NCBI GenBank assembly: GCA_010356995.1 | Contig: ML996704.1 | Coordinates: forward strand, 682,001 to 746,000 | From: Trichodelitschia bisporula | Lineage: Eukaryota | DNA: 64,000 nucleotides | Direction: 5' to 3' | Part shown: piece after piece, positions 1 through 64,000 of the stretch | Numbering within the stretch: the stretch's first letter is position 1 | How the letters are laid out: each line of letters begins with the position of its first letter | The notes under the pieces: model-generated | What the model was told of the DNA's origin: nothing | Database searches by the model: none | What the model saw: the letters and a program-made list of their open reading frames with translations, nothing else | Translations under genes and position numbers: made by a program

Positions 1-669
1 GGGTGGCAGTTCAATGAGGAGGGTGTCGGTGGGCACAATTTTGCGCGGGCGAGGTGGGCGAGGGGGAATGCTTGGGTGTGTATGGCTGTGCCGGAGATGC
101 TGCGGATTGCAGGGTGGGAGGAGGGGGATGCGGTGCGGGAGTGGTTGGTGAGCGTGTACCGCATGCAGTGTGCGGCGCTCCGCGGGTGCCAGGCGAAGAG
201 CGGGATGTGGCGTACGATATTGGATCGTCCGGAGGAGGAGGGGAGTTATGAAGAGTCGAGCGCGACGGCGGGGATTGCGTATGGGATATTGAAAGGGGTG
301 GATATGGGGCTTTTGGATCGAACGTTTCTTCCGGTGGTTGGTCGGGCGGTTAAGGGGGTTATGGACAAGATTAATGAGGGGGGCGAGTTGGAGGGGACGA
401 GTTTTGGGACGGGTATGGGGGATAGTCTTGAGCATTACTATGCGATTGAGAGAACTAGTATGCCGTATGGGCAGGCGTTGGCCATCATGTTGCTCGCGGA
501 GGTTCTGAAGGCGGTGGAGGAAGGGTGGTGGGGTGGGGAGGATGGGGGTGGTTTGGGAATGTACCAGCAGGCCTTGATGGATTTAGATAGGAGGTGTAGG
601 GCGCATGGTGAGCGTGAAAGGGCGCGAGAACGGGCAGGACGACAAGTGACGAGTGGAGTTCGTTTCTGA
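1..669 (+). CDS. Glycoside hydrolase family 105/88 (unsaturated rhamnogalacturonyl hydrolase, YteR-like), 5'-truncated by window edge
   Basis: Frame open from base 1: GWQF..GHNFARARWARGNAW, GMWRTILD, SYEESSATAGIAYGILKG, MPYGQALA. Confidence 0.88.
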   Translation, partial: GWQFNEEGVGGHNFARARWARGNAWVCMAVPEMLRIAGWEEGDAVREWLVSVYRMQCAALRGCQAKSGMWRTILDRPEEEGSYEESSATAGIAYGILKGVDMGLLDRTFLPVVGRAVKGVMDKINEGGELEGTSFGTGMGDSLEHYYAIERTSMPYGQALAIMLLAEVLKAVEEGWWGGEDGGGLGMYQQALMDLDRRCRAHGERERARERAGRQVTSGVRF

Positions 670-1586
670 ATACGCTTACGCTTGGACTTCGTGGAGCAGT
701 GCGGCCTCGGATGAATTGAGGTCCGCTTAGGTTGTGGAGATCGTACATCTGCGGCCGAGGAGGTGGCTGGGGGACTGAGATGCAATGCATGTGCACATAG
801 TCCGGAGCAAATTCCCTTCAAGCCCGGTTTTTTGGTTTGCAGCACCGAAATGCAATATGAAAGTCTAAACGTCGGATGGTGCTGTAGTTCTTCCTCTGGC
901 TTCGAACTCCTGCGTGATATCGGAAGGCAATGGGAGCGAAGATGGAATACGAAGGCTCGTCTGTGGAAATTAAGTCTGAAGCTTGGAAGAGTGAGATTTT
1001 CTCAAGGGCCTGCCAATGCTTTTTAAGCCGTCAGCAAAGGGGAATCCATACCGCAAAATTCAATGGCGAGATGGCGCAGTGAGCCCTAGAAGAGATGAAG
1101 CCGAAATGGACATCACCAACCCACGTGATGCGACAACTCCCCCAAAGATACCCTCTCCAGACTTGAGTACTACTCACGTACTACTATAGCTTCCAGAAGT
1201 ACTCACTATCGACGCAGCATATCGTATCACAACGTCCACCGTCACTCTCCATCACCACAATGCAAATACCCCCTCACGAGACTTGCACAGCCTCCTTCGA
1301 ACCCCACAAGGCTGAAATCGCACGAATCCGCCTCGTCTCGGGTACCACCCGATACGAGCTCTCCGCAAACGAGATTGGCGGCCATCTTTCCAGAAGCCCA
1401 TACCACAGCCCCGGGCCCCACGCGTCCCCATCTCGGCTCAAACTCGTTGACAAATCAGCGCGTCGGCGAGGCGAGGCAGTGATACGATGACGAGGGGTAT
1501 ATATGCAGCCTTTTGCAGGATCGTCACGCATCCCTAGACACACATCACGCATCACACCTCACGCATTACCCATCGCAGCAGCATAA

Positions 1587-2522
1587 ATGGCCACCATCCT
1601 CCTCCTCCCCCTCGCCTTCGCGCTCAACCACCTCGACAACAAACGCACAACCAAGCGCTCCGCCGCCATCGAAGCTTCATATCAATCCACCACCATGGCC
1701 ACCGCACGGCAGCCCGCTCCTCCCTACACTTCCCTCCCCACATCCAACCCTACCGACACCGCCGCCGAACCAACCGACTCGCCGCTCAACGTCGACGTCA
1801 ATGCCCTGACGCTGGACGAAAAGGCCGAACTGCAAAGCCTGCGCTCTAGTATCTCCGCCCCGCCGGCCTATGCGCCTTCGCCTTTCACGCCTACCTCGAC
1901 GCTGCATATCGCGTGCCGCGGGCAGCCGCTCTTGCGCCTTCCCCTTGCGCCGACGGAGCTTGAGATCCCCATCCACGCCGCCGACGGGACGAGGGTATAC
2001 ACGTCTGTGCGTGCGAAACGCAGCAGCGGGGATAGCGAGTTGGTGGCCGAGGGGAGGGGCGCGGTGGTGCAGACGGAGTATTTTTTCGGCCCGGGGAGGG
2101 CGCCGCGGATTACGCTCCTGGGTGATGGGGCGGTGAATGTATTGGTTCGGAGTCGGTGGTGTAGTCGGGAGCAGCGGTTTGTGCTCCCGAACCAGGGGGA
2201 GGTGGGGTGGGTTTATAGGAGGGAGAGGGATGAGGTTGCGGGGAAGAAGGTCTCCAGGCTGGTGCTTGAGGTTGGGGAGGGGAAGGAGGTGGTGAGGTTG
2301 GCGCAGTTGGTTAGGAATGAGGAGTCCCGCGCGCCGGGGAGTAAGCGGTGTGATGCGGGGAATGGGGGGGCGTTGGAGATGGATGCGCGGGCGATGGAGC
2401 GGTGGGGTGTGGGGGAGGAGGTGGTTGTTGCGACGTGCCTGTTGATGCTGAAGAAGGAGATTGATCGGAGGAGGGTGGTGCAGATGATGGTTATTGCGGG
2501 GGTGGTGGGTGGTGCGAGCTAA
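1587..2522 (+). CDS. Fungal hypothetical protein (311 aa)
   Basis: Long ORF with coding-like bias; TATA-like GTATATAT near 1497; C-terminus VVVATCLLMLKKEIDRRR. Confidence 0.75.
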   Translation: MATILLLPLAFALNHLDNKRTTKRSAAIEASYQSTTMATARQPAPPYTSLPTSNPTDTAAEPTDSPLNVDVNALTLDEKAELQSLRSSISAPPAYAPSPFTPTSTLHIACRGQPLLRLPLAPTELEIPIHAADGTRVYTSVRAKRSSGDSELVAEGRGAVVQTEYFFGPGRAPRITLLGDGAVNVLVRSRWCSREQRFVLPNQGEVGWVYRRERDEVAGKKVSRLVLEVGEGKEVVRLAQLVRNEESRAPGSKRCDAGNGGALEMDARAMERWGVGEEVVVATCLLMLKKEIDRRRVVQMMVIAGVVGGAS

Positions 2523-3073
2523 GTCGTTTGGTTGCTTGTCTTGTTTTTGGTTGTATGCTTTTGTGGGAAGGTAGGATAGATGAAGGGAGATTGCGCTGGG
2601 TTTTGGGTCATTTCGGAGTGCGGGTAGCCGGGTAGTCTTTATCGGGGTTTGACGCCGCTGCATAACCACGTGTTGAATCCTTCACGACCACCCATTGGAA
2701 TTGTGTTCTTGATCTCTCCCCAGTATCAGTGTCGCCAAACAAGTAGATCGAAACAACTGCTCCCCGGAACTCATCGGCCGTTTCACATGACGCCCCTCGG
2801 CCCTAAACCTCGGGCGCACTAGCCGCATCACGGGCCGATCCCAGCACGACATCACCAACTTCACCACCACATCCCCATTCCGTGGAACACATATAATCAA
2901 AAACGATGTGACAACTGAAACTCGCGACCAAATTTGCACCTCGCATTCCTCGGACGATGGACTCACATGTACATATACGGCCAGTCGGGCCTAGGACTCG
3001 ATCCTCACCTTCCTGTTCTTTCTCCTTGTAGATCTAGTCCTTCGTTGTGTAGATACCCCTAAACGCCATCATC

Positions 3074-4798
3074 ATGGCGCCCATATCCCGTCTCTCTCTC
3101 CTCTCCCTCCTCTCCCTCGCCACCGCCGAGTTGACAAAAGTCTCAACCCCTGTCAACGTCCTCGCCGCGGAAGCCTTACTCGCCGAGGCCGCGCCGGTCG
3201 CCGCCTCGCCCTCTGTCACAGCCACATGCAAAGACCTAGAAAAAGCCGTCCCCGGCCAGGTACAATACAGCACCGGGCCGCTCTATGCTCAGGAAACGAA
3301 AAACTACTGGTCCGCCGCACTATGGGAGGAGAAGCCCTTCTGTATCCTCTTCCCCAAGGAGCCGGAGCACGTAGCCTCCGCCGTCAAGGTCCTGAACACG
3401 CACAAGGGCGTCAAGTTCGCGGTTAAGAGCGGCGGACATGATCCTAACCCGGGCCATGCGACGGCACGGGACAGCGTGCTGATTAGTATGTTGTTGATGA
3501 ATGGGACGACGTATGATCCGGCCAAGAAGGTGGCGTATGTCAAGCCGGGCGGGACTTGGAATGATGTTATTGGCGTGCTGGATAAGCAGGGTGTTACGGT
3601 TGTTGGAGGCCGGTTGGGTTAGTTTCTTGATGCTACGGTGCGGGCGAGGCTGATGATACAGGGCCGGTTGGACTGGGCGGGTATCTCGTGCAGGGCGGGC
3701 TGTCGTTCTTGAGCGCGCAGTACGGCATGGCGGCGGATGTAAGGCGCCTCCTTCTTTTCCTGCAACCGATCTAACCCGCTAGAATGTCCTGAACTTCGAA
3801 ACCGTAATGGCCAACGGCTCCATCGTCAACATCAACGCGCAAACCGACCGCGACCTACTCATCGCCATGCGCGGCTCCGGAAACCAATTCGGCATCGTAA
3901 CCAAATTCACCATCCAAACCCACCCCATCGGCAAGGTGTGGGGCGGGTACAAAATCTACCTCGGGTCCAGCAACAACAAGGCTGTCTTCGCTGGGCTGCA
4001 CGACTTCATCGCTAACAATAAGGACCCTAAGGCCGCTGTCATTGTGAACACGAACCAAATGATCGGCATGAGCGTGTACATGGTGTTCTACTTCTACGAC
4101 GGGCCGACCCCACCGAAGGGCACGTTTGGCAAACTTGAGGATATCAAGGCTACGCTGGATATGTGCAAGTCCCGCACGTACGCTGATTTGGTACGTGTCC
4201 TCCCCCCTCTCCTCATCCCTCGTCTAACCATCCACAGCTGCAATTCAATGGCCAGGGCGTCGCCGGGCTCGGGCAGCGCACCTCCTTCCGCAGCGTCACG
4301 CTTCCCTTCCTCCCCGGCCACGCGGACTGGTACGGCGAGATCGAGAAAACGTGGTGGGACATCACGGCCTCGTTCGTCAAGTCGCACCTCACGGGCGGGG
4401 CCACCATCGCCTTCCAGCCCTTCACCAAAGCCATCGCTTCCGCCTCGGAAAAGCGTGGCGGGAACACCATGGGCCTGAAAGCCAGCGACCCGCACCGCTT
4501 TATTCTCGAGATTAACTTCCTCTGGGGAAATAAGACCGACGATCAGCTGATTTGGAGTATGGGCAAGCAGTTGACGGATAAGATTGCGGCGCAGGTGAAG
4601 GGGTTCAACGGGGCGAAGTATGTGAATACGGCGGGGGTTGCTGCGGCGCAGAGTTATACGCCGTATTTTATGAATGATGCGAGTGATGATCAGCCTGTTA
4701 CGGGGAGTTATCGCGATGGGGCGAGGTTTGCGGCGTTGCAGAAGATGCATGATCCGCAGGGGTTGTGGAAGAGAGTGGGTGGGTTCAAGTACGACTAG
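3074..4798 (+). CDS. Secreted FAD-binding oxidoreductase (FAD_binding_4/BBE-like), 3 introns
   Basis: Signal peptide; FAVKSGGH flavinylation motif, VVGGR|GPVGLGG, MRGSGNQFGIVTKF, C-terminal LQKMHDPQG; introns near 3619-3661, 3739-3782, 4191-4237. Confidence 0.9.
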
Positions 4799-5211
4799 GC
4801 TTGTGGGAGTGGACAGTGGAAACGTGGGATCCTATGCCGTCGATGGATGGTTGGGAGTGTACAGTAGATCGACGGATTTCTGGCTCAGTGTACATTTAGG
4901 GAAGATCGGGTTTCGTGTTTAGATCCAAGAGCATTGAAGGACGTTTCCGTGGGCGTTTCGAAACGCACCACGAGTGCTACGATCACTGGCATGGACGTGT
5001 CATACGACGTCAGACACGCCCCTCGAGCTATTAATGAAGCTCAATTAGTACGCACCCTTGTCTAAATTACACCCATCTATAACCCGTGCCACCATCTATA
5101 ACCCACGTTGCCGCGATCCGAGCACATGTGCCGAAAAACGCCGACTCGTCCACACTTCTATATCACCCGTCTATAGTGTATCTGTCGCCGGGTAACGTCT
5201 AGATTGCCCCC

Positions 5212-7114
5212 TCAAAACCGGGATATGTCGCGGCCAAACGCCCAATTGAGGAACCTAGACCAATTAGCCTCGTCCTGCCAAAGCTCCTCAAGCCAACTAC
5301 TCGCCAGTAAATCGGAATAAGCACCCGATTCCGCCACGAAATGCTCTTCGCAAGATACGCACCCTGCGGCTCGTCAGCCTTGCTCACAGCCCAACAGCCG
5401 CACAAAACTCACCCGCCACACCAACCACGCTGCGCGCCCCGCAATCCCCTGCCCCTTATTCCCGATCTCATATATAGCCTTCGACCCACCAAGATACGCC
5501 AGAATCCCCAGATTCCGAAACCGGAAGCGCGTCGTATGCAAATCGCCCCGGTTCAGGCGCTTTGCCAGCCACAGCGCCTTCTGGCTCGCCACCTGCGCCG
5601 TCGCCGGGTACTGCACGCCCTCGATGACGGAGCAATCCCCAATAGCAAACACATCCCTCAGATGCGCCTTGACCCCCGGCTCCGCGTGCTCCGCCTCGTC
5701 CGGGACGATGAGCACGCGGAGTCGATCGTTGGTTACTATGGAGCCGGTTTTCGGGTCCCGTAGGATGTGCCAGGGTATTTCGCCGGCGTGCGGCATGGCG
5801 GATTTGAAGATTACTTCTTTGGGGGGGAAGCGCCGAATTGTGCTGAGGGCTTTTTGGATGAAGGGGTTCATCATGAGCCTGGGGCGTTAGCTAGGAGGAT
5901 TGAAAGGTCGGGGAGGGGATAAGTGGAAAGGGCAAAGACGCACCCAGTCGACCAAATGCACATCCCCACGCCCACATCCGGCTCCCCCGCGATGCTCAGC
6001 GTGTATCCCAACCGCCCGGACTTGAGCCCCGGATCCACACCCGGCAGCCCCGCGCGCAGACTCTGAATCGTCCGGCTCGTCTTGACATCAATCCCACCCC
6101 GCGCAAACAAATCAAGCGCATACCGCGCCAGGCGCGCATCAAACGCGCTGAGCACACTCGGGGACACATCAAACAGGCTAATCTTCGCAAACTGCACCAG
6201 CTCCGGGTATATCCTTGCCATGTCCTGATAAATCAGATCGTGCAACTCCGCGCTGAACTCCACGCCCGTCGGCCCGCCGCCCACAACCGCAAAGTGTAAG
6301 ATCTGGCGGCGGACCGCGTCGGGCGTCGTGGGCAGCGCAGCGGTTTCGAAAGACTCGAGCAGGCGCCGCCGGATCTTTCTTGCGTCGCCCACGTCTTTGA
6401 GGAAGTGCGCGTGCTGCCGCACGCCCGGCACATCGAACGTCTGGTTGTAGCACCCGACCGCGATCACTAGCTTATCGTACCGCAGGTTGAACATCTGCCC
6501 GCTCGCGTGCTTAGCCACGAGCTCTGCATCCAGCGTCGCGGCGTCTTTGCCCTCATACCGAGCGGCCACGAGCGCGGTGCCCTGCCTTGGATCCGCGACT
6601 GCTTCTTCAACCCGCACGGTCTTGGAGTACAGGTCTACGTCATCGGCCCAGCCTTGAATGAAGGCAGCGCGGTTGCGCCGGCTGCGGATACTCTCGACTG
6701 CGGTGCGGAATTCGAGGGTCCCGACCGCCGTGCTGGCGAGGAGGGGCGTGAAGACGAAGTAGGACCGTGGACTGACGATTACGACTTGGTACTTTCTGTG
6801 ATCGAGGGTGCGGGAGAGTGAGTAACCGGCCCAGCCTGGTGGAGTTAGATAATAGAGTAAAATATGAAGGGGAGTAGCCCACCGGACCCTAATATCACGA
6901 CCCGCTCCCGCCTGTTCAGCGTCGCGTCTAGCTCGCGCGTGCTCAGCTCGCCGGTGGCAGCGGGGCTCTCGCCCTCGGGCAGCGTGCCCATACGTCTACG
7001 GCCGTCATGGCGCGTTCTCGACGCGCGGGCGGTTAGAAGAGCGAGCTTTGGGACGGTGGTTCTGCTCACGAGGTAGCGTGCGACGGAGAACGGGGCGGGG
7101 CCGAGGAGGGGCAT
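5212..7114 (-). CDS. Type II (alternative) NADH:ubiquinone oxidoreductase, pyridine nucleotide-disulfide oxidoreductase family, multi-exon
   Basis: VVILGS|GWAG, SPRSYFVFTPLL, YDKLVIAVG, VVGGGPTGVEFSAEL, FAIGDC, PATAQVASQ, terminal W|FLNWAFGRDISRF*; Arg-rich presequence-like N-terminus. Confidence 0.92.
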
Positions 7115-8360
7115 GGCGGAGCGCGGGAGCGCGGCGGAAGCGCTGCGACGACTAAAAACAACAGAAAATGCACAAGAATGGAAGGACCGACTCAAGGATT
7201 GATGATTCTCTCTCTCTCTCAGCCTCGGGGAGGAAGCAGATAGCTCAAATATGCCAGCCTTCAGCTCCCCCGTTATCCGTTGTCGTCGGACTCCGAGGCC
7301 CACTCCGATGCCGACGGACCTCCCTCCTACCCCCCTCAGCTACGGTATCTTAGGTACGGTGCTCCACCCGAAGCCCCCATCGGGCAAACCCGCCGCATGA
7401 TGAGCCCAACACTGATGTTTCACATCGCCGGGACTGCGGGAGTCGTCCGAGATGCGCAGGGGAAGCCGCGACGCGCGCCGTGCACCGTTCAGGCACGCCA
7501 GCCACAATATCCAGGCATGTGATAAGCGTCGACGTTAACCTGCGCCAATAATACGGGAATGCATGAACAGCGAAAGGGAAGAGGTGAGCATGTTTCGTGA
7601 TGCTCATGTGCTCTGTTGTTGTCGGCAAGAACCGGAAGGGGAGGAGATACAGACGAGGTGCCTAGCGCAAATCAACGTCGAAGACCATCTCGCAATCAAC
7701 AATCCAGCCCAACGAAGCGCAGATCGCACTGCATCTGACCCACACCGCTGGGCCAAGCCAGGCTGACATGTGGCCCTCGCGCGACAGCCTCATGGCGCTC
7801 AACGCGGATGGTTGAGAATGACGTTGGCGACAAAAATAGAAAAAAAAGAGAAACATAAGACATTAAGGCCATTGGACTCCATTCAACGGTGTCAGCTTCG
7901 CACCATTCCGCGTTCGGCCCCGCGTCCCGAAGTCACCCCGCTGGCAGGTCGTCACATTAAGCTCAGGCGGCTGCGGGAGCGCACGAATGGTTCTGCGGCC
8001 CGACTCCGAAATCGGGCGGGGTCGTTGTGGCTTCAGGGGTCGCAATCAGGACGTCGGTACGAGCCGGAGCAGCTGCTACGCTAACCTTACTTAAGAAGCA
8101 TGGAGATACAGCCATGATCTCGAGCAGGCACGTCATCCCGAGTCTTGTCCCTCGGCACGCCCAAATACCCGGGTTAGATATCTTCCCCTCAATGCTCGCT
8201 GGGTTGAATCCGGTATCGTGCCCCTCATTGCCCCTCATTGCCCCGCTCAGGTATCATACCCTTCTCAGTCTCATCGACACCCTCCCCCATCAATCCCCAT
8301 AGACCCAGATCCGGTCTCGGTCCTCCCAAACCCCCCTAAGGCCCACTCCCCATAGCCTCT

Positions 8361-9745
8361 TCAAACACCCCAGCCTACACCCCCCTCCCCCGCATCCCTT
8401 GCAATATCCACCGCCCCACTAACCTCAATAAAATCCTCCAACTCCTCACTCACCGTCTTCAACTTCTCCTTCACACTCGTTACCCCCTCAAAACTCACAA
8501 TGTGCCTAGCGGGCGGGTTCTCATGACCCCCGATCGCGGCGAGCGCATACACCGTCTCCGCCACTAGTTCCTCCCTTAACCCTGCCCCAAGCGGCGCGTA
8601 CAAACTCGCCGCGCCCGGGCCGCGTAGTTGCGCCCCCGCTGACGACTGCTCTGCGGGGGGAGGCGACTCGGCTTCGGCGGGGCCTTCGGCTGGCGCCTCG
8701 GCCTGCGCATCATCCAGCCGGTCCAGCAGATGCGCGATGATATCGCGTGTCAGCGGCGCGGGGTTGACGTCCGGTGCGTAAGGCGGGAGGGGGGGCACGG
8801 CCGTGATTTTATTCGTCAGGATCTGTATCTCCAGATTCGGCTGTACGATGGTCATTTTGATGTTGAAGGGCGCGATTTCGTAGGCCAGGGACTAGGGGAT
8901 GGGGGTTAGTTGGGTATGGGAAGGAGGGCAAGGAGAAGGGGGAGGCCCACGTCGCAGAACCCTTCCAGCGCCCATTGACTGGAGCAGTACATCCCCAGAC
9001 CTGGGGTGCCGAGATGCCCGGCTGCGCGAGTTAGCCGCGTTCCGCCCGAGTAGAGGCAAGGCTCACTGATTCCTGTGACGGCAACAAAATGCCCGCTGCG
9101 GCGAGCGCGCATACTCGGCAGACACGCCCTGACAAGATTCACATGCCCAAAAAAGTTCGTCTCCAACTGCTCCCGCACCAGTGTAACCGCCCTCGCATCC
9201 TGACCCATCTCCTCCACCGCCCCAATCAGAGCTGTCCCCACACATTAGCTACATATCCCATTAACCCCCCATTTCCCTAACCCACCTTCACTCCGACACA
9301 GCAGCACAATATCCACGCGCCCAAAAATCCTTAGAGCCTCCGCAACCGCCGCCTGACACAGCGCCACGGAGCGTGCATCCAGCGCTACCGCGCGAAACCT
9401 CTCTTTCCTCCCCCCTTTCCACCCTTCTACCCCTTCCTTATCCCCCTCCTCATCCTCCCCCTCACCCTCCCCCCCCGTACCAACCTCCCCCACAAACGCC
9501 CTAAACGCCTCCCCCCTTGGCCCCTTATACTCCCCCGGTACAACGCCCGCAACCACCGCGTCGCCGTGCGCAAGGAGCAGTCGTGTCAGCGCGAGGGATA
9601 TAGGCGCCAGTCCATCGTCTAGGAACCAGACTCGCGGGCCAGAGTGGGCTGGGAAGTGGGGGTGGCCGGGGGTTGCCGCTGGAGGAGGGGGAAGGGGGGG
9701 TGGTGGGGGGCCCGAGTCGTCGGCTGAGGGGGGATCGATGTCCAT
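8361..9745 (-). CDS. Short-chain dehydrogenase/reductase, atypical, multi-exon
   Basis: FGRVDIVL, QLETNFFGHVNLVRACLPSMR, GMYCSSQWALEGFCD|SLAYEIAPFNIKMTIVQP. Confidence 0.85.
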
Positions 9746-10156
9746 TGTGCTGTGGGAAAGAGAGATTTTAGGAGGAGAAGTGCTTTGTTACATGGTGTTG
9801 AAGATGATGGGGAGTTGGGATAAGGTAGCGCGGTTGGGCGGGTCGGCTCCGCGAGTCGGCTGCGCGAAGTGCCAAGGGACGGGCCGGGCCGCTGCATGCT
9901 GGGCCAATACCGTAAGTTAGCGATCACGGGCCGTCCCGAATATCAGTCTGCGAAGAGACTTCATTTTGCAGCGCCACTGCCGTAGAAGGCCACTGAATTC
10001 ATTATCTGAAGTGCGTTCATTATGCACAGCTACCAACGTGGAAGCCCCTAGTTGCCCAAACCATCAACGCCAAACGCCAACCGTTGATCAATGCCACTCA
10101 ATCTTTTCACCGGGGTATCACGTCCACACTTAACAAAACCGCAATCAAAACCGCCG

Positions 10157-11247
10157 TCATGAAGGGCTAACCGGGCTCCCAGGCGCCTTGCTCTTCCGGC
10201 GCTTGGCCCGAAGTGTCGCATTCGCACTGGCAGGAGTCTTCCCAAGCCCACTAGCCTTCCGCGGCAACTCCGTCTTGATAGGCGGCGGAGTAGGCCTTGC
10301 CGCCGCCGCCGCCGCCGCAGCCGCAGCAGCAGCCGTCTCCTGCGTCTTGGTCAGGGCCGCCTGCTTCGCCTGCTGCTGCGCCTGCGTGTACGCGTGCGTA
10401 GACTTGAACATGAACCCGCTCGGATCGCCCACCAGCGGGTTCTCGTCCATGTATTCGCCGCCGTAGCGTAGGGAGAGTTGGAGCGAGCGCCAGAGCGCTG
10501 CTTCCTGCATGTATTTCTCACGGTCTTGGGGGGCTGTGCTGGATGTTGAGGCCTGGGAGGGTTGTGGGGCCTGGCTCTCGGGGGCTGGGGTGCCGGCTTT
10601 GCTGCCCATTGTTGACTCGAGGTCGCTGCGTGGGGTCTTGGTGACGGGTTGCCGGTAGCTGTAGCCGCCGCCGGGGCTCCAGAGCTGTGTCTGGTTGGCG
10701 GTCTCAAAAACTTGACCGATGTTGTTGACGACGGAAATCTAGCCATTAGTTAACTCCCAAGTGTACGCGGCCAACCTACCAGCCGGTTGGCGAGCATGTC
10801 CCCTAGTGACGGCGCCTGGTAAATGTTCTCGCTGACGGCAAAGTAGGTGCCCAGGATTGTGATGTCATCCTCGTCATCACCCTTCTGCCGCAGATGTTTC
10901 CGAATCGTCCACACAGGATTCATGGTCTCGGTCGTTTGTGTAGGCCCGTCGACGATCATGTACTCGATGCCGTTCATCCCGCGGAGGCGCTGCTCAAAGT
11001 CTTGCCGGTTCTGCAGGATGGCTGCGATGCCAGGGTTCGCGCGAGCCTGAAGCTCCAAGTTCTTGTTGTTGGACATGTTATCGCAGAAGGGCGAGTTGAG
11101 GAAGTAGAGGTGAACTGGATGGTTAACGGGATCACGGCAGGTACCTGTGGACGTACTGTTCTCTGCGCGAATGCCGCCGTAGAAGGCGACAGCCATTGGT
11201 TGGCGCCATTGCAGCTCATCGAGCGGGATTTGCTTGATGTCGGCCAT
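10157..11247 (-). CDS. MED6: Mediator of RNA polymerase II transcription subunit 6
   Basis: PLDELQW, YFLNSPFCD..SNN, LRGMNGIEY, VWTIRK, YFAVSENIYQAPSL, EYMDENPLVGDP; two introns. Confidence 0.92.
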
Positions 11248-11445
11248 GGCTGTTGTGCTGGGTGCGAAGCCGTAGTGTCAGTGTTCGGGAAGAAGTCGAG
11301 TCGAAAGCGTCGCCAGGGGACCCCCACTCATGCACCCCGCCAGATTTCTGCCAAGCGGACTGGGGTGGCTGGGTGAAGCAGAGCCGCATTTACAACTCAC
11401 GACATTCCATCACAAGCACGCGACTGTCATCTCTACGCCATCGAA

Positions 11446-12247
11446 ATGGATCTCCTACAAACCGTCCGCAAAGAGGGAAGCCGGTAAGTTTGCCTCACAC
11501 ATCCGATGCACCGCTAACCCGCGCAGCGGCGGCCGCGGCGATTTCAAATGGGACGACGTCAAGAACGATGCCCACCGCGAGAACTACCTTGGCCACTCAG
11601 TCATGGCCCGTACGTCTCCCATCCCCTATACGTCTCCAATAATCTAACCCGCAACAGCCGTGGGCCGCTGGCAAAAAGGTCGCGACCTGAACTGGTACAC
11701 CAAAGGCGACGACAAAGCTGCGGAGGCCTCCGCACGCGCCGAAGAAATCCGCAAGATCAAAGAGGCTGAGGAAGATGCACGCGCCATTGCGCTTGGTCTC
11801 CCGCCGCCAAATCGCACACGGGAGGAGAATGCGAATCTAGAACCGATTGGTGAGGCGGATAAGATGGCGCAGCCTGAAGCGCTGGAGGACAAGAAGGATG
11901 AGGAGGAGCGGCCGAGAAAGCATCGGCATCGGCATCGTAGCCGTGATCGCGATGGACACAGGCGTCACCGCTCGCGCTCTCGCGACCCCGAACACCGCCG
12001 CCGACATGAGCGTGATCATTCAAGGGAGCGTCACCGTGAACGGCATCGCGAGCGACACCATGAGCGCTCACGAGAGCGTATACGGGAGCGGTCGCGAGAC
12101 TGCCGGCGTGACCGCAGTTTGGAGAGGCAAGACGGACCGCAGCGTCGGCGAGATGAGCGTGAGCCTTCGGTTGAGCGAAAGCGGAGGAGGCGAGATGACC
12201 GTAGTCGGTCGCCGTATCGCGGAGGTGTGGAGCGCGAAAGAGACTGA
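11446..12247 (+). CDS. MMTAG2/C1orf35-like protein with RS/RE-rich tail
   Basis: Spliced [54 protein letters not shown]; Arg/Asp/Glu/His-rich C-terminus. Confidence 0.88.
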
Positions 12248-12594
12248 TTGTTGGCCGTTGAATTTAAGAATGAAATTTTGGAGCGTTTGATTCCTAGATA
12301 CCCGGTCCAACTACGACGAATTACAGAGTGAGAGGTTTCTGGTTAGCCTCCGTCGTCTTTTATCACTTTCTGTCCGACTATGCCCGATTTATATCTTCGA
12401 GCTCCGGATTTATAGCAGCATCCTACCCTGCGTCGAATAGTTTAAAGTGCATGGTGTCGATGACGTGTGCATTCTCCGTGCTGGGACCTAAACGACTTAT
12501 ACGTGTTAGGCGAAACCGTAACTTGGATCGGGTCCTCGAACGTGGCAGGGCCGCGTGTTCCTATACTTGGACATCAAGAGACACCTCACCCACT

Positions 12595-12707
12595 CCACCA
12601 TAACCACCATAACCATTATAACCACCATAACCACCATAACCATCATAACCGCCATAACCACCATCACCACCATAACCGCCACCGCCACCCCCACAACCAT
12701 CACCACA
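12595..12707 (+). repeat. Imperfect (ACC/ATA/ATC)n, ACCACCATA-like simple repeat directly upstream of an ATG
   Basis: ccaccataaccaccataaccattataaccaccataaccaccataacc... Confidence 0.85.
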
Positions 12708-13088
12708 ATGCACATCACAAAACCCCTCCTCCTGCTCCTAACCTCAAGCTTCAGGTCCGCCTCCCTCTCCCTCCCCACCCGCACTAAATCCCCCTCACAG
12801 CGTCTCCGCCCTCGGCCCCCGCTACGAATGCCGCTGCACCAGCCCGCGCGGCCGCGACGACATCCGCACCCGCGCCTGCTGCGCCGACATGAACGGCAAC
12901 GCTCTCCCCTTCGGCAACTGGAACTACTACCCCGAGCTGGGGCACATGTGCGCGAACCCGACGGCGCGGTTTCAGTGGAAGGAGGAGTTTGAGGAGTGTT
13001 GTATTGCTAAAGGTAGGTGATGGTATGGATGAGAAGGGAGGTGGCTGACGGTGGTGTAGGGGCGTTTGGGTCGAGTTGTTGGACTTGA
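12708..13088 (+). CDS. Small secreted cysteine-rich protein (~95 aa, 8 Cys), 2 introns
   Basis: Manual splicing: MHITKPLLLLLTSSFS|VSALGPRYECRC...ACC...HMC...EECCIAK|GAFGSSCWT*; both introns have GT, branch site and AG. Confidence 0.75.
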
Positions 13089-13508
13089 CGATGATAGTGG
13101 CGGGAGTTGACGAAGGGTTGCGGGAAGGGAGGGGAGAGTGGGGGAAGGGTTGAGGAGAGATGGGATGGGATGGTGCTTTGCATTGCGTTTGTGGTGAATT
13201 CAGTCTAATGTGTTGTGCCTACTGTCTGATGTGTCGTTCCCACAGTCTAATGCCTCGTTCCGCCAAGCCCCAATCCAGCCGCACGGCTGAAACCCACGAT
13301 GCACTCCCATGAACCGTCAAACAGCACCACCAGCCGCCATGGCGCTCACCAGCCGCAGTCCACCGCGGCAATACTCCACCGCCCTGGAACCCGCCCTCAC
13401 ACCCAGCGATGCCTACAACACTCCTCCGCATGTGACCTCCACAAACTCTCCACCCCACCAATCAGCGGCCTCCAGCTTGCCATCAAACATTCCCGTGCCT
13501 TTCCGGAA

Positions 13509-15429
13509 ATGGAACCGGAAGAACGCTCTACGCACGGCCCTCCGGCTTCCAAGGCTAGTACCTCTGAGCACAAGCCCCTCGCTGCCAAGGACAAGGCTGG
13601 GGATCCACCGCCCTCTTACGCCCAGAGCTCCGACAACTTTTACGAGCTCATCAAACCAGACGGTTGCGAGCCCCGTTCTTACACTTAGGATAATACCACC
13701 AACTCCTTCACTTACAAGGGCTTGAAGCACTGAGACTCCGAGGACCCCAAGTCTTCAACTCCGGCTTCCCTTTCTGAGGAAATCATCGCCGAAGGGTCTG
13801 AGGACGACATGGCTAACCGGGGCAAGAAGAAGAAGACGAAGAGCGAGTTGAAGAAGCTGCAGAAGGCCTTGGCTGAGCAGAACGCCGGCAACCAGGCTCC
13901 CCAGGACAAGAATGCAAAGGCGATGGAGCCTGCCCAGGGAGAAAATGCCAAGAACATCAAGCCTCCCCAGGATCAGGAGCTGGACGTCAAGAAGCGCGCC
14001 AATGTTCCGATGCCGGACGTCAAGAAGCACGACAATCTTCCGAAGCCGGCCACCCCGAAGCGCGACAATACTCCGAAGCCAAAGGCCACGACGCTCGAAT
14101 TCATGATGGGGACGTCCGATGCTGTGGATAACATGCTTGAGGCCGAGCTCCGGTACGCTGAGGAGGCGCACAAGGCTAAAGTTGCGTCGCGCATGGCTAC
14201 CCCTGAGAAGTTTCAAGATGTGCCGACGATCATCGGTGTCGCGCCGAACGGGGAGGAGTTCTTGCCAGAGCTCGCGCCCTCCATCAAGTGGAGGTCGAGG
14301 CGGGTCGAGCAGATGAAGGAAGCCAAGTCAAGCGGTGATCAAACTGCGAAGTCGTACACGGATCCCAACAACGTGAGTAGTTCTCAGAGCGTGAATCTGG
14401 CACAAGGAACTGACCCTGCAGAAGTCCAATCAAGACATTCCGAAACTTTGTGAAGGTGTGCGCAAGATCATGGTCCCTCGGACGACGGACGGAGAGAAGC
14501 AGCAGATCAAAAGCCCTGGGAAGCGGCGTAAGTGTTGGCCTAAGGAGTAGCACAAGAATCGCTCACTAACAGAGGATAAAGCAGCGCCTCCGCTGGACGA
14601 AGCTGCCCAGGAGCTGGATGGACTTACGCAGCTTGCAGAAAAACAGCTCGAAACCCAGCGCGCCATGATCGGCTATCTCCGCCGCGAAGTGAGCGCCCTG
14701 CGCTACATCAAAGACTATCTGTCCGACAAGGCCGAAAAGCAGGCTCTGATGATCGGCACTCTCACGCGTGCCAACGACAGACTCAATCGGCACCTGTTGA
14801 CCTTGGAGCCCTACTTCGAGGCTAGGAACAACCCAGAGGCCAATCTTGCCGAGCTCCACCGCAAACACGAACATCTCGTCGAAAACCTTCGCACGGGCGA
14901 CGCAAAGGCCTTCGCCACCACCGCCGGTGTGACGCGTCGGCACTGGGAGGTCGCGGCCGAGGAAGTTCATGGCATGTGGGTGGATGCGGCGTCGCGCTCG
15001 CAGGCGGCTTGGAAGCGCTCCCCGGAGTACAAGGATCGTGCTTGGCCTTACCTGGGTGGAGATGGCAAGCCCATCGGCCCGAAGGAATCTGACCCTGCGT
15101 CGGACATTGGGTCGGACAACTCGGTTGGTTTCAGCAACATCTCCCGTAGTCCCGGTGGGAGCGGAGGTAAGCCGGTTCGTCCGTGGGCGCCTGTCACTTC
15201 GGCTGGCGAGGAGTCCTCTGGTAGCCAGGCGGAGCCTGAGAACCAGGAGCCGGCGAATATCTGGAAGAGCACGGCGACCAATGTGGAGACCACATGGCTG
15301 AAAGCCGGCCACAAGGTCTCGGATGCTTGGGTCAAGATGAAGGGTGAAGCATACGGCAAGTATCGCGATACCAATGTCGAGACGAGTGATGAGACCAACA
15401 CCGACACCGAGACCGAGGAGGACGAGTAA
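13509..15429 (+). CDS. Hypothetical charged/coiled-coil protein, multi-exon; start uncertain (13509 or 13809)
   Basis: ORFs 13809-14453 and 14665-15429 join in frame through introns GTGAGT..CTGAC..CAG (~14373-14420) and GTAAGT..CTAACAG (~14528-14572). Confidence 0.65.
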
Positions 15430-17213
15430 AGGGTCAATGGAATAACGGGGGTCGCTCATGAACTCCAATATTCCTAACGACTCAACTTTCTGATGTAGTC
15501 ATCTGCTTTCTCCTTAGCTTGCGATAGAAAAAAAAAGAGTTGCTGCTCTTGCTTTTGCTCACAACGTGATACTTACTCAGCCACATATTCGCTGGGCATG
15601 TGAGAGAGTCGGCGGTATACTTTCCCTCTTGGGCTTTCAGCACAAGCGACCGAAGGAAGACTCAAGCTTTCCGCAATTGCCGCTACTGAGATACTCAACA
15701 ACATTTCCGCGAGCCCGGTTTCTCGTGATCGAAGTGATCGCTTCACACTACCGACTTCGCCATAGAACCCCACAGCCTCAAAAAGATCGTCGTCAACGTC
15801 ATCCCAAACACATCTATAGTACGGCAACTTTTCTTCGCCTTCAATGACAACCAATCCTGAGGATCCGAGCCATCATTCGTACAGCAAATCCCATCCCTGG
15901 ACGAGGAAGCAAATGAAGCCGCGTCACTATTATCCAAAGTCCGGGAAATCAACGCGATCAGAGTATGTGCGCACGCGCGTAGTGCACAGCCAATTGTCTG
16001 CAGCGAGCCGTGGATAGCAAGGCCTATAGAATCGGTAAATGGTATCGTGGGTAGAGCTTAATTCATTCGTGTCGGCCCCCCTCGACATCAGGTTCAGGAA
16101 TGGCGAGATGACGGCTCGCTGCCGCGGCACTTGACCAGCAGATCGACGAAAGGAAGCAAACCCGGATGGGGCGGCGACTCATGTAATATGGGTACAGGTT
16201 CTGAATGTTGGTCTTCGAAGGTGGAATACGAGTGTAATAGAGTGGTGCGAGACGAGACGACGTTGATCTCAGGCGCGCTTGGACAGGGTTTCTGCCTGAG
16301 GCCGTCATCGACTTTGCATTGACGTCCACTCTTGACCCGCTCTTCATGATCTTACATATCACGCATAGCTTATTCACACGCTGCATCTTCGGCTTACCAT
16401 ACCAGTGTCGAAGTTCATTTCTCTGTGCCTGGTACCACTCGCGGTCTGCCCTGAAAGACGCCGAATTATCACACTTCCCAGGCACATCAAATCCAAATGA
16501 TCGACAGCATCAAGCTCTAGGCCTGAGTCTTAGCATCATCAACATGCATCTCACGATCAGCACCGGCTACGACCCATATATCCATGTTCTGCACAAGAGC
16601 ACGAAATCCAGGCATGCGCCCGAAAAGTGCAGGGAGGTCTACCGCACGTAGGCCACCTAACCCTACTTTAGCCCTCGAACCGTGCCCATCAAGCTACTGT
16701 CTTCATCTGCAGCAATGCTTAATCTCGCAACACGGACTCCACCGTCCCAAATTCTTGGAAATCCACGTAGGCGACCACACTCACGCTTGCCCATAATGTT
16801 TACCCCAGACAGCCCCTCGTCTTCCCCAGCATTGGCACCTTTGCCTCTTCTGGTCCTGTCTCCTCGATTTAGTCTCTGTATGGTCATCCTATTCGGGTTG
16901 ATATTGGCGAGAGAAATAACAGCCAGCATCGCCATATCGCCTCTCCTTTCCGTGCCTCGTGATCCGGTTGTGAAGTTCAGCCGACGCACGCGAGCAATAT
17001 GCCCACATTAGCATCCGTCATCACTCTCCTTATTCCCACATCCTTCATCACCACCCCCTCCATCCACCCACACACCGGGTACGGCAAACTCCGAGGACGC
17101 ATCCGATCCGACGTATATAAGTACATCCCTCCGTAGTCTTCATCCGACCGTCAGCACCAACCAACTCCACTCATTCCACCAACACTCCTTTCCAACCAAA
17201 TACACTCGCTAGA

Positions 17214-17773
17214 ATGAAGTACTCAATCATCCTCGGCTTCGCAGCCGTAGCCCTCGCTCTCCCGCAACGCGGTTCGTCCCTCCACCCCAGCACACAACCC
17301 AACTAACCCCATCAGGCCAACGCGGCGGCGGCGGCAGCCCTCGTGGCAACGGTGGTGGTTACCGCGGTAATGGCGGCGGTCCCCGCGGCAATGGCGGCGG
17401 CTACCGCGACGGCGGCCGGGACTGGGACCGCGGAGGCCGTCCCGGCGGCGTGGTGGTCGTCGGTGGCGGCCCCAGCTGGGGACCCGGCGGGTACTACGGT
17501 GACAGCATTGTCGGGGACATTGCCGGCGGGTTTGCGGAGGGGATTGGCGAGGGGATTGCCGATGCACTCTATGGCGACTGGTGGAACAGGAAGGATGCGA
17601 ATAACCCTGAGGGTGCGGAGGGCGCTGAGGCTGCGGAGGGCGCAGAGGTTGCGCCTGTACCTACCGAGGAGCAGGCTGCTCCAGTTGAGGCTGCGCCACC
17701 TGCTGAGGTCCCGGCTGTGGAGGAGGTGAAGCCGCAGGAGCCTGCTGCGCTTCCTGCTCCTGCTCCTCAGTAG
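17214..17773 (+). CDS. Secreted Gly/Arg-rich protein with acidic Ala/Glu/Pro tail, 1 intron
   Basis: TATATAA near 17114; MKYSIILGFAAVALALPQR| then RGNGGG repeats continuing into ORF 17450-17773. Confidence 0.8.
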
Positions 17774-18435
17774 GAGTTGGAGGGCTGGCTTAAATGATTG
17801 CTGTCAGTGTAATTTCTTCTTGTTTGATGTCTTGGTGCAGACAGTGTTGGCGAAATGAAGGACGGGCGCCAAATGTAAATACATTCGCAATTCAGAGTGC
17901 CTCTGCGTTCTGTGATCACTCTTTCGCGTTTCTCGGGACTCTTAGCCGGAGCTCCTTGAGCCAAAGTCACGGAAAATGTGTCCAGTCCCAATAGCGGCAT
18001 ACAGTGCTGGCCATATCTGCACTTTGTCAATGAGTGAACATTAACGCTCACATCGCAAAAAGTTACGTGGCCAGTGGTGAACAACAGTCTCCCCGGAACC
18101 GGAGTTGCAGCTTCCTGGTAGTCTGATTCCCTGGAAATGATACCGGGTTTGAGTGCTAAACCGATAATTCACTTTCAAGCTTCTCCAGGCACTATTAAAA
18201 TATCGAAATAGCGGAGGGGACAGGATTGATGCTGTAAAGCCTTGATCACGTTTCCTCTGACGTTCAAATTGGCCCATCTCGTTATTAGTGCCTTATTCTT
18301 GCCTGAAGATCAAGGCATAAGGTCGCGTCGCGTCGCCGAACCTCCGATGAGATCACTTCAAGCCACTGCATGCCCCTCACTCTGTATTGATCTGCATTTC
18401 GAACTCGTAACTTTTTGCGGCGAGCTCCTAGCAAC

Positions 18436-19819
18436 ATGGAGTCCCTATGCAGTACGCTGCATTTGGGTGAGAAGACTATTCATGGCAAGCACCAGCTCAA
18501 TTCTTGCTCTGCAACGGCTAACTCGCACAGATCTCCACCTTCATCCTGCTGGCGCTCCGACAGCATCTTCGAACCCACAGCCCCTCGAATTGACCCTCCT
18601 AGCCCTCGTCGACCCCTCTCGGATCCCATTATACCTAGCCTGCGGCCCCAGCTACCATGTCTACAGCGGATCCGAAGAGACGGAGGAATGGCTCAGCGAT
18701 ACCCTCTTCAGCACCCCGATAGCGAGCGATGGGAGCTGCTCGGAGACATGGTGGACCACCGGAACGCGACAGTCGGCGGTTGGAGTCCTCGTACGGATTG
18801 TACCGACACCAGAGAACCAGAAAGTGCTCCGCAAAGCGACAGAACTTCTGTTCTACGGAGTGATGGAAGGCCTGGATGGCAACTATCCCATCCCATCGTC
18901 AGATACGGCGACCGGTGACGCCTCAACCGCACAGCATGAACCTGTTTTCCGCGTCCGCGCATTACCCTTATGCTCAGACATCCACGCCCTCATCAACACC
19001 CCCCTCTCCCCGCCCCTCTCCCCCGCCCTCCCCGCAACCGAAGACGGAGCCCAATTCCTCCCCTCCTTCCAGGAAATGAAAGCCACCGCCCTCGCCACCC
19101 AAAACAAGCGCAAATACGTCGCAGACATGTTCGATGCCGCCACCGAGCGACGCAAGAAGGCAAAACGGGAAGGCGGACAGAGCGTGTCTGCCGCAGCCGC
19201 ACGACTAGACCCCATCCGGCCCGTGACGAGCTACATGTCGCAGCCGAATTCACCGCTCGAGGAGACGCAGGCCGAGTCTGGGGCTCGTGAGCGGGATCCC
19301 AGGCGCCATGTCGCGAGGTCGCGCAGTGTGTCTGAGAATCTGCTTGGGAGGAAGGGGTTGCTGGATGGGCCGGTAAAGCGCTCGCCTCTGTCGCGCGTGC
19401 AGACTAGTGCGGCGCTTGTGTCGGAGGATATCACTGAGGCTAAGAATAAGGAGACGTTGTCCAGGCTTGTCATGGCGGGAATGCGCTTCTATGGCTTGAC
19501 ACAGCGCAAGAAGCGGACGAGTCGCCACCCGTCTATGGCCTCTATCGACTTGGCGGGGATGGATAAGCCTCTGGCAGAGGAGGATGGCGACAAGGATGAG
19601 GAGTACAAGCTCGTGTATCACCAGGCGTACAAAACTTCAGCATTCGCATTCGTAAGTCGTCAATTGGTAGAAGTCCCGCGACACAATACTAATACATTAC
19701 AGAGAAAGCACATAGCCACCACACTCCTCCAACCCTCGCAGTTACAAGCCACAATTGACCGCATCCTCTCCCTCCTATGCACCGATCCCCTCGCCTCGCC
19801 CCTTATCCCAAGCGAATGA
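18436..19819 (+). CDS. Sld7 C-terminal-domain-like protein (putative replication factor)
   Basis: C-terminal NKETLSRLVMAGMRFYGL...EEYKLVYHQAYKTSAFAF|RKHI...LQATIDRILSLLC resembles fungal Sld7_C; likely ATG 18436 with a first intron. Confidence 0.7.
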
Positions 19820-19868
19820 AACCCAGCCGCTATCACCGCTCCACCCATACCCAGGCCACGTCATCCAC

Positions 19869-20168
19869 TCAAATCATCCCCACCGCCCCCCATCTCCGAC
19901 GCCTCCGTCCGGAACTGTAATCATAGTGACTCGGCCTATGCCCATCCATCCATGGCTCGAACCAATAATCATCCGGCCAGGCCCGGGCACCATATCCCGG
20001 AAACCCGCGAGGGCCGAACCGATTGCGCCCCAGGCGCCCCATGAGCGGATCATACCCAAGCCAGTCCAGGCCGGGCCGTTGCCGCAGTGCGAACGGGGCC
20101 CTATCCCAGAGCGGGTCGGGGTCGAAGTATGCGGGCCCTTCGCGGGCGTAGAGGGCGGTTTGGTACAT
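19869..20168 (-). CDS. Small orphan protein (99 aa), Trp/Tyr/Gly/Pro/Arg-rich
   Basis: TATAAG about 80 bp upstream, CA-rich leader, CCAACATG start context. Confidence 0.6.
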   Translation of the reverse strand: MYQTALYAREGPAYFDPDPLWDRAPFALRQRPGLDWLGYDPLMGRLGRNRFGPRGFPGYGARAWPDDYWFEPWMDGHRPSHYDYSSGRRRRRWGAVGMI

Positions 20169-20796
20169 GTTGGATTGAGGTATGTTGTTTCTGACTTTGA
20201 TTTTGACTTTGATGTGGACTTACGTTCTCGCAGGAGTGAGGGGGCTTATATGCGCTTTTGTGATGTGAATGATGGTGTCAGGGCTGTTTGTGCGGTATCA
20301 AGCGGCCACGAAGGGTCGTGAGGGAGTAGCAAACATGACGCCAAATCTCATGACAGTTTCTGGATGTAGGGCGGCATCTGTGGCACGTCCCACGAGGAGC
20401 GAGCTGGACCCTTTCTTTGATGTCAACGTTCCGCGGCCCGGCCGGAGCGGCTTCCAGGTGGTGAAGTTTGAGGAGCGGTTTGCTACCCGCTGCTTTTGAC
20501 TGACTGCCGCTTATGAGGCCACAGCCACCCCCACACGATGTTCGATATCGCCACGTTCTAGCGTCATAGCTGGTGTGACAGAAGATCAGACGCTCTTGAT
20601 GTCGGTGAGCAACTGACCCAGTTACCTACGTCGGCATCGCTTCGAACTTCCCGACACGTCATGAGGGGGAGTCATGGCACCACAGGAGAAGGTACCAAAA
20701 AAACACCACGCGCCCTCAATCAGCCCACCTAACAACACACCCTCCGCCAAAGAAAGTCTCCCCTCCGCCTCACTTCGTTCACCAGGCAAAAGATGA

Positions 20797-20903
20797 TGAC
20801 AAGAGTGGGATTCGAACCCACGCCTATTACTAGACCAGCACGTTCAACTCCGCTAAGAAGTCGAACCTGAAGCTGGCGCCTTAGACCGCTCGGCCATCTT
20901 GCC
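20797..20903 (-). tRNA. tRNA-Leu(CAG) with intron
   Basis: GGCAAGATGGCCGAGCGGTCTAAGGCGCCAGC-TT-CAG-G[intron]TGCTGG...GGTTCGAATCCCACTCTTGTCA followed by a T run. Confidence 0.93.
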
Positions 20904-21477
20904 GCTTTGATGGTGAGAGAAGAGGTGAGCAGGTCTACGACACGGCGGGTCTGCGGCGCGCCGGTCCGGACGACCGGACGCTGGTGACGGGTTTTCACAG
21001 GGCGGGCGGCACCCGCCGATCGTTGGTGAGGGGTTTCCACGAGGCGGACCTGGACCCGCTGGGCCGGCACGCGATCACGCACTCACCCGCGTGGCTAGCG
21101 CGTGGAACGCGGCCAGGGCGGGGCGCGTGGATTTCCAGAAGCGTATGCAGGGTCGCACTCGTACGCCTGATTGTGACTGGAGGGTGACGATGGGTTACGT
21201 CGGCGAGGGAGGTGACGTTTCTGGAAGCCGTATGGTTGTCTGCTTAGGTGATGCAAGAGGGAAGATTGAGTTGTTCGTCTTACTTTGGATTGTTAAGGAT
21301 GTGACGTCTCTGTCGGGATTGGTTGTTCTAGTCGTCTTGTGAAGGCGCAGGTCTGGTTGGGATCTATGGCAAGTTGCGGGCCATGGGAGGCTGATGGACT
21401 CCTGAGTACCCTGTACCGCCCTGTTTTGCCCGCCAGGGTATCAGGAAACAAGTGTTAATTTTGTCATCGAATTATCT

Positions 21478-21576
21478 GGCAAGGTGGCCGAGTTGGTTAA
21501 GGCGTCAGGTTAAGGTCTACCTTAGCACAATATCCTGATTCAGAAATGAGCACGAGTTCGAATCTCGTCCTTGTCA
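21478..21576 (+). tRNA. tRNA-Leu(AAG) with intron
   Basis: GGCAAGGTGGCCGAGTTGGTTAAGGCGTCAGG-TT-AAG-G[17-nt intron]TCCTGA...GTTCGAATCTCGTCCTTGTCA. Confidence 0.93.
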
Positions 21577-21949
21577 ACATCTTTTGCCAATTTCACATTG
21601 GTGATTCTTCCCTTTTGCCCAAAGAGTTGGGTTTTCTTAAAGCGGGAGCAAATTGCGGCATCGACACAACACAGTATGAAGCGGCAGGGCTACGACAGCT
21701 TATCGATATGGCAGCTAATGTCACTTTTTGCATCCGCAATGCTCAGCATGATAACGCGTAGTTGACTTGGGAAAGGACCGACGTACTGTAAGCTTTATGC
21801 GAACAATAATGACCACAGGTTAAGTCCTTCGACAAGAAGCCTCATGCCCTGCCTTGGTCTTTGGCAGTATTAACGGCATGAAAGCTATACACATTAGGAA
21901 AGGATACCAACTGTCTCCCCTCCCTCAACCCATCCCCCAACCCAGCCCC

Positions 21950-22910
21950 CTAGTACTCCGCAATAACAGTAACCTCCTCATCCTTCAACCCCATCTCCTC
22001 CCCCCTCCCATCCATAAATTCCTTCTGCACCTCCACCTTCCCCGCTGCCCCTCCACTCCCCTTCTCCATACCCCCATGAATAACCCCCCCAAGCCCCTCC
22101 CCAAAGTAATCCGGCACAGCCCTCCCATCCACCCCCCACCCCCTAATCGCCTCAAGCACCTCCACCGCCAACCCCCCATCTTTCCCCAACGCCCTCACCC
22201 AATGCCCCGGCAACCCCCCCTCCCCATCCTGCACATCCCCACCTACCACCAACCCGCGCGCCGCCCCGCCCACCGTCCACCGCCTAACCGCACTCCTCGG
22301 CCTCGCCTCCGAACACACGTACTGCACGCGCCGTAGGCACGGGTGCGTGCTCGTAGAGCGGTAATACGCAGCGAGTGCGCGGACAGCCGCGTGGGTCAGC
22401 TCAGGTGAGGACCATTTCTCGCCCATGAGAGCCAGGGCGTAGAGGGGGGTTAGGTCGTTTTCGCGCGAGCCAGGTGGGAGTACGGCGCTGTAGAGCCAGG
22501 AGACGAAGGCGGCGAAGGCGGCGGGGTCTTCGTCGGGGAGGCCGATGAGGTGGATTTTTTTCTGGTCTGGGCCGGCAGGGGCGGTTGAGGGGGAGCGGGC
22601 CTTGGGCGAGGCGGGCGGGGAGGGGGGGAGGGTGTTGGGCTTGGTGAGGGGGTGGGTTGGGTCGGTGGTTAGGGGGGGGGATTTCCCGGGCGGGGTGGGT
22701 GGGGTGGTGATGGGTGGTTGGGGTTGGAAGATGGAGGTGAAGAAGGGGGCTTTTGTGCAGAGGAGCTTTTCGTGGAGGACCCAGTGCGTGTTCTCTGAGC
22801 CGACGTATATATCCACGAGGTCGCGGGTCAGGAGTCTGCCGGGAAGGTCAGTAAGCAGATAGACGATTAGGAGGGGAGGCGGACTCGTTAAGAGGCTGAG
22901 ACGTGGACAT
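21950..22910 (-). CDS. BTB/POZ domain protein
   Basis: MSTSQPLNE|LLTRDLVDIYVGSENTHWVLHEKLLCTKAPFF...LPDEDPAAFAAFVSWLY. Confidence 0.85.
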
Positions 22911-23634
22911 CTTGCCAACGGGATGGGATTGGGCGGCCTAGTGCGAATCTGATATCCAGCCCTCGACAACCGTAGAGCTCGAAGGTGTAAAGCCGAATCA
23001 CCCGTTCTTAAGGCGGGACTCGCTACTTATGTCCCTCACACCACTGGGTCTGGGACCGTGACGACACGCCGCACAGATCCGGGCACGTGCGTCGAGGCGT
23101 ATATTGTATCACTCACGGTGCGGCTGGGGAATCGGGGATCTGACCGTTACATTCTAACGATGCTGGGGCGTGCTGCAGCTCCGCGCTTCATGACAGAGCA
23201 ACACTGCTGAGCTGGGCATATTTACGCGTCCAGACGATGTTGAAGATGCTGGTGAAGGAGTGCGGTCAGCGCTCCGCTGTTATCCGGGCCTTGTGGGGCG
23301 AGGATGGAGACGGATGGGGAAGGATGAGTTCTGGAGGGCGAACTGGGAATGATGTTAGCGAGGGGTCGTCGCTGGCCGGTGATGGGATTAGGATGTACCA
23401 TTAGTGACTACGGAGGTATGAAGATCTGATCGCGGGCAAAGGCTCTCAACAAAAGTACAGTAATTCGCGGGGCAGCGGTCGATCGTGACATTGAAGCGAT
23501 CGTGACATTGAAGTTGACGTCGCGCAGCTCCGACCCCCGACAAGCCGCAAGCCATCACAAGGCACCCCCAGGCATCAACCTCAAACTTCAACCGCACCTC
23601 ACCTCCGCCCTCCGCAACCCACACCAACACCACA

Positions 23635-24362
23635 ATGTTCCGCTTCCCCGACTCTCAGGCGTAAGCTACCCACCCTCTCCCCTTATACCCACTAACTAGC
23701 CCAGCGTCGCGCGCACCGACCTCGACTCCTCCCCCACCCCGCCGCCCTCTCCCCCGCCCGCCCTGCTCTCCGCGCTCGAGGCCCGCGCGCCGCTTACATT
23801 CGCCCCGGCCCCCGAGCGCATATCTGAACAAGTACATGAGGATGAGACGGAGGTCGAGTTTAGGCTGTTTGCTACGGAGAAGCCGCGGGCTATTCGTGTG
23901 CGCTCGCCGACGCCGAATTTGAACCCGGGCTTCGTGGCCCCGCGGCCGGAGGGGTGGTACCGCGCCCCCGGACCCGATGACCGGATGCACGCGGCTGCGG
24001 TTACAGGGAGGGATGTGGGAAGATGGGCGGGTGTGCGCTGGCCGGGGATGACGTACTCGTGGCGCGTGGTGCGGGTACGGGGGGAGGTTAAGGCGGGAGA
24101 GAGGGTAGAGGGGAAGATAGAGGGAGAGGAGCAGAGGGCGACGAAGAAGAAGAGGAAGGGGAAGAAAATGAGGATAGCGTTGAGGGAGAAGATTAAGATG
24201 GAGAAGGAGAAGGAGGTGCAGGAGAGGGCGAAGAAGGCGAGACGGAATCGGGAGAAGAAGTTTAAGAAGAGGGCGAGGGATAAGGTAAAGAGGGCTGCTG
24301 CGAGGGGGGAGGAGGGGGAGGGTGGGAGTGGGAGTGGGAGTGACGATGGGGGGAGCGAGTAG
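23635..24362 (+). CDS. DUF2011-like fungal protein, 1 intron
   Basis: MFRFPDSQA|VARTDL, EFRLF, GFVAPRPEGWY, WPG, RNREKKFKKRARDK. Confidence 0.75.
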
Positions 24363-24743
24363 GGATGGCACGTTGTGGGCTTGAGCCTGTGAGAGGATTG
24401 AGGCTTTCCACGTCGGAGAATTGGAGGGATTGGTAAGGGCACATGGGGATTTTCCTTCGAAGCTAACGAGAGACAGTGACCACGGCGTGGAAAAGCGTTC
24501 TGCATCATAGTAGAAGCTTGAGAACTGGGGATACGCCTTCCGGATGCCACTGACCCGCCCAAGTGGCCCTATGGCTGTCACTCAGATCTGCCCCTTCGGT
24601 CCTGATAGAGCTCAACATCACGGCCGAGTAGATCACAGGCATCACAGGACACAATCGCGCCTCCAATCTAGCATTCAAGAAATACACAAAAGTGGGATAT
24701 ACAACGAACAGGATATACATCTCTCAACCCACAACCCACACCC

Positions 24744-25923
24744 CTACCCCCTCCTCAACCCCAGCGTAATAGCCTCATTCCCCCCCCCCAACCCCAAATA
24801 ACACGGCACGCCCCACGTACTCGGACACGGATCCCACATGCGATACACCACCTCCCGTTCAATAGCATTAACCCGATCCACATCCTCCCTCTGCAGCGGG
24901 CACCTAAACGCCTGCAGATTCTCCTTCTGGTGGTCCACCCTCTTCGCCCTAGGGTGCACGATTACTCCCCTTGCCATGTTCCAGGCGAGGGATACCTGCG
25001 CAGGCGTGCAGCCCCGCGCGGCACCGATGCTGAGGAGCGTGGGGTGCGTGAGGAGGGGTTGTGGGAGGTGCGCGGAGGAGGCGCTGGTGTAGCGCCCGCC
25101 GCTCATGCCGCCGGGCCGGTAGGCGGGGTTTGTGTCGCCTAGCGGGGCGTAGGCGGTTACGGTTATGTTGTGGGTGCGGTGCAGGGCGAGGAAGGGGGTT
25201 TGTTGGAGGTAGGGGTGGAGCTCGAATTGGTGCACCTGGGGCGGTTAGTTCTCAGCATTCCAAAGAAGGGGGGCGCAAACGCACCTTGGGCTTTATGCTC
25301 GCGGCCTTGAGTAAATCCTCCAGCTGCGTGACGTTGAAGTTGGAAATCCCGATGAAGCGCGTTTTGCCCGCCTCGGGGGCGTTTTTGGCAGAGACGATCT
25401 TCTCCATCTCCTTCCACGTTGGGATGATGTCGTACTCGCTCTTGTTCCCGTTCGTGGTGCCGACGGGGAAGTGCATGAGGGTCAAATCGAGATACTCGAG
25501 CCCGAGTTGCTTGAGGTTGAGCGCGAGTCCGCTCGGGACGAGCGCGCCATGTCTGTCTTCATCAGCCCCACCCTCCACATTTCCCAGCTCCCCTCTTTCC
25601 CCAACATACCTGGTACTCCAAAGCTTACTCGTAACCCACAAATCCTCCCTCCTCAACCCCGTCCGTCTCAACCCCTCCGCTATCCCCTTCCCAACCGCCT
25701 CTTGGTTCTGATATGCCGTCGCGCAGTCAATGTGCCTATACCCGAGCTCGATGGCCGATGCGACGGCCTCGGTGGCGTTGGCGGGCTCGTCCAACATCCA
25801 GGTGCCGAAGCCGAGTTTGGGGGGGTCGGTGTGGGGCCCGGAGGGGGGCGATATAAGGCTCCAGGGGGTGTGGAATTGGGCTGAGCCCAGTGAGGCCAGG
25901 GCGAGGAGAATGGGAGGATGCAT
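24744..25923 (-). CDS. Aldo-keto reductase with N-terminal signal-like peptide, multi-exon
   Basis: LGFGTW, GYRHIDCATAYQNQ, LWVTSKLW, LEYLDLTLMHFP, IGISNFN, HQFELHPYLQQ, TAYAPLG. Confidence 0.93.
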
Positions 25924-27145
25924 GACGGTGGTTGTGGGGTGGAGGGTGAGGGTGGGGTGCGGGGCGAGCGCGGTGATAAGGTTTATGGGCATTCGATTCC
26001 GTGGACGGATGTAATTAATTCATTCGTGCAGCACCCGGCCGGCGCGGCTAGACTCCGGCCGCTACGAGCTGGAGAATCGGGATGCTGCTACCGTCGGACG
26101 GGCAGCAAGAGCGCGATTTGGTGCGTATAGTTGGCGGTATATAGATCGTATATAGACCGTTGACCGGGGGGTGATGGGTGGGTAGGCAATTTGCGCAACG
26201 TGCCGGTGAGGTGTGGGGGCACATGACGTTCACAATGGTTGCACGGATGGAATGCTATGGTTCAGTGTTAGAATATGGCGGAGGAGGGAGTGGGCGGCTG
26301 GGAATGCTGGTGCTCGTACGCTGGGTTGGGGCCGTATGGGGCCCGGGTGCGGGAGATAAGCTTGAGAAAGCGGTTGACCGCTGGGCGGGATATTGGGCCA
26401 AGATGACGTTGCTGGTTCGGATGCAATTTTGAACGGTGCCTGGCTTACTGTGCTCATTGAGTGAGTGGGACTGTCGCGATTTCAGATCGGGGATGGGTGG
26501 TTATAGGGCTTGAGGCGGACCTCGGCTGTACCTGACTGGGCCTACACACCATCGCGACGACCACCGTCAATGGCATTGTGGAGGAAGCGCGCGAGAGGAA
26601 GAGTTTGGGCTAATGGAAATTCACACACCCACGTGCCATCCTGATGGTGTGGGGGCTAAATGGGACAGATTGGGATGACGACAACGCTCAACGCTCAATC
26701 CGATAAACGCCGATGTTGGGAACAGAGGGAAACTGGGTATATGATCCACCGTTAAAAGGAAATGAGAACGCCACGCTAATTGGGACATGAGGAACAAAGA
26801 CGCCACGCTAAGCCGGACATGAGAGACAAATCATATGCACGTTGTTCCACCGGGAGCGTCGTATTTGTGTTTGTGCAGTGGGGTGTGCTCGGAACGGGCT
26901 CCGAGGCCGTAGGCGGGGGTGTTAGGCGAGTGGGTGTAGTGATAAAGGGCCGGAGTGGAATGGAGTAGCGGAGGATGAGATGAGTGGTAATTAGGCAGTG
27001 AGGGCGATGGTCAGAGGGTGTTGGACTTGTTTGGGTGCAACTCTGCGCCAAAATTCAAGGGCCATCAGACGGAAATCGACCGCGGGGCGTATTTCGGCAT
27101 GCGATCCGCTACCACCATCATCAGACGGCAAGTGGCACTCGATGC

Positions 27146-27703
27146 TTAAGCGGAACGAAAATCCTCGTCCTCGTCGGCGGCGCCGTCGTCGTAACCGAAG
27201 CCCTGGACCTGCAACGCATTAACCACTTGCAGCAACCCGCTCCCTCACGACTGACTGCACATTGAGCACGCTCTGCGCCCAGTTCGGATGCAGCGTCTCC
27301 AGCGTAACATCCACCACCGCACGCATAAAGTCCTGATCCCCCAGCTGCTGGCCCAGCTGATACGTCTTGCCCAGCAGACTCGTGCAGTCCGTAGTGTATT
27401 GCCTAACGGACTTGATGCCGCGCGCGCCTAGGTACAGTCGGTTGGAGTACACCCAGTGGGCGTAGGCGTTGAAGACGTTGGGGGCGACGTTGGGGAGGCG
27501 GATGATGGTGGTGCCTGTACCGCCTTTGCTTTGGAAGAAGGGGGAGTGGGAGGTGAGGAGGCGGGCGTGGAGGGTGAAGTCGCGGGTGCCTTCGACGGTG
27601 GATTCACCGGTGCGGATGATGAGGAAGTCGAGGCCGTGGCTGGGGGGGGGGAGTTGGCTTACTCGGGGGCGTCTTCGAAGTGGCGGAGTGTGTTGACGGC
27701 CAT
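27146..27703 (-). CDS. Short BTB/POZ-like protein; exon boundaries uncertain
   Basis: DFTLHARLLTSHSPFF, IIRLPNVAPNVFNAYAHWVYS, YQLGQQLGDQDFMRAVVD. Confidence 0.65.
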
Positions 27704-28050
27704 TTTGATATGGGGAGTTTGCTTTGAGGGTGTTCGGATAGGTTAGAGAGCAAGTGCTTCAAACGAGTGACAGCCTCTGAGGATAACAGAAAGAAGAGGT
27801 GATAAGACAGATGAAGAATCAGAAGATAACAGAAGAGCAAAGGCCAAAAAAAAGAAGTTGGTGATACAGCAGCTATGCGGGGTAGCTGTCGGAGGTGTTG
27901 TCACTCCAGACGCGCTATCACGTGTGTCAAGGAGGGGTGATTTGAAGAGCTGTTTCGTCATCCCAAGAAAAAGCTTCGTCAAAACATCACCACACGAACT
28001 CTTCATCAGAGGAAAGTAAACTGGCGGATCGCCTTCAAACTCAGCAGACA

Positions 28051-29452
28051 ATGTCCATCTCAACCGACGCCGGCCACTTTTTCCAAACAACGTGAGTTCC
28101 AACGCCCTCATATCCAACCCACCCCTCACCACGCCAGCTCCTCCCTCGACGAATCCCGCCGCCGCGCCACCAAACGCACCAACACCGCCGGCTCCCCCAT
28201 CCCTCTATCCTCCAAGATCCTCGCCCTCGCCCCCGATCCCTACGCCCCAGATACCGCCGTCTACGTCTGCGAAGCCGCGGGCTGCGTGCGGCGCGTCTCG
28301 CTCGAAGTGTGTAAGCTCTCCCCGCGCCAATTGCGTGCCGCTGCGTGGCCACCCCGCCCACACCCACGCAGGGCGTTGACATTCTGCGGAAACGAACTCC
28401 CCGTGCTAACTCGCCCCCAGCCGCCATGCGTGTCGCACGTCTTCCGCCCCGACGCAGCGCCCGATGCCCCGCTCACCTGTCTCGCGCTGCTGCCCGGCCC
28501 GCGCAGCGGTGGGACGCTGTTCGCCGGGAGCTGGGACAAGAACATATACGCCTGGCCCCTGCCAGCCGCCGCAGCTGGCTCCACCGATGATACACCCGGA
28601 GCGTCCTCCGAAGCTAAAGTCAAGGCCGTGAAGCGCACGGCCCGGCTCGTCGGCCATACCGATTTTGTGAAAGCCCTCTTGGTTGCGCCGTTGCCGGCGC
28701 CACTGCTTATTTCAGCGTCTGCGGACGCGACGATCGCGGTTTGGGATCCGGTTACTGGCGCGCGGTTGCATGGCCTCGTGGGCCACGCGCGCGGCGTGCA
28801 GGCGCTTGCGCTGGAGGATGTGGGCACCACTGGCGCGGGCGAGAGCTACGCAACGATTTTTAGCGCGGATAGTACGAGGGAGATTCGGCGGTGGTTTGTG
28901 TCTGCTTCGCGCGCATTTGAGCTATCTACGGATCCTGGCACGGATGTGGAATCCGCCGCTGCGCCGGATGAGCCGCTGGCCCCGCTGGTAACGCACGAGA
29001 CGAGCGTGTATGCGCTGCGGGTGGACGGGGATGGGGACTTGTGGACTGCGAGTGCGGATAAGAGCGCTAGATGCTTAGTGCGGGAGCGCGGGTGGAAGGC
29101 GGATACAATTCTAAAGCATCCGGATTTTGTAAGGGATGTGATTGTTGATGAACGGAGGGGGTTGGTGGTGACGGCGTGTCGGGATGAGGGCGTGCGGGTT
29201 TGGGATCGGGGGACGGGGAAGTGTGTTGCTGAGCTTGAGGGCCATTGGGAGGAGGTTACGGGGTTGGCGCTGGTAGGGAAGGGGGTTGTGAGTGTGGGGA
29301 TTGATGGGACGGTGAGGTGGTGGCCGCTTGATAGGACGGAGTTGGAGAGGTTGGCGAGGCGTCCGGAGGAGGAGGAGGGGGGGAAGAGTAAGGTGGTCCT
29401 GACGGCGGAGGAGGAGGCGGAGTTGGCAGAGTTGTTGGATGATAGCGACTAG
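28051..29452 (+). CDS. WD40-repeat protein, multi-exon
   Basis: LFAGSWDKNIYAW, GHTDFVKAL..SASADATIAVWD, LWTASADKS, GHWEEVTGL..GIDGTVRWW; first exon MSISTDAGHFFQT|. Confidence 0.9.
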
Positions 29453-29875
29453 CTGCATCGTCTGCATTGGGGACTCGAACCACTAATTGCTCCTCGCTGA
29501 GCCGCAACTTGTGCGTGTCGTTCTCCGCGTCTACTGAGCCACTGACCCGGTTCTTCTACAATAGCAAGGCTAATCTTACGCCACATGTCGATATGAAGCC
29601 CTCTATCCTGGCTAGCCCATGCTGTCGAGCTGTCGATCAGCCCCATGTCCACACCTCTACCCGTGCTTAGGTTCTCTGCTTCCCCGGTTCCTGCACGCGA
29701 GGTGTGCATTGGACATTGGACTTTCCGGTGAGGTCTGAATATGCCATTGCGCCTCGCGCTTCACACAAGCTCACGCCACTCTCAGCATTTCAACTCCGAA
29801 GTTATACATTTCATCACCTCCTCCCCACCCTCTTTATATACATTTCCCTCCCTCCCTTCCTATATGTTCATATGT

Positions 29876-30281
29876 TTATGCGCCGACGCACGCACAAACA
29901 TCCGCAACAGCAGGCTGAACCTTGAGCGTATCCGCCGCCGGGCACCCCTTCACCACGCACGCGGCCGCCTTGGGCTCGATGGCGCTGCGCTTGGCGCAGA
30001 TGCATTTTAGGTCTGTGGGGCCGGTGCAGCCGGCGGCGGTGATTTCGGGGTCGATGCAGGTGCGCTGCGAGCGAGCGTCAGCGAGCGAGCTAGAACTAGA
30101 GCGGGGGGGGGGAGAGCTTGAGGGAGTGGGAAAGNNNNNNNNNNNNNNNNNNNNNNNNNNNNNNNNNNNNNNGGGAAGCCAGGGAACTCACCCCGCAAGC
30201 CGGGATGGCAGCCACCTTAGCCGCGCAGTCCTGCGCTGCGGCGGCGGTGATGAGGACGGCGAGGATGGTGAGGAACTTCAT
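29876..30281 (-). CDS. Small secreted CFEM-domain protein (intron contains an N gap)
   Basis: Signal MKFLTILAVLITAAAA; IPACG|RTCI...GC..PTDLKCIC...ACVVKGC...VC, the CFEM cysteine pattern. Confidence 0.85.
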
Positions 30282-31188
30282 TATTGCTGTAAGGAGCGTT
30301 GGGTGGTATGGTACACTTGGAAGGACTGATGGCGTGATGGTGATGATGTGATGCTGGGGCTGGATGGTGAAAGGGGATGGGGAGGGTATTTATACGCCCT
30401 CTTCGCCCCAGCTCGCCCCAGCTCGCTCAGGGAATCCGAAGTTGGGGGCTGGGCTCATCAGTGTGGGGATGGAGCTTGTGGAGGAGATTGCGCCGTTGGG
30501 ATCTCGGCTGCGTTACGCGCGCACAGCGGGTAGATGACGGGGCGCTCGGCGCTCATGATCGCCGCAATTAGCTACGCGGGGCGCGGGCGGCGGATAGAGG
30601 CGCCAAGTGCGGTTACGCGGGGAAGCGAAGAGTAGGTGATTACTTGAGTACGCCTGGATGAGAATCTATTGCTAACTAGCGTACCGTAGCGCTCATCAGA
30701 ACCGAGGACCGGGTATCAAGAGACGAGAGGGCAATTCGACTGCGCCGACGGGTCCAGAACATGTGAAGAGATTCATTCGCGACGCAGCATACAAGCGGAG
30801 ATGGCGTAATGACAGCGATATCGATGCGCGACCCTCGCCCCGTGTTAGGCACGCCGATATGAGGCGCGACTCAGGTACAATGCGCCCTTCATTCTCAAAC
30901 ACGGGCCGGACAGTTCCCGTGGATACTTTATCGCAAACATGCATCGCCCAACCCCACCATTGAGGGAATGACAGACGGCTCGTCTCGAGCGAGGACAGCT
31001 GGGACTGGAGTGACGTCCATTAAATGTCGCATGTGATCCAGGTGGTTGGAGTGACGTCGTGAAACTTCCCGCGCCACGTTTTCAGCCTCGCAAGGCTGTC
31101 CGTTGTGCCAAGCCGGGTCGGATGTCACCACGCGGCCAACGTGCGACTACCCGACCTCTCTCCTCACCTCATCCGCATCCAGCACAGC

Positions 31189-33191
31189 CTACATCCCCTT
31201 CTTCATCTTCGCCAAAACACTAGGATCCACACTCACCGGCTTCTTCTCCCCACTCTTCCCCTTCATCCGGGCCAACATCTCGGGATCGATATCCACCGGC
31301 TTCGGCGTCTTGCCCTTCATTTGGGACAATACCGCGGGATCGATATTCACCGGCTTCGCCCCCGCGCCCGCCTGACTGGTTCCCTTGGCCACTTTCGGCG
31401 CACCCTTCCATGCCCCCGTTGTGACTGGCCGTGCGGGCGGAATGGTGTATTTCTGCCGGCCTACCCGGCCCGTCCCCGCGGGGCGCGGGGCTTCTGACGC
31501 TGCCCGCGGGGCGGGTGGGCGGGATGCTTTTTGAGCTACGGGGGCGGAGATGACGGAGGCGGCTTTGGGGGGTGCCCGGGATGAGGCGGGAGGTGGTTTG
31601 CGGGCAGGTTGGGTGGGTGGTTTGGCCTTTGCGGGAGCGGAGGGTGCGCCGGTGGGTTTCCCTGCGGCGGCGCCTGTAGGTTTGCCTACGGCTGGGCCGC
31701 CGGACATGCCGGGCATGCCGTCGAGCATCGGGCGCAGCGCGGCGAGGTACTCCTGGAGCATGTCGCGCTGAGCAGGGGCGGGCGTTTTATTCGCGTCTTT
31801 TGCGGGGGCCGTTGCCTTGGATGCAGGGCGTTTCTCAAGCTTTGATGGCTGGGCCGAGTTGTCGTCGCGGGTACCCGTAAGTGCGCCCTTCCCCTTCGCC
31901 GCATCCTGTAGCATCTCCGCCAGGGCCTTCGGATCTGCGCCCCCACCCGCCATGCCCAGCACCGCGCCCACCGCCGTCAGCGGCGCAAAAATCGCCAGAA
32001 ACTCCTCCATGCGGTTCGGGCGGATATCCGTCTCTATAACGCGGGCCGGACACGGCTTTGGATTGGGTTTGGTGAGCCACAAAGAGTCGGAGGGGAATTT
32101 GTTGTGCCGCGCAAAGTGCTCGAGCATGTAGTCTTTCTCGCGCCAGCGGTTGCGCAGCCAGAGTGCGAAGGCGTCGTCGTTATCGATGGGGATGGAGGAG
32201 ATGCGGAAGCGCCGGAAGTGCATGTTTACGGATTTTGGGGGGCGGCCTTCGAACATGCTGCTGCGAAGGGTGAAGATGTCTTGCCCGTATTGGCCTTCCC
32301 TGTCGGGGGGTTAGCTTTTGGGGGGACGGGGGAGATGGGGGGCGTACGGGATGCCTTCGTAGCCGATTGTCACGTCGTACAGCCACTCGGTACTCCTTCG
32401 CAGATTCTGCAGGCTGAATTGCAACCCCTTACTCCGGGGCAAGAGGACGTGTTTCATGTCCTGCAGGCCCTGCTTGTCGGCCCAACGCTTACTCGCCGCT
32501 CTCGTCTCCTTCGCGAGATTCGTGCCCTCGGGGAATATAACCAGCCACATCGGATCATCATTATCGAGCGCCTGAAGCGCGTCGCGGAACCGCGCTTGGT
32601 CTTTCTCCCAGTCCCTGGCCAGGAAAATGAAGTTATACATCTGGGCGCCCCAGCCGACGAAAGGCACGTTTCGGAGTGCTTCCTTAAGCACAATGTAAAT
32701 CGCTCCGTGCATGTTGTTCGTGTACGCCACCCACCAGAGATACAACCAGTCGGTGTACAGCTGATGATTCGCCATCAACACAATCCGATCCGGAAACCGG
32801 CACTGCAGCGTCCCATCGGCGCTGCGCGCCAATTGCTTCGGTATACTCTCATCCCCACTGACGCGCACGACGGTCGGCGACCACCATGCTGTCATGGTAG
32901 TAATGAGCACGCCGAACGATTGCTTCGTGAACGCCATGTATGCCTGGTAGAACTTAGGGTCGATGACCTTAAGCGGCGCGCCGAGGAACTGCGTCGCATT
33001 GATTCTGCACTCGTTAGTCCGGTCCGCAGCGGGACGTGGGACACGCACGCGAGGATGCCAGATATGAACGTCGAGGCCGCGGTGAATGCGCGCTCGGCTT
33101 GTCCAACCGGGCCGACGGCGGCGCCGCCCGGTGGGGCTTTGCTGCTTAGGCCGGCGCCGAGGTCTGCGAGGGGTTTTGCGGGCGTAGTCAT
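31189..33191 (-). CDS. Lysophospholipid acyltransferase (PlsC family, CST26/LCLAT-like) with long low-complexity tail
   Basis: ANHQLYTDWLYLW (HX4D), FIFLARDWEKD, LVIFPEGT, LLPRSKG, LYDVTIGY. Confidence 0.92.
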
Positions 33192-33548
33192 TGTGTATAG
33201 AGCATTTCTGATAAAAGAGAAGTTGAGATGCGATGGTGTTTCGACTCTCGGGGCGTGGCGGAGGACGCGGGCGTCATCGACTAGGAAGCGAAGTGTGGCA
33301 CGGCAGACAAGGCTGGCCCCAGACCATCGGGCGCCGGCCATTGGCCCGCCGCCCCCGATCCGCGTCCTGTTTTCGCGGCTGACGTCAGGGCTGTGGCGGG
33401 GGCAGGGAGTGCCAATCTCTGTTCGGGGGGGATACAAACACTGCTCGCTATCTCGACCGCACCGCCTCAGTTCTACATCTCGCATTGCTAGTCGAATTGC
33501 AAGTCTACCTATTTTACCTCTTGTCAAAGAAATTGAGCACAGCACACA

Positions 33549-34106
33549 ATGCCTGGATCCGTACAATCCCCGCGCAGCACCGTCTCGCGCACCAAGCCCT
33601 CCGGCCAACTCAACGGCGCCGTCAAGCACGCACCCAACGGAGCAAGCCATGGGCCCTTCGAAATCATGGCCGCGCGGATTGCGAACCGTGTCGCCGAGAT
33701 GGCGGAGAACATGACTTTTGTCGAGCGGTACGTCCCCCCTTCCCATTATCCTCCCATCACCCTAAAGCAATTACCCGTCACTTCCAGCCTTGCTAACACG
33801 CCCAGTTCAATGCCCTCGCCCGCCCCCCAACAGAACACCAGCCAACCCGCAAAGAAACCGCCCCGCAAGCTCGAGATCCGCCTACCAGGCCAAGGGACAG
33901 AGCACATCCGCTTCTCGGCCCCCTTTCTCGACAACACGTTGGGCAAGATGTTAGCTTTGCAGAACCGGATGTTGAAGACGGGGTCCGAGTTAGCGGCGGA
34001 GGAGAGTGTGAGCGATCAGGTGAAGCGGGAGCAGTTTGAGCAGAGTGCGGAGTTGGCGCGGATTATTGCGCTGATTTGTGCGGAGAAGGCGAGGCAGGGG
34101 GCTTAG
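33549..34106 (+). CDS. Hypothetical protein
   Basis: 185-aa ORF with probable in-frame intron (GTACGT..CTAAC..CAG); helical C-terminus. Confidence 0.55.
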   Translation: MPGSVQSPRSTVSRTKPSGQLNGAVKHAPNGASHGPFEIMAARIANRVAEMAENMTFVERYVPPSHYPPITLKQLPVTSSLANTPSSMPSPAPQQNTSQPAKKPPRKLEIRLPGQGTEHIRFSAPFLDNTLGKMLALQNRMLKTGSELAAEESVSDQVKREQFEQSAELARIIALICAEKARQGA

Positions 34107-34555
34107 GGGGGGGAAGATGTGGTTTTGGGAGGAGTTGACGGCGTTGAGGGGGCTGCTGCGTTGGATTCTGCTATGTAACGAGTATCAATATCTGAATATC
34201 AACATCTGAACATCGCGATCGCGTGCCCATCTGCTTGATTCTCGCTATGCCGGTACCTCCAGCATGTACCTCCAGCATGTACCCCACGTGATATACGTCA
34301 CACCCAACACAATCAGGTTTCGCCCCCTCCCCCCCGCCCACCAGCCTCACACGCAAGGCCGGCCGTCGCATTCGCCACCTCCATCCAATCTCGATCCGCC
34401 TCCACAGTCACTCCCCTAATCGAACAGTCCTCCGTCACTCAACCACTCCCTCTCAATCCCAATCTAAACCACTTCAATCCAAACCTACTCTCCCTCTCTT
34501 CCACCTCTACTCTTCCCTCTCAATTCCTTCCAAATCACTTCCCCAAAACACCATA

Positions 34556-35716
34556 ATGGCCGGAATAGTAACCAACATAATAACCAACTCCCTCTCCGGC
34601 CTCGCCGCCGGCGCCATCACTACGGCGGGCGGGTACGCAGGCGACGCCGTCAATGCAGTGGGCGATGCAATCGAAGCGAAGGGACGAGCTTACGGCGATG
34701 GTACCATCCTCAAACCCGTCCCCCACTCCCTCCAAACCCGCTAACCCCTCCCCCCCCCAGCCGTCGACCACGGCATCTCCAGCTACGCCAGCTACGTCTC
34801 CTCCTACGGCGAAGCCGTCAAGAGCGCAACCGCCCCGAACCCCGGCACCTTCTCATCACCAACACAGTACCGCATCACGGGCCCCAAGGAGCGACTCGCG
34901 CTCCCCGCGCCGAAGCAGCAGAAACTCCTCATGCCGCCACCACCCAAATCCAGCACTTCCACTTCAACCGTCAAACCCAAAACCGCGGCCAAAACCACCG
35001 TCAGCACCGCAAAAGCCTCCAGCAAGCATCCTATCAAACCATTCACCCCCCCAAAACCAGGTACCACAGCCCTAACAGCAGCAAACCTCTCCCGCGTCCC
35101 GAACAAACCCAAACCCTTCCCCACGCAAGCCGCCCTCCCCTCCACCATCGCCCCCTCAAGCTCCATCTCCACCCGCCCTCGCCCTGCGAATACGAAACCC
35201 GCGGCTGCGACCCCCTACTCCCGCGACACGCCCTACGCTCCCCCCGTAAAGAACGCCTCCGGGAAGGTAGTCCCCGCATCTGTGGCGCTGTCCCCGCATG
35301 CCAGGATGGTGCGGGACGTGCGCTCCGGAAAGGGACGCGGCAAGGCGGATTCCACCGTTGCCCGGGGCGTGCGCGAAGGTGGCGGGCACATCCCACTCGG
35401 AAGTTTGGCTGGCGTTGGACAGAAGGGTGGGGCGGGGGCGCCGAAGAAGGCGACTAGTGTGGTGAATAAGACGGCGGGGAGTACCGTGGGGAAGAAGGAT
35501 GCGTATCCCGGGCCTCGGCGCGAGGGCGGCAAAGTCGATTTTCTGGGCGTCGGGTTCGGGGATCAGAAGAGTGTTGTTGGTAAGGCTGGTCCCGCCGGGA
35601 AGGCGCCCAGCGTGGTCGCTAAGGCTGGCGCTCCCGCCCGGAAGGCTGGCAGCGTGGTCGGTGGGAAGGCAGGGAGCGTGGCGAAGAGCGCGGGGGGCGG
35701 GGTGAACTTCTTCTAG
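34556..35716 (+). CDS. Hypothetical basic low-complexity protein, 1 intron, with K(A/G)(G/P)SV(V/A)G repeats
   Basis: Exon 1 MAGIVTN...AYGD, phase-1 intron 34701-34760, continues in frame into ORF 34931-35716. Confidence 0.75.
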
Positions 35717-35844
35717 ACGTGTTATTGCTGTTATATTCGGCGTTTGGCAGGCGTAGTGTATGTTAGGTCTCAAGGCCAGCCCGTTCAATCACTTCATCCC
35801 ATCACGCACGTAGTGTCAACCCCCTCCATTCCCCTAACCCGCAC

Positions 35845-36138
35845 CGAGGGCGGAAAGTCGGCGTGGGGTTCGGGGATCAGAAGAGTCTGGTCGGTGGTAA
35901 GGGGCCGAGCGTGGTAGGAAAGGCTGCCGCTCCCATCGGTAAGGCGGGGAGCGTGGTCGGCCGCACAGCCGGTCCCGCCGGGAAGGCCCCGAGCATCGTC
36001 GGCGGCAAGGCCGGTAGCGTGGCGAAGAGTGCGAGAGGTGGCGTGAATTTCTTCTAGGCTCGATCTGTTAGTTCTAGTCGGCGTTCGGGGGCGTACTTAG
36101 GTCGCAATGCCAGTCCCATTCAATCCATTCAATCCCAT
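35845..36138 (+). repeat. Diverged tandem copy of the 3' coding end and 3' UTR of the preceding gene (~35521-35801)
   Basis: Both copies encode GFGDQKS...GGKAGSVAKSAxGGVNFF* and share ttaggtcNcaaNgccag..ttcaatc..tcccat downstream. Confidence 0.9.
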
Positions 36139-36778
36139 TGCAACGTACAATAGGAACCCGCCTCCGCCTCCCCCCCCCCCCCGCTCCCCAAGCACGCATG
36201 ATGGAGGCATGTCCTTAGACGTGCATTCAAATAGCGTACATCCGTAAAGTGAGGGGTTTGATGGAAGATGGAGTAAGAGAGAAGAGAGAAGAGGCTCGTG
36301 GACTGAATGTACGATGTGGCGATAGCTTCCTTTGTTACCTTCCTTACTCTGGTGAGCACGTCACCGTCGGCACTCCCATTCCTAGTAAGTACAGTACGTC
36401 ACCGTGTTCCATCTACCATGACCCTCGGTCCTTCCTACGAGTAGAATGCTCCTTGCAGCGGTATATATGTAGTTGCAGGTACGTCTGCCTGAATGCCTGG
36501 TTTTCATCGTGTCCACATCTGATGTAGACATATATATTCAATTTAACCTCCAGTGCGGTTCCCGAAGGTCCATGCAGAGGGCAGCAATGAGCTAGCCAGC
36601 TAAGCTAGATATAACGATTGTATTTAACTCTCGAGAGTCTCTTCCTCGCTACAACTCTGTCTTTACCTCAATTTTCAGTACTATAGTTGCATTCGTATCG
36701 CTGTGAGCCTTTGCTCCCATCAACATCAACCCACCCCAACGCCATCCGTCCAAAATCCAACCCACCCTCTTAAACACA

Positions 36779-39555
36779 CTACCTCACCCTCCCCCCATGC
36801 TTCTGCACATCCCCCTTCTCCAGCTTCACCACCTTCCGACTCAACAAGCCCCTCAACTCCGGACTAACCACCTTAACCCTCTTCCCCTCCTCCTCCTTCC
36901 CATCCCCAGCCTCATTCCCAGCACCAACCTTGCCCTTGCCCTTCGCCGGTCCGGCCTCTACGCCACTCGATGCCCCTCCGGCCCGAGAGGCAATGGAGCC
37001 TGCTTTCGCGGCCTTGAGCGCGGCGTTGGACTTCCCGTCGTCGCTGGATTTAGGTGAAGTAGGGGCGGGCAGGCGGCGTCGGGCCGTAGAGGGTGGAGGG
37101 AGCGGATTCTTCTGATCCAGCGCGGCGACGGTGCGTTGGAAGCGGTTGAAGAGGGCTTCGGCGCGGGAAAGGGTGGAAGGGAGGTCGATTGTGTTTGACA
37201 ACTCATTGACTGTAGGCAAGGGGTGTTAGCGGGGACATTCAGAACGCGACAAGGAAACATATAGACGCGAAAGGAAAAGAGGCCCAGCATACCATATTTC
37301 AGCACCTCATCAAAATGCTGCAAATGCTGCATAATGACATCGCGATGCTTCTCGAGAATGGCAAGCGCGACGAAGAGATGGAAGTTGGCGCTCAGATAGT
37401 CGGTCCAGAGGACTTCCCACAGCCTCAGCACGTCGGGCCACTCGAACTCGCGCTTGTACCACACGAGCAGCATGCGGAAGAAGAAGAAGAAATTCGTGGA
37501 ATCGGCTTTTTGCAGGTGGAGATAGAGCGCCGGGTCGAGGAGTTGGACTAGGTGATCCAGCGTCAGCAACTGGAGGCGCATGCCGGACTGGTCGCGGAGA
37601 AAATTGCGTTCCTGTTTATGTTAGAGAAGATGGGATAGGAGGGGAGGCGGAGACGCACCATACGCTCCATGAACCCAACGAAGCCCCAAAAGGCAACGGC
37701 ATCGTCCTGCACGATGGCGTAGATGGGCGCGAGCAGGTCGCTCATACCCTGCACGTAGCCGAGCTCCTTGTTATACTCGTTGTACGTCAGGAGCATATCT
37801 TTCATCTGCTCGAGATGCACATTCGTGCCCGCGTCCACGAAGGGCGAGTCCGGGTCCGGGTGCGGGATGTCTTCCCCCGCGAAGAGGGGGATGTGTCTGT
37901 CTGTGCGATGGACGTCCTTTTCTACCGCGCGGACCCCGACGAATGGGACACGTCAGTCTAGGTTCTTCTTCATGAGAGATACTGGAGAGAGGCTTACCGA
38001 TGCGATTCTTCTGTTCGCGCCACCATTCCATCTCCTCCTCCGGCCCAGCACCCTCAATCATCCTCTCCCACCACGCCCCCTTAAGCCGTATGTACTCGTC
38101 GCGCTTACTATTCATAACCGCAGTCCTCTCCTCCCGCGAACTATCCCACTCATACACGCCCAGCAAGAAAAGCCACGCCTCTTTCCTCACCCCGTCATCC
38201 GCATCCAGTCCCCCATGGAAAACCCTCTCCTTGACCTCATCCGGCGTGACCTGCAACCTGCCCTCTGTGTCAAACCACGCCTCCCACTCCCCCATATCAA
38301 CCGACTTCCGCCGCTCCGTCCCTTTGCTGGTGCTCACGTCCAGCAGTTCGAACTCGCCGACACCTGTATCCTCCATCTCGAGCACATCCCTCGCCGTCCA
38401 GATCCTTGCATCCCGCTCCCGCTCACTCTGCTCCGCCATCCCCATCGCCCAGCGCGCGAGATAAATCCTTGCACTGTCAAACTCCTCCGACAGCGTCTGC
38501 ACCTCCGGCGTAGCAATCAGCCGGCGCACCTGGGGGGGCAGTTTCGGGTTCTCGGCCACGGCCTGTGCGGTCCGGCGTGTAAACGTCGTGACTTGCGACA
38601 GCTTCTCAAGGATGTTCCAGCGTGTCTCCTTGACGAACTTGGTGAACGGGTCCATGGCGCCGTCCTGGGGCCCGCTCGCTCCCCCGGCTCCACCCTTCGG
38701 TGCCTCCGTAACTGACCCCTTGCGGTTCTTATCCACGCCATCCACGGCCGAAAAACCCCGGCGATCACCCTCCGTCGGCTCGATGAGGTACGTATTCGGA
38801 TCCGCGCCCGCGCGCTCAACGCGCACATACCGCTTCAACCAGCGCAGCACCTCATCTCCACCCCAAAACATGCCGCTCTCGCCCTGGAACGGGTCGAAGC
38901 TCTCCCGCATAAGCCGGCGCCTTTGTAGAATCGTGCTCTGGCATTCCGAATCGTGGAAAAAGAGTGCGGGGAACGAATCACCAGCGCGTGTATTAATGAC
39001 TACGCTCCCGAACCACCACCCGATACTCGGCGGCCGCACGAGCAGGCTGTACACCTGAGAGACGGGGATGGCGAAGGCGTAGGTGCCGTGGCCTGTTGCG
39101 GGGGAGGACACGGTGATGGGCGGGGCGGGGACGAGGTAGGTTTGTTTTGGGGGGGAGGACGTGTCGCTGAGGTCGACTTTGACGTATGTGTCGTAGGCAT
39201 CACCTAAACACGACTCGGGGACCCAGGCTAGGAGGAGATCGGAGGGTGCGGACGCTGTAGGAGCGGAAGAGGAAGATGTGGGACGCGAGCCTGGTGCGGA
39301 TTTTTGTTGGATGAGGGCGATGAAGCCGGGGATGTTATCTTTGGCGGAGGGGGAGGGGTGGATGTAGACCTAGACTGTTAGGAGACGAATGGAGACGAAT
39401 GGAGACGAGAGATGGCGTACTTTGCTCTTCGTGTACAGTAGCTTGACGCCCCGGCCCGTCTTCGTGTGGCGGATGGTGTTGTACTCGCCCTCATCATCGT
39501 CAGACATAGCGTAGAAGGAAGCCGTTGGTGACGGCGGTGATTCGGCGTTGGTCAT
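36779..39555 (-). CDS. GYP7: Rab GTPase-activating protein, TBC domain, multi-exon
   Basis: VKLLYTKSKV|YIHP, FPALFFHDSECQST, VRKEAWLFLLG, EKDVHRTDR, GYVQGMSDLLAP, FFFFRMLLVWYKREF. Confidence 0.95.
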
Positions 39556-40515
39556 TCTTCGTGCTAACAGAAAACGAGAAGCAGAAGGAGATCAAGTGTT
39601 GATGTTGAGAGCAGAAGCTGAGCTCATGACCTGAGCAAGAGGGTGGTTGTAAGACAATGGCCAAACGGGTGACCAAAGCCTGGTGGGCGATGACGCTGGT
39701 CACGCCTCCTCTCGTCTGTCCGAAGCGCGGGGGGGCGGGGCTGAGCGATGGTGGGGGGGCAAGACGCGCGGCGTTCGGGTAGGCAGCCACTTTAACGGGA
39801 TGGCGATTGGGTTCGAACGGCGGGGGTGGTGCAGGAGGACGTCGATGAGCAATCGGTGGTACAGTATCGTGTGTTTATTTCGTGATAATTGCTTAGATGG
39901 ATTAAAATGGGGACAATGGCTTACCGGCGCTTTAGGCCTCGGCGTGGTGAGTGTGCTCAGAGTGACGGAATCCTTTGTGCATACTCCTGAGATAGGCGCT
40001 TCGTCCCCCTCATCTAGAACTACGCTGTAAACAAGTTGGGTCTGGCCCGTCAAGCTGATGGGAGAAGAGCTCTAGTTCTAGCACGTGCAATGGCATCTGT
40101 GTAAACTCAAGATTATAGTAGAAGACAAAGAGAGAGATAGAAGAAGAAGAAGAGAGGAAGAGGCTCTCGAGACTTAAATACACGATGCCAAGTATCCTCC
40201 TTTGCTCCCTTCCTTCTATCATGCGCTCATTACGGATGTACATCATGTCCCTTGGTATGTACCTTCCTGACATAACAATGCTCCCTCAATGTCCACCCCA
40301 CGAGCCATAGCACACGAAGAACGAGAACGCTCGAGTAAAGCAGAGCTCATATTATCGCTCCATAGACGCAATCAAAGCGGCAAGCGTAATCATGTACCAT
40401 CGTGGCCCCGCATGCCCAGCGCCCCAAGGCCACAGAAACTCCGGCGCTCAACTCCCAATCGCCCAAACTCCATGCTCCCCAGTGACATTCAGGCTCAAAC
40501 GACAACTCCAATCCC

Positions 40516-41379
40516 TCATCTCATCGGCTTCGGCCCGCTCGGCAACCCCATGCGTCCACTAGTCGGCCTCACCCCTCCCTGCTGTCCCGCATCATACCCG
40601 CCCTGCGCCCCTGCCCGACCAGCATATCCCCCTCCACTCCCATACTCCTGCCCCCCTCCCCACTGCGCCCCCCCCACCGGCGTCCCACCCTGTCTAGCAG
40701 GCGGCGCAAACCTCCCCCCTCCCTCAAACCCTCCACCCGCCGCACTCCCCACACTCGCCTGACTAGGCGTCGGGCTCGTCGTCCTCCCGGCGCCCCACAA
40801 CCGCGCCTTAAGTCTATCCTTATTACTCCCGGTCCCGGAACTAGTCGGCGGGCTCGGGTCCTCGCTGAACCGACTAGACACCGACGTCTGGCTTTGGTAA
40901 CTGCCCGCGCGCTGGCTTGGCAGCAACCTCGCACTCAGACCTCCCTCCGAGCCGCCCTGCGCCGCTTGCGCGCGCAGCCCGCCGGGACGCAGGGACGCAG
41001 GGACGGAGGGCTGGGCGGGCGGTGTAGGTACTGGCTTGGGCGAGTCCCAGAGATCGGACAGACCGCCGGCGCGGCCGGAGCCCCAGCGTGCGGGGGGCTG
41101 CGCGGGCTGTTGCTGCGCATACTGGGGCGCTTGCTGCTGGAGAGCCGGATTCGAGGAGACCATTTGGATTGGGGCGGGGGCCTTGGGGTCCGGTGGCAGC
41201 CAGTCCGGGAACGGCCGGCCCTTTTCGGTGTAGTAGGCGCGGAGGACGCGGGAGATATGCGAGTCGTCTTCGGTGTCGCCGTCGGCTTCGGAGGAGATGA
41301 GCTGCCGGCGGAGATTGTTGTATTTGGAGGAGGTTTGGGTGAGGAGGGAGGAGAAGAAGGAGGAGGAGTTGAGGTTCAT
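40516..41379 (-). CDS. MSO1: Mso1-like Sec1-binding exocytosis protein
   Basis: EADGDTEDDSHISRVLRAYYTEKGRPFPDWLPPDP; disordered remainder. Confidence 0.8.
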   Translation of the reverse strand: MNLNSSSFFSSLLTQTSSKYNNLRRQLISSEADGDTEDDSHISRVLRAYYTEKGRPFPDWLPPDPKAPAPIQMVSSNPALQQQAPQYAQQQPAQPPARWGSGRAGGLSDLWDSPKPVPTPPAQPSVPASLRPGGLRAQAAQGGSEGGLSARLLPSQRAGSYQSQTSVSSRFSEDPSPPTSSGTGSNKDRLKARLWGAGRTTSPTPSQASVGSAAGGGFEGGGRFAPPARQGGTPVGGAQWGGGQEYGSGGGYAGRAGAQGGYDAGQQGGVRPTSGRMGLPSGPKPMR

Positions 41380-42193
41380 GGTTGGGGGGTGGGGGGCGAT
41401 GGGTGTGCTTCAGTGCGAGGGAAAGGGTAGGCCGTGGCACAGGCGTGAGGGTTTGGTTGAGTACAGGTACGAGTTGTGTGTAGCGGGTTGCTGTAGAGGT
41501 GGTGAAGAAGTTGACTTGTGAGTTGGTACAAGTGCTGCAGTGTGTTGTGACCTTGGTTCCGTCGCCCCGCAAAACGCTACCAAGCTCGCTAGTCCGCTTT
41601 TGGGCGGACACCTGAGGCATCCGGAGATACCAGCGCCACTCGACCTCATCATATAACTCAACCTCTGCCATCCAATACTGAAGTCACTGCACCTCAAACC
41701 CGAAATTCTCTAACATCTCATTCATATAAAAACCATCGACTGGAGACAAGGCTCCCTTTGCAACGCAGGAACGAGGCCAGCAACAATCCATCCATCAATG
41801 GGAAGGATTTTAGTGGACGGGCACGCGTGGGAGGCTGTCCACTCTGAAGCCTATTCGTCCTGTCTTCGCCGCGCAGCCTTGCAGCTCTCTCCGGGCGTAA
41901 AGTGCGGCTGTGAGGGTGGGGCATGCAGGTTGTATCACAATGCCATCGCCTCGAAGTCGCAGAGAGACTCAACGAAGCAGGATGACGTCCTTTCGTAGCT
42001 CCTCCGCCGTCAACAGGCGTTTTACCGCCATGAAGCCGATATCCCATCTCATACAGCACGTTCACTTCAAGTCATCCCATTATTAATATCACCTCTTCAT
42101 CGCCCCTCCCACCAGCGCTCCACGTTCTCGCGCCGGCAGCCCACGGTTCCTCATTCTTCATTATACAACCCACCCCCCCCACCCCCCCTCCCA

Positions 42194-43947
42194 TCACACA
42201 CTCTCCTTCTCATCAATCCCCGTCTTCATCCCCGCCAACCCCGCCGCGGCAACACTACTCTGCCTCCTCTTCATATTCTTCGCCCGCGTCTCATCCAAAC
42301 TAAGTGCAAACTTGCTCTTCGCGCGAATCTGCGGGCCCTTTTTGTAGAAGATGTAGATCGGGGCCGTTACCAATATCGCTAGACATGCCAAAATGGTTGA
42401 TGCGTATTCGAGGGGCCGGCCCGGGATGTTGGTGTACACTGTCTCGTTAGTAAAGTAGTGGGGAAGGGGGAGGAGAGGGGCGTACTAGGTGTGGAGTATA
42501 ATGCCGCTATGCCAGCGAGGAAATCGCGCGCGAGATCGTTCCCGCCCGTCGCGCTCGCGGCGTACGGCCCATATGCCGCGGTCATGTAATCGATCGAAGA
42601 CTGGTAGATAGCGTAATTGGCGATCCCGACCAGCGACGAGAAGATCATGGGCGCGATCCACGGTATGCCATGACTGGGGCCTAGACTAGTCCACGCGAAC
42701 CCGAACAGCCCGATAGCCTCCAGCGGCGCGAGGTACAGGAGCCACCAGAGTCTGGCTTCGGGTTGTAGGGCGCCTGGGTCTTTGCGTCGTATGCCGCGGA
42801 AACGGTGGATGGAGGGGAGGTAGGAGAGGTAGGAGAGGAAGTATCCGATCAACAGCCTAAACCATCAGCCTCACCCCAACCCCAAGGACATACTCACGGC
42901 AAAAACGCCAACCCAACCTGCACAGTACTAAACCCCCACTGCTTATACACCAGCGCAAAACTCTCCAAAAACGAAAAAATCAACGCATCACTAAACCCAC
43001 TCAAAAGACTCAACCAAAGCACAATCGGCTCCGTAAAAAACATATAGAAAGGGCGATACCAAATCGTCCACACCTCCCTGAACGTCAACTTATGCAACTC
43101 ATTTGGGCCGTACACATTCGTCTCCCCCGCCTTGCGCCTCCGCTTAGCCTCCCTATCCAGCAGAATCGTAGCCCGCGTCTCGGGGTTGAAGAAGAAATGC
43201 ACGGCTTGTACGAAGCCGCCGAAGATGAGCTGGATCCAGAAGACCCAGGGTAGGGAGAGATATGCTTCGACGAAGGAGCCGACGATGGCACCGACGACGG
43301 AGCCGCCTACGGAGGAGAGGACGAGGAATGCGACGGCGTACTCTTGGTCGTTGGGCTCCCACATATCGGCCAGAACACCGAGAGTTACCGAGCCGCCTTC
43401 TCGCGTTAGCGAAGTTATGAAGAGTGGAAAGGGACGTACCAGCCGTGCTCAACCCCCCCAACGCCCGACAAACAACATACGTCGCATAATTCGGTGCCAA
43501 CGCACACGGAATCTGCCAAATATTCACCAAAAACAAACTCATCTGCTGAATCGGCCACCGCCCCAGCTCCTCACTCCACGGCGCCCAAAGCTCGCACCCA
43601 AACGCATACGCGACTAAAAACGTCATCTGCGGCACCCGGGCGGCCTGCTTGCTCACGCCGAACTTCTCGACGATGCCCCCGACGGCGTTGGCGTACATGC
43701 TGGCGTTGAGGTTCATACTGATTTGTATGAAGAAGACGACGATGAGGATTTGCCATTTGCGCCATGTGGGGAAGGAGTAGCCTAGCACGTCCCAGGCGTC
43801 GCCTTCGGTGAGTTCCCATTTTCCGTCCTCGCGCTTCTTGCTGGTGGGATCGCCTTTCAGTTCGGATTCCTGCTCGACCTGCCCCGCGTCGCCGTAGAAC
43901 CCCGGGTCGGCCTCGTGCTGGTCGGGGGCTGAGGTCGCCATGTCCAC
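42194..43947 (-). CDS. MFS drug:H+ antiporter (DHA1 family), multi-exon
   Basis: FPTWRKW, LWAPWSEELGRWP, PETRATILL, RPFYMFFTEPIV, PEARL, YGPYAASA. Confidence 0.93.
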
Positions 43948-45003
43948 CTCTTATCCTGAATCAAATGCGGGGGAAGTGGAGTAGGGGTATCTAGCGAAAT
44001 AGCCAACGCGAACGGCAAGCGGAAATGCCTCCACCTCCTCCCCCCCTCCCCGCCCTCGACATTTTATTCAACCCGAAGCTTTGTGTCAAGCAAGCTTTCC
44101 CCCGGCGCGGCGCGGAGCCTTGCACGGCTTGGCTTTCGTATGTGGCTGCGGGCTGCGAAAAGCGGGGTGCACGTGAGGCTTTGCGGGGGAGGCCTGGCGA
44201 TGGTTTGGGGGGGGATCGGCGGGGTAGATGCTGGGGAAGGGGATTGGGGTGCATGGCGGGGGGATGAGGTTGGTTGGGGGGGGGGTGGTAGGGAGGATTG
44301 GGTGGATGTTGGGTTGGTATTCTGACGGAGCGGTTGAGTCTGCATATTCTTGCGTGCGTGATATGCCAAAACAGCGTCGTGTGCTCTCTCTCATCCTCCC
44401 CACACTCCAAACTCCACACGCTGGAACCCCGAGGGCGATGCAGAATCAGCCCAGTCCCGCGGGGAATACCTGCCTGCATCAAGTTTCGCCGGCATCAGCG
44501 CCGCAAACCTCAAACCCCAGAAGCGGTCAAATTCCAGCCCTAGACGAGCCTCATTCCCATCGTGACGTCACCCCAACAACCCCAACTCCTTCACACAATC
44601 CCTCACACATCTCCTTCATGCACACGCCGCAGTAGCCCGTGCTCAGCAGCCACAAACAGCTAGCATCACTCCTTTGCCTTACCCGTAGTGCCAGCTTCGC
44701 ACGCCTTCATCGCAGTAGAGTACCGTAAGCACCAACCCAGCCTTGCCCACATGACGCTTTCGGCGCTATGTCAGCGCGAAGGATCGTACATCCCCGAATC
44801 CTTACCTTCAGCATCTCTCTGATCCATGCCGTCTGACGGCAATCAGCACCGGGCCCCGTCTGCACGCGCGGCCGAACAACCACCAGCCCCAAGCTCCCAT
44901 CTCATGCCCGCCTCTCCGCCCTCCATCCCCGCACCTCCATCCCCCATTCTTTTTCTTACACTGTCAAGACCTTATCGCTGGTAAACAACCCCATCAATCC
45001 CCA

Positions 45004-45102
45004 GGCAAGGTGGCCGAGTTGGTTAAGGCGTCAGGTTAAGGTCTCCCTTAGCGCAATATCCTGATTCAGAAATGAGCACGAGTTCGAATCTCGTCCTTGT
45101 CA
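45004..45102 (+). tRNA. tRNA-Leu(AAG) with intron
   Basis: Exons identical to 21478-21576; two substitutions in the intron. Confidence 0.93.
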
Positions 45103-46028
45103 ATATTCTTTTAGTTCCGTCCCCGCTTCCCATCATGCTAGAACTCGGGCCGATGACACTGTTTTTGGCTCCCGGGGGGGGCAAGGATGGGGCTGGGCGG
45201 TGGAAGGTGGAGGTCTGGACCGCTTCGTAACGCGTAACGACCGCCTGGTATAGAAGGAGAGAGCGACGCGAGCTTCACACCACGACATAGCAAGTGAGGC
45301 ATCACACACTATATTCCTCCACTACATACCCTGATCTGATCTATGTTCATATTCCGCCGGTCATCCCCATCACAAGAAACACCATAATCAACCCAATAAA
45401 CCTAACCCATATCATGCATTTCCTCCCAACCACCAAGGGAAAGCCTCATCCCATCTCACCCCAACCCCGCCTCCAGTAGCGATTCTAAGTATATTTACGA
45501 CGAAACCTGAGCTCATTACCCATAGCGCACACTTTTCCCCCAAAACACCAACGATAATTCTCATGATCATGATCGGGGTATGTTCATACTGCCTGTCCCC
45601 GCCCCCGCCCCCAGGCCTCCCAAACCGCCTCATCGACACAACTCGGGTAAACGAAAAATGAACAAATCCATCATGTCCAGCGACCGGAGTCCGTAAATAC
45701 GCACCGTGACCCATTTCTCCATCCCATCCAGGCCTCTCCCTTCCCCATTCACATCTCCATAACGCCGTTCCATCCAGTCCAGTCCATCCTCAGGTCATAG
45801 CCGTGGTCGTCGGGTCGTGCAATCCTCGTTGTGCGCCGTCGCTTTTCCCCATCCAGTTTCCTAGCCGGCCCCTCCATCCGATTTCTCCATCCGATGCGTC
45901 TATCAGCATGCAGCATTACCCACCCCCCTCCACTAGGAGATGGCAATTAGGCATCACGCCCCCCCCTCCCCCCCCAACAAAAGAATAACACAGGGAATGA
46001 AATGAACCCCCATCCTCTCGTCCCCAGC

Positions 46029-49000
46029 CTACGACGCACCTCCGAAGGCGTGGCCATTCACACCGTTTGTCGCAGGCGGCGACTGTGTCCTCTCCTGTCC
46101 ATCCGCAGCCGCCGACGCACCAGCACCCGCCGAACCCCCCCTCGGCAACGGCGACCGTGCCGGCTGCCCAGCTCCAGCCCCGGGCCCAGCCGGCGCAACC
46201 CCCCCAAAAGAACCACGATACGCGGGCCCACTCGGCACGCCAAACGGCTGGGCCTGCGGATTAATCCCATTCCGGTGCCCACTTCCCCTAACCGGTGTTC
46301 TCACATCCCTCGCGCGCCCCGGCGGTCCGTTCGCACGCTTATCCGGATCACCCGTAAACCCGCGCTCAAACGTCTCAATATCGCATCGATTATGCATCTT
46401 AAGCTCCATGGCCGCGAGTTGTTTAGCGCCGACGGATTTCCTTGCCCTATCCATCTCGGGCTGGAGGCGGGCGACGAAGAGCGCGTGGTCTGCGTCCGGC
46501 AGCGTGCCGAGTATCTTGGATACGACGTAGTTGCCGTAGTTGTCGCGGATGAGTTGTTGCAGGGCGCAGTTGTGTTCGCGGGCGTGGCCGTTGGCGGGGC
46601 CGGTGGGGGCGGAGAGGGTGCACAGATCGAGGACGGCGCACATGATGTACCGGCGTACATCGTCGCCTTTGTACACGAGGACGCGCTCGACGACGTTGCT
46701 TGCGAACTTGTGTTTGCTGTACTGGAACCAGTTTTTCTTGACGTATTCGACCATTTTGGAGCTTTCTTTTTCCGGGCCCTTGATTATGATGTGTTGGGCG
46801 ACGTAGTTGCCGTATGTGTCCGTGATCAGTTTTTCGCCTTGCGGGACCAGCTCATCGAGCATCGCGGCCTGGAGCGATGCGTCGCAGTAGTCGAGCATGC
46901 GCTGCACAACCCGGCACCCGTACTGGTTCTGGCTCATCTCGGCCAGGTGGCCACGGCTCTCGTTGACGATAAATTGCCAGTGTTCCGGCGGCACGCGTTC
47001 AATGACCCGCTGGATCACGTGGTTTCCCTGCTGGTCCATGACGCACTTGTACACATCGCCCCGCAGCTCTTGAGCCAGCTCGACTTGCTGGTCAGTGAGC
47101 ACGAACTCGAAGGCCTAGACACGTTAGCTCGTTCTTCTATCCCACTGTAAATTCATACCTTCTGCAACACGCGGCAGCCGAACATCGACGTCGCAAGGTC
47201 TCCGACATGCGTGCGCATCTTGTCGGCCATCATCTTCTTCTGATTCTGGTCGCCGTGTTCAAAGAGCTTCTGAATGACGTAGTTGCCAAAAACGTCTTTC
47301 ATCAGCTGCAGGAGGTTGTCGTACAGCTCGGCAAAGACTATCGCGCGCTCATCGCTGTTGGCCGTCTCAATCTTCTTCTGGATGAATCGCGAGCCCGCCT
47401 GGTCACCACAAAACTCAACCATGTGCTGCTTGACGTCCATCAGCTCCCACTTCCTGCTCGGCCTGTCTGGCGACTTGATCGCTTGGTCGGCGGCAAACTG
47501 GGCCAGCAGCGCGCTTTGCACTGGAAGCACCTGGTCCTTCGGTCCCTTGGGCGCGTCGTAGATTGTAATTCCGGGGATGCTCATGCCGGGGAAGCTGCTG
47601 AGACCGGTCATGGGATATTGCATGGCGGCGCCGCGGTAGAACTGAGGATTAAAGTACAGCGGATTCATCTGGGGTGGTAGGTGGTGCTGTTGCGCGACAC
47701 CATGCTGATTATGCAAAGACTGTTCTTGCTGCACGCTGCGCAGCCTCTGATCCAACAAAGGCAAGGGCAGGCGCCGCTCAGCGGTGCGGTCCGAATACGG
47801 CATCTCGATCCCTGCGATGTGGTATGAGTCTTGCCGGTGGCCGTTGACGTTGCCATTCGTGTGGCCGTTGGTGGTGGCATTTACAGTCCGCTCAAGTACA
47901 GCTACTGGCGGGCGGAAAGTTGAGAGAGCCGTTCCATCCTGGGTGAAGCTGCTGAGGAGAGCCAGGTCATCGTAGCTGATATCGCTCATCCCCTGCGGCA
48001 TCGTGGCGTGGTGGCTGTTTTGGCCATTAGGCTGACCGTTCAGGTGTCCGTTGATATGACCATTCATGTGTCCGTTGACATGACCATTCAGATGCCCGTT
48101 GACGTGGCCGTTGAGATGGCTGCCGTGGTGACCGTTCCGCTGCGGCACCGAATCGCCGGAATCAAGACTCAAGCGACTAAAGCTGGACAGAATGTCGCTA
48201 TGCTGCGAGTTCTGGCGCTCTGGCTGAACACGACCGTTGGAGTGGGAAGAAAATGTGGGCATATGACCGCGCGACGCAGGAGCAGCACCAGCACCAGCTT
48301 GCCTAAAGTCCGTCACCTGCGAATATGTCACCGGCTCGTTGCCATGTCGCGACGGCGGTAGGCTCCCGTTCCGGGACGGGACACCACTATCAAAGTAGTC
48401 GGAGTTAGACAGGCTGCGGCGGTCGTCTGTTGGCGACTGGACGGACTGCGTGTCTGGCCATCTACCCGCTGGGTCGTATGGCCGCAGGCTCTCATCCGAA
48501 GACCGCGGGTAGTGACCTAGGGGATTCGCTGGCGTAGTGGAGGACGTATCGAAACGAGACCCAGCGAGGAGTGACGGAATTGTGCTCTCCACATGCAGCG
48601 ACCCCAAAGCAAACTGGCTGCTCGGCTGGCGCTGAGGTGATGCGGATGACCGCATGGCCGCAGTACCGGTTGTTCCACTGTGAGACCAGCCAGAGCGATG
48701 ATACGGCCAAGGAGTATCGGCCTCAGACGACTGTACGAGAGACCCGGATCCTGTTATGGCGTCGCGTTCGGTGGGGAGTGCGAAGCGGGAAGAGTCTGTG
48801 GATGTCGTCAACGACTGATGCATGGCTGACAGCTTGCGCGCCTCACCTCGCGACCGCGGAGTGGCGAAGCCTCCCCACGGATTTGGATTCCAACCGCGCC
48901 CGCCATTGCTGATGCCTTGGCCGAGGCCAGTGATATGTTGCGCAGGCTCCTGGCGACCGAGAGCGGGGAAGTCTCGACCAGACGGCACCGGTGTCGGGAT

Positions 49001-49112
49001 TATGGATGGAGCGGCAGACTACTCATCAGTATACGAGAGGAGAGAGGGCCGACAAATGTACCTTGGAGCCCTTTTTGGGCTGATCTTTATTTGCAACCAT
49101 ATTTTTGGACAT
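46029..49112 (-). CDS. Pumilio-family RNA-binding protein, Puf3-like, multi-exon
   Basis: Eight Puf repeats: DQAGSRFIQ, DVFGNYVIQ, FGCRVLQ, DQQGNHVIQ, NQYGCRVVQ, DTYGNYVAQ, HKFASNVVE, DNYGNYVVS; first exon MSKNMVANKDQPKKGSK|. Confidence 0.93.
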
Positions 49113-52100
49113 GATATTGAGCGTGAAATGTGGTGCGAGGTGAGGGGCTCAAAGAATGGAGGCGGCCGCAGCGAGGCTCGCTTGGTGGTGGCTATATAGG
49201 GCTGAAAAGGACCCGCAGCTGAGAGGGAGGGAAACCTAGGCGTCAGCGCCAGAACGACACCGGCCTACAAGCAACTTTTGCAGCCTGATGGCGTATGCGG
49301 GGTGAGGAAAGAGGGGCTCGCGCTGCAGTACTCACCAATCAGACCGAAGCCGCTGCTGCTGCTAGATTTTATGCTTGAGAGAAGGCAGAATCTCTGTGTG
49401 CATGTACAGGTGAGCGGTTTGTGGTGAGGATGTTATGTAGAGGGAGAGGAGTGCGCGAGGACGAGCGCGAAAGAAGATATGTGGACGCAGGAAGGCGCGG
49501 CGTGGAACAAAAGAGCTTTCCTGTGTCAGATCGGATCCAACACTAGACACCCAAAGTATTCGTTGGCCGAAGTTGTCAGGCGAGGGAAGGCGTGTTCGGG
49601 AAAGGGCAGAAGACGGGTGGGTAGGAGGGGAGGTGGTGGTCTATAGAAGTCGGGAACGGATGGCGAGCGCAACCCTTCAGAACCCCTTGAAAGAGTGTAA
49701 TTTCGAGGTCGAGACGCGATCGAAGGGGATCATGTCGAGTTGCGAAGCAAGGGATGGAAGCGGCGCGGAATGACGGGGTAGAGGTGACGCGCGCGGCGGA
49801 AGGGTTGAGGCCGTGAGCGGGATAGGATACGTAGCGAACACGAGGAGGGGAGCAGACAAGACGCGATGTTGTATGCGTATGGCGTGGAGGATGGAGAGGC
49901 GGTGATGTTGGGGAGGAGGATCTGTTGGTTGGGGTGTTTGTTGTCTCTTGGGAGAGATGAGTGTGTGCTGTTGTTATGTGGGAGGTGGGAGGTGAAGGTG
50001 GGAGGTGAAGGTGGGAGTGTTGGAGTGGACGGAGATGACAGGGTAGAGGTGGTTCGGGGAGAAAAAAAAGTTGTGATGGGTTGGAGGAAAATGTGTGTGA
50101 AGCAGTGTGTGGACAGATGCGGCTTGACTGGGGGGGGGGGGGGGGGGTGGGAGTTTTGTGGAGGGATGGCGATGGGTCTGGAGCAGAAGTCCCAGACTAG
50201 AACTAGAACTAGGGTGGTGGTGATCGATGGGCTGAAGTCTGGGCGTCTGCCAGAGATGCGTTGTATGATGACTGACAAGCGGAGAGTCGGCGAGAAGAGA
50301 AACGTGGTGAGATGTCAGACTTGAAGATGTAGGAGACGGAGAAGTGAACCGGGACCGAAGACTGAGAAAGAGCCTGAACCATCAGAGAGCCTCAAGCCCG
50401 CCTATTTTGCGGGGGGAGATGAGTGGGGAGGAGGGGTGCAAAGTGTGGATGTGGATATGGAAGTGGGTAGGACAGAAAGGATGCGCCCGCCATCCACTCT
50501 CCGCTCTCTCTTTTTACTGGCGATCTTTTTTTTGCTACGAGGTTTTAGGGTACCAGGAGATGTTGGTGATCGCTCATAGTCGCAAAGCGTGAGAGAGATA
50601 CCGTAGAGGTCGCCTTGTGCCACTGGCGCCAGTCGGGCGTCTGTACTGTTAGACGATCCGCTTGTTACTGAAGTACGGGGTCAACTGGGGGGGGTGGAGT
50701 GCCGCTTTGGAGGGGTTGATGGCGGGGGTAGCCCCTAGTTTCGGAAGCTACCTTAGTTTCGCCCCCCCACCACCCCCCCTTCCCTAACCCCCGGCCCCAC
50801 TAACGCCAAAATCGACGCCGACCCGCTCGTTGGGCTGAACTGTTCCCACGTAAGCATCTTCTTGACACCTCAAAGCTTGTTCGACTTCCATCAGTGCACC
50901 GCGATACTTCGAAAAGACCGACGAGAAATGCTGGGAGATAAGGATAAAACGAGGACAGCAACGCCCCCTACTGTGCCCCCTCTTGTCCTATCCTACCGTT
51001 TCAACTGTCCACGCTCCCTCGTCTCGCTGTGCTAACCGTGCCAGGATAGCTTCCGTAGCACCTCTTCGCTCTCAACGTTTCACAGCAGTCCGCACAAGCC
51101 CGTCAAGCACCCGTCAGGCCTGCTACCTCGAGCTGCAGCGGGCCACAAAATCATCTCATCCTTTCTCGCCCACGAAAATGCTATTAAATCTGATCACCAC
51201 TCACCTTTCAGCCAGCCCACTATTCAACGAACCCGAAAGGCAAGCCGTCCACTCTACCTCCCACCGCCCGTCTCTCTTCTCCCACTCTTTTAAAGTGCTG
51301 CAGTCCAGCTTACCACACCCCGTATCTACCCCGCCTGCTCCCCAACCCAGCACTTGCAAACCTTTGAACAGCTTCCCGCGCGCCCGGGCCCTCACGCCCC
51401 ACCCACGCCATCAACCTGCGGCCGACCAAGGGAGAAAGGGAACGGAGCCAGCCCCCCCACCCTCGCCCTCGCGACAAAGACCCGCACCCAACGGCGCGCC
51501 TCAAACCGCACAGCCATCCCACTGCCACCTGCCAACGAGCCCATAGCCAAACCCCAAACCCTCACTGCAAGAAAAGCTTGCAACTCTCCACAGTACAGTA
51601 CGCACTTTGTATCCCACCCTGTCCACCCGCAAGCGTGCGCGGTTTGCTCCCCTCCCTGCAGCGTGCCAGCCCGCAGACCTAGGGCCTGGCCTGGCCTGGT
51701 CACGCCGGGGCCCCGCCAGGCACGCCCCGCGCTCCCTCCCGTCCCCGCTGTCGCGTTGCGCCGCCGCCAAGACCGCAGGGTGGAAGCTTGCAGGCGGCGG
51801 CGGATCGCCCGGCGCGGCGATCAACTTGATCCCGATTTGAGCGGTAGGAAGGGAGTGCCCCTTGTATGTGCGCGATGTCGTGTGTGAGGTGAGTTGATTG
51901 TTGGGGTTTGGGAGGAGGTGTCAGGTGAGTGGGTGCGCTGTGCACTTGTGGCTTTTAGGAGTGGCCGACGTGGACTGGACGGGTTGCCGAAAGGCGCTGT
52001 GAAGGTGCCGAATGGGTTCGGCTCCGATGTGAAAGCGGCGCTCGATCTGAAATTTCATCGTACTTGCGCTCTGGTTACATGCCGTTAGGGGACCGGCGCC

Positions 52101-54296
52101 GTTCTCCGTCTAGTCGGGTGACGTCACCACTTGCGACGCGCTCGTTAATCTCCGGTCCATGGCGCAACGACGCACCTGCTTGGACCACAATGCAGTCTAG
52201 TCGTCCAGTCGCATAAATTGGACGCTCGGTATCGACCGACCACCTCGATGAGCCGGCGACTTGAATTCTGATAAGGCTGCTTTTGCGTTTGATGCACCAA
52301 GGGAGCAGTCCACATAGGTGGACTCTCTGTAACGGCAACCAGTCGGCTTCGAGGGCTAAGGATATTACAGTTCGCGACCTCAACTCCTGCTGTCTGGTCA
52401 TTATTTGACGACCGTAGCTGCCTCTGCTGATTCAGCATGTGAAAGGTGGAAGTGAGGATCATGATGAGCTGTGCTCATCCCGTGGAGTGCTTGAGGCTGC
52501 GAGGACTATCATCCTCCCAGTCTTGTCAAAACACCGAGATGCGTCTCGCGAGCCACTTTGAATTCCATGGGCCTGGATCGTGAAGGTGACAGACCACATG
52601 AATTAGCCTCCGGCTGAGCCTCTGGCCAACTCAAACGAAGCGGTCTTCGCAGAAAGGTTCATATGCAAGTTACCCGCTAAAAATTGGGAGTGGTCGCTGA
52701 CCATCTTTAGCTCGATTCTCCATCATCCCATCTACAAACAAGAAGCCAGTACCTCGCCAACCATGGCGCCCCTCAGTCGTGCCTGCGAGAATCTGTCGGC
52801 TCCATCGGGAATTTCGGACTGCTAAGCCATTCGCCCCAGTGGATGCCATTTAGGGATTTACTGGAAAGGCCAGCTAATGGAAGCGCCACCACGGCACGTG
52901 TGTGAGCAACGAGTGCATGGTTCAAAGTGATGAAAGACGGGGAACAGGAAAGGCGCTCGACAGGGCGGCTCATGCCTACATGTAATGCTTGCCATGTGTC
53001 CTCCTGAGCTCACCCAGGGCTCCTTCCAGTCTTGCCATATGTTATCTCCTCAGGTAAGAATGTTCCTTCCCGGAATCCCAATGCTCCTTCCCTAGCTCAA
53101 ATCAGCAGCCATCGGTGGAAGCAGCAACTGGAATCATGGTCTCTCATTCCAGGAAAAAGCAAGATTGTTGAACCGCTTCACGCCTAGAGCCGCCAGTCCA
53201 ACCACACGGACGCAATACCGCTCGGAGGGAATATCACTTTTATGGCCGCTGTCGGAAGGCAGAAGGAATGGGCTAGCTTGAACTTCCAGGAAGCCATGCA
53301 GAGCTCACCCCAAGTACAGACTCGAGATGCTCAGAGACTCAACTCTTACTGATGGAGACAGATGCGGTCCAACATCTCAGGGAATGACTGACGTTCCGAG
53401 AGTTCGCGGCTCGCAGGTTGCACCTCGCAACTTGAGTTCACTCCCTGTGCAACTCTCCGACCTGGAAGTTTTACGAGCTTCGAAATGTGTCCTGACCTTG
53501 AGGGTATCACGTCTGCATTGTCAGCCACGCAGTCAGAATGCCGGATCCAACTTGCTCTTCGACTTCCAGTGAGGATCCATCCATCCAAATGCAGATACCT
53601 TTGGATGATTATCACTGCCGTCTTCCCCAAAAACCCGAATTGACCATGGTTGGTCACGCTAGCGTGGGATTGGGGGCCTCGGACGTCGCTTCATACTCCC
53701 GGTCAGCCAAACGGTTGATCACTATCGTCCTCGGCTCTCCGAGGTGAACCACCACAACTGTGGCTTGAGGCTTGCTGAGCACCTTGAAATCCGGCAAAAA
53801 CCTTCTCCTGCGATGTTCATGGGACCCAGCTCTTTCTATAATAACCTGTCGCAAGTGATGCATCAGATGCCTTGGGCCTAGAACTAGTCGTCTGATAACG
53901 CTGGCAGGGTCTCACCGATGGCGTGTTGATCCACTTTCCCCTCCACCAAGGCACTAGAATTACCAAGGCTCTTGTTGGTCTCTAGGCTTACATGTCCAAA
54001 ATCCCCGCCATCACCTCGACTTCCCGCATCGGTAACGGCGCGGGCGCGGCACGCTCCGCCTATTGGCCCACTCGGGCTGAGGTACCGATCTAATGCGGCG
54101 GTACCGATTTAAATGTGGGGGCCTCTAGGAGTGGCGGTGTTGTATGCATGAACTAAGCATGCACCCCTGGGTCGGCACGGCGGTGTGTCGTGATATATGT
54201 AAGCCTTGCGTTCGCTCCTCAGTTCGTGTGCTTGGATTCCTCCGATCTTTCTCTTTCGCCTCCGATTCCTTCTCTCCCTCGCAATACACGGGCATC

Positions 54297-55121
54297 ATGA
54301 CTTTTGGCTCAGGCTCGGACCCGAATGTCTGGACTAAGCCCCAGACCGTGGTGTTCAAGTTTCTGCAAAAGCAGTTTGATCGCACCGGGGAGGTACAGGA
54401 TGATCGGGGACGTGTGCTTTACAAGCTCAATGATATTGGGGAGAAGCACACCTTTGGGTTCATCAAGACCTATGTATGTGGATTCTGGATTCCGGCCTGT
54501 GGTGTTTGGGCGGTGCTAATACCGTCTGACAGCCCCTCGAGATCGTCCGCGTAAGCGATGGAAGGATCGTCGGCATCATCCACTGGAAGGACAGTCCCAC
54601 CAAAGCAAAGGTCGAGAAACTTCCCGGACGAGAGGACGAGGTGCGCATTTCAGAGGGCCTGTTCGACGAGCTGTATGTGCAACCAATCTTCCCGAGCGCG
54701 ACTGACACGGCAAAGCTTGTGCTGGAAGATGGCCGATGGCGCCAAGTTCGAGTGGGACGGGGCATTCGGCGGCATTTGGGCGAGTGTCTCGACAGTGCGG
54801 AGATGGACCCAGGCTTACGGGAACAGAAAGTGTTTGACCATCGGCTCGCGTCGCCGTGTAGCCTGACTCCCGGCTGCGTTGCGATGCAGACGCCGCGGAA
54901 GGGGAAGACGGGCGCAACGACGCTCGAGGTGGTGACGGAGGTATTGAATAGCACTCCGGATTTGTTGGAGTATCTCATTGTTGGGTGAGTGGTCTGGTGC
55001 GAGATATGCGGTGGGGCTAATGGTGAGCAGGAGCATTTGGCTGGAGTTTAGTGCGTCCATGGCTAAGAGCGAGGCGGCTAGCAGTCCGGTGCCGGAGGTC
55101 ATCATTATTGCGACCACCTAG
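54297..55121 (+). CDS. Hypothetical protein, 2 introns
   Basis: MTFGSG...FIKTY|PLEIVRV...LEYLIVG|SIWLEF...IIIATT*; canonical GTATGT and GTGAGT introns keep frame. Confidence 0.7.
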
Positions 55122-56201
55122 TGATGCAATGCGAGAGACCGTGGCTTGCGTGGTTTCCCGTCTCCTGCATCCCGAATGGGTGGGGTCTGATCAATCAGAC
55201 TACGATTTCGTAGTTGTTGAACTCCGTCCTTCGTGTTACACATCCCATGTGCTAACTTACTGACTATGTTGATATCTCCTAATGCTTACACTCCAGCGCT
55301 GGCCCTCTTCTGCCCCCCAATTCCCGGCCGCCCCGATCCGAAGATAGCAACGCGCGAGGCGCACGCCGAAGCGCTCAAGCCCTCACAACTCGCACCGTCC
55401 CACCCCGGCTTGGGAGGACTAATCAACATGCCGAATTCCAGGCACGAACGCCGATCCGATAAATCACCACTGCTGATGCCTTCAGGCCCTCCACTGGCGA
55501 CTTCTGCTCCGGCATCGGAGAACAAACACGATGGACTCTCGCCTTCGGTTTATTTGTGAACAGGTTGTTACCTCAACTCGTGATACTGTAATCTCTGCTA
55601 GGGCCGGCATGTCTTCCGATTCCGCTTTATGAACTGCGAGGCGTTCTCACTCGCTCCGAATATCGACGGCGTCCCTGGACTCGCACCTCCTTGTTTGCAT
55701 GCCGCCGTTCTCACATTCGTCACTTGTCATTGTGCAGCGCGATATGGAACCTATTCAGAACTGAAGGAGGCCAGGGGAGAGTCCTTAGAGAAAGACTTGC
55801 TCTTAACTTGGCTGATGTCTCTCAATGGGTGGCAGTCCAGTCCGTTCCATTGGATGACATGTCACTCTCTTGCAATACAATGCAGAAGGTTTCCAGCAAG
55901 AATAGAGCAGTGCACATATTCCTCCGCACTTGAAATCTGCCTCGCGCGCAAGGGCAAAGATCATATTGTGGTATATAGCGATATGAACTACGGAAGGCAG
56001 TACGGACGTATACCTATCTGCACACAACCCATTCCAACAATTTTCATATTGCCTGAAGCCCCTCAAGTCTTCAGCCTTACATCTGCAACTCCCAAAAACC
56101 GTCCCAATCCACATACTCCTCGCCTGTTCCAGCTCACAGTTTTACATGTTTGCATAAGGATATCATTTTTGCAAAACTTCTTATCCAATGGATCCCAATC
56201 A

Positions 56202-56293
56202 GCGTTGGTGGTTTAGTGGTAAAATCCGTCGTTGCCATCTCTGCCTCAAGAGGACGATTCGACGGGCCCCGGGTTCGATTCCCGGCCGACGCA
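56202..56293 (+). tRNA. tRNA-Gly(GCC) with intron
   Basis: GCGTTGGTGGTTTAGTGGTAAAATCCGTCG-TT-GCC-A[intron]TCGACGGGCCCCGGGTTCGATTCCCGGCCGACGCA followed by TTTTT. Confidence 0.92.
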
Positions 56294-56646
56294 TCCTTTT
56301 TCCCCTCCTATCCCATACCTCATCAACCTTTTTATCCTAACCTTGCCTATATCTGCGGTTTTTTTTTGGGCGCTCGTGGGCTTGCGAAGCTGCATTCCTC
56401 GCGTCTAAGTGTATGATGCCGGCAAAACTTGCCCCCTGCTGATCCATCGATAGCTTAATTTGACCGCACTCGACTCGCCCGCCGCAGAGATGGGCGAAAT
56501 GTGCTGAACTTTCAGCCGCTCAACGAAGATCATGTTTTATAGAGCACAAATGGATGGGTGTAGCAGGCATAGGTTCACGAGCTCAGTACACCACGCGCAA
56601 AGTCAGCAAACGCACCGAAGCGGATTATTCCAGCGAAGGAGGTATC

Positions 56647-58542
56647 TCATGCAGTATCCAAAGCCATGCCGTATCCAAAGAAAAAGCTGATATAGCCGTC
56701 CATCAACCCACACCTTGCGCCCCCAACCTTGTTGCCCCCACCCATCGACCCCNNNNNNNNNNNNNNNNNNNNNNNNNNNNNNNNNNNNNNNNNNNNNNNN
56801 NNNNNNNCAACACTAACCCCCTGCCCCAACGCAACATCCACAACCCCCGTCCCCGTTCTCCTCCGCCGGCGCACAATTCCCACCCTCCCCCCCATCTCTG
56901 GCTCAACCCGCACAGGCTCAACCACCGGCTCCGTGTCCTCCCCCGTACCTGGCCGGCGTCGGATGTGAAGCGTGGCCCAAATGGGCGGACCGATCGTGTT
57001 ATTAAGCCACGGGTTGGGGGGCCGGGTGGGGATGGGGGCGATGTCGTATTTGAGCAGGATGTGCGCGAGGAGCAGTTTTAGTTGGTTGGCGGCGAAGAAG
57101 CGGCCTGGACAGGCGTGGCGCCCGTGGCTGAAGGGCATAAATGCGGGGCTGCTTGTTACCATGCTTAGGCGCTTGTCAGCGAAGCGGAAGGGTTGGTAGG
57201 CGTATGGGGAGGGGTAGAGCGAGGGGTCGTGGTGCAGGGCCCAGGCCATTATGCCGATTTTGGAGCCCTGGGGAAGGTGCTCGCCGGTTGGGAGACGGAT
57301 TCCCTCCGCGGGGAGGACGGCTTTGGAGACCCCGCGGGCGATGAAGCCCCAGAGGCGCATGGACTCGCGGAGCGCGGAGTCGAGGGCGTGCATGCCTGCT
57401 AAGTGCTTCCGGCTCCACTGCTGGGCCGGCGGAAGGGCGGCAGTGGTGGCCGTGACTTCGGCGCGCAGGGCGGCTTGGATGTCCAGCGAGTCCGGGTGTG
57501 ACGCAATATCGAAAAGCGCGTTCGTGATGGTAATCACGCTGGACTGGATTGCAGCGAAGGAGAGTACTGCTAGGCGCTTGGTTATCATCTCGGCCGTGCG
57601 TTCCGCGGGGTCGGCGTGGCTGAATGCGTCGTGCAGGGCCCATTGGACGTAGTCGTTATGTGCACTGTAATCTGGGGACTTGTAGTCCATGCCGGGTTTG
57701 AAGGAGGAGACCCGCGCTGCGACGATGGGGTAGATGTGTGCTGCGAGGCGGCGGTATTGCAGCGTGTCGTAGGCTGTGAATAGGGGGGCGAGGAGGGGGC
57801 GCAGGAAGGGGGGGAGAAGATTGATGGCTCCCGCGGTGAGGACGACGTTGCGCGCGAAGGTCGCGCTGGCTTTGAGATAGGCGGGGTCGCGGCATAGGGG
57901 CAGACCGACGAGTACCCGGTTTGATATCGCGGCTACGACGCGGAGGAGGGATTCATACGCCGGAACATCCGTCCAGTCCCTCGCGTTGCGGCCCCAGGTC
58001 CCGCTCAGCGCTTCCTCGATTTCGTCGACTATGGCCGCGGCGTAGGAATCTAGGTTCTTGGTCAGTTCGCGGCGGATGACGTGCCCATGCACTGTGTCGC
58101 GGATGATGTGCGGGTGTAGCATGGTGTGGTCTGCGGCGAGGAAGGCGGTGTTTACGGCGTTTTGGTTTAGGATAGCGTCGGGCTGGTCGAGGAGCCATTT
58201 TAGATCCCTGGGGGGGAGGATGATTTCGGGCCCGGTGGCGAGGTTGGGGAGGATGAAGGGGAGGTTATGCTTTGAGTACTGCGGCTGCGTTAGCTGGTTG
58301 ATGTGGGGTGGGAGTGATGGGCATACTGTGTTGTATCCCTCCTCGATTAGAGCTCGGAGCCCGAAGAGACTACGCCGTGAGGAGCGGCCGCGGGCAAGCA
58401 AACTGTGCCCCGCGCTGGCCCAGGGGATACTGGACGGCAGGCCGTGGAGGGAGTAGAAGCGGTCCCATATGTATGCCAGCGCGGAGGCGAGCCCGGCGGC
58501 GGCCAGGAACCAGCCCAGCACGTCAGCGGGAGGGTAAGGCAT
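56647..58542 (-). CDS. Cytochrome P450 (ent-kaurene-oxidase-like group inferred); 3' end uncertain because of N gap
   Basis: N-terminal TM helix, I-helix FAAIQSS, ESMR (ExxR), PFRF, heme motif FSHGRHACPGRF. Confidence 0.95.
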   Translation of the reverse strand: MPYPPADVLGWFLAAAGLASALAYIWDRFYSLHGLPSSIPWASAGHSLLARGRSSRRSLFGLRALIEEGYNTVCPSLPPHINQLTQPQYSKHNLPFILPNLATGPEIILPPRDLKWLLDQPDAILNQNAVNTAFLAADHTMLHPHIIRDTVHGHVIRRELTKNLDSYAAAIVDEIEEALSGTWGRNARDWTDVPAYESLLRVVAAISNRVLVGLPLCRDPAYLKASATFARNVVLTAGAINLLPPFLRPLLAPLFTAYDTLQYRRLAAHIYPIVAARVSSFKPGMDYKSPDYSAHNDYVQWALHDAFSHADPAERTAEMITKRLAVLSFAAIQSSVITITNALFDIASHPDSLDIQAALRAEVTATTAALPPAQQWSRKHLAGMHALDSALRESMRLWGFIARGVSKAVLPAEGIRLPTGEHLPQGSKIGIMAWALHHDPSLYPSPYAYQPFRFADKRLSMVTSSPAFMPFSHGRHACPGRFFAANQLKLLLAHILLKYDIAPIPTRPPNPWLNNTIGPPIWATLHIRRRPGTGEDTEPVVEPVRVEPEMGGRVGIVRRRRRTGTGVVDVALGQGVSVXXXXXXXXXXXXXXXXXXXGSMGGGNKVGGARCGLMDGYISFFFGYGMALDTA

Positions 58543-60370
58543 GGTGGCTTGGAGGGGAAGGGGATCGGCGGTAGAAAGACAGCATGAAGATTGCGGGCCA
58601 GAGGGCACGGCATTAATGGCTTAAGTGAACGTGTATGCGGCAATGGTTGTGCCCATGTGAGCTAGAACTAAATGTTCGTATTCTCGGGTGGGGGAAGGGC
58701 GGTAATGACGGGGTGAGTTGACTAGCAGGGGAAAGACAGATGGTGGTAAAAGAAGGACGGATAGTGGATGGAGAGAGGTTCAAAACATCGAGGCGGACAA
58801 ATGCGGATGGAACGACATCGTCCCTAGTCCGACTGTGGCATAGAAGATGTGATGAGGATTCAGACGTTATCGGGACCCCGGGGAGTGAAGCGGGGGAGGG
58901 TGGTGAGGAAAGGGAGGACAGGAAACTACCAAGATACAGCCCCACGCAGTGAGCTCCGAAGGTGTGGACGGCGTCAGACATCGCCACCACCATCATCTCG
59001 ACTTGGGCAATGCCCGTGGAGCATCCAGGGCAGCCAGTCGTCTGCCCGGTTGGCCTGTTAGCGGGGAACGGCAGAGTATCAGTCATCACGATTGGGACGC
59101 CATCGTCGAAACCAAGCGACAGTCGGCCAAACTCCCGCCGAGGGGGGGAACGGCGCGGGAACGCCTGCGGAGGGCTTTTTCCAGGTTACCTCCACAGGGC
59201 TGAAAATGGCTGGCGGACTGTTGAAGTAAAGACAAAAAAGCAGGCAGGACATCTAGGCCCGTGGTCCAGGAGCTAGAGCGTAGAGTTGCCGTCACCAACA
59301 TGCGTGTTTGACAGCAATGGCTTATGCAGTCCCACAATGCTGATCTTTGTCAATTGAAGCCCGGCGGGCAGGAGTTGGCGACACGGAGGGCTGGTGGAGA
59401 CAAGACGCGATTCTGCAGAAGCAGCACAGAGATGCCGTCGCCTCGCGGAGGGCGTCCGGGCCTATCGGCTGCGTTGCTGGGGTCTGGGCAGGTTCGTGTC
59501 TGGCACGCCGTGGCTTGGACACCATCGGGGAGATCGGCATTGTCTGCTACGGATTGAGATACACGGTAGCGGGTGACCAATCGGCTTGCCAGGTTTGAAG
59601 GGCACCAGCCAGTTGGAGGCGGCAGAGAGATGACGGCGTTGTGAGGATCTGGATATTAAACTTTCGCATTGCGGCATGCCGTTGTTTAGGGGTGATGAGA
59701 TGGATAGCGCCCGGTAGTGCTCGCAGTGTGCAGTAGCGAAAGAGCATAAATCAATGACATCAGACCGTGGATACACGAAAGAGGAAGGTATTTATTGGAA
59801 CTCTCACATAATCACTTCTGCCGACCAAACGGCGTTCCTCCCGTACTCCAATACAGACACCTCTGCAACATATCCCAGTACGATGTATGTACCCCTCAGA
59901 TAGGCAATGCGGAGAAGAGGTAAAACGACGGGGAGCTTGTTGGCGATGGTGGTGGAGCATGTTTATTTTGAGTGCGAAGTCTAGCGTAGTCAAAAGCCAT
60001 GCAAAAGGGCTTGTCCCAGCCCCTGGCCGGCATCGGATCCGTGCTGAAACTTGGCAAGCATATCAAAAAGCACGACCCCGGCATCCCCCTTTTCGAGTTG
60101 CACAAGTCAGCCTCGTTCGCGACGCCATCCTCGCATTGGCTGACGACGTCAGAGACATCGCAGAACACACGGGCGTAACCCCTACGGTACATTTTTACTG
60201 TAATTCGGGAAATTTTAAACTGCAATACAGACGCTGTGTTGTATGTGTCATATCCTTCACTTAGAACTGCCTTTTTTCAACTGCAATACGGACGCTCGTA
60301 TATCACGTATTGCAGCTCAAAACATGCCCGATTGCAGTTCAAAATTTGCACGATTGCAGTTCGAAAGTTG

Positions 60371-61148
60371 GGGACCTACTAGAAAAACAGGTCAACGTTT
60401 ATTACATCAACAGCCCGCAGATCAGCCAATCACGCGATAGAAACGCACGTTAACGTCAAAAACGCAAAGGCAATCAGAAAGTCTACTCCCATCAAAAAGT
60501 CATCAAAAGAGTTATTCGAAAGGCGCCGAGACCAATGTCAAAAGATGTGACTCATCAGGACGATGCGATAGCCAAATTATCGCAATTTTGTATTAAGGTT
60601 TGGTGCGTGCATCCCGTGTTGAAGTTTTGACCTCAGATTTTGGTGGGGTAAGAGCGCCAAGATTTCCCTGCACGCCACAGCCACGCTAAAGCCACGCGCA
60701 GGGATATAATCATCATCCTAACCCTAATCAGCTAATGCCAACCCTAATTTAGCCTTAACGTACTAAACTAACCCTAACTTTAACTGGATGCAGCAACTCA
60801 GACCTCGGCGCCAAGCAGCTGGCTTGTGACGTGCGGATAGCCTTGGCGCCAATACAGCCACACGAGCCGCACGTGCAGCCACGCCAAACTTCAAAACGCG
60901 ATGCACGCCTCAAGAGTAATCAAAAACACTCGTTCTTAATGAAAATCGACTTGCCTTGATGAGCTGCATCTTTTGACATCAATCTTGGTGCTTTTTGGAT
61001 GATTCTTTTGGCACCAAATTTTGATGAGGCGTGGCTGATGCGACAACCTTGCGATTGGCTCAAAAGTCTTGACTTCCTTGCGTGTCATTAGCTGATCACA
61101 GCCCGCCTGTCGATGTAACAAACGTCTACCTGTTTTTCTAGTAACTCC
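60371..61148. mobile_element. Nested non-autonomous Mutator-like (MULE) element
   Basis: Imperfect ~260-bp inverted arms starting GGA..TACTAGAAAAACAGGT; perfect 9-bp TSD CGAAAGTTG (60362-60370, 61149-61157). Confidence 0.85.
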
Positions 61149-61287
61149 CGAAAGTTGCACTCAAAACATGCGCAATTGCAGTTCAAAAGTTGCTCAAATG
61201 CAGTAATCCGCGTCCCTATACGCTTTCTGTAACCGTATTAGCATGGGCTCGCGTGAGTAGATAGGATAAGGGATAGGAGACTTACCG

Positions 61288-61442
61288 GAGACGCGACGAG
61301 AGGCGAGACGAGACAAGAGAGACGAGACGAGACGAGACGAGACGAGACGAGACAAGAGAGACGAGATGAGACGGGACGAGACAAGAGAGACGAGAGAGAC
61401 GAGAGAGACGAGAGAGACGAGAGAGACGAGACGAGAGAGAGA
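61288..61442 (+). repeat. (GAGAC)n/(GAGAGAGAC)n microsatellite inside the outer transposon
   Basis: gagacgagacgagacgagac...gagagagacgagagagac. Confidence 0.9.
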
Positions 61443-62066
61443 AGAAATTTATCAACTTTCGCGTTCCGAGGAGAAAAAGTGGTTGCCGGGATTTTTGGTT
61501 AATTTGGCGTGCATAGCGGCAACGAGTTATTTTGGTATGCCGAGCCACACCTTGGTGTGGCTAGGCATGTAAACAACAAACAGCTTCAGACGCGCGCTGT
61601 GAGATGATTGCGTAGTTGCAGTAGAAAAAGTTACTGATTACACAAGTTTTTGATGCGCATTGTTGTATATTCATGATTGCAGTAGAAAACGGGCGGGATT
61701 GCAGTAATCCCTACGTAAAAAGTGTCAGATGACGGTTAGGTTTGGATTGCAGTGTGGAAATTACATGATTGCGTGGGGGTTTTGGCGTGATTACAGTAAG
61801 CACTAACAAAAACCGTCGGATTGCAGTAAAAATGTCCCGTAGGGAACTCAGCACGCTCAGCACGCCCTCCGACACGCCTTCAACAGACAATGGGGATGCT
61901 GCAAAGCGTGGCTTGCCTGTGTAACCGAACGATCATCGTTTAACATGTCCTCCCCGAAGCCGCGCCCGCCGTGATTCTGTGATATCAGTCCCTCGCTATC
62001 TCCATCTCTCCCACGTCATTCATTCTTGCCCAGTATCCAGACCAACATCCCCATACCGCCGCCAAA

Positions 62067-62538
62067 ATGCGCTTCGCAACACTCCTCGCCCTCCCCATCC
62101 TCGCCTTCGCGGCCCCCCAACCACTCACCGAAATCGCCCGCACACCCGAATCCTTCTCCTCTCTCGAAACGCGTTCCCTCGAAGAGCGCGCAACCTACGA
62201 CTGCGGAGTCAACGGCGGAACGCCGTACTGCTGCCAAGCGACATTCGCGGGCGACCTGCCGCCCATTATCTCGCTCGCGCATCTAACCGGCTTCCCGCTG
62301 AACCCGAATGATGTGAACTGCTTGCTGCGTAAGTGAGGTTCGTTGTTGAGAGGAGCACGTGCTGACTGAGAAGCTACGGCAGCGGATCCGTCGGCGCCGA
62401 CATGTCCGGGCAGTGTTATGTGCTGCCAGGTTGCTGGTGTGGTGAGTTGCGCTCAGTATGAGCAGTAGAGAGATGCTAATGGTGACTGTACAGCCGTTGG
62501 TCGCGGCCCTGTACTGCCAGGCGCCGAAGTTCGCGTAG
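62067..62538 (+). CDS. Class I hydrophobin, 2 introns
   Basis: Signal peptide; spliced Cys pattern C-x8-CC-x28-C-x12-C-x5-CC-x12-C. Confidence 0.85.
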
Positions 62539-63640
62539 AGAGGGGTATTCGCAGGTCGTTGGCATATTGAGGGTCAAAGTTCGCGGGGGAAAAGGCTGAT
62601 ACCATCATTATCCATTCCATTCCATAATCATAATCGTCAATCAATCAATCCATCAATGAATGAAAGCACGTTCTTCCCACGAACTCCCCCCGTCGCACAA
62701 CATCTTTCCCCGCCCCGCTGCACGTACGGGTACCCGCTCCCGCGCCGCACAGCATCTGCATGTCCACAAAGACTCTCAGACTCGCAGTATCCGCAGTCCA
62801 GATCGTTCCATCCCGCCCATAACGCCTGCGGCAAATCCCATATTCAGCAAAGATCGACGATGCAGCAAGAGCGCAAGAAGCACGCACTTCAGCCTTGCGG
62901 GTAGATCCGCCTCCGCAAATGACGGCTCTGATCACTAATATCGTCCATGTTTCAACAACGACTTCGTGAGTGTGTTGCTAGGATCGGATTCGTTCGCCAT
63001 GCGCGCTCGGTATGTCCTGACTCGTGAACATCCGAACCAGCTACATGCAGACTTCAACCTTCAAGAATATCAAGCCTTTTCGTAAATCACGCATCCATCA
63101 GCGCCTCCCTCACAGAGAGGCCATACGATGTCCACATCCGCGCGTCCAAACCATTCCCCCCACCAATCACCTCAGCCCGTTAATCGCGCCGCCAATCTCC
63201 GCAACCCAGATCTCAGGAATTATAATCCGGAGATACTGCGCCGTCCATTAGTTCGAAGTTGAAGTCCCAATAGGATTCGAACCCTGGCCACCGATCCAGG
63301 ATCACATTCGGCAGGATTGCGGGAGGATCGGGACTATCAACCCCGGTCCGCAGGCCATGGGTTCATGGGAAACCGACATGCGGCGCGGATTCACATACAA
63401 CCACATAAACGTGCGCCAAATGAGGCAATATCACTTTGCGAAGAGCACGCACTTATACCAATACCTTGAAGAAAAAAGCATAGCCGTAGCCGCTCGCTTA
63501 GGATTCTCAGAATTGCGCGCCTAACACCTTGCCGAAATATATCATTTGCCCGCCATATCGGCCACATACCGCATACAGTCGCACATACATGTCTTCCCTC
63601 AATATCCCGGTGCTTAACACCCCCCTCCCCGCGTCAATCA

Positions 63641-64000
63641 TCACGACTCCACCCCCGGCCCAACCTGCGCATCAAGCTCCGCCTCCGCCTCCGCAATCGC
63701 CATGGCCATGGCCTCAAACGCGCGGGGCCCATTAAACTGCGCCCCCTCCTCATTCCCATCCTCTGCATCCCAAAGATGTCCCTGACAGGGCAAATCCTCC
63801 CTACTAAAGTGCTTATACGGATCGCCAGGGTCGAGCCACATGCTGCACAGGTAGCAGAAATGCGTTTCGCACTGAGGGCATATCATGTGGTTGCAGCCGT
63901 ATGTCTTTTGAGCCGGGACGCTGCAGGTAGGGCACGGGGAGGTGTGCAGCAGGACGAAGTCGTAGGAGGCTTTGTCTTCGGCGCTGAGCTCGGCGGCAGA
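63641..64000 (-). CDS. RBR-type E3 ubiquitin ligase (Itt1/RNF14-like), C-terminal RING2 part, truncated by window edge
   Basis: TSPCPTCSVPAQKTYGCNHMICPQCETHFCYLCSMWLDPGDPYKHF. Confidence 0.88.
   Translation of the reverse strand, partial: SAAELSAEDKASYDFVLLHTSPCPTCSVPAQKTYGCNHMICPQCETHFCYLCSMWLDPGDPYKHFSREDLPCQGHLWDAEDGNEEGAQFNGPRAFEAMAMAIAEAEAELDAQVGPGVES

Follow-up and report, generated by a model that had tools for sequence, protein, structure and literature searches.

MULEs are recognized by terminal inverted repeats (TIRs) longer than 100 bp and by duplications of the target site (TSDs) measuring 8–10 bp, and they generate duplications of 8 or 9 bp, as in the case of Muta1 (PMC5225508). 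The Mutator MITEs listed for fungi have 9-bp TSDs and TIRs of about 115 bp at 81–93% identity (PMC3227409, Table 2). In the strict definition, MITEs are present in many copies that are uniform in size and sequence (PMC3227409, PMC6004678).

For relatives of CMC/CACTA, termini of the forms CACTA/CMCWR (plants) and CCC (animal TRC elements) are on record (PMC3227409, PMC1636069), and the TIR of TRC from Tribolium starts with CCCTAG (PMC1636069). TSD lengths are 2–5 bp across the CMC(T) group, EnSpm having 3 bp; the fungal EnSpm termini described in the same source are CAC..GTG, and those of CMCT are mostly CA..TG (PMC12730594). Among fungi, CMC was reported to be taxonomically limited, mainly to Basidiomycota and Mucoromycota, and uncommon in ascomycetes, and DNA transposons were reported to be few in Dothideomycetes (PMC5751038). 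Repbase assigns a non-autonomous element by equal TSD length and by alignment of terminal positions 1–11, in which one mismatch is allowed (PMC4455052).

A 64,000-nt stretch of Trichodelitschia bisporula DNA (the window) was analyzed; its closest protein match was to this species, at 94%. A nested pair of small non-coding elements was found in this dung-dwelling ascomycete (a Dothideomycete), in an intergenic position between two genes. Including the flanking AAC, the whole structure spans 60177–61847. The outer block (60180–61844, 1,665 bp) is richer in AT than its flanks. The GC content drops from 0.57 and 0.555 in the flanks to 0.40–0.47 inside, and the step-down coincides exactly with the boundaries of the outer element. 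We interpreted the structure as two fossil non-autonomous class II transposons, the inner one Mutator-like and the outer one probably CMC/EnSpm-like, and put the probability of this reading at roughly 0.7.

Contigs from two runs of one sample (X1 and X2), which is possibly the source itself and so not independent of the assembly, crossed all four element boundaries without differences. Therefore, the nesting is not peculiar to this assembly. The contigs broke at one place only in the structure, the GAGAC microsatellite within the outer element (61288–61440, period 5, 31.8 copies).

The ends of the outer element were as described in the earlier note. The TIR core (60180–60200 versus 61824–61844) is 21 nt long with one mismatch, and AAC is present on both sides, at 60177–60179 and 61845–61847. 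Extended without gaps, the TIRs are 28 nt long (60180–60207 on the plus strand and 61817–61844 on the minus strand), and 25/28 positions are complementary (89%). The outer ends read CCCTACGG.., giving the termini CCCTA..TAGGG. The TIR pattern had two matches in the window, against 0.01 expected. The AAC pair is a putative TSD of a length found in CMC, seen at a single insertion, and such 3-nt agreement at fixed positions has a chance of about 1/64.

The recurrence of ATTGCAGT-type motifs near both outer ends, also pointed out before, was borne out by the counts. All nine exact matches in the window were located within 60219–61827 (1.55 expected), and none of 100 shuffles attained nine. When up to one mismatch was allowed, 14 of the 41 matches in the window fell in the 878 bases belonging to the outer element only, at 37-fold the density of the remaining window, and none fell in the inner element. 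After removal of the inner element, all 14 motifs lie within about 230 bp of the outer ends. Six are in the left subterminal region (60197–60360), three close to the tip in minus-strand orientation and then three on the plus strand at 22-nt spacing, which form a tandem period of 22 nt. Two more are in the remainder of this array (61158–61204), displaced by the inner insertion, and the right subterminal region (61615–61827) contains six, all on the plus strand.

In En/Spm elements, short motifs recur in either orientation over the few hundred bp next to the termini. The 14 motifs agree with this pattern; subterminal repeats are not exclusive to CMC/CACTA elements, a point that would favour an element of another kind.

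The outer element is most likely CMC/EnSpm-like, an assignment that we do not regard as established. Its termini fit the CMCWR and CCC forms (PMC3227409, PMC1636069), and not the CAC..GTG and CA..TG described for fungi (PMC12730594). The earlier assignment to CMC/CACTA is plausible, as the CCCTA ends, the 3-bp duplication and the subterminal repeats fit it, and is weakened by the single copy in which the duplication was seen, by the fungal EnSpm ends on record and by the scarcity of CMC in ascomycetes (PMC12730594, PMC5751038).

A possible, though doubtful, alternative is that the outer element is a genuine non-autonomous transposon of another superfamily with 3-bp TSDs (PIF/Harbinger, Academ or Zator), or of an uncatalogued lineage. 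The PIF/Harbinger target is TWA, and the outer duplication, AAC, does not fit it. Nor does AAC fit the TWY target of the Harbinger MITE of Epichloe (PMC3227409, Table 2). The distribution of the superfamilies speaks for this alternative, as PIF/Harbinger occurs throughout the fungi and most fungal taxa have Academ at low copy number, while CMC is limited (PMC5751038, Table 1). So does the departure of the termini from the fungal EnSpm ends described (PMC12730594), but CCCTA matches the CMCWR form and the CCC core of the non-plant CACTA relatives (PMC3227409, PMC1636069).

Quite unlikely, in our estimate, is a reading of the outer element as what remains of a cut-and-paste lineage undescribed in Pezizomycotina, characterized by CCC..GGG ends, a 3-bp TSD and ATTGCAGT motifs as putative subterminal binding sites. 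Such a lineage would have a transposase that is either divergent but related to CMC, falling outside the known fungal EnSpm and Plavaka groups with their CAC..GTG or CATCA..TGATG ends, or something new. Horizontal transfer of such a lineage may explain an outer element without detectable sister copies.

Compared with the outer element and its short TIRs, the inner element (60371–61148 or 61149, 778 or 779 bp) is composed mostly of two long inverted arms. These had been put at about 260 bp, and proved longer. Local alignment of the left arm (60371–60702, plus strand) with the reverse-complemented right arm (60803–61149, minus strand) put each arm at about 330 nt; 239 positions matched, 72 were mismatched and 57 columns held gaps (77% identity). 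In the predicted fold, the element as single-stranded DNA forms one long hairpin (z = −8.0) with a central unpaired loop at 60703–60802. The three telomere-repeat-like octamers AACCCTAA that occur in the window, at 60720, 60740 and 60770, are all in this loop. A 15-nt core of the right arm, ACTAGAAAAACAGGT, had two matches in the window, against 0.01 expected.

The exact duplication that had been noted next to the arms, CGAAAGTTG, is present at 60362–60370 and 61149–61157. Its extent as a TSD is ambiguous: either 8 or 9 bp, with the right boundary of the element at 61149 or 61148, respectively. In the gapless register of the arms, 60371 pairs with 61149, and both tips read GGGA.. if the TSD is the 8-bp GAAAGTTG, which starts at 60363 on the left side. 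The 9-bp reading requires a 1-nt indel in the tip. The ends read GGGA..TACTAGAAAAACAGGT, and the tips differ at two of the first six positions.

The inner element was assigned as Mutator-like with reasonable confidence, because its arms, about 330 nt at 77% identity, are well within the TIR length of MULEs and the exact 9-nt repeat (8 bp with the tips in register), found in one copy, is within their TSD range. The same assignment had been made before on a 9-bp TSD; the superfamily is supported, and the TSD may be 8 bp.

It is unlikely that the inner element came instead from a superfamily with an 8-bp TSD (hAT, Zisupton or P) or one of 8–9 bp (Merlin). The gapless register of the arms, with its matching GGGA tips, does favour an 8-bp TSD. 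The hAT tip consensus is YARNG, however, and GGGA is unlike it. Moreover, MULEs also give 8 or 9 bp, as Muta1 does (PMC5225508). Elements of the hAT superfamily occur throughout the fungi (PMC5751038), and one hAT MITE recorded from a fungus has an 8-bp TSD, but its TIRs are 10 nt long (PMC3227409, Table 2). TIRs of about 330 nt, as found here, are typical of MULEs (PMC5225508), so that of the hAT features an 8-bp TSD is possible, and short TIRs are absent.

The source copy of this Mutator-like element probably had diverged arms already, because 18 duplicated bases would otherwise be unlikely to have stayed intact. For arms identical upon insertion, the divergence of 0.116 per arm would leave all 18 unchanged with a probability of only about 0.11. 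RIP was considered as the source of the divergence and rejected, as transitions (35) were about as frequent as transversions (37) between the arms, and the dinucleotide indices of the inner element (0.73 and 1.34) resembled those of the window (0.65 and 1.20). The indices of the outer-only part were 0.91 and 0.97, in a short sequence that holds the GAGAC microsatellite. The conventional RIP thresholds are at about these values.

The order of the two insertions could be read from the left subterminal array. Excision of the inner element together with one copy of its flanking repeat recreated a 22-nt unit of the outer element, 20/22 identical to the neighbouring unit. The parts of the array on either side of the insertion (61160–61204 and 60316–60360) are 87% identical. 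The restored unit supports the order of outer first and inner second. This order had been claimed from a continuous restored array; the unit is indeed restored, and the array is not strictly periodic, with motif spacings of 22, 22, 35 and 22.

That the nested elements lack coding capacity, as the earlier note stated, was confirmed. The longest stop-to-stop frame wholly inside the structure has 100 aa and runs across the microsatellite, and none of 11 internal frames reached the curated cut-off of Pfam. Rfam gave no matches at E≤1 in 59000–63000. No transposase was found in the 35 ORFs scanned out of the 93 in the window that are at least 150 aa long. MULEs are mobilized by a MURA-type DDE transposase (Pfam MULE, PF10551, or Transposase_mut, PF00872), and CMC elements by a DDE transposase of their own type (Transposase_21, PF02992, with C(2)C and H(3-4)H motifs), in each case encoded by an autonomous partner with matching TIRs.

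A search of the window with the outer element by BLASTN returned only itself and its internal repeats, the remaining matches having E≥0.31. No second outer copy was detected at a likeness of at least 80% in about 30 Mb of contigs assembled for the sample that is probably the source, a comparison that shows presence better than absence and could miss matches of TIR length. The metagenome contigs contained no exact match to the outer TIR and no match to the conserved core of the inner TIR. The inner arms had short, diverged matches on two other contigs in each run, namely 45 nt with 7 differences, 45 nt with 5 and 74 nt with 9. These matches coincide with the stretches in which the two inner arms are most alike. 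This suggested the existence of diverged relatives of the inner element. The sole joint seen was of the ‘opposite strands’ type, on a 602-nt contig that belongs to a diverged relative; it was considered as an excision allele and rejected.

The description of the pair as two families was therefore not sustained, as no outer copy was found at 80% or above and the inner arms were matched only in short, diverged stretches. For the same reason neither element is a MITE in the strict sense, as no outer copy at or above 80% and only inner-arm patches of 45–74 nt were found; absence from these contigs is weak evidence. With no close copy detectable for either of them, the two elements are probably relics that no longer move.

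We also considered that no transposons are involved and that the structure consists of inverted and direct repeats that arose by chance or locally, such as by palindromic duplication within a promoter. Each element was seen only once, and a comparable inverted pair of 22 nt (91%) is present elsewhere in the window, at 10973 and 14580. An inverted pair of 21–28 nt is thus by itself not unique. Against this, an exact 9-nt direct repeat lies right at the ends of the 330-nt inverted repeat, an event expected at about 4e-6 per position pair, and a repeat unit is rebuilt when the inner element is taken out. The proposed boundaries also agree with the GC step, with the restriction of the motif arrays to both ends and with the diverged contig matches. 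Such an origin was therefore considered very improbable.

With two nested transposons as the preferred reading, the anatomy of the locus suggests the following course of events. An outer element of 878 bp would have inserted into ..GTAAC|TCAGC.. at a 3-nt staggered cut, duplicating AAC. Its ATTGCAGT arrays, within about 230 bp of the ends, would be the presumed binding sites of the transposase. As the restored repeat unit shows, a foldback-shaped Mutator-like element of 778 or 779 bp, with two diverged TIRs of about 330 nt around a 100-nt loop, then inserted into the left subterminal array at a staggered cut of 8 or 9 nt. This insertion divided the array into six motifs before and two after. 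The transposase for both elements would have been supplied in trans.

A small secreted cysteine-rich ORF starts about 220 bp downstream of the outer insertion, with its ATG at 62067, and the insertion may affect the promoter of this ORF. A hydrophobin was considered as its identity and rejected, as Pfam matched neither exon-like piece.

The structure is real but ordinary, and consists of known kinds of element. It indicates that the genome of a Dothideomycete which is little studied and poor in repeats contains non-coding class II relics of a sort that gene-based annotation would miss, and that the ends of one relic are CMC-like, in a class of fungi from which CMC has rarely been reported. Should sister copies and a matching transposase turn up, repeat libraries for fungi would gain two entries, and the known distribution of CMC in ascomycetes one data point.

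Among described systems, the inner element resembles EFT-24m and EFT-26m of Epichloe festucae, which are non-coding, a few hundred bp long and mostly made up of long imperfect TIRs (PMC3227409). Those TIRs are 115 nt long at 81–93% identity with a 9-bp TSD, whereas the arms here exceed them both in length (about 330 nt) and in divergence (77% identity), with a TSD of 8 or 9 bp and a loop that contains three telomere-repeat-like octamers. The EFT-24m and EFT-26m families have 13–31 full copies and a parent, EFT-26 (PMC3227409); for the inner element neither a close copy nor a parent was found.

The outer element resembles CACTA/EnSpm elements, including the animal TRC, in its short CCC/CCCTA TIRs and a TSD in the 2–3-bp range (PMC1636069, PMC12730594). 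Its subterminal motifs are a further likeness to En/Spm. The animal CCC elements duplicate 2 bp (PMC1636069), in contrast to 3 bp here, and the fungal EnSpm elements described end in CAC..GTG (PMC12730594), in contrast to CCC..GGG. The nesting itself is a standard situation. In the nested MULE insertions of maize and rice, an example of nesting used for relative dating (PMC3903597), one class II element likewise lies within another. The host element is interrupted while the duplication around the inner one is intact, and the order of events follows from this.

The outer element (60180–61844) was bounded by 21-nt terminal inverted repeats (TIRs; 60180–60200 and 61824–61844) with one mismatch. 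Gapless extension brought them to 28 nt, of which 25 were complementary. With up to three mismatches allowed, the TIR pattern occurred at these two sites only in the 64 kb, against 0.01 expected from shuffled sequences, and AAC directly abutted the element at both ends. The observed layout that an earlier note had described at 60177–61847, an element with CCCTA ends and a second one nested inside it, was confirmed on direct reading with minor corrections. The only other inverted pair of similar quality in the window was 22 nt long and lay in GC-rich sequence (10973–10994 and 14580–14601; 91% complementary, 3.6 kb apart).

All nine exact window copies of the subterminal motif ATTGCAGT lay within 60219–61827 (1.55 expected; none of 100 shuffles reached nine). 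When one mismatch was allowed, 14 of the 41 window matches fell in the 878 bases belonging to the outer element only (15.9 per kb, vs 0.43 per kb elsewhere), and none in the inner element. With the inner element removed, all ATTGCAGT-type motifs were at most about 230 nt from an outer end, and the three closest to the left tip were mirror-oriented relative to those at the right tip. GC content was 0.40–0.47 inside the elements, against 0.57 and 0.555 in flanking stretches of 200 nt and 0.58 in the whole window. A palindrome with a 15-nt stem and a 2-nt loop was also seen in the outer element at 61537–61568.

The public data covering the stretch consisted of two sequencing runs (X1 and X2) of one sample, which is possibly the source of the window; they are not independent of it. 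Their contigs, assembled separately by the Logan project, crossed the left outer and both inner boundaries (59900–61286) and the right outer boundary (61427–62100) with no differences. The only place where they broke was inside the outer element, at a (GAGAC)n microsatellite (61288–61440; about 150 nt).

The inner element was flanked by an exact direct repeat, CGAAAGTTG, at 60362–60370 and 61149–61157. Its inverted arms, previously put at about 260 bp, were about 330 nt each by alignment, with 77% identity (239 matches, 35 transitions, 37 transversions and 57 gap columns). A 15-nt core, ACTAGAAAAACAGGT, was found near both tips and at those two sites only. As single-stranded DNA, the element was predicted to fold into one long hairpin (−143.9 kcal/mol vs −97.7 ± 5.8 for shuffles; z = −8.0). 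Three telomere-repeat-like AACCCTAA octamers, the only ones in the 64-kb window, were located in the central loop (60712–60785), adjoined by GGCGCC-containing motifs.

The flanking repeat, taken before as an exact 9-bp target site duplication (TSD), is exact, and its length reads as 8 or 9 bp. In the gapless register of the arms, 60371 pairs with 61149. The 8-bp reading (GAAAGTTG) keeps this register and starts both tips with GGGA; the 9-bp reading needs an indel of 1 nt among the six outermost bases of a tip. On sequence, the two lengths appear about equally likely, because the extra C has about a one-in-four chance of matching anyway.

Removal of the inner element rebuilt the repeat unit of the outer array. 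The junction-spanning 22-nt unit was identical to the preceding unit at 20 of 22 positions and to the unit at 61174 at 19 of 22, and 61160–61204 was an 87% copy of 60316–60360. The restored array was not strictly periodic, with motif spacings of 22, 22, 35 and 22 nt. There is good evidence in these repeats that the 9 nt were outer element sequence, duplicated on inner insertion. This fixed the order, with the inner element inserting second, and the earlier claim of nested transposons with this order was sound.

Mutator-like elements (MULEs), described in a passage of PMC5751038 as ubiquitous in fungi, typically have 'long TIRs (>100 bp) and an 8-10 bp TSD', and a single MULE was shown to produce 8- and 9-bp duplications alike (both in a passage of PMC5225508). 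Table 2 of PMC3227409 gives 9-bp TSDs and TIRs of about 115 nt at 81–93% identity for fungal Mutator MITEs. The inner element had both the TIR length and the TSD length of a MULE, at 8 or 9 bp. A hAT element, or one of another superfamily with an 8–9-bp TSD, would agree with the duplication; we considered this improbable, mainly because TIRs of 330 nt contrast with the 10 nt that Table 2 of PMC3227409 gives for a fungal hAT MITE. The Mutator label given before was reasonable, and we put the probability that the inner element is Mutator-like at roughly 0.7.

Both elements would be class II elements requiring a transposase in trans, since they have TIRs and target duplications and no ORFs. The outer element would have inserted via a 3-nt staggered cut, and its ATTGCAGT arrays are likely, putative binding sites of its transposase. 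Insertion of the inner element into the left array came later, with an 8- or 9-nt stagger, and displaced two of the eight left-hand motifs by 787 nt from the end. This would probably impair further mobilisation of the outer element.

Had the inner arms been identical at insertion, all 18 duplicated bases would have stayed intact with a probability of only about 0.11. The source copy therefore probably had arms that were no longer perfect repeats. RIP was rejected as the source of their divergence, as transitions (35) were roughly equal to transversions (37).

Both elements are non-coding, as claimed. The longest stop-to-stop frame fully inside them was 100 aa and crossed the microsatellite. 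The Pfam cut-off was reached by none of 11 frames (ten fully inside 60179–61844 and one extending 88 nt past the right end), and Rfam gave no match at E ≤ 1 across 59000–63000. The window held 93 stop-to-stop frames of at least 150 aa; the 35 scanned held ordinary fungal genes (P450, PUF, WD40, acyltransferase, Sld7, Mso1 and others), with no transposase among them. For the ORF at 18230–19816, the best protein match was from Trichodelitschia bisporula (94% identity) and the next was at 41%. The window thus belongs to this Dothideomycete or to a very near relation, and its close relatives are unsequenced. The species is listed with dung saprobes in a passage of PMC7082219.

The neighbours of the elements were a P450 gene (56647–58542, minus strand) and an ORF on the plus strand (62067–62465), which starts some 220 nt beyond the right end of the outer element. 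The latter had a signal-peptide-like start, an apparent short intron, and eight cysteines with C..CC..C / C..CC..C spacing reminiscent of hydrophobins; neither piece matched Pfam. The window contained 93 N, and an N run at about 56.6–56.9 kb, at the 3' end of the P450 gene, gave X in frames of both strands and is probably an assembly gap. ARAGORN placed a tRNA-Gly(GCC) at 56202–56293 (plus). Two divergent tRNA genes of about 100 nt (20797–20903, minus; 21478–21576, plus), seen as an inverted repeat and confirmed by Rfam, probably contain introns.

For other copies, about 30 Mb of X1 and X2 contigs were searched with 59900–62100 at an 80% likeness threshold. Such a search shows presence better than absence: a filter removes some records, and a copy sharing the 21–28-nt TIR alone would probably be missed. 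The outer-only parts matched no contig beyond those of the locus itself at this threshold. The inner element was matched at 60606–60650 by a 27.9-kb contig (18.0 kb in X2), with seven differences. A contig of about 600 nt matched 60654–60698 (opposite strand, five differences) and 60953–61026 (same strand, nine differences). It was in just these patches that the two arms resembled each other most. The loose ends following them shared short motifs with the window, e.g. GGCGCCAAG, and the GGCGCC-containing motifs were seen again there. Exact-pattern scans of a metagenome collection gave no match for either TIR. From these likenesses, we read the inner element as having diverged relatives elsewhere in the genome and the outer one as having no detectable relative. 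The proposal of two families was not supported, with no other outer copy in these contigs and only short diverged patches of the inner element. The earlier note had named the lack of other copies and of an empty site as grounds for refutation, and as far as these data reach this holds for the outer element. Neither element fits the strict definition of a MITE, which asks for a homogeneous family in high copy.

The concept of the CMC (CACTA/EnSpm-type) superfamily reportedly originated with Yuan & Wessler 2011. CACTA termini are quoted in a passage of PMC3227409 as CCC (citing DeMarco 2006) or, in plants, CMCWR (citing Feschotte 2008). Three animal elements in an excerpt of PMC1636069 have CCC-initial TIRs, one starting CCCTAG, and 2-bp duplications. 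A passage of PMC12730594 gives TSDs of 2–5 bp for the wider CMCT group. In its account, fungal EnSpm elements end in CAC..GTG and have 3-bp TSDs, Plavaka has CATCA or TGT termini, and the termini are CA..TG 'in most cases'. According to part of PMC5751038, CMC has a limited distribution in fungi, mainly in Basidiomycota and Mucoromycota, and Dothideomycetes have few DNA transposons. In Repbase, as a section of PMC4455052 has it, non-autonomous elements are assigned by equal TSD length and aligned terminal positions 1–11.

PIF/Harbinger fits the outer element poorly, as AAC mismatches its TWA/TWY target. Another or an unknown superfamily with a 3-bp TSD would agree with the AAC flanks and with termini that differ from the described fungal ones, and is rather unlikely. 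The CMC label given before is tentative, and a CMC-like origin falls a little short of an even chance.

The two elements are an ordinary pair of transposon relics, of kinds already known, of interest mainly for the repeat annotation of an obscure fungus. The outer element may be a CMC-like trace; the superfamily is rarely seen in this class. As judged from one copy, it is unlike the described fungal CMC lineages in its termini, but like CMC in its TSD length, its CMCWR/CCC terminus and its subterminal repeats.
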